DNA of 63,850 nt, the filler included, from Reclinomonas americana ATCC 50394 (lineage: Eukaryota): the NCBI GenBank assembly GCA_048213135.1. It is 9 parts of 4 records of this genome, joined end to end, with 100 filler letters (N's around TTAATTAATTAA, not from the genome) between each part and the next. Parts side by side here need not be neighbours in the genome. Positions count along the whole stretch, not along the records: positions 51,206 to 57,289 come from PS015727.1; positions 57,390 to 61,106 come from PS015727.1; positions 61,207 to 63,850 come from PS015727.1; 6 more parts are not named here. One strand, given 5' to 3'. Position numbers and translations under genes: made by a program. Position 1 is the first letter of the stretch. Each line of letters starts with the position of its first letter. The notes under the pieces are model-generated. The model ran no database searches and had not been told where the DNA came from. It saw nothing but the letters and a program-made list of their open reading frames with translations. Positions 1-63,850 of this stretch are shown in pieces.

Positions 1-975
1 TCGTCGTCGTCGTCGTCGACGGCTGCTGCTGCTACCGGCGGAGGGCGCGGTGGCGCTGACGTGGACTACAGGCGCGAAGGGCCGGTGAGTAGGACTGTCA
101 GCGGGCTTGCGGTGCCATGCATTCCCGTCCCCTCACTTGTTTCTTTGCAGCGGTCGTCGTCATCCGTTCCCGGCCAGCCCGCCACCTGGTTGGTGGAAAA
201 GGATCCACAAATCGGCGGTGCAGGCACAGCGGTCGAGGAGGAGGCGTATGTGCAGTGGGTGGAGTCACAGCAGGCAGCAGGCACGCCACCGCTGACTGCC
301 GAGCAGCGGGAGTACTATCGGCAGTACTACCGCACCTTCCGCGAGCAGCAGCGACAGGCCACCATGGCAAGCACCGTGTCGCAAGGTTGCCTTGTGTTTG
401 TGCAGCACGTTTCCATGTCTCGTTCTCCTCTCTCACAGTTTCACTCTGTCAGACCCACAAATCTACACGGGTGACTCGGATCGGCGGCGTGCCGACTTTG
501 AGAAGCAGTACCGACAAATGTCGTACGAGGCGGAGAGTGCCGTGCGCGCCGAGATGCAATATGGTGCGGAGTGGTGGTTGCTCGTCACACCGTCGTGTCC
601 TTTGTGTGTTGACTGTCACCTGCACAGGATCGGAGCCCAAGAAACTGGCGTACACCAGCGAAGACATTTGGGGTAAGCGGCACTCGCCCGAGCGACCGTC
701 GCCCACTATTGTGGCCAAGCCGGCCGTCACCACCACTGTCGCTGCTCCTCCTGTGCGTGCCGCAGCACCCGCGCCACCCCCTCGACCGGCTCCTGCTGCT
801 GCCGCAGCTCCGGGAGGTGTGTTGTTCTCACCTGCAAAGGTCACTTCTTGTGCACTCACCGAGTCGTGCGCTTGTTGCAGAGAGCGGAGATCCACTGATG
901 TCTTTCCTCTCCGAAGTCGGCTCCATTCCTGTCTCCGAGAAGGCTCTGTCCATGTTTGCCAAGAAGAAGAAGTGA
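1..975 (+). CDS. 3' part of an uncharacterised low-complexity, multi-exon protein (starts before the window)
   Basis: Exon-like segments with GT..AG boundaries (…EEEAYVQWVESQQ…QYYRTFREQQ…/DPQIYTGDSDRRRADFEKQY…/ESGDPLMSFLSEVGSIPVSEKALSMFAKKKK*). No family recognised. Confidence 0.45.
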
Positions 976-1053
976 GAGTGGCACGTGCGTGTGACGCTGA
1001 AATGAAAAATGGGAAAGAATCTCTCGACATGAGACGACGGCGACCATTCTTCA

Positions 1054-1964
1054 TCATGCGACATGAATGCTCAACGATGCTCGATCGAGCTGCAACGATT
1101 GCAACGTGTCGGTGGTCGTGTCCGGCAAGACGCCCTTGATGTGCGCATGCACAATCAGATTTTTCCTGAACGCGAACGCAGGGTGAGCAACAGTGGGGGC
1201 ACGACGCAAGGCACAACATCCAGCTCCCTCTCTCTACCCCAACCCTCCACTTCGACAGCCATCTCTTATCTCTCCTTCTCTCTTGTGCATAATCGCCCTG
1301 CACCCTTGTCCTTCCATGTCTGCCTCAACCAACCTGCCACCAACGCTCGAGTTCTTGTCGGCAAAGTACGAGTAGATGGCACGAGTCGGCGTGTGTGGGT
1401 CGAGGCGCCACACGCTCCTCGACGCGTCCAGATCGCGAATTTGCACCGTGTAGGCCTCTGTTGCCGCAGAACATGAGTGGACAACGACGACGACGACGAC
1501 AAAAGTCATTCGACAAGCAGGGCACACCTCGTCCTGATGATGCGTTGACAACGTAGAAGTTGAGGTCCAGCTCCTCCTGCTCATCGCCCTCCTCGTCCTC
1601 ATCCTCCAGCACGATATCGACTTCGTCTTCTTCTTCCTCCTCCTCCTCCTCGTCGTCGTCGTCGAGTGTGACTACTTCGGGGGCCGGTGGTCTCTTGTTG
1701 CCGCTGGGTGGGAAGCGTGAGGCTGACGACTGCGAGGCGGTGGGCGACTGCATGTCCACATCCAACGCCACCACATCGTCGTCCTCATTCTCGTCGTCCA
1801 GCACCAACGGCGACGCCGACTGCGGGATGAATTGCACCTCGTCGTCTTCGTCCTCTTCCTCATTGTCGTCCACAGTGGTGATCACCGCCGCTCGTCCCCG
1901 TGTGGACGAAGGGACTGTGCACATACAAACCACAGTGAGAAGCTTGCGATACACACGGTGACTT

Positions 1965-2005
<41 letters not shown>

Positions 2006-3969
2006 NNNNNNNNNNNNNNNNNNNNNNNNNNNNNNNNNNNNNNNNNNNNNNNNNNNNNNNNNNNNNNNNNNNNNNNNNNNNNNNNNNNNNNNNNNNNNNN
2101 NNNNNNNNNNNNNNNNNNNNNNNNNNNNNNNNNNNCTCCGTCACGTGCTGCGCGCTCAGCGTACCCTCAAAGCGCAACAGGGCCCGTCCAGTGCGCGGAT
2201 CAACGACGGCCGCGAACGGCGCCGTGCGCACACCGTAGACGTGCAAGATCTCCGCCAAATCATCCACATCAATGTCGTACTGCACAAACACGAAATGTTC
2301 GCGCAATATGTGGTGCACGGGCGGACTGTTCCACACATCGCGGTTCATGCACTGCGCGGGAAAGCTCCGCCGGTCCGTGATTGTCAACAACAGCCAACGG
2401 TTGCGGTTCAGGGCCCGCGACTTGGCCTGCTCAAATTTGAAACACGTGAGACGTGTGTGTGGGTGGGTGGGACAAGCAACACAACGCCGGCGCGAACCTG
2501 CTGGAAAGAGCCCCGGAATAGCACATCGGCCGGTGGTGCAAAGATGGAGTTCAGGTCTCGACGATTGGCACCTGCTTCGAGGGAAAATGGTGAGGATTCT
2601 CTCCCTGTTCCCTCCCTTTTGCACAAACACACACTTACCGTCCGACGACGCTGCCACTGCCGCCATTTCCTCGTCACGTCCACGCTTGCCGTTCCACTTG
2701 GCATTGCCTGCATCGTCTTGTCTTGTCAACACTTGCTCTGTCTCTCTCTCTCTCTTCTTCCCTTCCTCCCTCACGCAACGGACATGGGTGGCTGGTGGCG
2801 GTGAGACGCCGGGCCGCACGAGTGGATGATGCGCCATGCCACCAAAGTGATACGGTCCCACGTGAGGTGGCAAGGGATCGACAAGTCGCGATACGCGCTG
2901 CGGAGGCACCGATGGTGGTGGCGGTGGTGGAATCATGTCGTCCGAGTCGCGAGAGTCACTGCTGCCTCTGTGTGTGTATGTGTGTGTATGTATGCGTGTG
3001 AGAGACAGAGAGAGAAGGGGGAGGGAAGGAGGGAAGGAAGGACGCGGATCGCAACTGTGCGAGAGCGAGATCAATGGCGCGATTCACGTCACCGTTGCAA
3101 GCCTGTGGGATGAGACGGGGAGTGGGAGGGTGTAAGAAGACAGAGTCTCTCTCTCTCTCTCTCTCTCTGTAGTTGCTGTGTGACGTACACACAATCACAG
3201 TGGCGCGAACTGAATGAGAGATGCGATCGGCAATCATCCGCACCTCTGTCTCACACATTCTCTCTCTTGCTCTCTCTTGCTCTCTCTCTCTCTCTCTNNN
3301 NNNNNNNNNNNNNNNNNNNNNNNNNNNNNNNNNNNNNNNNNNNNNNNNNNNNNNNNNNNNNNNNNNNNNNNNNNNNNNNNNNNNNNNNNNNNNNNNNNNN
3401 NNNNNNNNNNNNNNNNNNNNNNNNNNNNNNNNNNNNNNNNNNNNNNNNNNNNNNNNNNNNNNNNNNNNNNNNNNNNNNNNNNNNNNNNNNNNNNNNNNNN
3501 NNNNNNNNNNNNNNNNNNNNNNNNNNNNNNNNNNNNNNNNNNNNNNNNNNNNNNNNNNNNNNNNNNNNNNNNNNNNNNNNNNNNNNNNNNNNNNNNNNNN
3601 NNNNNNNNNNNNNNNNNNNNNNNNNNNNNNNNNNNNNNNNNNNNNNNNNNNNNNNNNNNNNNNNNNNNNNNNNNNNNNNNNNNNNNNNNNNNNNNNNNNN
3701 NNNNNNNNNNNNNNNNNNNNNNNNNNNNNNNNNNNNNNNNNNNNNNNNNNNNNNNNNNNNNNNNNNNNNNNNNNNNNNNNNNNNNNNNNNNNNNNNNNNN
3801 NNNNNNNNNNNNNNNNNNNNNNNNNNNNNNNNNNNNNNNNNNNNNNNNNNNNNNNNNNNNNNNNNNNNNNNNNNNNNNNNNNNNNNNNNNNNNNNNNNNN
3901 NNNNNNNNNNNNNNNNNNNNNNNNNNNNNNNNNNNNNNNNNNNNNNNNNNNNNNNACCTCTCTCTCACA

Positions 3970-4051
<82 letters not shown>

Positions 4052-4207
4052 TTGAGACTGAGACAGCACATGTGGATTCCCTCCTTCTCTCCTCTCTTCT
4101 ATTCCCTCACTCGACGCACTCACCAACAACAACTGGCGTGCTCTTTGCTCGTCGATGCTTGCCACAGAGGCCACCAGTTGTGAGCTTTCCTCAGACACAC
4201 TCATCAT
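1054..4207 (-). CDS. UBA-like/UAS/UBX domain p97 (Cdc48) adaptor, UBXN7/Ubx5-like (spliced, spans gaps)
   Basis: Exon 1 MSVSEESSQLVASVASIDEQRARQLLL joins ACNGDVNRAIDLAL (UBA-like). UAS thioredoxin-like motif NRWLLLTITDRRSFPAQCMNRDVW…FVFVQY…PFAAVVDPRTG. Acidic linker, then a C-terminal UBX-like segment VQIRDLDASR…TLQSLQLDRASLSIHVA*. Confidence 0.75.
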
Positions 4208-4564
4208 CACACACACAAAAACAACACTCTGGCTCTCTCCGAACAATGCTCAAGGCAAGTCTGAGTGCGACACACAAGCACAAGCACAAACGCAAGCACG
4301 AAAGCGCACAGGCAAGAGCTCTGTCTCTCCACTCTCTCGTGTGAAACACAATGAATGAATGAATTGGTGCCAAGTCGATGTCGACCTCGACCTTACACTT
4401 CTTTGCGTGTTGGTGGCATTGTTGTGCGGATTACCTACCACAACCCCTTATTGTCAGCACCTGCGCCCCGATTCACGGCACCTGTCCTCACAAGTGTCGC
4501 CAGTCGATATCGACAAGTCGACTTCAGAATCAATCTAGAAACTCCTTCATTCTCTCACTCACTC

Positions 4565-4686
4565 TTCCTCCCCCTTGCGAAACTTCTTTGTATATACACA
4601 GAGACAGAAAAAAACACAAACGACACCTCCCCCTTGCGAAACTTCTTTGTATATACACAGAGACAGAAAAAAACACAAACGACAAA
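4565..4686. repeat. Two-copy tandem duplication of about 59 bp
   Basis: cctcccc(c)ttgcgaaacttctttgtatatacacagagacagaaaaaaacacaaacgaca occurs twice head-to-tail. Confidence 0.85.
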
Positions 4687-4788
4687 CACGAGCGAGATGA
4701 ACGAGCGCGTACGGGAGCCGACAAAGTGATGCCGCCTTCCTTGTCTCGTCCAGTCTCTACAGCGTGTCGCCCAGCGAACACGTGGTAG

Positions 4789-5536
4789 TCACGGTGCGTG
4801 CGCACGATGCTGGCTGCCGCTGCCACTGCTGCGGCGGGCCAACTCGGTTGCGATGTGGATTCGTCCCTGAGACTGCAGGCAGGCTTCAACTGTGAGCTCC
4901 GAGTCTGCTGGCAGCGCGACGCGCACGTGCACACGAACCAAACCAAAGAAGGCAAACTCAGACTCCAATCTGCGCAAGTCGTCGGTCGACAGGTCGGCCA
5001 CGTACAACTCGCCAGTTCGCGCATAGTCAAGCACGTATTCAAACAGCCGACCATTGCGATCAAAGAAACGACGACCTGCGGGGGAGAGAGTTGGTCAGTG
5101 ACTTTTTCTTCCTCTCTCCTGCTCTCTTCTTCTCGTCTCAACCTTTTCGATCGTAGATGGGCGCCGCTTTTTCATCGCTTTTCAGCGATGATTCAAGTCG
5201 GTGCCACGTTGCGATGGTGGTGGCGTAATAACAGCCACCCACGCTCAACTCGACCACCTCGGGGCGGCTGCCGGCGGCAGCCACCAGAGGTGGTACTGTC
5301 CTGCTCTCCTGGTGTTGCTGGTGTTGCTGTGCGGGTGGAGATGGTCATGCCGGGGGGCGGAAGCACGAAAAAAACCCCCGCACACACACAATAGCACGCA
5401 CCAACACAGGATAACCGTCATCGGCATAGCCAATGGCGGCGAGCGGCGCCTTGCCGTTCACCGATGGTGCCGTGAACATGGGCACAGCGAGTCCCATGGG
5501 TGGTGCGTCGACCTGCGCAGCGTGGGAGATATTCAA
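4789..5536 (-). CDS. KCTD-type BTB/POZ domain protein
   Basis: Spliced translation EVVELSVGGCYYATTIATW…KGRRFFDRNGRLFEYVLDYARTGELYV…LESEFAFFGL matches the potassium-channel-tetramerisation-type BTB pattern. Confidence 0.85.
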
Positions 5537-5825
5537 CGAGAGTGAGTGAGAGAGGGTGAGAGAAGGAGAACAATTCTGGCAGGACGACAGTGTAATTCAA
5601 CGAAACACACACGCGCACACAAAACACCCAACTGGCGACTCAACGTTGGCGCTCGCGCCCGCGCTCACACACACAGACACAACGACAGAACGAACCAAAA
5701 GAAATTCTGTCGCTCGCGACAAGCATTCCGACACGAAACACGACACTCTCTGCCCCAGTAATCGACAATACCCGACACCATTCCCGCCCCCTCTCTGTTT
5801 CTTCCCATCCTCCCTCAGCCCACTC

Positions 5826-6794
5826 ACCACCAATGGGACTGCGCCTGTTGCCAATGCTGGCAGCGGCACCGGTGGAGGCGGCAGTGGCTGTGGACGCAGT
5901 GGAGCGCGGCCGTCGACAGAGCCGGCGGCCGCGGCAGATCCACTTGCGAGAGCTTGCCATCGAACCTCGTCGCCGTCGCTGCCACCGTGATCATCACGGT
6001 GTGCCGAGCCGACGGTCGACCAGGTGCTGATGCGTTCAATCGCCTTTTCAGCCGCCATCCGCTCGGCGTCTTTGCGTGTGCTGGCGGTGGCCGTCTCCTC
6101 AAAGCGCACGTTGGGAGAGGTCACCGTTAGCACAATCGAAAACGTCGGCGAGTGCGATGGTCCCGAAGACTCGCACTTGTAGGCAGCCAGGCCTTGCAGG
6201 CCAACCAACAACCTGTGCAAACAGCAATGAGAAGCCGCACGTTGCGCTCGCTGCACTCACACAGGCGCACCGTTGCAATTCTTGCTTGGCGTTGTTGAAG
6301 GCGGGAACGGCGGACGATGCCGCCGCGCTGGCCTTGGGCGTTGGACTAGCCGACTAGCACACAGAACGAGTCACAAAATCGCCACACGAGAGACACACAC
6401 ACGCAACGCAGGCAGGTCATCGGCTCACCAATCGCGCACGAAAGTCGGCCACTGAGGAACACCGCAAAAGGCCTTCACAGTCGAGTACATCGAGAGTGAA
6501 GGCCGCACAGCGTTCCTTCGCATCGCGTTTGGTGCCGCCAATGCCCACCATGCGACTCGTTCGTCGCGAGGGCAGTGTAAAAGGCAGCTCCATCTGTGGT
6601 GTGTTTCCAAACAAGTGAGGAACAAAAAAGTCGATGATCCGGCCACGATTTCCGGCATGCGCAACAATCGCCTGGAATCCCTGCTTGTCAGCCACACACT
6701 CGTAGACGGGTGTGCCAAGGTGCAAGCTCTGATGCCAGGCATATAGTCGTTCTTTGGCACTCACTGCTGCTGGTGGTGGTGGTGATGAGGCCAT
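5826..6794 (-). CDS. Double-stranded RNA-binding motif protein (two dsRBDs); 3' end uncertain
   Basis: SAKERLYAWHQSLHLGTPVYE…GIGGTKRDAKERCAAFTL and FNNAKQELQ…AYKCESSGPSHSPTFSIVL…ASTRKDAERMAAEKAIERI both fit the dsRBD consensus (GPxH loop, KxxAExxAA helix). Confidence 0.75.
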
Positions 6795-7318
6795 GCTCAA
6801 ATGGAACACACACGCAGACACTCAGGCAGTCAAACAGAGAGTGGGAGAGAGAGCGTGTGGGGGGTGGAGATGTGAGAGAGAGGATGCCTCGCACCAACCC
6901 ACCGCCTCTGTGTCTTTAGCCGCGCACGCGAAGACAACAAAGTGAGGGTTGGTGCGCGGCGGGGGGAAGGGGGGCGACGAGGAGGTTCCTCGCGCAAGAG
7001 GTATGTACACAGAGACAAAAATTGGTCGACTGAATGGGGGGAGTTGCGGATCAGCTTCGGAAACCAAAGTCCATCCAGAGAAAGCTTACAGTAGGTGTCT
7101 TCAGATCCGCTGAGTGCTTTTGCGCTACAAGCTTTGCAATTGGGTAAAGTCAACGTCGACGTCGACAGTTTTTCGTAAGAAAATGAAATTAAAACCACAA
7201 AGCGCAAGTCTGGCATTCACCGGTGGAAAGCTCTTCTACACCTGTGAGCAGCTGCGTACGCCAGTGTACGTATGTTACCGTTTGTGGCGGTGGGACAAGC
7301 TTGGAGATCGATTTTGAA

Positions 7319-9542
7319 ATGTCTTTGTGGGAGGGAGAGCGAGAGGTGACCAAGATCCGTCGGGAGACGGATATTAGGCGAAGGATTATGCAAGAGTTGC
7401 GTGCGTCTGTGTGTGTGGAGAGAGAGAGAGTCGTGAGCATGACGTGTGTTGGGTTTTTTTGTAGGTTCAACTTGCAGGAGGAGGATTTTGAGTCGCTGAA
7501 GGAGTATAACGACTACTTGGAGCATGTGGAGGGCATTAGTGCGTGAAGGGGGAAGGGGAGGGAAGGGGAGGGAAGGGGGGGAGAGAGAGGAGGGAGAGAG
7601 AGCGGTGCATTCCACTTGTCTTTCCGTCACTCACCCACGCACAGCTGTTCACACTTGAGAGAGAGAGAGAGACGTGCATGCATTCCACACTTGTCTCTCC
7701 TTCACTCACCCGTGCACGGCTGTCACGCTCGACAGAGAAAGAGAGCTGCATGCACTTGTCCCCCACTCGCTCACCCACGCACAGCAGTTCACACTTGAGA
7801 GAGAGCTGCATTGCATTGCTCACCGGTCCCCGACTCGTGCATGTCTTGCTTCATGCTTGCTTCTCCTATCTTGCCCACCTCGCTCTCTTTTTCCATCTCG
7901 TCGCAGTCTGGAACCTGGTGAATGGCNNNNNNNNNNNNNNNNNNNNNNNNNNNNNNNNNNNNNNNNNNNNNNNNNNNNNNNNNNNNNNNNNNNNNNNNNN
8001 NNNNNNNNNNNNNNNNNNNNNNNNNNNNNNNNNNNNNNNNNNNNNNNNNNNNNNNNNNNNNNNNNNNNNNNNNNNNNNNNNNNNNNNNNNNNNNNNNNNN
8101 NNNNNNNNNNNNNNNNNNNNNNNNNNNNNNNNNNNNNNNNNNNNNNNNNNNNNNNNNNNNNNNNNNNNNNNNNNNNNNNNNNNNNNNNNNNNNNNNNNNN
8201 NNNNNNNNNNNNNNNNNNNNNNNNNNNNNNNNNNNNNNNNNNNNNNNNNNNNNNNNNNNNNNNNNNNNNNNNNNNNNNNNNNNNNNNNNNNNNNNNNNNN
8301 NNNNNNNNNNNNNNNNNNNNNNNNNNNNNNNNNNNNNNNNNNNNNNNNNNNNNNNNNNNNNNNNNNNNNNNNNNNNNNNNNNNNNNNNNNNNNNNNNNNN
8401 NNNNNNNNNNNNNNNNNNNNNNNNNNNNNNNNNNNNNNNNNNNNNNNNNNNNNNNNNNNNNNNNNNNNNNNNNNNNNNNNNNNNNNNNNNNNNNNNNNNN
8501 NNNNNNNNNNNNNNNNNNNNNNNNNNNNNNNNNNNNNNNNNNNNNNNNNNNNNNNNNNNNNNNNNNNNNNNNNNNNNNNNNNNNNNNNNNNNNNNNNNNN
8601 NNNNNNNNNNNNNNNNGTGGACGTGGAGCAGACGAACCAGATCATTCGAGAGAACCAGCGGCAGAACCGCCTGCGCATCGCCGAGCAAATGTCAAAGCAG
8701 GTGTGGACGGCTCTGCTTTCTGCTTTCCCTGCTGTTTTTACTTATTCTCTGGGGTGATCGTCGCAGTTCTCGTCGCAAGTGAATTCGCGAGCGGCCAAGG
8801 CTGGTGCGGCAGCGGCAGGTGCCGGTTCGTCGTCCTCTGCAGCCGCAGCAGCAGCGGCGGNNNNNNNNNNNNNNNNNNNNNNNNNNNNNNNNNNNNNNNN
8901 NNNNNNNNNNNNNNNNNNNNNNNNNNNNNNNNNNNNNNNNNNNNNNNNNNNNNNNNNNNNNNNNNNNNNNNNNNNNNNNNNNNNNNNNNNNNNNNNNNNN
9001 NNNNNNNNNNNNNNNNNNNNNNNNNNNNNNNNNNNNNNNNNNNNNNNNNNNNNNNNNNNNNNNNNNNNNNNNNNNNNNNNNNNNNNNNNNNNNNNNNNNN
9101 NNNNNNNNNNCGGCCGCAGCTGCGGCAATGGCGGGTGGGGAGATGGGGACTGCCGATGGGTCGTCGGCGGCGGCGCCGCAGGCTGTGTATGCGCCCAGCG
9201 GCAGTCGTCTCGGCGCCGTGTTTGCCTCGAGTGTGCGCATGCCGCAGCCGGTGGCGGGCGGTGGTAGTGGTACACGGTATGTGCGCACAGGAAGAGAGTG
9301 CAGTTGCTGTGTGTCGCTCACTCGCCCTCCTGGCAGAGACGCCGCGTGGAAAGATGTGCCGGCAGAGTTGCGACGTGTTTGTCTGTGCAGAAAATGCCTC
9401 CTCGCTGCTGTGGTCACTCATATGCACTCCACCCCGCAGCAAACTGGAACGGTTGAAGAAGCGCGCTGGTGGGTACAAGCCGTCGTTTGTGCAGGAGAGA
9501 GCGTTGCAGGAGTTCGATACGGCCTTGTCATCGCTGCGGTAA
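7319..9542 (+). CDS. MNAT1: CDK-activating kinase assembly factor MAT1 (apparently without the N-terminal RING)
   Basis: KIRRETDIRRRIMQE/FNLQEEDFESLKEYNDYLEHVEGI/IWNLVNGVDVEQTNQII and C-terminal AGGYKPSFVQERALQEFDTAL are hallmark MAT1 motifs. Confidence 0.85.
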
Positions 9543-9643
9543 ATGGAGAGCATCACCTCTTCCGCTTCTTCACGCTGTCATCTGGCCTCCCCGGACTTTC
9601 GAGAAAGCTAACTTGCTTCACTGCTCCTGCTTTCGCGCACGCA

Positions 9644-12563
9644 TCATGTGGGCGCCAGCAGCAAATGATCGCGACGAATCAGCGGTCGCCGACAGGACTG
9701 CACGTGTGCCTTGACCGTCGGCATGTTCTTCAGCGTCTGCCCGCATCGCGGACACTTCATGTCCTTGTGCTCCTTATCTCGCTCCATGCGCTGAGCATCC
9801 ACCTGGTGACGGATAGTGTTAACGGTGGATGCCTGCCTGCCTGCCTTGCCACACGCTCCACGCACCTCTACCCGACCGTATCCGTTCAACTGCTCAATGA
9901 CCTGCGGCACCGACATGAAAAACTCGGTGGTGAAGCTGTTCCAGTGCACCTTCTTCTTCAGCGCCGGCGAGTCAAAGTCCTGACTCAACACGTGCAAGTG
10001 AAGCAGGCGCAGACTCGGCACGGCGTGGAAGCCCGCCGCCATCTCACCCAGATCCGGCATCTGTGCACGAAGCGAGCGTGCAATCCTGCATTGCAGACCG
10101 CTCAGCACTTTACGGTTTACACACATACACGCACGCAGAGTAAGGCGGTGACCACGTACCCGTTGGCCAGCGCAAACATGTCATTGAGCAGCGGAATGTG
10201 CTGCGGTCTCAAATCCGCAATGCCGTCCACACGATCCTTGCGCGGCACAATCAACAGATGCACACGAGCCTTGGCGTAGCCGTCGTACATTACGCAGAGG
10301 CTGGTGTTCATAAAGTAGAATTCCTTGGTGTGCAGAGCCGGCCGGTCGACCTGCAAGCGCCGTGAGAGAAGACGCAAGTGGGGCGATCGGTTCGGTGCGC
10401 ACGACCCACCTTCTCCAGCAACACGTTGCGAAAGTCGTGTGATCGACTCGGCGGTCCCGGAGGCGGCAGGTAGCGAGGGAAGTTGGTATCGGCAGCCACT
10501 GTCGTCCACATGCCACGGTGCGATGAGTGAAGACTCACAACTCTCAACAATTGCTCTCCTCTTTCTCTCTCTCACCCGTGGCCACTGTTGCCATCGTGGA
10601 AGCGACACCGGTACGCGAGCTCTCATTCGGTGGCACACTGCGTGGAGAGGAAGTGAGCAAGACATTGCAGCTCGCTGCGCACGACGAGCCACTTCTTTAT
10701 ACCTCTTTTGCATCATCAGAACCAGAGCGTCGCACAGTTTTGACAACAGTTGCTCCATGGCAACCGCCGCCTGTGCTCAGAGCGGGTCAGTCGTAGTGAT
10801 CCTCACCACTACGCCACCTTCCTCGAATCGCACCTCATCTTCGCTGGTGGACACATCCGGCACCGCAGGATTGAGATGCGGCGGACGCACATGCACAATC
10901 GTGGAGATACGATGCTGCTCCCACAGTGGCGACAAGCGAGAGAGTGGGACAGGCTGCGCGAGTGAGACACGCGTCAGGCGCGACAAGCGAACGAACAAGA
11001 GAGCAATCGAGCAGACGCACGCAAATGTCTCCAGGCATCGCCACCTGATATCTATATAGCGCGAACGGAGGATGAGGGACGCAGACGGATACCAAACTCT
11101 CCCTGTGTTGCGCGCTACCTTGACTTGGTGTCGTTGGCAAAGTACGGGCCGGCAGCGCGGAACAGCGCAGCATTCAGACCACCGCCCTTGTCGTTCACAC
11201 GCCGATTGCAGGCATTCACAATGATCACCGTGTCGTTGGCACTGCGGCTGGAGGGTCAGTGCGATGCAAGACTCACTTGGTGTACGCAGATGGCACTCAC
11301 CGCACACGCTGCATCACCGCATCACTTGTCATGTCGTCGCTCTTGACGCAAATCAGAGACGACTCGAGGGCCGACGGCCCATCCGATCCCGACGGTTGAT
11401 CCGCCACCACATCCTCCCATGCCTGCTCTCGCATGCACGACAACGATGATGACTCCAGTTTTGAGCGCAAGTGTGTATGAATAATGTTGACTCACCCGCT
11501 GCAACTCGACCGTGACCTCGCCATCCTCTGACGGGTCCACAAAAATCACTCGCGGCAACGCACGCTGAGCCGCGACACTGTCCTCGTCGCCATCGCCGAC
11601 ATCGCTCGCCACAAAGAACGGATCGAGAAAGAAGCGTTCGAGATTGCGTGCCAGCGATTCGGCAAACACCGCCGCCGGAAAGCTGTGAGTTCCGCCAGCA
11701 AACGACGGGAAAACCACCGTGAAGTTGGGTGCCGCTGTTGCCGGAGCAGCAGCAGCAGCAGCAGCACTGCCACCGTTACTGGTCGGCGTCGTCAACGAGA
11801 GCGACAGTGAGCCAGTGGAGAGTGTGAGCGATTCCGTGTCCAGCGACGGCACCGTGGCACGCGAACGCTTCAGCTGCGGCTCCCCATCCGTATCATGCAA
11901 TGCCTCCATGCTGCTGGACCCCGTCGTGTCCACCGACGACACCGACGACGAGCTGCTGTCGGCCGCAGATGACGAAAGCAGTGGTGGCTGCGGTGACGGC
12001 TGCGGTGATGGTTCTGCAGTCGCCGCGGTCGAGTGCACCACGTACTCCCACTGATCCTTGAGCAGAAACAAGTGATCGCCAAAGCCCAGCGGCACCGGTC
12101 GCTCCTTCGGAAGCGCCTCGAGTGCACCCTGTCATCCGTGCATTGAGTCCCACCCTCACACACATACTCTTGCATGCATGTTGCACTCACCGACTGTGCG
12201 CGCAGCACAAAGGCCGGCTTCCCGCCCACCAGGCACACCTCGGGCAGCTGCAACTGACTGGCCTGCGACATGCGCACGAGAACCTGCTGACGCGGCACCG
12301 ATGCCGAAGTGATGCGCGTCTGTCGATTGCGACCCAGATACACCGAGGAGCCACTGGCGGGCACAAAAACCTGAAAAGGAAGACGCGCACACAGAGAGAG
12401 GAGAGAGAGTGTGTGTGTGTGCGCGCGCGCATCGGAGAGGAATGCAGAGCGTTATACATACCCGCGGGAATGAGTCATCCACGGGCACCAGCATGACTGT
12501 GCTTTGTGGAGCAGGTGGTGAGTCGGCTCCTCCGGCACCACTGCCACTTGCAGTGGCTGACAT
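9644..12563 (-). CDS. APTX: Aprataxin-like DNA 5'-deadenylase with FHA, Macro, HIT and zinc-finger domains
   Basis: FHA-like VYLGRNRQTRITSASVPRQQV; Macro IIVNACN…GGGLNAALFRAAGP; HIT YDGYAKARVHLLIVPR…GFHAVPSLRLLHLHVLSQDFDSPALKKKVHWNSFTTEFF; zinc finger CPRC…KAHVQSC. Confidence 0.88.
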
Positions 12564-12945
12564 TTGTGACAGAGTGTGTGTGTGTGTGCGTTGCTTGGCG
12601 GGGTGCTCGCGCGACGTCAGCTATGCAAGGAAAACGCAGGTCGACTTGCGTGAGCTGAGTATACGGGGGTATACAAGACTGTTAGCCGTACCGGGAGCCA
12701 AACGACAGCTGCCACTTGTGGTTTACAGAATTGCAGTGCTCCGGTCCTGGATCCGGATTTGCACGAGCTCGAGCACGTCTTCTTGCGCATGTCACCCTCC
12801 ACTTATGCCCCGTAACTGCTTCATGTACATATGTTTTTATGTATACGCAACACACGGAATCATGAGAAGAAAAGTGACAAGGTTTGATCGACGTTGCGTC
12901 AGCCGTTGTCGCGACGTTGGAAATTGATATTGCGCGAGAGAAGAG

Positions 12946-15409
12946 ATGGATCTCGAGTCTGTGCTCGATGACAGCACTGCTGGTATGTTTACGACAGTGA
13001 GTGTGTGAGTGTTTTGCTCTGCTGTGCTCACCCTCCGCCGCCAGTTCCACAACTCTTTCGCTGTGCGATTTGCTCGTCGGTCGCCGATGGACCCACTCGC
13101 TGCGGCAATCGGTGCGTCTTCTCTCCTCACTCTCTCTTTCCCTCTCTTCTCTCACGCACGCACACAACACCAGCTGCTCTGGAGTCTTCTGTGAGACCTG
13201 TCTGAAGCGGTGGGCGGCCGAGGTGAGCAACCAACTGGCACACGCCCACTCTCTCTCGTGCGCCCTCTCACCTCACCTCACCTCACCTCACCTCACCTCC
13301 TCGCTGCACAGCGCGAGAGTTGTCCGACTTGTCGTCGTGATCTTGCGCTGCATGACTTGGGGCCAGGTGTGCGCCCGGTGTCTGTCACTGCCTGGACGAA
13401 GCGAGTTGCTAACAAGTTGTGACGCGCAGACCCACTGCTGGTGGAGCTGTTGGATGCGTTTGCCGCGCACTGTCCCTTCGCTGGCTGCCCCTTCAAGGGA
13501 CCACTGGCACAAGTGCGACGGCACATTCGTGGTGTGGCCTCGAGCTCCTCCGCCGACTGCAATCCGTCGTCGGCCTCGTCGCCTCAGGCCTCCTCGCATG
13601 CGTGTCCGTTCGAGCCGGTGGCGTGTCCGCACCGTGATCGAGGCTGTGCGACGCAGATGACGCGTGCAGAGTTGGCCGCCTCGTCGCACGTCGCCGAGTG
13701 TCCGTTCCGGCCGGTGGTGTGCTTGTGCGGCCGCACGCTGTGCTGGCGAGAGGTGGAGGTTGGTATGCAGGTGTTCACAGGCGTAGCTGCTCCGTCTTAA
13801 TTGTTACGCAGGATCATCGAGTGCACGAGTGCCCGGCCGAGTCGATCGAGTGCCAGTACTGCCACGAAAGTGTGCCTCGCGGGAAGCTGGACTCGCATCA
13901 CTCGGACTCGTGCATGGAGAGCCCCGGTGTGTTACTGTGTGGGAGAATAGAGGTTGGCGAGAAAGCTCACGCTGGCGATGCGCAGTGGTGTGCACACACG
14001 CGGAATTCAACTGTCCGTGGCACGGCAAGCGCAAGGACCTCAACGAGCACATCACCACACAGTGCAAGTGTGAGCCGGTGAAGGACGTGCTGCAGTCGAT
14101 GCGCCTGGAGAATCGGTTGCTTTGCAGACGGGTTTCTGAAGTGCGTATTCATTTGCTGGTGGTGGAGTTGTCGTCATGGCGCTGATCATGTGCGTGCCCA
14201 TCGTGCAGCTCGAGGAGAGACTCCGCTTGCTGCAAAGCGGAGTCGTGCAGCGTGCCGCCGAGGTGCGTTCTCATCTCTCCTCCATGTCTCACTCTGTCAC
14301 TCACTCACTCACTGACGCACGATACAGCTCGACGCAGAATGGCAGCAGTGGCCGGTTGGCGGCATTCGCGGGGTGGCGAATCTGCGATCGAGTCGCTACC
14401 TGCAGTACTTGGACTCGCAGCAATCGCCCGCGGCAGCGGCAGCGTCGTCTCTCGCACGGAGCGGAAGCAACAATGGTTCCTGTTGTGTGCATGGTTGCGG
14501 TACGTTGTCGCACAACAACACTCAACTCTCGCGATGCAGGCGGAGGCACCGATTCTGTGCACTCTCGGGTGCAACAACAGCTGCAGCGGCTGGATGAGAT
14601 TTTCGCCGGGCGGCAGGCCTTGCTGGCCGGGTTGGATCTGCTCGATTCATCCACTGGTAGCTCACATGCGGACCTGTACTCTAGTGGCGAACTGGCGGCC
14701 ATTGCCGGGGGCCGGCGATGGCGATCGGCAACTTTTGAAGACGACGACGACGATGACGATGACGACGATGATGGAATTGGTGGTGGTGGTCTTGATATCG
14801 ACGATGGAGATGACGATGACGACGATGACGATGATGATGGCGGCGCTCTTGGTCGGTACGGTGACGGCGACGATGCGGTGTTTGTGAATGAGGAGGGCCA
14901 GCTGAGCGGCAATGTGGAACGCCTCGCTCGCAACCTGTCCTCGTATCACGCACAGAGCAACCGACACAACTTGCTAGATCGCTTGCTGGCTCGCTTGGAC
15001 ACTAGTGGAGCTGGTGGTAGTAGTGGCGGTGGCGGTGCGCGACGCGGTGACGGAGGCGACGACGATGACGACGATGACGATGATGACGATGACGACCGTG
15101 AGGACGGCGAGATCTTGCATCCTCCGCGTCGTGCTGCAGCTCGCCGGACACAGGTGCGTCTGCCACGATGGGCGCGCCAGCTGGCACAACCGGCCGACGA
15201 CGCAGGCAGTCGCGATCCCGTACTGGCTCGCATGCAGAGACGAAACGAGGTGTGTGAGATCTGCAGGTGGCACAGCGTTCAACGAGCTGACTGTGTGTGT
15301 ACGCCTAGCTTTTGCGCAGCATGCTGCGTCAAGAAGACGAGAGATACACTGGCCGATCGCAAGTCAACGCGCCGCTATGATTCGCCGCCATGTTTGGTTG
15401 TCAGTGTAG
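12946..15409 (+). CDS. RING and TRAF-type zinc-finger protein (putative E3 ligase) with an acidic low-complexity tail; 3' end approximate
   Basis: FRCAICSSVADGPTRCGN/CSGVFCETCL…/SCPTCRRDL RING followed by repeated CPF…C…H…C TRAF fingers (CPFEPVACPHRDRGC, HVAECPFRPVVCLC, HECPAESIECQYC). Confidence 0.8.
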
Positions 15410-15499
15410 CAGCAACTCGTATCGTTCACTATTCCCCCCACCTCTTCCTCCCTCTCTCTCTCTCGCTCTCGTTCTCTACGGGTGTGGGATGATCATCGA

Positions 15500-15957
15500 T
15501 TAGCCGGCAACGTACTTGGTCGGCAACTGCACCTGCTTGACACCGCCACTGGTGGTGCTGAGGAGACCGGCATTGGGTATGACATTCCAGTGCAACGACA
15601 GCTTGACATTACGATTCCTGCAGCGCTCCAATGTCAGCACGGGGGAAAAACGAAGAACCCACGACACACACACACACACACGCACCGCAAGTCGCGCCCG
15701 TGATCGACAAACACAAAGCTGTTCTCCTCCTCGTCCATGTCGAGGTCGGCATCCTCGCGGTTCTCCAGCACACGGTTCCACAGGATCAGCTCGCTGCGAA
15801 CCTGCGCACGACAGACAAGTGAGTGCACACGCACAAAGACAGAGGCCAGGCGAGGCAAGACGCAACATGATCGGCGGTGACATACTCGGCCTTGAGGTAG
15901 GTGTAAATGACCTTGACATTCCAGTTCCACAGTGGTCGCAAGTCGGCCTTGATGGCG
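15500..15957 (-). CDS. SPCS3: Signal peptidase complex subunit 3 (SPC22/23), 3' exons; 5' part lost in a gap
   Basis: IKADLRPLWNWNVKVIYTYLKAEYVT…ELILWNRVL…FVDHGRDL…NVKLSLHWNVIPNAGLL…QLPTKY matches the SPC22 family pattern. Confidence 0.85.
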
Positions 15958-16001
15958 NNNNNNNNNNNNNNNNNNNNNNNNNNNNNNNNNNNNNNNNNNN
16001 N

Positions 16002-16013
16002 TTAATTAATTAA
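16002..16013. other. Artificial six-frame-stop scaffold linker TTAATTAATTAA (also near 23841, 28124, 33826, 43487, 51150, 57334 and 61151)
   Basis: The identical 12-mer always sits in the middle of N runs. Confidence 0.95.
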
Positions 16014-16069
16014 NNNNNNNNNNNNNNNNNNNNNNNNNNNNNNNNNNNNNNNNNNNNCCCCTTGCCGAC

Positions 16070-18327
16070 ACTCACTCCTTCCTCCAGAGGCATACTCGAA
16101 CGCCAAGATTACTCGCGTCCACCTCTACCCCCAACAACTCGGCGTGTCTTCTCTCGGGCACTTCCGCATCATTGAGGCGCCGGCGGTGCCAGTGTGGGAG
16201 CGACTCGCCGAGTGGATGAGATCGGGGATTCTTCGCGAGCTTCCTCCCGTCGCACCACCACAGCTGCGAGCCAAGCTGTAAAGAGTACAAGCTCACACAC
16301 ACATGCAAGGTTTAGGAGGGGACTGCGACACACGGTTCATTGAGTTCGCGCGCCGCTTATGATAATTTTTCGCTATGCGTAGCGTCATTGCGCCTGATAC
16401 GTGAGTGTGATGTGGTACTCCGTGGTTGGTGCGGCCCCAGGTGCAGCTGCGGGTACCGCCACTTGTTGATGTGACTGGTATCGACCTGCATGCATGCAAT
16501 GATGAGTGAATAATGATCACTTCCACCCAGCAGCATCAACAGCAATAGTGCACACGAACCATAGATGAACCTGGGCTGTGCTTCGACGGTCAATAGTAAC
16601 GCGGCATTCAGAGACGCCTGCGATGACACGGCACCATGTGAGACGCAAGCACACGCTGCTGCAGCAACTGCCATCATCCCAGCTCATCAGACCTGGGCCA
16701 AAAAGTACGGGAATCTCTTCCATTGACCATTGAGCTTGGTGTACAGCCGATACCGACCCTCGTCCAACTTGAAGAACAGGTCGTTGGCTCGGCCGTGCGT
16801 GGCGATTCTGTGCAGAACAATTCAGGTACTGCATCGCAGACGCCCAGTACGCGAAGTCGATTGTGCCGCAACTTCTCAATCGTATCATGCTGGTCCATGT
16901 TGACCCAGTTATCCTTGGAGTTTTTCGTGAAGAGAGGAGTTGGTCTTCTGTGCAGCGCACTTGCACGTCAGCCGTGCGCGTGAGCGTCGACAACCACGAC
17001 ATGGACGCAACGGTGGCTGTGGAGGCTGGTGCCGACGTGGAGAAGGGTCCCGGCGTTGCGGCGACCGCGATCGCGAGCGACGACGTCGGATGAACTCGCC
17101 GTCCTCAAAATCGTCGTCGTCGGAACCACTGCCAGCGTCCCGACCACGGCCTTGTCGGCCAGCACCACCACCGCCGCCGCGGCCACCAGCACCACCGCCG
17201 CCACCGCGGCCACCAGCACCAAGACCACCACCGCCGGCACCACCGACACCCGGTGCAGCCGCACCGGCATCACGAACTGGTGCTGGGTTGTCAAACAGAC
17301 CACGGCCACCAACACCACCACCGCCACCACCAGCAACAACACCACCACCGCCACCAGCAACACCGCCAGCTTGCAGAGGTGCCGCAGCGGGACGAGCGGG
17401 TGCCACTGCGGGCCGCAGGATGAGATGCATGCGAGTGAACACGTATTGCCTCTGCGGAGACGAAAGAGGTGTGAGACGCTGGCAACGACAGTGATCGACA
17501 ATGACCGCACCTGCAAGCCTGCATTATACAACGCAGCGACGGCATCCGCTGAGCGCGCGGGCTCAACATTGTGGAATTGTTGCATGAGGATGTGGAGCTC
17601 GTCGTCTGCGTGCGTCAACGACACACACGAGTGAACAATAGCGAAACACAGGCAGACACAAGTGAGAGAGAGAGAGAGAAGAACGCACCGCAAAAGCCAG
17701 CACGCATGTACAGCTCGACCCAAAACGTCTCGCGCCTCGTCTCGTTGCGCAAGTACTCGGCGTGCGTCCGCAGTGCACCGGCCACTGATGACAATGATGA
17801 AGAAATGTCAATCATCACATGCTGTCAGACAGACGGCATTCCCACCCCCCTCTCTCTCTGCTTGCATGTGAGTGTGTGTGTGCACGAGTACACAACAGGT
17901 GACAACGCACATAGAGAGAGTGTGTGCGCGTGTAACGCAACAAAAGGGCTCCACCGGAATCATACTAGGACACTGTTTCACGCGCGCCGACTCCTCCGCC
18001 AACATGTACTACCACACACACAAAGCAGATAAGCACCTTCTCTCCACAAAGAACAAGAGCGGCGCCTCAAGCACAAACCATGAGCTCAACGCGGTCACGG
18101 AACTGTTCTACTCACACACCCGCTCATAGCATGTCAGTGCGTTCAACCTCCAGTGCCAACACACACATGCACACAGAGAACGCACCCAGTGTCGGTGCTG
18201 CAGCAGCGGCAGGCGCAGGGCCAGCCATGCCTCCTCCTCCTCCAAACCGAGGAGCCCCCGGTGGGTACTGCGCGTGCTGCTGCGGTGGCGGCTGCGGCTG
18301 TCCATAGGCGTATGGTGGTCGGTTCAT
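16070..18327 (-). CDS. Uncharacterised multi-exon protein with Pro/Gly-rich and RS-rich segments
   Basis: MNRPPYAYGQPQPPPQQ… start, in-frame spliced exons (IPVEPF/LAGALRTHAEYLRNETRRETFWVELY) and a Gly-rich plus RSRSRSP stretch. The 3' exons are unresolved. Confidence 0.4.
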
Positions 18328-18489
18328 TGAGAGAACAGAGTGTGTGTGGCGTGCGCGCGTGCGAGGGGACGAGGAAAGATGACAAGGCCTGTCAGTTCCT
18401 GCCGGGTTTGGTTGGAATCCGGCAGCTGGCTTGTTTGTGTTGTTTGTGGGAGAGAGGAGAGAGAAGTGGAGAGAATCTCAACTTTTGCG

Positions 18490-20497
18490 ATGGTGTGGTA
18501 CGACAGGCTGCTGGAGTCCAACGTGCTGCCGGACTGGTCAGTGCTACACGACATGCATGCTGCTTGTTTTGCGCGCGCGCTGCGACATGGCCTACTGATT
18601 GCCACCTCTCTCTCCCTCCCTCTCCCTCTCCCTCTCTCGCTTGCCGTCCGTTCGCGATGCAGGCTGTTGCGCATTGGCATTCGTCGACTGCTGCGCTCTC
18701 GTCTGCAGGAGATTGCATCGCCGACGGCGGAGTTGCATCATGAGCGACTGCGACAGTACCTGACACGTTTGCGACGCGAGGACTGCATTGCGCTGGCCAC
18801 GGATGAGGCCAACCAACAGCACTATGAAGTGTTGCGTGAACGGCGAGGGAGGGGGAGGGGGAGTGAGGTGTGAGAAGTCTGCTGCTGCAGCACCAGCAAT
18901 GCGAGAGTTTTTCGGGGGCGGAAACTCCGCTCGGCAGCGAGCAGTAGTCATGGCGCATGATACACTCTAGCAGAGTCCCTCTTTCTGTCAGTGAGTGCAT
19001 GTGCGTGTCTCTCTCTCTCCCTCCTTGTGATTCTCTCTGTGACGGTGACGCGGTGAGATTCGTCTAATGCGTTGTTCACCAGCGGAGTTTTCACCGTCGC
19101 AAGCATCTTTTGCGCTGACGACCAGTGCTGCAGTCACCCCATCTCCGTGAGCTAGGCAAGATGTTTGTTTGAGTGCTTATGCTTTTGACTCTCTCCCCAC
19201 TCTCCCACCTGATATCGTTCTTTTTCGCTTTGTACAAGTTCTCACGTTCTCGTTCGCCACACTCCTTTGGTCTCGTCATGATCACTTCTCTGCTCTGCAG
19301 TTGTCAATTATCACCCATGCTCTCGCCCTCTCCCTCCTACTCTCTCTTCTGATCTCGCTCTTTTTCGCGTTGTACAAAGTTCTCACGTTCGCTCAGACGA
19401 ACTTCGTGTTCTCTGCAGCTTTTGAATCTCACTCATGATCACGCCCTCCCTTTCCTCTCGCAGACCCACCGAGTTCTTCCACTTGTCTCTCGGGGCGCGG
19501 AAAAAGTATTCGTCCTGCTACTGGCCCGACGGCTGTCGCACGCTGGAGGATGCCGAGACGCACTGCTTGGAGTTGTACGTCGATCGTGCACAGCTGCACG
19601 ATGGACAGGATGTGCTCGATCTCGGCTGCGGGTTGCGTAGCCAAATCATAAAAGTGCTGCCTCTGCGACCGCAGCGATCGCTTACCGATCAATGCAGGTG
19701 GGGCTCGTTTACCCTGTTCGCCGCCCAGCGATTCCCCAACTCGCGCATCACCGCCGTCTCCAACTCGTCGACGCAGCGCGAGTACATTGAGAGCGAGTGC
19801 CGCCGTCTGGCGCTGAAAAACGTCACAGTCATCACGTGCGACATTAACCGGCTGGCGCTGCCGGCGGCATCCTTCGACCGAGTGGTCTCTGTGGAGATGC
19901 TCGAGCACGTGAAGAACTACGAGGCCGTGATGCGTCGCATTTCGTCGTGGATACGCGACGACGGCCTCCTCTTTGTGCACGTCTTTTGTCACAAGGATAC
20001 GCCGTATGATTTCGAGGACGGGTGGATGGCCGAGCATTTCTTCACCGGCGGCACCATGCCGTCGGCACAACTGTTTCACTACTTTCAGGAGAATGTGGTG
20101 CTGGTGGATCAGGTGTGAAAGGAAAGGGGAAAAGGGGGAAAGGGGGTGATTTGTTGACTGACCTGCCTGCAGTGGTTGATGAACGGCGAGCACTACGGCA
20201 AGACGTGCGAGGCGTGGCTGGAGCGCATGGATATGCACGAAACTCGCATCCGCGATCTGTTTGCGGAGACGTACGGAGCAGGGGAGGAGACCAAGTGGAT
20301 CGTTCGCTGGTGAGAGTGGGGAGTGCATGAATTGTTCACACAACACGAGCTCTCACCTCTCTGGCTCACCGCGCAGGCGCTTGTTCTACATGGCGTGTGC
20401 GGAGCTCTTCAACTACGATGGTGGAAACGAGTGGTTCGTTTCGCACTACTTGTTCAAGAAGCGCGCAAGTCCACCGCCAGCCGCTGTGGTTATGTGA
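18490..20497 (+). CDS. SAM-dependent methyltransferase, cyclopropane-fatty-acid synthase / coclaurine N-methyltransferase-like family
   Basis: [35 protein letters not shown]…VLDLGCG/WGS…[14 protein letters not shown]…[16 protein letters not shown]…FFTGGTMPS…[26 protein letters not shown]. Confidence 0.92.
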
Positions 20498-20647
20498 TCC
20501 GCCAGTGACACGGATCCATGTTAGAGGAGGCGAGTGAATCTGTATTGCTGAAAGACATGCACAATCGGTAGGTTTGGCCACGAGAAGGCAACGTGCATTG
20601 ATGCTTAGAGATGACACAGAAAGAGAGAAAAGGGGAGGAGAAATGTC

Positions 20648-23271
20648 TCATGAAATGGACTGGCGCACGTAGCGCTCCAGAGCTGCGTGCGACAGAGAGG
20701 AGAGTGAGGCGACGCTGCAGTACAGGCTGCAGAGAAGAAAATCACGCACAAACCATGCAGGTTGTCGAGCACAGATGTGCGGAATGACTTGGTGCCCACC
20801 AGCCACCTGTCGTGAGAGTGAGTAAGCAAACAAGCACAAAGGCGTGCACTCGGCAACAACGAAACTTGGGAATCGACCCCGCAATGTCCACTGCGCAACA
20901 ACAAAATAGAAAGACAAGTTGAGTTTCTGAACGCTAAATGTGCCGCATTTTGTGCCACGGCAAACCTTGCGTGCCGTAAAACACGCGACAGCCCTTCGCC
21001 GTCGGCTCGACCATGGTGAAGCTGACGTGCACGACACCACGGACAGCCTTGGAGTCGCCGGGTACGTCACTGGTGGCGACGGGAAGTGTGAGGAGTCATG
21101 CGGGAAGCAAGAGAAACAAGTAACACAAACCCGTCGTACGGCCGGCCAAACCACACGAGACTCTCATCGGCCGGCAGCTTCAGATCGCTGGGTGGCGGAC
21201 CCACATACCGGCGAGTGACAAACTCGCGGCCCGACACAATGCCGCCGCCAGCGGGCTTGGACTGTGGAAACGTGAGAAAGAGTGCGAGGAAAACATCAAC
21301 ATCAAACATTGCACGCACCCGTCGGTACATGACGTCGACATGCCCGCTGGAGCCGTCGGCAAACGGCTGCGGAGGCAGCACCACACGCGACTCATCCAGT
21401 CTGCACACGTGTCAGCACATACACACACACTCTACATGCAACCACCGCGCACCGCTCATCCCACACGTCGTCGTCGACGCGGCTAATCACCTGCACCGAC
21501 AACCAAGAAGAGTGAGGACAGGCACAGCGGTGTACGGCAATGATGGAAGAGAGGACAATGACCTCCTTTGCAGGCACACCCTCCCACTCGACCACGCCCA
21601 TGACCAGCGGGAACGACTGGCCACCGTGCGAATCGCGCACAAACGTGCGCTGTCGCCCGTGCTCCTTGTTGGTGTCGTCGGTCCACGCGCGATTGCCGGC
21701 CACCAGTGCCTCGTGTGCGAGACGCACGAACTCTACCGAGGATAAGGAGAGGGTGGGGGTGAGTGGGGAAGCGAAGGAGGAGAAGAAGAAGGAGCATGAA
21801 GAGAAGGGGCAGTAGATGCGATGAGTGAGAATGCGTCAGTCTCAAGAAGCGAAGAGAACAGCATCAGAAGTGGAGCACAAGGCAACAGAGGAGATCGGAG
21901 AAGGTCGACAGAGAGTGCCTGAGCGAAAGATCACGGAAAAAAGATGCGATAGGGCAGTAAAGCGATGGAGAATGCAAACGCATCCTTCACGAGAAGCGAA
22001 GACAACAGGCATCAGAAGTGGAGCAAAAGGCAACAGCAGAGAAGGTGGATAGAGAGTGCCTGAGCGAAAGATCACGGAAGAAGAGAAGATGCTGCGAAGA
22101 CAATGAAGATGAGAAGGAATTAGAATACATCCTTCACGAGAAACGAAGAGAACAGCATCAGGAGTGGAGCAAAAAGCACAGAGAAGGTCGATGGAGAGAG
22201 TGCCTGAGCGAAAGATCACGGAAGAAAGATGCGCAAAGACAAATGAAGCGATGGCGAGGAGTTAGAATACATCCTACGAGAAGCGAAGAGAACAGGCATC
22301 AGAAGTGGAACAAGAGAAGGTCGACAGAGAGCGCCTGAGCGAAACGATCACGGAAGAAAGATGCGATAGGGCAATGAAGCGATGGGGAATGCGAATGCGC
22401 CAGTCTCGAGAAGCGAAGAGAACAGGCATCAGAGAAGTGGAGCAGGAGGCACCGACAGAGGAGTGCCTGAGCGAAACGATCACGGAAGAAAGATGCGATA
22501 GGGCAATGAAGCGATGGGGAATGCGAATGCGCCAGTCTCGAGAAGCGAAGAGAACAGCATCAGCAGGGGAGCAAAAGGCAACAGAGAAGGAGTGCCTGAG
22601 CGAAACGATCACGGAAGAAAGATGCAGCGATAGCGATGGATAACGCAAATGGGCCAGTCTCGAGAAGCGAAGAGAACAGCATCAGAAGGGGAGCAAAAAG
22701 CACAGAGAAGGTCGATAGTGAGTGCCTGAGCGAAACGATCAAGAAAGAAAGATGCGCAGCGACAGGGCAATGAAGCGATGGAGAACGCGAATGCGCCAGT
22801 CTCGAGAAACCAAGACAACAGGCATCAGAAGTGGAGCAAAAGGTAACAGCAGAGAAGGTCGATGAGAGAGTGCCTGAGCGAAAGATCACGGAAGAAAGAT
22901 GCGATAGGGCAATGAAGCGATGGGGAATGCAAATGCGCCAATCTCGAGAAGCGAAGAGAACAGCACCAGAAGTGGAGCAAAAGGCAACAGAGAAGGAGTG
23001 CCTGAGCGAAAGATCACGAAGAAAGATGCGACAGGGCAATGAAGTGAGGAGTGAGAATGCATCAGTCTCGAGAAGCGAAGAGAACAGCACCAGAAGTGGA
23101 GCAAAAAGGCAACAGAAGGCGATACGCGGCAGATGATGACATCGCAAGCACACAAACGCATGACACAACGATGATGATGATGATGACAAGCTCACCAAAG
23201 GCCTCCTCACGCAGCTCCTCCTGCCACACAGGAGCGTCCACATCGCCACCAGCACCGCTTCCACTCGCCAT
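20648..23271 (-). CDS. START/SRPBCC lipid-binding domain protein
   Basis: Exon 1 MASGSGAGG…EEAF joins in frame to EFVRLAHEAL…; IVSGREFVTRR…; VPGDSKAVRGVVHVSFTMVEPTAKGCRVFYGTQ/VDIAGSIPK/WLV… resembles the START C-terminus. Confidence 0.7.
21810..23120. repeat. Intronic minisatellite, about 9-10 diverged copies of a 125-145 bp unit
   Basis: The core gagtgcctgagcgaaa(g/c)gatcacggaagaaagatgcg…gtctcgagaagcgaagagaacag recurs near 21912, 22054, 22198, 22329, 22461, 22590, 22720, 22868 and 22996, inside intron 1 of the START gene. Confidence 0.92.
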
Positions 23272-24022
23272 TGTGACAAGATAAGAATCGCACCTCGTCG
23301 ATCGACTGACTGACAGACGAACATCTAATCGACTTGTGACAGCGATGAGCACATCAACACGACCAGAGGAGGACGCGGGTGAGCTGCTGGCTGGTGACGA
23401 TGAGGTGAGCGACGCGCGTGTGCTTTTTTGTCTTCTCGTGTGTGCGCTCACTCAAGCGTGTGTCTGTGTGTGTGTGTGTGAGTAGTTTGAGGAGTTTGAG
23501 GAGGAAGGTGAGCGCGCGCCTCTGCGTGTGTGTGTGCAAGTGTGTGTGTGTGTGTGAGGACATGTCAAGTTGGTTTACTCTTCTGTGTGTGTATTTGTTA
23601 GTGTGGGCTGCGGAGGATGAGGATGTGGCGGACTTGGGCTTGTGGGAGGAAGACTGGGAGGACGGCGGTGAGTGAGTGAGTGAGTTGATGATGATGATGA
23701 TTGATTTTGGCGCGCGCATTTTTGTCTTTGTGAGAGTCTCTGTCTCTCTCAGTACTTGTCGTCCATCACTCTTGCTCTTGCTCTCTCACAGCGTTGNNNN
23801 NNNNNNNNNNNNNNNNNNNNNNNNNNNNNNNNNNNNNNNNTTAATTAATTAANNNNNNNNNNNNNNNNNNNNNNNNNNNNNNNNNNNNNNNNNNNNAAGG
23901 GAACCGACTAGCCACGGAGGCAGTGGAAGGACGGTTGGTTCGATTCTTGTCTGTACCGTACCTACTACCGCCCTTCGGTCCGGTACCGACGCAGTCCTCC
24001 GTTCCCTTCCCGTTCCCCTCCC

Positions 24023-24069
<47 letters not shown>

Positions 24070-24078
<9 letters not shown>

Positions 24079-24540
24079 CCACACACAGTGACTCAAGCGA
24101 GCGAACAAACAGGGAAAGGTCCACAAACGCACACTGTCTCCTGCCTCGCCTCTTGCCCTCCTTCTCTTGCCCTCCTTGTCTTCCCTCCTTCTCTCTCTCC
24201 TCCTCTCTGTCTCTCTTCTCTCTCTTTTCTCTCTCACACACACTCAACGCGAGACCGCGACACAACGATCCAAACAAGCGAACACAAAGAGGGAAAGGAC
24301 CACAAACGAACACCGTCTCTTCCCGTCTTGCCCTCCTTCCCCTTCTCCCATCCCTCCTTCACCTCCTTCTCTCTCTCTCACCCACCCACCCACACACACC
24401 CACCCACCTACCCACCCACACACAGTGACTCGAGCGAGCGAACAAACAGGGAAAGGACCACAAACGCACACCGTCTCTTGTCACCTCTTGCCCTCCTTCT
24501 CCTTCTCCTTCCTCATCCCCCCTTCTCCCATCCCTCCATC
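24070..24540. repeat. Degenerate tandem repeat, about 3 copies with a period near 170 bp, plus CT/CA microsatellites
   Basis: gcgaacaaacagggaaagg(t/a)ccacaaacgcacac(t/c)gtctc occurs near 24100 and 24437, with a diverged copy near 24278. Confidence 0.7.
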
Positions 24541-24992
24541 CCCTCCTTCTCATTCCTTCTCCCTCTCACGCAACTCGTCTGCGGTCTCCGCCCTCTCGCA
24601 GTCGCCGACTGCTGCTGCTGCTGCTGCTGCTCCCCATCTCCCTCCATCCACGCATGCTGAAGAATGCCAGCCACCAATGGCGCGCGTCGTCCAGTCCGCG
24701 GATCCTCAACTAACACCTGACGATACTCGTTGCGCACGGCCGCGTGAGACGGATCCGATTCCTAAGATAAGTGTGTGAAAAATAACGATCACTCGACATT
24801 CAATGACACTTTCTCAATCATCTGCTCCTCTCTGTGTGTCTCTCTCTCACACACACACTCTCTCTCTCTTTTACACACATACACATGACTACTCTTGTGC
24901 GTGTGTGTGCACGTAGCTGACAGAACACACAGATGCGTCTCTCTCAGACACTCTCCCTCTCTCGCTCACACACTCACACACACTCGCCCTCC

Positions 24993-25030
<38 letters not shown>

Positions 25031-25447
25031 TCTCTCCCTCTCTGAGGCACACACATACGCGTCATCTCTCTCTCTCTCTCTGTCTCTCTCTCTCTCTTCT
25101 GTGTGTCTCATGCGCAACGAGAACAGCGGCGTGTTTGGTGGCATACAATGACTCGGCTTCCGCCCTTTGCCGAGACCGTTGTGTCGCCACGAAGGCCATG
25201 CGAACTGTAAATGTTGGCTGGCGTTTTTTTTGGTGCACCGTCTACATAACTGCAAAACAAGAAAGTGCCGCTGTAACAATCAACAACAAATATTCATTCA
25301 CCAACGAACAAACAAGCAACAGCTGTCTTGATGACCAAGTTCAACCATGCAGCAGCAGGTTTCTTGTGTGTGAGTGTAACAACAACGAATTCGAACATTC
25401 ACCAACATGTGCACAACGAAACACTTCATTCACCACATTCCAATAAT

Positions 25448-25715
25448 GCGACAAACAAGCAACAGCTGTCTTGATGACCAAGTTCAACCGTATCTAAAAC
25501 ATCAACACAGACACCAATCTTGAGACAGCAGCAGGTTCCTTGTGGGTGTGTGTTCGCTCTCGGAGCTCCGAACAAGTCGAGAACTGCGATCTTCACCGCA
25601 TAAGCGTGGTTGAACAGTGGATTTGACGCACTTGCATAGACGCTTGGCGTTTCTGCGATCGTACTCGGCACATCGAATTCGGGAAAAGGCCATAGCCAGG
25701 AGCAGTGGAAGCGTT
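25448..25715. repeat. Dispersed repeat copy A (homologous to 42486-42780)
   Basis: Colinear shared blocks cagctgtcttgatg, aaaacatcaacaca, cagcagcaggttcctt, gtgtgtgttcgctctcggag, ggatttgacgcacttgcata, cggcacatcgaattcggg. Confidence 0.85.
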
Positions 25716-25793
25716 GTCATTGATGGTGAGGTTGAGCACAGGAAAGCTTGTCGTGTTGCGCTACGACTCTCCACTTCATTACCCACCGCCACC

Positions 25794-27056
25794 CTAACTG
25801 TCCTCTTCCAATGCAGATCCGGATCCCGAGGAGAGACAGAGTTGGCGATACAGTTCCACGTACTGCAATCGCACGGCCGCATCGTACTCCTCCTCATCGT
25901 AATCCGCCGCATCGACGACGACTGACTGCGGCGACCGCATGGAGCAAATGTACGCGGCGGGGCCATGCTGTGTTTTCGCCAACTCGCGTCCACACAGCGC
26001 TGGCGCAGCATGCAGAGGTCAGTGGACTGCTGCCTGCCCCCTCACATGCACGCACACACACACACCTTCCGACAGCGTCCACTGACTGTGGCTCTCGGGC
26101 GCCTTGACGTCCAGAACAACGGTCTCTCCACTCTCAACGCCCACGTCGCTCAGTGGCCTGTCCATGTCGGCCGCCGTGGTCGTCAGTGCGCGCGCGAGCG
26201 TGTACGAAGTCCCGCCTCGCACCAGCGTCGTGATTGTTAGCCACACGCGCACCTCGGCATCCTCGTCGACTCCCAGCAGCGCTCTCATTGAGCCGAGAAC
26301 GGCGCGCAGCGGGTCACCGCGAGAGCATCGGAGGTGGACGGGATTGGCGCGACCAGCAAAGAGTGTCGAGCACAGCATGACCTTGAGCGTGAGCGGATAC
26401 GTCTCGATCTGTGGCACAGAGTGTCGTCCCACGGAGATCACTGGGCGCACAATGGTTGGCCCACCACCGAACCTGTGTGCGAGTGTGTAAGTAAAAGCGA
26501 TGCCAATCCTTTCACGGCAATGCTGTCAGACACAAACCATTCGAACAGCAGTTCCCATAGTCGCTCACAAACGGTGACAAAGTCCACCGAGTCAAAGAGT
26601 TGTGGCTTCAGCTCCACATAGCCATCCGCGTCGACCCGGCGCACAAGCGAGTGATTGGCGATCGGCCCCGGATGATCTGGATCCGAACACACCACGAAAA
26701 TGTCAAACAAAAACCGGACGACACCACCCCATGCATCCCGGCACTCTCTCCTCACTCGCCACTGACCTCCGGCGACCGACTCCCAGTCGTCGTCCTCGGA
26801 CAAATCCAGTCTGGCGTGATTGAGAAACCTCTGGAACCACTGGATCTCCACGACAAACCACGCGGTGTCGACCTGCAGTCGCGAAGCAAAGTAGAACATT
26901 TTGGGTGAGAAAGAGATTGCGACGGCGCCCGGGCCCCGGGGTACAGAGACTCACCTGTGGTTGCACGGCCAGGAGTTCCCTCACCAGCTGCCGTTGCGCA
27001 TGCACAATCGACGCATCCTCACGGCCGTGAAACTCCGACATGCTCATAGCTGTCAT
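25794..27056 (-). CDS. DUSP plus ubiquitin-like domain protein (USP4/11/15 N-terminus-like), no catalytic USP domain seen
   Basis: AWFVVEIQWFQRF…HPGPIANHSLV…LKPQLFDSVDFVTVCERLWELLFEW/FGGGPTIVRPVI…QIETYPLTLKV…EVRVWL…LSDVGVESGETVVLDVK; ends …SALEEDS*. Confidence 0.75.
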
Positions 27057-27228
27057 CACCAAGAATGGTTGCAAACGCGGGAAGGAGAAAGACTGAGCGA
27101 GAACAATGGCGAGAGTGCGAGGATTATCACTCTACCCTGCTCTCTCTCACTGACAAGGAAAAGAAAATACAAACAAGACACACAAACCCGGCAGACACCA
27201 CAAACATGACGGGTCCAACAATGCGCAT

Positions 27229-29153
27229 TCACTGTGTCCCACCGCCACGGTTCGCCGACAGTCGGAGAACCTGCGCTTCCAGCACCGCAATAGTAGTCTG
27301 TGCCACGCTCAACTGCGCCCGCAGTGCCTCATTCTCCGCCACGCGCTCCGCCGTGATTCGTCTCTGTTCCTCCAACTGCTCACGTAACCGGCGAGTTTCG
27401 CGTTCGTGAGCGTCAGCTGTCGCTCTCAGCTGCACCTCGTGCATCCACAATCGCCGGTCTCGCAAGGCCAGCACATTCGCATCCTCCGATTCCGACGGCG
27501 CATCTGCAGTGGCGAGAGACGCAAACGGGTTTGGAACGCTGCGCACGCCGCCGGCAAAGGTGCTCCGCTCATTTCCAACCGCCGCTGTTGCCGCCGATGC
27601 CGCTGCCGCCGCCGCCGCCGCAGCGGCAGCAGCAGCAGCACCGGCCATACGCCATGGAGGGATACCGGAAGGCTGATTGCTGCCGGCAAATGGATTATCA
27701 ACGCTCCGCTCACGATCATTTCCAGGTGCAGGCGTTGGATTCGGTAATCGATACATCAGTGGAGGCGGCGGGCCAGCCTCCGACGCCAACGCGCTGACCG
27801 AGGGTGGCGGGAAAGGTGGAGATGGCGGACGCCATGGGGACGGTGGATGCCGTGGTGGAGATGGTGGACTAAAACGCACATCGCCATATCGCCGTGGAGA
27901 GTGTGACCCACGCGCACCGTCGACTGCGTTCTCGCCGCCGCCGCCGCCGCCGTCGCCGCTGCCGGCAGCCACCCGCCTGCTGATCATGACCAGACCCTGT
28001 CGCCTAATGTCGAGCAAAGCAGCTCGGGGATCCGACAGTAGCGACGGCCCTGAATCTCCACGATTGTTCACCACCTCGGNNNNNNNNNNNNNNNNNNNNN
28101 NNNNNNNNNNNNNNNNNNNNNNNTTAATTAATTAANNNNNNNNNNNNNNNNNNNNNNNNNNNNNNNNNNNNNNNNNNNNGCTGCACGTACACACAAAACC
28201 CCCGAGCAACATGTGAATGCGGCAAGCACAGAGCGATGAAGTGCGATATCTCACGTACGTGGTGGTCCGGCACGGCCATCGGCCAGAGTCCACGTGCCGT
28301 CGTCTGCCATCGTGTCGACCACATAGAACACATCGCTGACCGGTAAGCCGTGCATCGAGTACAAGCATCGATCCATCGAGCGCGCGGGCACCTGCCGATA
28401 CGAGAAGCGCCCGTCAAACAACCACAGGCGCGATTCAGCGTTCTCGACCTCGCCAAACGACGCCTTGATGCCCTCCATGACCTCGCGCAGCGTGGCGGCC
28501 TTGGAGAACACCAAGTCACGAGTCTCCGACGGCCGTCGCGCCAGCCGGCACTGAAGACACAGCGGCTGCACCTCCACTTGCGCGACGCCCTCCGGCGATA
28601 CCACTCTCGCTTCCCGTCGCATGGCCGGACCGCCGCCATACCTGGAGCGCAACAGAGTGAGCGTGCGAGCGACAGAGAGCGCGCGCGCTCTGTCACAATA
28701 GGCGCACCATGCGACGAGCTTCAGCCACAATGCCTCGGTGACAAGTCCAAAATGCACACCGTAGCTGCAGCTGTTCTTCAACACAGCAAACCCACTGTCG
28801 CACACTCGTGCAATCAGCGACTGGTTGTCGACAGGACCAGGGTTGACTGCGTGCCGCGAGTGGGAAACAGAACGAGGAGACCAGCAGCACTCTCTCTCTC
28901 TCTCTCACGCACCACAAGGAGGCTCGGATTCATCCGAGTCCGGCAGCGACAGCATGAGATACGTCTTCAAGCTCTGCCACCAGCCCCACTCCACGAGATA
29001 CCACACCGATCCATTCTGCCACGCACGTGAGTCACAAACGAGAGTGACGCTGACGGCGATGCGATGAGTAACTATGGGTGGCGCCAGACAGTCGGCAAAC
29101 AGCGGTCGCAGCTCTCGTCGCTGATCCCACACAAGCGGCACCGCGTTCTCCAT
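27229..29153 (-). CDS. Second DUSP plus ubiquitin-like domain protein with a probable Pro-rich/coiled-coil C-terminal exon across the gap
   Basis: VWYLVEWGWWQSLKTY…NPGPVDNQSLI…FGLVTEALWLKLVAW/YGGGPAMRR…QVEVQPLCL…FSKAATLREV…SRLWL…DDGTW. The ORF at 27229-28074 is Pro-rich with a coiled coil; its linkage across the gap is inferred. Confidence 0.65.
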
Positions 29154-29367
29154 GCTATGATCCAACGAAGTTGCGCGTGTCCTGATCGAAGTTGCTGCTC
29201 ATATCATCGCTTTACTGTCGAAGCTGCACGGTGAAAGTGTTATACGCACGCAGCGTGCAGCGATAAGACGGAAGGAAACGCGCGCGAAAAAAACAACGAA
29301 GAAAAGCCGGCGACGAAGCTCGCACGTGTCCTCCGACCACCAATCACGACGGACCGACAACGAAAGA

Positions 29368-32300
29368 ATGCACACGCGGTTGCGCGATGATATCTCGTCC
29401 AGTGGCGACCACCCGCACGATGACGATGCCGAGCAGCCGAGTGGTTCGGGAAGTGCACGTGTGGTAAGCAAAAGTGGTGGTGATGAGGAGGACTCGGTGC
29501 GGCATCGGCGGCGGCCACACGGTGGTGGGGCAGAGGGCAGCGATGAGGTGTTGATTCGCTTGGAGAATGTGCACAAGACGTATCTGTTGGGAGTGGAGGG
29601 AGTGCCTGCGTTGCGGTGAGTCAGGTGGGGTGGGGAGAGGGGAGAGGGGAGAGGGAGAGAATGCTTGGAGAATGAGCACAAGACGCGTATGTTGCAAGCA
29701 GTGCGAGGAGAGACAAGTGAGCTCACTTCTCCTCTTGTAGTCTCTGAACTGCTGGGCGCTCTGGTCTTGCACAGAAGCGAGAGAAAGCTTGAAGAACGAT
29801 GACATGAGTTGCAATCAGAGTGAGGAAAGTGAGCTTCCCCTCCTCGTGATCAGCTTCCACGCGGTCTCTGAAGTGCTTAGCACTCTGTATCGTGTCTTCA
29901 GTCTTGTGCAGAAGAGAGAGAAAGCTTGAAGAACAGTGACATGTGCTTCAAGCAGAGCGAGGAGAGGAAGGCGTTGACAAGTGAGCTTCTCCTCCTCGTG
30001 ATCAGTTTCCACGGGGTCTCTGAACTGCTGAGCGCTCTGGTGTGCAAAAGAGAGAGAAAGTTTGAAGAACGATGATATGTGCTTCAAGCACAGCGAGGAG
30101 AGGAAGGGTTGACAAGTGAGCTTCTCCTTCTCGTGGTCTCTGAACTGCTGAGTTGTGCCTTCGATCGTGAGCTTGCGTTTTCGTTGAGTTGTGTTTCACT
30201 CGAACTCCGTGATGAGTTTTGAACTGTGGATATTTGCTGATTCTGTTCATCCTCTCTCCCGTCCTCACTCCATTGTNNNNNNNNNNNNNNNNNNNNNNNN
30301 NNNNNNNNNNNNNNNNNNNNNNNNNNNNNNNNNNNNNNNNNNNNNNNNNNNNNNNNNNNNNNNNNNNNNNNNNNNNNNNNNNNNNNNNNNNNNNNNNNNN
30401 NNNNNNNNNNNNNNNNNNNNNNNNNNNNNNNNNNNNNNNNNNNNNNNNNNNNNNNNNNNNNNNNNNNNNNNNNNNNNNNNNNNNNNNNNNNNNNNNNNNN
30501 NNNNNNNNNNNNNNNNNNNNNNNNNNNNNNNNNNNNNNNNNNNNNNNNNNNNNNNNNNNNNNNNNNNNNNNNNNNNNNNNNNNNNNNNNNNNNNNNNNNN
30601 NNNNNNNNNNNNNNNNNNNNNNNNNNNNNNNNNNNNNNNNNNNNNNNNNNNNNNNNNNNNNNNNNNNNNNNNNNNNNNNNNNNNNNNNNNNNNNNNNNNN
30701 NNNNNNNNNNNNNNNNNNNNNNNNNNNNNNNNNNNNNNNNNNNNNNNNNNNNNNNNNNNNNNNNNNNNNNNNNNNNNNNNNNNNNNNNNNNNNNNNNNNN
30801 NNNNNNNNNNNNNNNNNNNNNNNNNNNNNNNNNNNNNNNNNNNNNNNNNNNNNNNNNNNNNNNNNNNNNNNNNNNNNNNNNNNNNNNNNNNNNNNNNNNN
30901 NNNNNNNNNNNNNNNNNNNNNNNTGCGACGCCAGCGTGTGGAGACGCAACAGACTGCGCAAGCGAATGCGAGCCAGATCGTCGTCCTTGGTGTTACGCGA
31001 CACGCCTGACACGAGAGAACCAGTGAGCGAGAGAGGGAGAGGGAGAGAGAGAGACGGAGAAGGCGACGCCAGCGTGTGGAGACGCAACGGAGACCACACA
31101 CGTCGACGGTGCCCTTGGTTGGTCTGTCGATGGTGCCGATGAGGTTGAGGAGCGTGGTCTTGCCGCCTGGATGCAGACGGGGTGAGTGCGTGCACACGCA
31201 GGGGGTGGGGAGGACTGGCCGTGTCACACACCGCCAGATTGGCCGTATACAATGATGAACTCGCCACGGCGCACCTCCAGAGAGACGCCACTGTCNNNNN
31301 NNNNNNNNNNNNNNNNNNNNNNNNNNNNNNNNNNNNNNNNNNNNNNNNNNNNNNNNNNNNNNNNNNNNNNNNNNNNNNNNNNNNNNNNNNNNNNNNNNNN
31401 NNNNNNNNNNNNNNNNNNNNNNNNNNNNNNNNNNNNNNNNNNNNNNNNNNNNNNNNNNNNNNNNNNNNNNNNNNNNNNNNNNNNNNNNNNNNNNNNNNNN
31501 NNNNNNNNNNNNNNNNNNNNNNNNNNNNNNNNNNNNNNNNNNNNNNNNNNNNNNNNNNNNNNNNNNNNNNNNNNNNNNNNNNNNNNNNNNNNNNNNNNNN
31601 NNNNNNNNNNNNNNNNNNNNNNNNNNNNNNNNNNNNNNNNNNNNNNNNNNNNNNNNNNNNNNNNNNNNNNNNNNNNNNNNNNNNNNNNNNNNNNNNNNNN
31701 NNNNNNNNNNNNNNNNNNNNNNNNNNNNNNNNNNNNNNNNNNNNNNNNNNNNNNNNNNNNNNNNNNNNNNNNNNNNNNNNNNNNNNNNNNNNNNNNNNNN
31801 NNNNNNNNNNNNNNNNNNNNNNNNNNNNNNNNNNNNNNNNNNNNNNNNNNNNNNNNNNNNNNNNNNNNNNNNNNNNNNNNNNNNNNNNNNNNNNNNNNNN
31901 NNNNNNNNNNNNNNNNNNNNNNNNNNNNNNNNNNNNNNNNNNNNNNNNNNNNNTCTTTCCCTCTCTCTCTCTCTCGTCACTCACCAGCTGCACAGCGGAT
32001 TTGTTTTCCAAACCTTCAATCTCCTCTCGTCGTTGACTGCGCTGGAGAACGTGGAGATGCCGATGATTCTCGACGGGCGGTTGGACCGGCGGCATCGGAA
32101 TCGGCGCGCTCTGGGTTGCGTCTGCCACTGCGGCTGCGCTTCACTGTCGTGGTTGTGCTTATCTCTGCTGCAGCGTTGTTGGATCGCTTCGGCATGGAGA
32201 AGCGCACGAACCATTTGCCGTCGATGCTCTCTGGCGGTGAACAGCAGCGTGTGACCATTGCTCGGTCGCTGGCCAACGGGCCGGAATTGTTGCTATTGGA

Positions 32301-33324
32301 TGAGGTGTGTGAGCGAGAGACAGAGTTAATACGAGTGCCAAGGACGCTCATTCTCTCGTGGAACAGCCCACTGGCGATCTCGACTCACGCAACACGCTCA
32401 TTGTGCTCGACATGTTGGCCGAGTTGAACAGAGACGGTTCGTGTCCTATACTTTGCCGCTTTTCCCCTCTCTCGACGCAAGCTTCCTCACGTCCCACCCA
32501 GGCATCACACTGGTGATGGTCACACACGACCCCAATGTGAAGAATCTCGCACATCGTGTCGTCTACATGATCGACGGCAAGATCAATCGCATCGAGACCA
32601 TCGCTCCCGAGACGCGCCAGGAGTTTGTCGACGATTTGCATCGCGATGCGGAAGTTGAGTGATGATAGGAGCATTTGCTTCGCTGTCGTCATGTCCGTCT
32701 TTGCATCTTGCGTTGTTTGTCACTGTCACGTCCGCCGTATGCTCACAACTCTGATCGCCGCCACCGCAAGGCAATTCGGATGGGTCAGGGCCAAGAACGA
32801 CGCATTGGCGGGCAACGCACCGAGGTCCGCAAGGCGAGGGATTACGCACACTTTGCGCGCGACGTTGCACTGGAGGAGCCGCCTGCTGCCGAAGTCACGG
32901 TGTCGGCCGGTACAATGAGCGCAGTTTCGTCATGTTTTGTTTCTCTCTCTTTCAAAGGGGTTTCTCGAGCTGTTTGGCACACTTGTACTCTGCACGCGAG
33001 ACTGCCAGCAAAAGCGCGCTCCTCTGGAGACCAGAGTGCACCTTATCACGCTGTGTGCTCGCTCGCTAATCTCTGTCAATGTGCTCTCTTGCTTGTCATC
33101 GCTTCCCTCCTCGCGGTGTTTTGCTCTGTTCGGGAGTGCTGCTTCTCACCGCGTGCTGTGTATTCATTCAGGCCGCGTCTCGTCCGCGTGGCGCCGCTAC
33201 ACTTCTCCTGGAAGACGAGACTGACGAAGAGCGCGACCGCCGCAACGCAGACCTGTACCGCCAAGCCGCTGCAGCTTTCTTTCAGCCAAGTGGCAGTGCC
33301 GCTGCATCCTCGGCCACCCCATGA
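29368..33324 (+). CDS. Stand-alone ABC ATPase (LolD/MacB-like nucleotide-binding domain; Dictyostelium AbcH-like); contig 30924-31295 is inverted
   Basis: [21 protein letters not shown]; Walker [25 protein letters not shown] on the inverted contig; [10 protein letters not shown]…TALENV; signature [13 protein letters not shown]; Walker B LLLLDE/PTGDLD; H-loop VTHD. Confidence 0.9.
29690..30150. repeat. Intronic tandem repeat, 3-4 diverged copies of about 130-150 bp
   Basis: Recurrent gacaagtgagct…tctctgaactgctg…gagagaaagcttgaagaac…atgtgcttcaagc in intron 1 of the ABC gene. Confidence 0.75.
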
Positions 33325-33881
33325 GGGTCGAGGCAGACAGACTAGTCAGCAGGTACTTGAAAATGGAGGATGAGATGCTCCGTCAAATATTTGCTGCATT
33401 CGTCTGACACAGAAGTCAAGTGTTGTGAGATGCACAAGGAACGCTCAGGGACAGGCAAGGGAGAGTTTGCTCATGAATGAGTTGCATTTCATCGTGCTCA
33501 TCCACAAGATGGCAGTAGTGTCTCTGGAGATGGAGTGCAAGTTGCCACAAACATGGTGTCATTGAGTGGCTGCACTCGCGGCCTATAAAGCAACACACAG
33601 GCACACACAGACATGCATGTCAGGAAGCTGAACAACAAATCGACAGCTGGACACATCACAGACCTGGACAGCCGCGGCCACTTCAAGTTCACCGACGGGT
33701 TGTGGACGGGCGGTGTCTGTTGACGCAACGGACGGCACCGACACCGACATGGCGTGCTGCACACTCCACAAAGTCAATCATNNNNNNNNNNNNNNNNNNN
33801 NNNNNNNNNNNNNNNNNNNNNNNNNTTAATTAATTAANNNNNNNNNNNNNNNNNNNNNNNNNNNNNNNNNNNNNNNNNNNN

Positions 33882-34925
33882 GTGTTTGGCCTTGGCTTTT
33901 TGGGGTGGAACGAAGAGTTCAGGCGGCTGCAGTACAAGAGAGAAGTCAGCCACCCAATGCCCAAGTGATACGTGAACGTTGGCTCACGCGCGCGTGTACG
34001 TACCCGATACCCAAGCGTCCCAGTGCCGAGTCCGGTAGTGGCGGAAGAGAATGAGCTCGCGTAGCCGTCTTCGTCCAATACGTTGATGAAGGAAAAATCA
34101 CCGAGCACCGCCCTCCCGAGCTCGCGACTGTAGAACACGATGCCGATTCGCACATCACCGTGCACGAAACCATAGCCGACCTGGTGCACATACGCAAGTG
34201 CTCGAGTGACGACGGTCATGTACTGCCGCACTTCAGCCTCGTTGAATGGATCCGGAACGTCGTTGCCGTAGAACGGCATCGTGAAACCGAACCACTGCGG
34301 ATGCTCTCGGTTCCACCCATGTGCGAGTACGGTGGGCAGAAAGTCGACCTCGTGGCTCAGCAGTCTGTTATGCATCAGCATGACTTCAGAACGCGCCGCG
34401 TTGCCTGCGGCCGACTGGCTCCACACCCACTTGGTGACCAAGCACCGCTCTGAATTCATGAGGCAAGTCAGGGCCACACAGCAACATGTTGTTGCACTAC
34501 GCGCAGTGCGCGGACGCACCCTTGTCGAGAACCACGTGCATGTCGTCGCGAGAAGAGGCAACGCGACATACCTCACGTTGACCTGAATAAAGCACCGTAA
34601 TACCAGAGGGGCGTGCCACGCCCGCAACTGGCAAGTGAAGCAGAGCGTCTTCGTTGTCGCACACATCGATATCGGAATAGCTAATAATCCTACGGTACGC
34701 CACTTTGTCAAGGAAACCTGCGGAGGAGATCTCCTTCTCGCCTCGATCAGAGGACCCAAAAGAGAGACTGGCCAACGACTTGGCCACGGCGACAGTCTTC
34801 GCCAAGCGATCTTCCGACAACGCCGCCAGAGCAAGACGCGCTGTCCTGTGGACGGCCCGGAAGATCCGCAGCTGCGCTCCCAGCAACGATCGCACAGAGC
34901 CAACCTCTGTGCAAGCATCGATTGA
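33882..34925 (-). CDS. Divergent protein kinase-like domain (possible pseudokinase); partial, bounded by gaps
   Basis: LVTKW (Lys), RSEVMLM (helix C Glu), RALAYVHQVGYGFVHGDVRIGIV (catalytic loop), AVLGDFSF, GTGTLGYR/PPELF. Confidence 0.7.
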
Positions 34926-35492
34926 NNNNNNNNNNNNNNNNNNNNNNNNNNNNNNNNNNNNNNNNNNNNNNNNNNNNNNNNNNNNNNNNNNNNNNNNNNN
35001 NNNNNNNNNNNNNNNNNNNNNNNNNNNNNNNNNNNNNNNNNNNNNNNNNNNNNNNNNNNNNNNNNNNNNNNNNNNNNNNNNNNNNNNNNNNNNNNNNNNN
35101 NNNNNNNNNNNNNNNNNNNNNNNNNNNNNNNNNNNNNNNNNNNNNNNNNNNNNNNNNNNNNNNNNNNNNNNNNNNNNNNNNNNNNNNNNNNNNNNNNNNN
35201 NNNNNNNNNNNNNNNNNNNNNNNNNNNNNNNNNNNNNNNNNNNNNNNNNNNNNNNNNNNNNNNNNNNNNNNNNNNNNNNNNNNNNNNNNNNNNNNNNNNN
35301 NNNNNNNNNNNNNNNNNNNNNNNNNNNNNNNNNNNNNNNNNNNNNNNNNNNNNNNNNNNNNNNNNNNNNNNNNNNNNNNNNNNNNNNNNNNNNNNNNNNN
35401 NNNNNNNNNNNNNNNNNNNNNNNNNNNNNNNNNNNNNNNNNNNNNNNNNNNNNNNNNNNNNNNNNNNNNNNNNNNNNNNNNNNNNNNNNNNN

Positions 35493-37502
35493 CAATCAAC
35501 TCATCGCATTCTTCGCACGCTGTGGAACAACAACGTATGCATGCAGGAGACGCAACTGCAACGACCTTCTTCGAAATCCCAGATGCCGACTACGGTCACG
35601 ACAACGCCATCAACAGTCATCGCTGCACCCCTTCTGCCTGCGTCGTTACTGTGCGCGCGTGCCGCAAACCGCCACAGCGACATCCCGAGAGGCAGGACGA
35701 GCCAGCTGAAAAAAGCAATGTCACCAGATGCTGTGGCTGCCGGCTGATCAATTGTCTCCACAAGCTTCCGCAGGCAGACGCAGCCGTTGATGAGGTTCTT
35801 GACAAAGTCGATGTGGAAGGCGGTGCTGCTGAACAGGCGCTGGAACGACGGGAAATCGTAGCTGCATTACCACAAGTGAGTGAACATGGAGAGAGAGAGA
35901 GAGAGACAGAATAAGAAACTGAGTGGCTACCTGGACTGCAGGTCCCCGTAATTCGCTTGCAATGCTGCCTCAACCGCCACAAAGTTGACACCGAGTCGGC
36001 ACGGAAGATGGACAACCAAGTCGGCCCGCTGTGCTGTGGTCCCTTCCGCCACTGCATGCGACACGTGTCGTGTGTGGTGAGACAATGGTCTCACACAATA
36101 GAGAAGAAAGAATAATTAAACAACGCACACAAACAGTCCAGCTCAGCGCAAAACAATGCGGGCAACGTGTGTGCGAATGGCTCGGTCAGCACTTTGGACA
36201 ACAGCGCAACCATGGTCATCTCGTTGTAGACCGCTGCGCAGACTGATGAGGGAAATGTGCAGGCGAGACACAGCAATCCGCTGACGCTCACGTACGCACC
36301 GCAATACTTTTTGCGTAACCATTCGCACTTGTCGAACATCGACAACATCTGGTGCAAACCAATCGTTGCGTGATGCAAGAATCGCGCTTCCTCGGGGGGC
36401 AGATTGGTACCCGGCCCGTGCAAGTTGAATATGTCCTCAATCTCCGCGCTGTACAGAAACGCAGTGAGGAGCTGGCTGTGTGCACGAAAGTAGTGTGCGA
36501 CGACGCAACGGTACTTGATTCAGGTCCACCGTTTGAACACGTCGCTCTGCCATGCTGGCCAGAGCAGTGACAAACTCTTCTTCTGCACTTGTCAGCGGTG
36601 GCGCCCATGCGCCATCGTGCGGGTCTACGAAAGTTGGTACATGTCTTGTTTCGAGGCGCTCTCTGGCACTGAAGGTCGGAGCTTTCATCACGTCTGCGCA
36701 CAGCACGACGAAGCACGAGGTGTGTCAATGTCAGACAGCAGCAGTAGGAGAGTCGGCGAGTACAAACCGCGCTGCAACTGCTGGCTGTACTGCGGCAACG
36801 TTGGGTCACCGTCACAACCAATGTCATCACGCCACCGCCAGTGGCATCTGAATAGGTCTCGCGCATCGGCCTCGGTTCTCACCCTGGGCATCATGTGCTG
36901 CACACTGTTGGCAGGAGGGGGCATACTCATGCCGGCTTGCGCTGCCGCGTCGGTGAGCACGTGGAGAGCAGTGTCCTCGTCCAGTCTCAATCGGGCCGTA
37001 GAGAGCAAGACGATGCACAGTTCGATGACTGTTGATAATGGGTGCAGGAGTAAGCATTTTTTGCGCGTCTAATTCAACGAACACACACGGTGTCGCACAC
37101 ACTGTTGCGGTCCAAGCGCCTTTCTTCCCAACCGATTCCCAGCCGGTAGAGACCATCTTCAACTATCAGTTGTACACAGCCCGTCGCTGCGACAGACGGA
37201 GAAGTGAGAGCGTCAGTAACTGCATTTGTGGTTCCCTCCCTGCAACATTCCCGAAACAAACCTGCATCAATGTCCTGCACCCTCAGATCCGCCACCGCAG
37301 CGAGGGACATGCGGAAAGCACGGCAGAAGCGTTCGGCTGCCAGGCAGATTACATAGTAAACACAGAGCGGGAGAGAGCACCAGAGGGCGATGTTGACGAT
37401 CGTTTGTATGAGGATGATGACACACCTTCCTCCTTGGCGAACGTGCGAAAAACCTTGACACGGTCATCTGGCTCACGCAGACGCCGCAGAGCTTCCGTCA
37501 TG
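35493..37502 (-). CDS. Uncharacterised spliced coding region, possibly the N-terminal part of the kinase gene
   Basis: Several minus-strand exon-like segments with GT/AG ends. No family recognised and the frames are not fully resolved. Confidence 0.3.
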
Positions 37503-37964
37503 GCGATCGATGGTGGCTGACGTCGGTGGGATGGCAGAGAAGTGATTGCGCTCTCGGAAGGAGCAGCAGTCATCAGCGCTGCGGAAAAGGATATCGATGG
37601 TTGACAATGGGAGAGAGCCACTAAGCAACAAGGGGAGAAGAACTCGCCCGACTGCTCACTCTTTCCGTCACCACTTCCTTCAGCGCACTCCATCGTGTGG
37701 CGAGAACACACACTCGAGTTGCACAGAAGTGTGGTGTGACTTTCGCGGACTGAAGGTCAGCCAAAGTGTGTTTACACAACAAAAAAATGTGGCAAGGACT
37801 GTCGGACACGAAGAAGTTCAGTCGAAGTACTCTCTCTCTCACACACATACACACACACACCTTTCTCATCTCTCCTGCACGTTGCTCAATGCTGTCACTT
37901 GGTCAATCTCCAATAAGTCTCCGAAACTCAGTTCTCATCACGCACCGTCGCCTTCGTTCCATTC

Positions 37965-39083
37965 TCAGCAAATGATACCCACGTTCGGCACTGCGCGAGT
38001 GGAGTCTGCGGGTACAGGTCGGCCTTCTGTTCGTAGAATCTCCAGCATGCTCTGCTCTCTATCGATTCCCGATGGTGAGAGTAAGACAGGGAGAGCAGGA
38101 GGAAAAGAAAAAGATGACAAACGAAGAGGTAAGGAGAGAAAGGAGTGATTAATGAAGAACTTGTGGGAGAGAGGGGGAGAGAGAAAGTAGTGAAGAGAGA
38201 GGAATAATAACTGGTCATACACAACAATGAGCATCTATAAGTGATCGCCAACTAGTCTCGTGTGCTTTCGTTCTACAACTAAAACTGTTAGAGTGTGTTA
38301 TCGATGTCGAGAATAAAGCCCTAAAGAAAACAATGAATAAGAAGGAGAGGCTCTCTCTTGAGCTTCTCTCCTCTTCAAGCCCCCTCAGTGTACTTCTTTG
38401 CCTGCCTCAGCTGCTCGCTTTCTCTCTGCTGACATGACACTTGCATCTCACCTCCAGCTCCTCCTCAAAGACGTGACCGAACCAACGTCGATCTGTTCCA
38501 CCAAGTCGCGGAAGCCTCCTTTCAGCGCACGCACGCACACACGAAAAAAGTGCAGAAAAGGGGAAAGCTGTCCACGAACGACTGTGCTTCACTTTTCCCC
38601 ACCACTATCCTCCCCCTGCTCACGGAGCAGCACATCACGAGGCAGCGCTCTTCGTTTGCTGGCCTCCTCCTCCACTGTGTCCATCGCGGCCTGCTCACAT
38701 TCAGCGAGAGAAGGAAGAGAGAGAATCAAACTCCTTCTCTGACTCACCGCCTCCTGCAACATTCGTTGCACCTCCTCTGCATCGCCATCAGCCAGTGCAT
38801 AGAACACACAGTCGCCTCTTGTGTTGCCACTGCTACCACCACCTGTCCGTCTCTGCTCGTCCACATACGCGCGAATCGATCGCTCATTGAGCGCGATGAG
38901 TTGCTCATCAGTGAGCTCTTCTTCCTCGTCACAGTCGTCATCATCTGCCGAGTCCTCCTTGTCTCTGTCCATGGGGAGTGCGCGGTCGTCGCTCATGTGT
39001 TGCGTGGTCTTTGTTGATAATGGGACTCGGGGACGAGAAGAGGAACGTCGCGGCTTCGTCTCCTGAACGTTGGCCTCTTCCAC
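37965..39083 (-). CDS. Uncharacterised acidic protein
   Basis: ORF MSDDRALPMDRDKEDSADDDD…LTDEQLIALNERSIRAYV… with downstream exon-like pieces. Confidence 0.3.
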
Positions 39084-39132
39084 ACAGCTCTGACATCAAC
39101 AACATGCGCTTTACCAACTCCCCCCCTTATCA

Positions 39133-41112
39133 TCATTCATCCAGTACGGCGGCGAGTTCGTTCAGCCGGGTGGTGGACGCGCCACCGCTCCGTGTGGGTG
39201 ATGCTGGAATACGGGTGGTGCGGGCATTGGCCGCCGGTCGAGTCGTGGTGGGGGCGGTAGGGGCAGTGCGTCGCCGTGGGATGACGACCCAGCTGCTGCG
39301 GAGGCGGGTTTGGATTTCGACGCCGAGGCCGCTGCTGCTGCTGCTGCCGCCGCCGCCGCTGCTCCTGCAGGGCGTGCACGTTAAGTCACAAAGAGAGCGA
39401 GAAATCTGTGGGACGATAGGAGAGCGTGCGCGGGGGAACCTTGCTGCTTCGTGGCAGTGTGGATAAAGAAGGCGATTTCTGCATGCATGCCAGCGCGACC
39501 GAATCGTGATTTTCCGGTGCCCTGTGTTTACGGACATGAGTGGTGACGAAGGGAAAGAGAGGCATATGATCGAAGAGATGGCACAGGCGATGCTCAACAG
39601 AGCACACGTGCAGAGGAGGGGAGGCGATAGTATTGCGAATCGTCATGAGACAGGAAGAACGCGCGTTGTGCAGAGCAAGGGAGGCGAGAAGTGGCGAGAA
39701 AGGCACCAAACACGCGTTCCTAATGAGAGGAGAGTTCGCATGCAGAGGAGGGGAGACAAGAAAATGTCGAGAAAGAAAGAACGCGCGTTGCTGATGAGAG
39801 GAGAGTTCACGTGCAGAGGAAGGGAGGCGAGAAAATGGCGACAAAGGCACCAGATACGCGTTATCGATGACCAAAGCACATGAGAGCACACGTGCAGAGC
39901 AAGGAGGCGAGAAAAAGGCGAGAAAAAGGCGAGAAAAAGGCGAGAAAAGGCACCTGACACACGTTGCTGATGACCAAAGCACAGGACCGCACACATGCAG
40001 AGGTAGGGAGGTGAGAAACGGCGAAATCACGTGACAGAAAGAACGCGCGTTGCTGATGAGAGGAGACGACGCACACAGAGGAAGGGAGACAAGAAAATGA
40101 CGAGAAAAAGAACGAACGCACGTTGTTGACGACAGGAGAGTTCACACGCAGAGAAAGAGAGGTAAGAGAAATGGCGAAAAATCACGTGACAATATGAACG
40201 CGTGTTACTGATGACCAAAGCACAGGAGAACGCACATACAAAGAAAGGAAGCGAGAAAAAGGACGATCGAGCTGCATGACGAAAGGGCTCACGTGCAGAG
40301 GAAGACAGGCAAGAAACCACAAAGCAGCTCACAGCTCAAAGCGCCGTGTTCCCGGCTTCACGAATAAAAACGTGCAGGGGAAACGAGACGTGATGAAAGG
40401 AGAGGCATTCTCTAATCCGACCACATAAACAGGGACGACAATCGACATCAGAGAGACTAAACACCGCTGGCGCACCACACGCACCATCTCTCCAGCCGAC
40501 GACGCGCCGACCCCCCGCGGCAGTCCAGTCATACCACCCACAAGCAAGCTCTCGTGAAACTTGAGAAACGCCTTGTCAACGAACTGCAGGCTGTGTTCGT
40601 GCACGGGGAAGCCACGTTGCGTATCAAAGAGCTCCTTGTCCAGATCGCGTCGTCGAATCATGCGCTGCGCACGCCGTCTCCTCACGGGAACGCGTGGTTG
40701 CGCGCCCGGCGCTGATCGCCGCGCCGGTGGTGGTCCTGTTTACAGGCAAATCAGAGAGAGTGGGTGGAGGCAAAGAGGCGAGGATCAGGTACCCACCAAA
40801 CAACGTCTTGGCGAAACCCATCAACGCATCGACGCCCTCCTGCGCACATGGCAAAAAAAAAAAAGAGTGAGAGCGAGTCATGAAAAGGGACATGCATGTC
40901 ACAAACCTTATCGTCGACAACCCTCCTACGCGAGCGCGGTGGATCACGCTGTGCAAGGAGGACTGGTGAGTCGCAGAGTGAAACACACACACGCACACAC
41001 ACACAGAGAGAGAGATAGAGAGAGAGAGAGGAGGGAGGGAGAGAAAGAGAACAAAAGCAAGCAAGAACACAAACATCAACAGTCGGACTCAGATGCAGCG
41101 CGTTCCCCCACA

Positions 41113-41191
<79 letters not shown>

Positions 41192-41749
41192 CACACACAC
41201 ACACACACACNNNNNNNNNNNNNNNNNNNNNNNNNNNNNNNNNNNNNNNNNNNNNNNNNNNNNNNNNNNNNNNNNNNNNNNNNNNNNNNNNNNNNNNNNN
41301 NNNNNNNNNNNNNNNNNNNNNNNNNNNNNNNNNNNNNNNNNNNNNNNNNNNNNNNNNNNNNNNNNNNNNNNNNNNNNNNNNNNNNNNNNNNNNNNNNNNN
41401 NNNNNNNNNNNNNNNNNNNNNNNNNNNNNNNNNNNNNNNNNNNNNNNNNNNNNNNNNNNNNNNNNNNNNNNNNNNNNNNNNNNNNNNNNNNNNNNNNNNN
41501 NNNNNNNNNNNNNNNNNNNNNNNNNNNNNNNNNNNNNNNNNNNNNNNNNNNNNNNNNNNNNNNNNNNNNNNNNNNNNNNNNNNNNNNNNNNNNNNNNNNN
41601 NNNNNNNNNNNNNNNNNNNNNNNNNNNNNNNNNNNNNNNNNNNNNNNNNNNNNNNNNNNNNNNNNNNNNNNNNNNNNNNNNNNNNNNNNNNNNNNNNNNN
41701 NNNNNNNNNNNNNNNNNNNNNNNCAACGACACACACGATTGTCAGTGTC

Positions 41750-41787
<38 letters not shown>

Positions 41788-42033
41788 CCCTCCTCTCTCT
41801 CTCCCTCCCAGTTCCCTCTCTCTCCCAGTTCTCCCTCTCTCACCTGATCAAAGTCATCTGACAACTCATCCGCCTCCGCATCCTCGCCCGCAGCTCGTCT
41901 CTTTCGCGATCCACTTGCTGTTGTTGTTGTTGTCGTTGTCGTTGTTGTTGATGATGTTGCAGAGGCGGCTGCAGCAGCCGCAGCAGTGCCAGTCATTGAC
42001 ATGCGCTTCTTTGCATTGCTGGAGGACTCCATC
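39133..42033 (-). CDS. Uncharacterised multi-exon protein
   Basis: MESSSNAKKR…AEADELSDDFDQ|gtgag first exon, then EGVDALMGFAKTLFG and RMIRRRDLDKELFDTQRGFPVHEHSLQFVDKAFLKF exons. Confidence 0.4.
39520..40320. repeat. Degenerate purine-rich intronic tandem repeat
   Basis: Recurrent aagaacgcgcgttgctgatgag, cacgtgcagagg, gatgaccaaagcac and (aaaaaggcgag)n blocks. Confidence 0.65.
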
Positions 42034-42485
42034 TCTAAATGAGAGAGAGAGAGAGAGAAGAAAGTGAGATTGCAGTGCAGTGTGAGGAACACGCTTCTCT
42101 TCCTTTTGCTCTTTCTCTTTCTGTGTGTGTGTGTGTGTGTGCAACGAGGTGTGGTCGATGGCCATGTCACTTTTGCGTTCGTTCGTGCACGTGTGTGAGC
42201 TTGCTCTTTTGTGTGTGCGTGTGTGTATGTGCGAGGGAGAGAGTAGGGAGGAATAGAGAAAGAGAGGATTGACGAACGCACCTGTGTTATGTGGAAAAAA
42301 AGGGTTTTTGTGCTTGGTTTACAGCTTACATACAGTTTCGCTGCGTTTTTCGAGGTCACGATTGCCGACAAGCAGCAGCGTCGATCGACAACGAGTGTGC
42401 TGCGTGGCTGCATGCGATCGCGATTGTGAGAAAACGGCAATGCAGCTCGCACCACACAACAACAATTTCCTTCGAATTCACCGCA

Positions 42486-42780
42486 GCGACAAACAATTGC
42501 GAGCGACAGCTGTCTTGATGTCCAAAACATCAACACAAACGCCAATCATGAGGCAGCAGCAGGTTCCTTTAGTGTGTGTGTTCGCTCTCGGAGATCCGAA
42601 CAAGTCGATCGCGAGAACTGCGAAAAACAGCGGATTTGACGCACTTGCATAAGACGCATAGTAGCGTTTTCTGCGATCGTACACGGCACATCGAATTCGG
42701 GGAAAGGCCATAAGCCAGGCAAACAAAGCAAATCCGGGTCCGGATCCGTGAAGCAAGCAAGGCAGTGGAGGCGTCTTTGA
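42486..42780. repeat. Dispersed repeat copy B (homologous to 25448-25715)
   Basis: Same colinear blocks as copy A, same orientation, with indels. Confidence 0.85.
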
Positions 42781-43165
42781 AGGTACAGGTGGTGGTGGTG
42801 ATTATGCCATACGATGCTGTTTTCCGTGATGTCTGAGTTTCTGGTGCTCACTCAAGATGGTGATCATCATACAGCTGTGTTGCTGTTTGGATTAGTAAAG
42901 TTGTTTTTGTTGTTGCAGCACGTCGTGTTGCCCTGCAGTGTGCACGAGCTTGACAATTGTATATATGCGCAATCGACTAATTGCCTGCGTATCGCAAGCA
43001 ATTCACACGCATGTCAAGGACTACGATGTGTGAAGTACATGCTGCCTGTGCACGCAGCGCACGCTCTCGGCCGCGATCGGAAAAACCACCTGTGTCCGCA
43101 TGTTACAATTGCAAATTTAATTCGATATCGATCACGTACGTATTCACCAACACAAAGAAGAGCGA

Positions 43166-47792
<4,627 letters not shown>

Positions 47793-47888
47793 GGCACATG
47801 GTCGGCCGTGCGGTATTCCCCTTGCGAATCAATCTTCATTATCAGGGATGAATTGAACACTCTACCTTATGGCCATTATCACTCATCG

Positions 47889-50293
47889 TCACGTCCACGG
47901 CAAAAAATTAACAAACAGTGCCAGACCGACCACGGCATACAGCACAAAGTACCGCACAATCAGCGGGCCGGCCAGCGAGTGCGGTGAACCGTGCCACACC
48001 ACACGCATCACGAACAAGAGTGCAGAGCGCGACGACGATTCAGCCGAGGCTGCCAGCGATTCCATATCACTGGTGAACCCCTCTTGCCACGATTGTCGCA
48101 TGCGCTGAAAGATGGAGCTGCGTGGTATCACGGTGCGGAATATTGTCGACGCGTCGGCTGCGCGGACCGCTTTGCCTCGCTGCAGCAAGTCGCTTGTCGC
48201 TGTCGACACGGCACGGATCTTGCTCGAGGCATCCAACGTGGCGCCCGCCAATGCCGCCGCACTGGTGCCTGTGGCCGCGTCCCATCGCGGTTTCTTGAGA
48301 AGCGACGACGAAGCAGATGGCGGCGGTGATGACGACGACGACGTGATCAGTGAGGAGATACGGGACGGCGATGATGCCACCATGTGGTCCGCAGACCGAC
48401 GCATCATGCCGCTGACCACGTGCGCCGCAAACCAATAGAGAGCAGGTGCGTGGCTGACGAAGCGCGTCATCACCTGCACGTGCATGAAGAACAAGGCAAA
48501 GAGCGACAGCAGTGCCCTGTGCAAGGCAACACTCGGTGAGCACATACGGCTCGATTCACTCACTGACTCCCGCACCGACTCACCAGTAGTACACATGCAC
48601 GAGGATGGCAACCGAGTAGAATCCACCCTCCTGCAGCGACAGACTGCGAAAGCGATCGCACAGCGCAGCCGTGACATCAACTGCCCACGTAGCACCGCGA
48701 GTGAGATCGCCCATGAACTGAATCGCCAGCTCATGTCTTCGACTCACCACCGTCATCTCCACCACCGTTGGCGGAACCCTCGCCTAATCTCTGCTGTTGC
48801 GCAAACATCATGGGTTTCGGCACAGAGGCGTCAAAGTCGCGCAGACTCGACACTGGCGCCGCCACGCCCGCCGTCCAGAACGCCTTCGGGAAGCGCCTGG
48901 CGAATGACACCACCGCCGCCACCGCCATTAGCAGTATCGGTGCGGCCAGCAGAAAGTTCGGCACCTGCTTCCACTCGTAGTACGACAGGAAGCCGACACC
49001 CCAGTACGTGCGTTGCACGTACGAGTACACGTCGGGGAAGCTGCGGAGGGCGAGGAAAATGAGCAAACCACAGACCCTGCTCACAACAGCGATCACGCAA
49101 CTACCACTGGCACCACTCAGGCGGCGCATCGGCGCCACACAGATTCTCGCTCGCCGTGTGCGCCACATACACGTACGGTACGGCAACCGCCCCGCACGCC
49201 GCCACCGTGCGCACGAGAACCCACAGAGCGCGCAGAATGCTAAACATGACGTCCGACTGCACGACAAGACAACGGCATGAGACTCGACAACACCCATGCA
49301 AAGCGCGCGCCACACGCCGCACCGACAAGGACAGCATCTGCCGCAGCTGGTGCACGGCATGAAAGAGGAGAAAGCCGACCAGCAGAACTCCATTGGCACG
49401 CGTGGCAGCCGCCACCACAAAGCAAGCCGTGGCCCACAACACTTGATCCCCAGCCAGCGCATACAAGCCAGCCACGGCCACCAACATAAACATGCCCTCC
49501 GTGTACCTGCAACACGTGATCATTGATAGCCACGCTCAGACACCCAACACACACACACAAAAGCACGCACGGTGCCACGTAAAACGTGAGCGCGGGATTG
49601 AAGCAAAAGAGGAGACCGCTGAGGAAGGCCAGTTGCGCATCCAACACCGTGCGCACAGTCAGTCTGTACAAGAGCACCACTGACAACACAGCAAAGAGCA
49701 TGCCCACGAGCTGCGCAGCCACGGCCAACAGCAGCACACGATCGACAGCAGAAGGCATCACAACGCCCACTGTTTGACAAAATGGAAAAAAACAAACAAA
49801 CAACACAGTCACGAGGCAGACTGCATGCATGATAAACATAAGCAAAAAGTGACACTTGCCACAGTCTGCACTCCAGTGCCACACAGCAGGCCAGGCCGGA
49901 AAAAACGCATACAACTTCTCCTCAATGCCATACTGCTCATCGGCGATTCGTGCAAAGTACACTGCGTCCCACTTGAGCAGCGAGCAGGCCATGCGCACAG
50001 GCACTGAGGCCTCACTGTCACACAGAGAGACAGAGAGAATCACAATCAGTCTCTCTCTGTGTGTGTGAGAGAGGTGTCAATCACTCTCACACATGCCTCT
50101 TTGTGCAGGCGGGTAACACGGCGACATCGCTGCTTGGTGAGTGATCCGGCATAAGTGCGTCACTCCAGCAGGCCCACACCAGTGCAAGCAGACGCACACA
50201 CACAATGCACTTGACAAGCACATATTCATGTCGCCATTGCGTGCTGCTGGGAGGAGGAGGAGAGGGAGAGGCAGGCACAGGCCTCCTCTGCAT
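47889..50293 (-). CDS. PIGV: GPI mannosyltransferase II (PIG-V/Gpi18)
   Basis: [13 protein letters not shown]…[94 protein letters not shown]. Confidence 0.93.
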
Positions 50294-50885
50294 TCTCGCC
50301 TCTTTTTTCGTATTNNNNNNNNNNNNNNNNNNNNNNNNNNNNNNNNNNNNNNNNNNNNNNNNNNNNNNNNNNNNNNNNNNNNNNNNNNNNNNNNNNNNNN
50401 NNNNNNNNNNNNNNNNNNNNNNNNNNNNNNNNNNNNNNNNNNNNNNNNNNNNNNNNNNNNNNNNNNNNNNNNNNNNNNNNNNNNNNNNNNNNNNNNNNNN
50501 NNNNNNNNNNNNNNNNNNNNNNNNNNNNNNNNNNNNNNNNNNNNNNNNNNNNNNNNNNNNNNNNNNNNNNNNNNNNNNNNNNNNNNNNNNNNNNNNNNNN
50601 NNNNNNNNNNNNNNNNNNNNNNNNNNNNNNNNNNNNNNNNNNNNNNNNNNNNNNNNNNNNNNNNNNNNNNNNNNNNNNNNNNNNNNNNNNNNNNNNNNNN
50701 NNNNNNNNNNNNNNNNNNNNNNNNNNNNNNNNNTTGTTGTTTGTTTGAATTTCATTCATCGACTGTCTCTGTCTCTCTCTCTCATACTACTAACTGCTCT
50801 TTGTTTGTCTGCGTCTGACTGGTCCGCGGGTCTTGTCTATCGCCTTTTTTCCCCTTCCCCATTGTCTTGGTCGCCTCACAAGAGC

Positions 50886-51961
50886 TCACTCGGTGGTTGT
50901 TGTGGTTGTGGTGGTGGTGGTCGTTGCGGCATCGTCGGCCGGTGCAGCAGCAGCAGAGGCGGGGGCGGGGGCCGGCGAGGCGGCGCCAGAGTCGGCGGGC
51001 GGTGCGGCTGACTTGGTCGGTGACGAGCCGCTGGCGGGTTGCGCGCGGGCCTGGGCCTCCTCAAAGGCCGCCTTGAACTTTTGTGCCACTGTGGTGAGGG
51101 AGGAGNNNNNNNNNNNNNNNNNNNNNNNNNNNNNNNNNNNNNNNNNNNNTTAATTAATTAANNNNNNNNNNNNNNNNNNNNNNNNNNNNNNNNNNNNNNN
51201 NNNNNGGCTTGTCAAAGCGGTACAACTTGGCACGTCTGCGCACATACACAAACAAGGTGAGTGTCTACACAAGACGCACTCTGTGCGTGTGTGACAAAAG
51301 AGTGTGACGCAACGCCTTGAACAACTCGCTCTCCTCCTCCTCCAACGACTTGACCTCCACCTTCTCCAGCTCAACCAGCGGCTTGAAGTCTGATCGCCAC
51401 GCCTGTGTGTGTGTGAGAGAGAGACAAAAGTGTGTGTGTGAGTGAGTGAGAGACAACTCTCAACGGGACATGCTCATGCTCAACAACCAAAACTCGCACA
51501 CACACAAACGCGCACAGTTGCAACACTGGTGTGTCTCTCTATATACAAATGCAGCTCACACAGTGCACGTGTGTGCGTGTGCGCGTGACACTTGACACAA
51601 AAAACTCGCGCCCAAAAGTGCACACTCACAAACACACACGCACACAGAGAGACAACTTGTTACACGCCTGCTCACCCACACACACGCTTGCAAAGACATC
51701 TCTCTCACACACACTTGCGCGCCATGTCACGCACTTGTGATCCCCTTTTTCCTGCTGTCAACTCACCCTCTCCTCCTCTTCTGTGGGCTCTGCACTTGCA
51801 CCCTCTCCCTCCTCCTCGCCTGCTGCAGCAGTGGCCGCCGCAGAGGAGCCACCAGCAGCAGCCGCGCCAAATGAGAATGCACCCGCACCACCAGTGCCAA
51901 AGGAGAATGTGCCCGCAGCACCACCGCCAAACAGAGGCTTCTTCGGGGGTTCAGCAGACAT
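50886..51961 (-). CDS. RANBP1: Ran-binding protein 1-like protein (RanBD1), middle lost in a gap
   Basis: DFKPLVELEKVEVKSLEEEESELFK/ARAKLYRFDK…AQKFKAAFEEAQ, preceded by an N-terminal extension with LFGG/FSFG motifs. Confidence 0.85.
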
Positions 51962-52215
51962 TGGCTTTGCGCGGTGTGAGTGTCAAAATAAAGGTCGTGT
52001 CCTGCGCGTCGACCGTTGCAACTCATCTCGGACGCATTCGCGCGATGTCTGCTGCGCGATGTGCATGACTATGTGGTGCATATGCGTGTATTAGCAGCTG
52101 CGTGGCTTGTTGCTTTTGGTGTGCATTGCACGTGCGACGTTGCAAATGCAGCGTCCGGCTGTCCTTCGACGTTCGTTTGCATCACAAACAGTGTCTCAGG
52201 GGGGAGAGAGGCACC

Positions 52216-55200
52216 ATGGATCCACGCGCTGTGCCGATGGACATGGGCGGCACTCCGTATGGAATGCACATGCCTCCGGTACGCAGCAACGCACAAACAA
52301 ACAAAAACAAAGAAGAAAAGCATGAAATGTCTCACTTGTGACACACACTTGTCTCACACACAGGCTGCAACGCGCATGCACGCTGGTGCAGCAATGCCGA
52401 ATGCGGCATTGACGCCCGCCGGACAGCCAATGACACTGGAGGAGAAAGGTGCGTGTAAAGAGTGCGCGCGTAAAAGTGCGCAGGTCCATGTCCACGCTCA
52501 CTTTGCCTCTTTTGACACGCACGTGCAGCCAAAAAGTGGAAGAAGATGAATCAGAAGAGGTAATGCCGCAGAGTGCGCGTGCTCTTGCACACATACACGC
52601 ACAATGAGTGAGAGACTCTTTCTCACTTTCTCTCTTGTGTGTGCTTGCTTGCAGATACCACGACAAACGCAAGTTCGGCTACAGTGAGGTGCCGAAGGAG
52701 GATATGCCTCCGGAGCATTTGCGCAAGATCATGAAGGACCATGGCGATATGAGGTGAGAAGCAAGATTGCATGTATACTGCAGGAAACTCCATTCACTCT
52801 CCGTGCTCTGCGCTGCTCTTTCCACCTGCCTCTGTGGTTGTTCAACGTCGTCTCCTTCGCCCTCTCCTCTGTGCTCATCTCGTCGTTGTTAGTCTCTTGC
52901 ATCTTTCTCTCTTTGCTTTCTCTCTGTCTTTCTCTCTCTCTCGCTCTCTTTCTCTCGCGCTCTCTCTGCGTCGCGCTGCTCTGTTCAGCTCTGCTCATTC
53001 CACCTGCCTCTGTGGTTGTTCAACATCGTCTCCTTGGCCCTCTCCTCTGTGCTCACCTTGTCATTGTTTGTCTTCTGCATCTTTCTCTTCTTGCTCTCTG
53101 ACTCTCATGCTGTGCGCTGCTTTTTCTGGCTACTTCCGTGCCTGTTCAGACTCTCGTTGTCTCCTTTCGCTCTCTTCTCTCGCCTCTCCAGTTCTTGTCT
53201 CATCGCTGTTCGTCTCCTGCATCTCTCTCTTTCTCTCTCTTTGCGCTGTTCTGCTGTGCTCTTTCCGCCTGCCTCATGACTGATCAGTCGTCGCCCTTTC
53301 TTTTGCTTAGTCCTCTTCCCTTACCTCCTCTGTAGTTGTTCGTCTCCTGCATCTCTCTCTCCATCGTCTTTCTCGCTGCTCTCTACGCTACTCCCGTGGT
53401 TGCTCATCGCCCTTCGTACTCCTGTTCTCCGCTCATCTCTTGTCATCAACCCTTCATCGCGTACTTGTTGTGTCTCACTCGCACCGTCCCTTTGCCCCTA
53501 TTCCCCATTCACAGTTCGCGCAAGTTCCGTCGCGAGAAGCGTGTGTACCTGGGCGCGCTCAAGTACATGCCGCACGCCATCACCAAGGTACTGGAGAACA
53601 TGCCGATGCCGTGGGAGCAAGTTCGCGACGTGAAGGCGCTGTACCACGTCACCGGCGCCATCACCTTTATCAACGAGACGCCCAAGGTGGTCGAGCCCGT
53701 GTTTATCGCGCAGTGGGCCACCATGTGGATTGTCATGCGTCGTGAGAAGCGTGATCGTCGCCACTTTAAGCGCATGCGCTTCCCACCGTTTGACGATGAG
53801 GAGCCGCCGCTGGATTACGGCGAGAACGTCTTGGTGAGTGCACAGCGCAACAAGGCACATTTCTTCACTGCTCTCTCTCTCTCTCTCTCTCGCTCACGCT
53901 GCCACATGCTCTTCACTTGTTTGTTCGTGCTCTGCATGCTGTGCTCCCTCTGCTTGTGCCTCAAACGTTTCTGGTTTCTCTCGTTGTTCGTGTACCTTGC
54001 TCCCTCCTCATTTGTTCCGTTCTTCACTCTATTCGTCCTGCTCTCTTTTTCTCTTGTGCCTCGCCCTCACATTCTCTTTCTTCGGCACTTTTTGCTCACT
54101 CACCTCCCTTTTCCCTTCTTCCCCCTTTCCCTTCTATTTCAGGACGTGCAACCACTCGACCCGATCCAGATGCAACTGGACGAGGAAGAAGACGCGGCTG
54201 TGATTGACTGGTTCTACGACCAGCACCCGCTCTCCGACACCAAGTTCATCAATGGTCCCTCGTACCGCCACTGGCACCTGCCAATGCCGGTGATGGCCAC
54301 GCTGTTCCGCCTGTCGGGCCAGCTGCTCTCCGACACCATCGACCGCAACTACTTTTACTTGTTCGAGCCCAAGTCGTTCTTCACCGCCAAGGCGCTGTCG
54401 ATGGCCATTCCCGGCGGCCCCAAGTACGAGCCGCTGTTCCGCGACGTGGACACGGATGAGGACTGGAACGAGTTCAACGACATTAACAAGATCATTATTC
54501 GGCACCAGATCCGTACCGAGTACCGCATCGCGTTCCCGTACCTCTACAACAACCGGCCACGCAAGGTGCACCTCACCTGGTACCACTACCCGTCGCTCTG
54601 CTACATCAAGACCGGCGATCCGTTCCTGCCCGCGTTCTACTTTGACCCGATCATCAACCCCATCTCGGCGTACAAGACCGAGCACTCGCGTGTGTACGCG
54701 CACGTGATGGAGGAGGAGGAGGGCGAGTATGCCGACGATGATGAGGTGTGTGAAAGTGAGAGAGACTGTGGGGTGAGAGGAAGAATGAGAAGCTGACGTG
54801 TGTTGGGCCGTGCCTGTGCAGTTCTACCTGCCAGAGGAGATCTCTCCGTTCCTTGCCGACACTCCGCTGTACACGGACAACACGGCGAATGGCATTGCGC
54901 TGTACTGGGCTCCGCATCCGTTCGACAAGCGCTCGGGTCGCACACGACGTGCCCTCGATGTGCCGTTGGTCAAGGTGAGCTTTGCTTTGAAGTTTGTCGC
55001 TCTGCATACTTGTGTGTGTCGCCACTGGTTCGCCGAAGAGTTCATTTCACGAACTCGTGTCTCTCTCGACTTGCCCTCTTCTCACTCCGCTCTTTTCTTC
55101 CTCTGTCTCCCCTTTCCGTCTTCCTCTCTTTCTCTCATCAAGCCCTTCTCCATTCTGCCTTCTCCCTATCCCCCAATCTCTGCCCCCCTCTCTCTTTCTC

Positions 55201-58200
55201 TTTCTCTTCCTCTTCTTCTTCTCTCTCTCTCCCTTTCTCTCTCTCTCTCTCTCTCTTTCTTCCTTTTCCTCTCTCTCTTCCTCTTTCTCTTCTCTCTCGC
55301 CTTCTCTCTGTTTCATCTCTTCCCTTCCCAATTTCCCTCCTCTCTCCCCTCCTCTCTCCCGTCTCTCTCTCTCTCTCTCTCCCCTGTCACCTCTCTCTTT
55401 CCCTTCCNNNNNNNNNNNNNNNNNNNNNNNNNNNNNNNNNNNNNNNNNNNNNNNNNNNNNNNNNNNNNNNNNNNNNNNNNNNNNNNNNNNNNNNNNNNNN
55501 NNNNNNNNNNNNNNNNNNNNNNNNNNNNNNNNNNNNNNNNNNNNNNNNNNNNNNNNNNNNNNNNNNNNNNNNNNNNNNNNNNNNNNNNNNNNNNNNNNNN
55601 NNNNNNNNNNNNNNNNNNNNNNNNNNNNNNNNNNNNNNNNNNNNNNNNNNNNNNNNNNNNNNNNNNNNNNNNNNNNNNNNNNNNNNNNNNNNNNNNNNNN
55701 NNNNNNNNNNNNNNNNNNNNNNNNNNNNNNNNNNNNNNNNNNNNNNNNNNNNNNNNNNNNNNNNNNNNNNNNNNNNNNNNNNNNNNNNNNNNNNNNNNNN
55801 NNNNNNNNNNNNNNNNNNNNNNNNNNNNNNNNNNNNNNNNNNNNNNNNNNNNNNNNNNNNNNNNNNNNNNNNNNNNNNNNNNNNNNNNNNNNNNNNNNNN
55901 NNNNNNNNNNNNNNNNNNNNNNNNNNNNNNNNNNNNNNNNNNNNNNNNNNNNNNNNNNNNNNNNNNNNNNNNNNNNNNNNNNNNNNNNNNNNNNNNNNNN
56001 NNNNNNNNNNNNNNNNNNNNNNNNNNNNNNNNNNNNNNNNNNNNNNNNNNNNNNNNNNNNNNNNNNNNNNNNNNNNNNNNNNNNNNNNNNNNNNNNNNNN
56101 NNNNNNNNNNNNNNNNNNNNNNNNNNNNNNNNNNNNNNNNNNNNNNNNNNNNNNNNNNNNNNNNNNNNNNNNNNNNNNNNNNNNNNNNNNNNNNNNNNNN
56201 NNNNNNNNNNNNNNNNNNNNNNCAGGTCCTTGCACATGCGGATCTGAAATGGAGAACAAGTGGAATGAGGGAGAGAAATGGAGAAGGGGGGATGAGAGGA
56301 ACGGGGAAGAACGCGAGAAAGGAAGGCGACGAGAACGGAGAAGAGAGAGCGAAGAGTGGAGAAGGGAGGAAGAGACTATTAAAGAAGAGAGAAGAGGGAA
56401 CGAAGGAGAATAAAGAAAGAGGGAAGATGAGAGGAATGAAGGAGAGCAAGTGAGAGTGAGAGGGATGAAAGAGAACGCAGAAACGAATGCTGTCACGCGA
56501 CACACACTGTGCACGAGAACTTGAGCAAACAGAACAGAAGCACACAAGAAAGAGGGAGAGTAACGAAAACACAGTCAAACAAAAGATGCCAATCAACAAT
56601 TGAAGTGAGAGACGGAGAGCACACAAGAACACAGCCAGACAAAACAAAACTGACACACAAACTAGCGCACTAGTTCTCTATTCTCCCTCTCTCTCTTTTC
56701 CTCCCCCACCCACTCACCTGACGCATGAGCTTGTACTTGTAGCGGTACATGCCGGTGAGTTGACCGACATGAGCCAGGGTGTACTGGATGCCGTCGGCCA
56801 GCTGGAACGCGTCGACATTGCCGAGGCGGTACTGGACATTGGCGTCCACCAGCAGCTTCATCAAGCGCAGGATTTCACGACACAAGTGGAAGGCATTGCC
56901 GAAGCGCGACTTCTTGCGCTCCTTGGTCGTCAGCGTCTTGACTGGCTTCAAATTGAAGTTGTAGTCCAAGTGCAGGTAGTTGAGGTTCTTGCGGTGGATG
57001 AGCAGGTTGAGCATGTTGTAGCCCTGGCGCGCCACCTGCAGGCCGACCTCCACCCAGTCGAGCGTCGTCTGCTGGAAGAACTTGGTCTGGCGGAAGGCCT
57101 TGAACAGGAACTTCTTGCGCAGCGACTTGGGCGGCTTGTGGTGCAGCTCGTTGAGCACGTAGCACTTGAGCAGCTTCTGGTACGACACGCGGACTTTGAC
57201 CGGGTACTCGCCAGGCGGGCGCTCTTGGTACCATGCCTGGGTGGGTGCGGGGCAAGGGATGAGAAGGGGGGACGAGGGAGGGAGATGGGNNNNNNNNNNN
57301 NNNNNNNNNNNNNNNNNNNNNNNNNNNNNNNNNTTAATTAATTAANNNNNNNNNNNNNNNNNNNNNNNNNNNNNNNNNNNNNNNNNNNNTCTCCGACTCG
57401 AGGCCCAGCGCCTCCATGAACGGCAGGGTCGCCGCCAGTGGCAGCACACCTTGCGAGAAACGGGACTGGAACTGCACCGCAGCGCTCGGATCGGACTGAC
57501 CCAGCTGGTACACGCTGTCCGCCGACGCAATGACAAACGGCTCCGTGCGCTTGGCGGCGTAGAACTCGCCGTTGCTGGCGGGCACTGTGGCACCCATGCG
57601 CACGTACATGTTGTGGTTGTCCGTGGGCGTCAGTGACACATTGTCGCCGTCTTGCATGACAATCAGGCGGTGCTTGTCCGTGTTGGTGATCAATCTGTCG
57701 GCCGTGATGGTGTGGTACTCCAGCTTGCCGTCGACGTAGCAGGCGACACGCAGCTCCTTGTGCTCCTGGAAGTGCGCGCGCACGTCGTCCAGCGAGTAGA
57801 AGCCGAACTCGGTGAGGACCTCGTGGTCGAGCGGGAAGCAGTTGAAGCGGTAGTAGATCACGTGCTTNNNNNNNNNNNNNNNNNNNNNNNNNNNNNNNNN
57901 NNNNNNNNNNNNNNNNNNNNNNNNNNNNNNNNNNNNNNNNNNNNNNNNNNNNNNNNNNNNNNNNNNNNNNNNNNNNNNNNNNNNNNNNNNNNNNNNNNNN
58001 NNNNNNNNNNNNNNNNNNNNNNNNNNNNNNNNNNNNNNNNNNNNNNNNNNNNNNNNNNNNNNNNNNNNNNNNNNNNNNNNNNNNNNNNNNNNNNNNNNNN
58101 NNNNNNNNNNNNNNNNNNNNNNNNNNNNNNNNNNNNNNNNNNNNNNNNNNNNNNNNNNNNNNNNNNNNNNNNNNNNNNNNNNNNNNNNNNNNNNNNNNNN

Positions 58201-61200
58201 NNNNNNNNNNNNNNNNNNNNNNNNNNNNNNNNNNNNNNNNNNNNNNNNNNNNNNNNNNNNNNNNNNNNNNNNNNNNNNNNNNNNNNNNNNNNNNNNNNNN
58301 NNNNNNNNNNNNNNNNNNNNNNNNNNNNNNNNNNNNNNNNNNNNNNNNNNNNNNNNNNNNNNNNNNNNNNNNNNNNNNNNNNNNNNNNNNNNNNNNNNNN
58401 NNNNNNNNNNNNNNNNNNNNNNNNNNNNNNNNNNNNNNNNNNNNNNNNNNNNNNNNNNNNNNNNNNNNNNNNNNNNNNNNNNNNNNNNNNNNNNNNNNNN
58501 NNNNNNNNNNNNNNNNNNNNNNNNNNNNNNNNNNNNNNNNNNNNNNNNNNNNNNNNNNNNNNNNNNNNNNNNNNNNNNNNNNNNNNNNNNNNNNNNNNNN
58601 NNNNNNNNNNNNNNNNNNNNNNNNNNNNNNNNNNNNNNNNNNNNNNNNNNNNNNNNNNNNNNNNNNNNNNNNNNNNNNNNNNNNNNNNNNNNNNNNNNNN
58701 NNNNNNNNNNNNNNNNNNNNNNNNNNNNNNNNNNNNNNNNNNNNNNNNNNNNNNNNNNNNNNNNNNNNNNNNNNNNNNNNNNNNNNNNNNNNNNNNNNNN
58801 NNNNNNNNTCGAGTGCAACGCATTCCTGGCACTGTACGGCTACTGGCTGGCCGACGGCTGGCTCGACTTCGCCTCCAAGTCGGTCGCTTTCGGGCCCAAG
58901 AAGGCGGTCTATTTGGATCAGCTCTTCTCGGCGCTCCAGCGCGTCCTGCCGCTCGACAGTGAGAATGGCGTCGCGGTGGACGCGAAGCAGCGCCACTACA
59001 CCATTCGCAACCAGGCATGGTGGCACTACTTTGCTGACGAGTACGACGCTGCGTGCAAGCCGGAGTCGACCAAGTGGTTCTGCCAGTGGGTGCTCCGCAG
59101 CCTCAACATGGCACAGTGCCGTCTGCTGCTGCAGGGCCTGTGCGTGGCGGATGGCGACCGCGGCAAGATCGGCACATCGTCGCCGCGCTTCCGCGATCAG
59201 TTGATTCAACTGTGCCTGCACGCCGGCTACAGCGCGTACTTTACCGTGCAAGCCGGCACCTACGACGTGTGCTTTGGCGACGAGTGCACCGTGGCGGAGC
59301 CGAAGCTGACCATCTCGTCGGAGGTCACGGAGAAGGCGTACGACGGCACGGTGTGGTGCGTGACGGTGCCCACTGCGCAGCATCTCATTGTCGTTCGCCG
59401 TGTTCTGGAGCGCGAGGGCGACATCATCACCAAGGCGTCGCAGCCGCTCATTGTCGGCAACACTGGACCAGTCGGCAAGGGACCTGGCTGCGGCTTCTGG
59501 GCGCCCATGTGGCGCGTGTGGCTGTTCTTCATGCGTGGCGTGGTGCCGCTGCTGGAGCGCTGGCTCGGCAACTTGCTGGCCCGCCAATTCGAGGGCCGTA
59601 CACAGAAAGGCATTGCCAAGACGGTCACCAAGCAGCGTGTCGAGTCGCACTTTGACCTGGAACTTCGTGCCGCCGTCATGCACGACATTGTCGACATGAT
59701 GCCGGAGGGTATCAAGGTACACTACCTGTCCCTCGCCTTCCCCTCTCCCTCTGTCCCTCGCCTCACCCCCCTCTTTTCCCTCTTCCCCCTCTCGCAGAGC
59801 AACAAGGCTCGTGTGATCCTGCAGCACTTGTCGGAGGCGTGGCGCTGCTTCGCGCCGGAAACGCGCGTGCGCATGGCGGACGGCAGCGTGAAGGAGGCCG
59901 GCAGTATCGCCATTGGCGACTGCGTCCTTGGCGCGCAGGGCGAGAGCCTCAAGGTCAAGGAGACGATGAGCGGCATGGACGCCATGTACCGCGTGACCGT
60001 GCTGCCCGACAAGAGCAACCACGACGACGCGCAGTGGGAGTTTGTGGGCGACAGCTTCTCGTGCAACTCGCGTCACGACCTTGTGCTCGTGGCACCGAGC
60101 ATGGACACCGACGCCCGCGTGATCCACGAGGCGGAGGCGCGCCGCTTCATTGTGCGCTACGCCGAGGTCGCGCCGTACGAGGGACCCGCCAGCGTCGACG
60201 ACTCGATCGTGCAAAAGTGCCGCATCTTTGCCTACGCTGACGGTCTGTTCGCGTCGGAGCAGGAGGCGCTGGCTGCGGCCGAGGCTTTTTCGGCCGAGTG
60301 CGAGAAGCGGGGGCCTGTCGTGTGGACCGTCTCCGCGGCTGGGTTCGTCTCCTACGCGGAGCACCACCCCACCTTGGCGAGCGAGATGCGCATGGTCCGC
60401 GCGGACAAGATCGAGCTGCGTGGCTCGAGCGAGGACGCCGACATCAGCAAGCTCGTCGCCAAGTTTGTGACTGCCGACGACGGTTGCGAGCCTGTCGACG
60501 CGCACGACGTCGGCTACCTGCTGGGCCTGCACCTCGCTGTCGGCAGCGCCACTGGCGCATCCTTCTTTGTCGGCGAGCACGAGTCTGCCATCCTGAGCCG
60601 TCTGGACAGTGTGGCGCCCCGCCTGGGTCTCGCGTGCAACCGCGACTCGCAGTCGGGCATGCTCGAGGTCCGCCTGACGGGCTCCACCGAGGAGAACTCG
60701 CTCATGGCCGTCTTCCGCGGCCTGGGCTACCTGCCGGAGACTGGCAACAAGGTCGCCTCGTCCGACCTCGCCCGCAACCTGCTGGCGCAGCCGGCAAGCG
60801 TGCGTCGCGCCGTGCTCGCTGGCCTGATCGACGGCGACGGCAGCCTCGAGGCGTGCGGCTTCGCCTTTGTGCAGAGCACGCACCACGACACCATCATGTC
60901 GCTCTTCCAGGACCTGGCGCGCAGCGTCGGCCTGCTGTGCAACGTCTACCGGTGCACCGCCGCTGTGGAGTCGGCGCATGCCGTCGCGTGTCGCCTGTCG
61001 GGCACCGACGTCCACGGGATCCCCTGCGTGCAGAAGCTCGTGTCGCAGCATGAGTGCGGCGACAGCAGCTGCGTGCCGTTCTCCATTGAGCGTGTCAGCG
61101 AGCATGNNNNNNNNNNNNNNNNNNNNNNNNNNNNNNNNNNNNNNNNNNNNTTAATTAATTAANNNNNNNNNNNNNNNNNNNNNNNNNNNNNNNNNNNNNN

Positions 61201-63850
61201 NNNNNNAACACACACAGACTCACCAGTTGGGGAACAGGTGGCGCTTGTCGGCCTCGTACCACAGGTACTGGTCGAGGTAGGCGTCGGTGATCTTCTCCAG
61301 CGGGTCCACATCGTACACCGGGATCATGTAGTTGAAGAGATCCATGAACTCAATGTTGACCTCCTTGAAGGCACGCTGCGTGAGCAGGTGGCGCTTGATG
61401 CGCGACAGCGCCTCGTGTGGGTTGTCGTACGCCTGCTCCACCAAGCCGAGCTCCTCGCGCTGCGACTGGTTGAGACGCGCCTTGACGTTGTAGGCCTCAC
61501 GCAGACGCTCCAGTGCCAAAATCAGCAGCTTGGTGTCGTGCTTGTACGACAGCGGCGGGAACGGAATCGGCGAGAACTTGCGCGACTCGAGCCAGTGCAC
61601 CATTTGTGTGTAAATGGCCACGGCCTCCTCGGGCGTCACGTACGGTCCGTCCTTCAGGTAGTTGTGCTGGCGCTCCTGCTCGGCCTTGAGCCAGAGGCGA
61701 GTGAGGCGGCCCAGGTTCTTCTTGCACACCTGCACGACGCGCGGAAACCCCAGGAGAAAGTCAGCAATGCGGAGAGAGAGAGAGAGAGAGCGGGGACACA
61801 GGTAAGAAAACGCAACAGTCTTGTCGACAGTGGCACCACGGCGAATGCGCTCGCGGTTGTAGTGCGCCGTGTTGGTCCACCAGTCGGCCTTGGTCTTGAC
61901 GTAGCGGAGAATCATGTTCTCAATCGCACCCGGCAGGCCCGGCACCTTCCACGGAATGTTGGCCTTCCAGCAGTTGTGCACCACGAGCCAGCTCTCGAGC
62001 AGGAAGTAGGGCGAGCCGTGCAGCTCAAAGCCAACGTACGGCGNNNNNNNNNNNNNNNNNNNNNNNNNNNNNNNNNNNNNNNNNNNNNNNNNNNNNNNNN
62101 NNNNNNNNNNNNNNNNNNNNNNNNNNNNNNNNNNNNNNNNNNNNNNNNNNNNNNNNNNNNNNNNNNNNNNNNNNNNNNNNNNNNNNNNNNNNNNNNNNNN
62201 NNNNNNNNNNNNNNNNNNNNNNNNNNNNNNNNNNNNNNNNNNNNNNNNNNNNNNNNNNNNNNNNNNNNNNNNNNNNNNNNNNNNNNNNNNNNNNNNNNNN
62301 NNNNNNNNNNNNNNNNNNNNNNNNNNNNNNNNNNNNNNNNNNNNNNNNNNNNNNNNNNNNNNNNNNNNNNNNNNNNNNNNNNNNNNNNNNNNNNNNNNNN
62401 NNNNNNNNNNNNNNNNNNNNNNNNNNNNNNNNNNNNNNNNNNNNNNNNNNNNNNNNNNNNNNNNNNNNNNNNNNNNNNNNNNNNNNNNNNNNNNNNNNNN
62501 NNNNNNNNNNNNNNNNNNNNNNNNNNNNNNNNNNNNNNNNNNNNNNNNNNNNNNNNNNNNNNNNNNNNNNNNNNNNNNNNNNNNNNNNNNNNNNNNNNNN
62601 NNNNNNNNNNNNNNNNNNNNNNNNNNNNNNNNNNNNNNNNNNNNNNNNNNNNNNNNNNNNNNNNNNNNNNNNNNNNNNNNNNCGTGTGTCTGCCCCTTGT
62701 GTCTCAAATGACAGTCTTCTCACTTGATTCATTCTCTCTTTTTCTCTTTCTCTCTCTCAGGATCAAGCCGGCCGATTCCGAACCCGCTCCGCTGCTGGTG
62801 TACAAGTGGTGCGCCGGCATCAACAACCTCACCGACGTGTGGGACACGTCGTCGGGCGAGTGCGTCGTGCTAATGGAGACGACGCTGGAGAAGATGTACG
62901 AGAAGATCGACTTGACGCTGCTCAACCGCATGCTGCACCTCATCATGGACCACAACATTGCGGACTACATGACGGCCAAGAACAACGTCGTCATCTCCTA
63001 CAAGGACATGCAGCACACCAACTCGTACGGCATCATCCGTGGCCTGCAGTTCGCCTCCTTTATGGTGCAATTCTACGGCCTCATGTGCGATCTTCTGCTG
63101 CTCGGTCTTGGCCGCTCCAGCGAGATTGCCGGCCCGCCGAGCTTCCCCAACGATTTCCTGGCGTTCCGCGATGTGCACACGGAGACCAAGCACCCCGTGC
63201 GCCTGTACTCGAGGTGAGTGGATTGGAGGAGCAGTGCCAAGGCACATTCACGGTTGCGACCTTCGTTTTTTCTGTTTTCCCTTCTCCTTGCATTTACTTG
63301 CCACTTATCCTTGCATTTTGTCGCCACTCCTTGCACTCTCTCGCCTGTCCTTCCCTTTCTTCCGTCTCCCCCTTCCCTTTCTTCTCTTCCCCTTGTCTTA
63401 CTTCCTCCTGCCTTCTCCTTCCTCCTGCCTTCCCCTTCTCCTCCACTCCCCTTCTCCTCCCTCCCCCTTCTCCTCACTTTCCGTTCCACCACCAGGTACA
63501 TTGATCGCATCCACGTGCTGTTCCGCTTCACGGCGGAGGAGGCCCGCGACCTCATCCAGCGGTACCTGACGGAGAACCCGGACCCCAACAACGAGAACTT
63601 TGTCGGCTACCGCAACAAGAAGTGCTGGCCGCGCGATTCGCGCATGCGCCTCATGAAGCACGACGTCAACCTCGGCCGTGCCGCCTTCTGGGAGATGAAG
63701 AACCGCCTGCCTCGCTCCATCACCACCTTTGACTGGGACAACAGCTTCGTGTCGGTGTACAGCAAGGACAACCCAAATCTGCTCTTCTCGATGGCCGGTA
63801 CGTCACTGGATGCTCCACCGCCATTCTCCCGGTCTTTCACGCCTTTGGCA
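52216..63850 (+). CDS. PRP8: Pre-mRNA-processing-splicing factor 8, 5' half (continues past the window), containing two inteins; contigs 56223-57289, 57390-57867 and 61207-62043 are inverted in the scaffold
   Basis: Near-invariant Prp8 motifs: [136 protein letters not shown]. Confidence 0.98.
57390..59461. mobile_element. PRP8 intein 1 with LAGLIDADG homing endonuclease, about 368 aa (57840->57390 on the minus strand joined to 58809->59461 on the plus strand)
   Basis: In-frame insertion between YYRFN and TGPVGKG. Block [15 protein letters not shown], block B TDNHNMYV, blocks [11 protein letters not shown] and LQGLCVADG, block [13 protein letters not shown]-terminus PLIVGN followed by Thr. 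Confidence 0.93.
59846..62043. mobile_element. PRP8 intein 2 with LAGLIDADG homing endonuclease domain, about 444 aa (59846->61106 on the plus strand joined to 62043->61973 on the minus strand)
   Basis: In-frame insertion between LSEAWR and CWKANIPW. Block [15 protein letters not shown], block [12 protein letters not shown], block [11 protein letters not shown], block [11 protein letters not shown], blocks F/G YVGFEL…[11 protein letters not shown] followed by Cys. Confidence 0.95.

Follow-up and report, generated by a model that had tools for sequence, protein, structure and literature searches.

What appears to be a single PRP8 gene carrying two inteins was found in the window, the whole stretch of 63,850 nucleotides that was analysed. 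Judged from its sequence, both inserts, which lie in the region for the N-terminal (PROCN) portion of this protein, are true inteins of the LAGLIDADG type, and it is very likely that they are class 1 inteins with nested LAGLIDADG homing-endonuclease domains, removed by protein splicing. The pair adds a further case to a known phenomenon; both sites already hold related inteins elsewhere.

The window is a pseudo-molecule with 28 runs of N, of which 16, each 44 N long, flank TTAATTAATTAA in pairs and form 8 linkers; the other 12 runs are not part of these. PRP8 is spread over six pieces, three short ones of which need to be flipped to obtain one continuous gene. A tblastn search with the PRP8 protein of Auxenochlorella (NCBI record P0028, 3174 aa) gave 10 matches in strict protein order, from residue 38 to 2038, with the same strand flips. 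We read the pieces as a single PRP8 gene from a GC-rich eukaryote, apparently fragmented and partly mis-oriented by the assembly, in which the joins within the inteins rest on frame and homology. The pieces and features of the gene are listed below.

51206-55407 (+), 56223-57289 (-), 57390-57867 (-), 58809-61106 (+), 61207-62043 (-) and 62683-63850 (+): the six PRP8 pieces
52653..54971, + strand: N-terminal PRP8 exons on piece A1 (P0028 residues 38-423, four ordered tblastn matches)
56223..57254, - strand: PRP8 exons on flipped piece A2, main exon about 57236-56718 (AWYQER..LMRQ)
56243-56223, - strand: short PRP8 exon at the edge of piece A2, terminating in ..IRMCKDL
57841..57867, - strand: N-extein KHVIYYRFN directly before intein 1, on flipped piece B1, an in-frame continuation of ..CKDL on piece A2
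57868..58808, no strand: run of 941 N separating the intein 1 halves as laid out, no coding sequence lost at the join
59462..59845, + strand: extein of 101 aa between the inteins, coding 59462-59716 and 59798-59845 (Pfam PROCN, 3.6e-51)
59717-59797, + strand: 81-nt GT..AG intron in the extein between the inteins
61223..61972, - strand: C-extein from Cys+1 (CWKANIPW..; Pfam PROCN, 4.3e-38)
61816-61730, - strand: 87-nt intron in the C-extein after intein 2
62762..63850, + strand: following PRP8 exons (IKPADSE.. onwards), the gene continuing past the end of the window
57290-57389 and 61107-61206 (linkers) and 62044-62682 (N run): other fillers around PRP8

The window covers the first ~1000 extein residues of PRP8 with the two inteins among them, and the remainder of the gene lies outside. 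The true introns of the gene are many, short and CT-rich. Pfam analysis of 90 long frames in the remaining window showed ordinary eukaryotic domains only. A CFA-synthase-like exon in the window had 1922 matches (best 82%), the named ones of which (47-54%) were a mixture of bacteria, fungi and plants.

Both inserts lie in frame, the first after YYRFN and before a Thr (human T618), the second after SEAWR and before a Cys (human C719). The junctions are YRFN/CFPL and IVGN/TGPV for intein 1 (368 aa), and EAWR/CFAP and VVHN/CWKA for intein 2 (444 aa). The original prediction, that the inserts are 101 extein residues apart after removal of an 81-nt intron and that deleting both restores PRP8, was confirmed: the GT..AG intron was found, and the PRP8 alignment continues across both sites with the flanking exteins aligning to homologues without loss. 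The junction residues of class 1 inteins are present in both, with Cys1, TDNH and a terminal GN before Thr in intein 1, and Cys1, NSRH and a terminal HN before Cys in intein 2. Judged from their motifs and from the endonuclease matches given below, each has two LAGLIDADG helices and the alpha-beta-beta-alpha-beta-beta-alpha double fold. Since the inserts have homologues at E values of 1e-68 to 1e-90, a chance origin is ruled out.

Intein 2, at SEAWR/CWKAN, consists of the following parts.

59846..61106, + strand: N part, 420 codons + 1 nt, with Cys1 and block B NSRH
60518-60544, + strand: first LAGLIDADG motif (..HLAVG), Val codon GTC
60812-60841, + strand: second LAGLIDADG motif, intact and with Asp (..LIDGDG)
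61973..62043, - strand: C part, 2 nt + 23 codons (PYVGFEL..LVVHN), on flipped piece C1

Its Hint fold was recognised by Pfam (Hom_end_hint, 3.1e-17; Hom_end, 1.2e-4), and it matched PI-SceI at an E value of 1.1e-14 over 375 residues (4-378). Same-site homologues numbered 13 proteins with 36-54% identity, and eight PRP8 homologues were seen to have the insert at the identical point. Intein 2 is a member of a PI-SceI-like family, as found at the corresponding PRP8 site in Capsaspora, Auxenochlorella and Kickxellales fungi. Both inserts had been described as full-length homing-endonuclease inteins. This holds in that each has two LAGLIDADG motifs, but the first motif of intein 2 has lost its acidic residue and reads Val (GTC) where the full-length homologues P0001, P0002 and P0003 have Asp. 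By reference to PI-SceI, we take this to be the position of the catalytic Asp. One active site of the endonuclease has probably been lost by this change from Asp to Val, and the domain is probably inactive.

Intein 1, at YYRFN/T, belongs to a different family.

57390..57840, - strand: N part, 150 codons + 1 nt, with Cys1 and block B TDNH at residues 73-76 (homologues 37-51% identical)
58809..59461, + strand: C part, 2 nt + 217 codons, terminating in ..IVGN ahead of Thr+1
58826-58858 and 59126-59155, + strand: LAGLIDADG motifs, with Asp in both

Members of this family start with CFPxxDHxxLT and end with ASRPxVVGN. Among proteins of 1340-3825 aa, a range for which the Capsaspora protein is too long, 21 homologues were found at E <= 0.001. 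Pfam gave 0 families on the intein 1 pieces, and at a threshold of E <= 0.01 neither a Hint nor an intein-splicing family was matched by any of the 15 members of an alignment of the family (A1); LAGLIDADG_3 was weakly matched by two of the 15. A sequence search of the PDB with the C part gave 0 matches. The A1 profile was also compared with the PDB and was set aside, as it matched only PRP8 domain IV, from the flanks in two rows, and no intein. The AlphaFold2 model of the C part had a pLDDT of 75. With Foldseek, this model had 44 PDB matches at E <= 0.001, including PI-TkoII, the TliVMA intein, I-DmoI and PI-SceI, and the top ones were intein or intron LAGLIDADG endonucleases (2cw7 at 1.8e-5, 7qsu, I-DmoI and PI-SceI). 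In the Atlas, the C part fell with LAGLIDADG_3 clusters at 0.94. For the model of the N part, a partial domain split over two pieces, 26 of the 27 top rows of VIA-align were intein or Hint domains, with weak scores (Z 3.3-5.5) and model residue 8-10 falling on intein 1 residue 1. Foldseek gave a weak fold match for the N part (E 0.17), the domain being modelled in parts.

Because both endonuclease motifs of intein 1 retain their Asp, this intein may still be mobile. Its family is multi-copy in other genomes and occurs in many host genes, including those of other nuclear proteins such as Mo25, WASH7, Rpb2, NOG1, Ufd2 and Nop. Within PRP8, the family was found at three further points (AVAIY/, RWGDFD/S and FEGNLT/TKPING), and PVLFY/CPKE in P0023 is likely a fourth. 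In a quick tree, the same-site grouping of intein 1 had an SH-aLRT value of only 85. A scan of viral contigs with a single intein protein gave 5 pattern matches, 0 of which were confirmed by tblastn.

The Val at the catalytic endonuclease position of intein 2, together with the lack of a penultimate His in intein 1, could suggest that the inteins are decayed relics, or sit in a non-functional PRP8 copy, and no longer splice, with an intein-free PRP8 gene elsewhere providing the function. We consider this improbable. There is not a single stop or frameshift in the 810 whole intein codons, and the GC3 of the inteins (0.886) is as high as that of the exteins (0.871). All splice-junction residues are present, and Gly-Asn is the usual ending in the family of intein 1, all 15 of whose aligned rows have this Gly (G216). 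Moreover, extein identity to Auxenochlorella PRP8 is 74-81%, and proper introns interrupt the exteins. A further PRP8 copy, free of inteins, may exist elsewhere in the genome.

The second question is whether the complete inteins are partly artefacts of the assembly, with intein halves from different intein-bearing genes or haplotypes scaffolded together. The contigs break within both inteins, three pieces are inverted, and an assembly graph could branch inside a family as multi-copy as that of intein 1. However, every intein half runs directly into PRP8 extein at its outer end. All three internal joins are in frame, for which we estimate a chance of 1 in 27 if frames were random: one falls at a codon boundary (..CKDL/KHVIYYRFN) and two split a codon (1 nt, then 2 nt), the restored codons being ATC and GCG. 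Homologues align over the joins with zero residues missing or doubled; the residues on either side of the intein 1 join are 258/261 in P0175, 186/188 in P0027, 3076/3078 in P0023 and 1286/1288 in P0024, and those of the intein 2 join are 629/632 in P0001. The run of 941 N is therefore not inside intein 1, since the pieces meet exactly, with codons divided between them and nothing lost relative to the homologues. Order and content match Auxenochlorella PRP8 throughout. A chimera is therefore very improbable, and the assumption that the contigs come from one locus was supported by the order, the strand flips and the in-frame joins, all of which follow the Auxenochlorella gene.

Removal at the RNA level, with the inserts being introns that happen to hold intein-like frames, is the least probable reading: the gene is rich in short introns, and intron and intein exclude each other at one PRP8 codon in Bathycoccus (as described in the part of PMC3749507 considered), but none of the four intein borders has GT..AG, both inteins begin with TGC and finish with AAC, and their reading frames stay open and in phase with the extein on either side, with a coding GC3, unlike the CT-rich true introns.

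Under protein splicing, the explanation we prefer, both inteins would be retained in the mRNA, translated within the PRP8 precursor and then remove themselves. Because the relevant residues are conserved, we infer the usual order of steps: an acyl shift at Cys1 would be followed by transfer to the residue at +1, which is Thr after intein 1 and Cys after intein 2, the terminal Asn would cyclise, and a final shift would restore the peptide bond to give normal PRP8. With two predicted inteins in one gene, the expectation that PRP8 needs at least two protein-splicing events to mature seems justified. Both inteins would be selfish residents adapted to the host, rather than a new kind of system.

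The occupancy of both sites was determined in other PRP8 proteins, and the counts are those after inspection to remove false motif matches. The YYRFN/T site was filled in 6 of the 68 proteins covering it and the SEAWR/CWKAN site in 13 of 53; among 24 proteins covering both, 4 had both filled (Auxenochlorella and three Coemansia PRP8 records). The suggestion that one or both sites are rare or new alleles was thus not borne out, as the second is in print and filled in 13 proteins and the first is filled in 6, including named NCBI records. Likewise, comparison of the extein junctions with catalogued sites showed that SEAWR/CWKAN has already been published: in the parts of the sources considered, it is printed as EAFR/CWKA in PMC10710043, and the supplement of PMC5784728 gives CWKANIPW as the C-extein for Auxenochlorella. 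By both insertion point and homology, it is site b of InBase and Monier. Its letter is usually b but differs by source (b, d or E), as seen in the consulted parts of PMC3749507, PMC10710043 and PMC5784728. That most known PRP8 inteins sit at FWEKA/SGFEE, as the original prediction stated, agrees with the consulted text of PMC6805012, in which Prp8-b, -c, -e, -f and Capsaspora are not mentioned. The word 'Prp8' was absent from the portions of two supplement files of PMC10710043 that were searched, and our literature search found no newer catalogue of PRP8 intein sites.

For Auxenochlorella, the 2018 survey table (PMC5784728, in the portion considered) lists one intein with an 'N-extein' of 1119 residues, and the first intein of P0028 falls within this span. 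We saw 12 distinct PRP8 intein sites in the present comparison, compared to seven or eight in print. There is some chance, although we think it doubtful, that YYRFN/T (human T618) lies outside the seven lettered PRP8 sites and that its occupant represents a large family which has no Pfam splicing-domain match here and is under-counted by surveys. If YYRFN/T is indeed unlettered, the number of PRP8 sites clearly exceeds the published seven or eight and the eukaryotic census is too low. Since the YYRFN/T intein has no Pfam match and is absent from the survey table for Auxenochlorella, published figures probably underestimate the numbers of both eukaryotic inteins and PRP8 insertion sites.

The present gene adds one more lineage whose spliceosome core protein must, if the inteins act as predicted, mature by protein splicing. 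Inteins occupy the identical pair of PRP8 sites in this gene, in a green alga and in Kickxellales fungi, a distribution more in keeping with repeated homing into a highly conserved target than with a feature specific to one genome. Our understanding of how inteins or PRP8 work is not changed by this pair.

Several known systems can be compared with this gene. PI-SceI, the intein of Saccharomyces VMA1, is an active endonuclease in which both catalytic Asp residues are present. Among relatives with a solved structure (PDB 1dfa, 1vde and 1ef0 for PI-SceI), it is the nearest to intein 2, with which it shares Hom_end_hint and Hom_end, but its host protein differs from PRP8. The PRP8 mini-intein of Cryptococcus neoformans uses the class 1 Cys1 mechanism, as would the inteins described here; according to the consulted text of PMC6805012, however, it is at site a (FWEKA/SGFEE), about 900 residues downstream, and is 171 aa long without an endonuclease. 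The PRP8 proteins of Anaeramoeba ignava BMAN, with five inteins (PMC10710043, in the part considered), and of Kickxella alabastrina (P0313, 4703 aa), in which five inserts measure 329-563 aa, are intein sinks with several independent sites, including one lettered b. They have more inteins, and at other sites, than the gene in the window.

The PRP8 of Capsaspora owczarzaki is likewise a multi-intein protein: according to PMC3749507, sites b, e and f each hold a full intein. Supplement 1 of PMC5784728 gives the sequences of these inteins, and its table, in the portion considered, shows no exteins for Capsaspora. Judged by eye from these sequences, the 'B' intein has conserved strings of intein 2 (..RMADGSVK..) and the 'F' intein has the signature of the intein 1 family (CFPxxDHEVLT, PTDNH, AFLELYGY..GDGWL). 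The B intein as given there retains the Asp in its first endonuclease motif where intein 2 has Val. The Capsaspora sequences in that supplement differ from the present ones, showing that another organism is involved.

In Coemansia brasiliensis (P0005), C. guatemalensis (P0032) and C. aciculifera (P0164), both sites are filled by the identical two families. Unlike intein 2, the mini-inteins at site b in Coemansia (224-230 aa) lack an endonuclease, and these PRP8 records carry a third insert at PPVIFY/C. Auxenochlorella PRP8 has inteins at precisely both points and is collinear with the window. Its inteins, of 400 and 441 aa, are 37-50% identical to those described here; the junctions of the second are SEAWR/C..AHN/CWKAN, and its endonuclease motifs are more decayed than those of intein 2.

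The window is a contig string, or pseudo-molecule, with 28 N runs. Sixteen of these are 44 N long and are paired round the 12-mer TTAATTAATTAA, giving eight linkers of 100 nt each (44 N + TTAATTAATTAA + 44 N); the other 12, with lengths from 130 to 941 N, represent scaffold gaps inside linker-joined units. The PRP8 intein locus spans two of these units and touches a third, its coding sequence being carried by six pieces, listed here with one other gene:

51206-55407, plus strand, PRP8 piece A1
56223-57289, minus strand, PRP8 piece A2
57390-57867, minus strand, PRP8 piece B1
58809-61106, plus strand, PRP8 piece B2
61207-62043, minus strand, PRP8 piece C1
62683-63850, plus strand, PRP8 piece C2
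19426-20115, plus strand, methyltransferase resembling cyclopropane-fatty-acyl-phospholipid synthase, a single 230-aa open frame

The best match of the methyltransferase was 82% identical; the next matches (47-56%) included many bacterial (Myxococcota) entries and also some from eukaryotes.

In tblastn, the Auxenochlorella PRP8 record (P0028; P-numbers denote homologous proteins from the searches) gave 10 matches to the window in strict protein order, from residue 38 to 2038, falling on exactly pieces A1 to C2 with exactly their strands; the remainder of PRP8 extends past the end of the window. All three joins between the flipped pieces were in frame: A2/B1 lies at a codon boundary (A2 ends in IRMCKDL), B1/B2 splits an ATC codon (1 base from the B1 end, 2 from the B2 start) and B2/C1 likewise splits GCG (1 base from the B2 end, 2 from the C1 start). 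No residue was lost or doubled relative to homologues, either at the join within intein 1 (P0175 258/261, P0027 186/188, P0023 3076/3078, P0024 1286/1288) or at that within intein 2 (P0001 629/632, with which a MAFFT alignment concurs). Since the homologues align without gaps over the joins, the pieces are directly adjacent in the actual genome; judged from these alignments, the run of 941 N at 57868-58808 is a scaffolding artefact and not a gap within intein 1. Three short pieces of the locus run in the opposite orientation to the adjoining ones, although their ends meet to the base; presumably the scaffolder inverted these small contigs. GC3 is very high in the host gene, and its introns are short and CT-rich. 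(CT)n-like runs were seen at 55000-55407, 56250-56700, 61730-61816 and 63230-63480, and at least one scaffold gap lies inside a CT-rich PRP8 intron.

The reconstruction gave two inserts with the following boundaries:

57840-57390 (minus strand) then 58809-59461 (plus strand), intein 1, 368 aa, junctions YRFN/CFPL and IVGN/TGPV
59846-61106 (plus strand) then 62043-61973 (minus strand), intein 2, 444 aa, junctions EAWR/CFAP and VVHN/CWKA

Both +1 residues lie within the PROCN region of the PRP8 N-terminal domain, that of intein 1 corresponding to human T618 (yeast ~692) and that of intein 2 to human C719 (yeast ~792). Removal of the inserts from the mRNA as RNA introns is argued against by the open frames (no stop in the 810 whole codons of the two inteins), the extein-like third-position GC (0.886 in the inteins vs 0.871 in the exteins) and the lack of GT..AG at all four intein borders, which together argue for translated, long-resident coding sequence. 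The in-frame joins, junction residues and homologues bear out the original prediction of two inteins in PRP8, and the reconstruction reproduces its 101 aa of intervening extein once an 81-nt GT..AG intron (59717-59797) is removed. Both inserts are real inteins; they would be translated and undergo protein splicing, and the endonuclease of intein 1 may be active.

Neither piece of intein 1 matched any Pfam family, and a PDB sequence search with its C part (on B2) gave no match. Relatives were found among proteins of 1340-3825 aa (21 with E ≤ 0.001), with further ones in a library-wide search. They share a start CFPxxDHxxLT, a TxNH block and a pair of LAGLIDADG motifs, and they end in ASRPxVVGN with Thr, Ser or Cys as the next residue; none of the 15 members scanned matched a Hint or intein-splicing Pfam family at E ≤ 0.01. 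The AlphaFold2 model of the C part (pLDDT 75, from a 15-row alignment) had 44 Foldseek matches in the PDB at E ≤ 0.001, among them the intein/intron LAGLIDADG endonucleases 2cw7 (1.8e-5), 7qsu, I-DmoI and PI-SceI, and an Atlas feature search led to LAGLIDADG_3 clusters (0.94). Matches of the N-part model (on B1; pLDDT 76) were weak (best Foldseek E 0.17, best VIA Z 5.5); 26 of the 27 top VIA rows were inteins or Hint domains, with Cys aligned on intein residue 1. Asp is retained in both endonuclease motifs. Even lacking Pfam matches, intein 1 belongs to a clear family. A quick tree grouped it with the same-site inteins of P0175 and P0028 (SH-aLRT 85); the inteins of P0164 and P0255, another pair from this site, fell elsewhere. 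Matches to 58811-59461 (P0025-P0043, P0229, P0263-P0302) occur in many unrelated nuclear host proteins, by Pfam Mo25, WASH7, Rpb2, NOG1, Ufd2P and Nop; P0030 is an RBR/IBR-type protein.

Intein 2 matched Hom_end_hint (3.1e-17) and Hom_end (1.2e-4) in Pfam and, by sequence, PI-SceI over 375 residues (1.1e-14) in the PDB. Among proteins of 420-1339 aa, 22 matched it with E ≤ 0.001, and the best 8 of those 22 were PRP8 fragments, including Linderina and Coemansia records, with a homologous insert at the identical point. In the alignment, P0001-P0003 are full length (538-620 aa), P0005, P0006, P0007 and P0032 are mini-inteins that lack an endonuclease (224-327 aa), and P0028 is decayed. Intein 2 is full length, as predicted, but its first LAGLIDADG motif (HLAVG) has Val (GTC) where P0001-P0003 have Asp. 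We take the equivalent Asp of PI-SceI to be required for cleavage; with this replacement, the endonuclease is probably inactive.

The suggestion that one or both sites might be rare or new did not hold: both, and their pairing, are already in public data. SEAWR/CWKAN matches a junction printed as EAFR/CWKA in PMC10710043, and supplement 1 of PMC5784728 gives it as the C-extein for Auxenochlorella. In this 2018 table the CWKANIPW site of the alga has the letter E; across PMC3749507, PMC10710043 and that supplement the site is inconsistently lettered b, d or E. No printed junction for YYRFN/T was found in the accessible portions of the literature on PRP8 intein sites; a member of the intein-1 family occupies precisely this position in NCBI records from Auxenochlorella (P0028) and Coemansia (P0005, P0032, P0164 and P0255). 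The supplement 1 rows list one Auxenochlorella PRP8 intein with an 'N-extein' of 1119 residues, and the matching span of P0028 holds a 400-aa intein at YYRFN/T; the 2018 survey therefore appears, from these rows, to have overlooked one.

A motif census covered 155 proteins (144 library-wide search rows and 11 others). Picked by likeness to the query, these give an upwardly biased occupancy: site 1 was filled in 6 of 68 proteins covering it and site 2 in 13 of 53. Where both were covered (n = 24), 14 were empty at both, 6 filled at site 2 only, 4 at both and none at site 1 only. As Coemansia supplies three of the four proteins filled at both sites, co-occurrence is a lead and not a test.

PRP8 is the best-known eukaryotic intein sink; PMC6805012 counts seven sites with letters, and ~100 inteins are known at the one called a. 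Published accounts describe three full inteins in Capsaspora PRP8 (PMC3749507) and five in Anaeramoeba ignava (PMC10710043); in the rows of PMC5784728 supplement 1, by eye, the Capsaspora 'B' intein looks homologous to intein 2 and the 'F' intein bears the intein-1 family signature. The PRP8 of Kickxella alabastrina (P0313, 4703 aa) contains five inserts, each 329-563 aa long, that of Coemansia javaensis (P0167, 3637 aa) three large ones and the partial NCBI protein P0023 (3407 aa) five large ones, at points including RINTLF/, RWGDFD/S and FEGNLT/TKPING; others lie at QVRA/CKDL (P0165) and AVAIY/ (P0291). Counting inserts as putative inteins, all proteins together have 12 distinct insertion points, vs seven or eight in print. 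Given such multi-intein proteins in print and at NCBI, two inteins in the N-terminal domain are ordinary for PRP8, and this gene, with real inteins in known alleles and a known pairing, is a modest addition.
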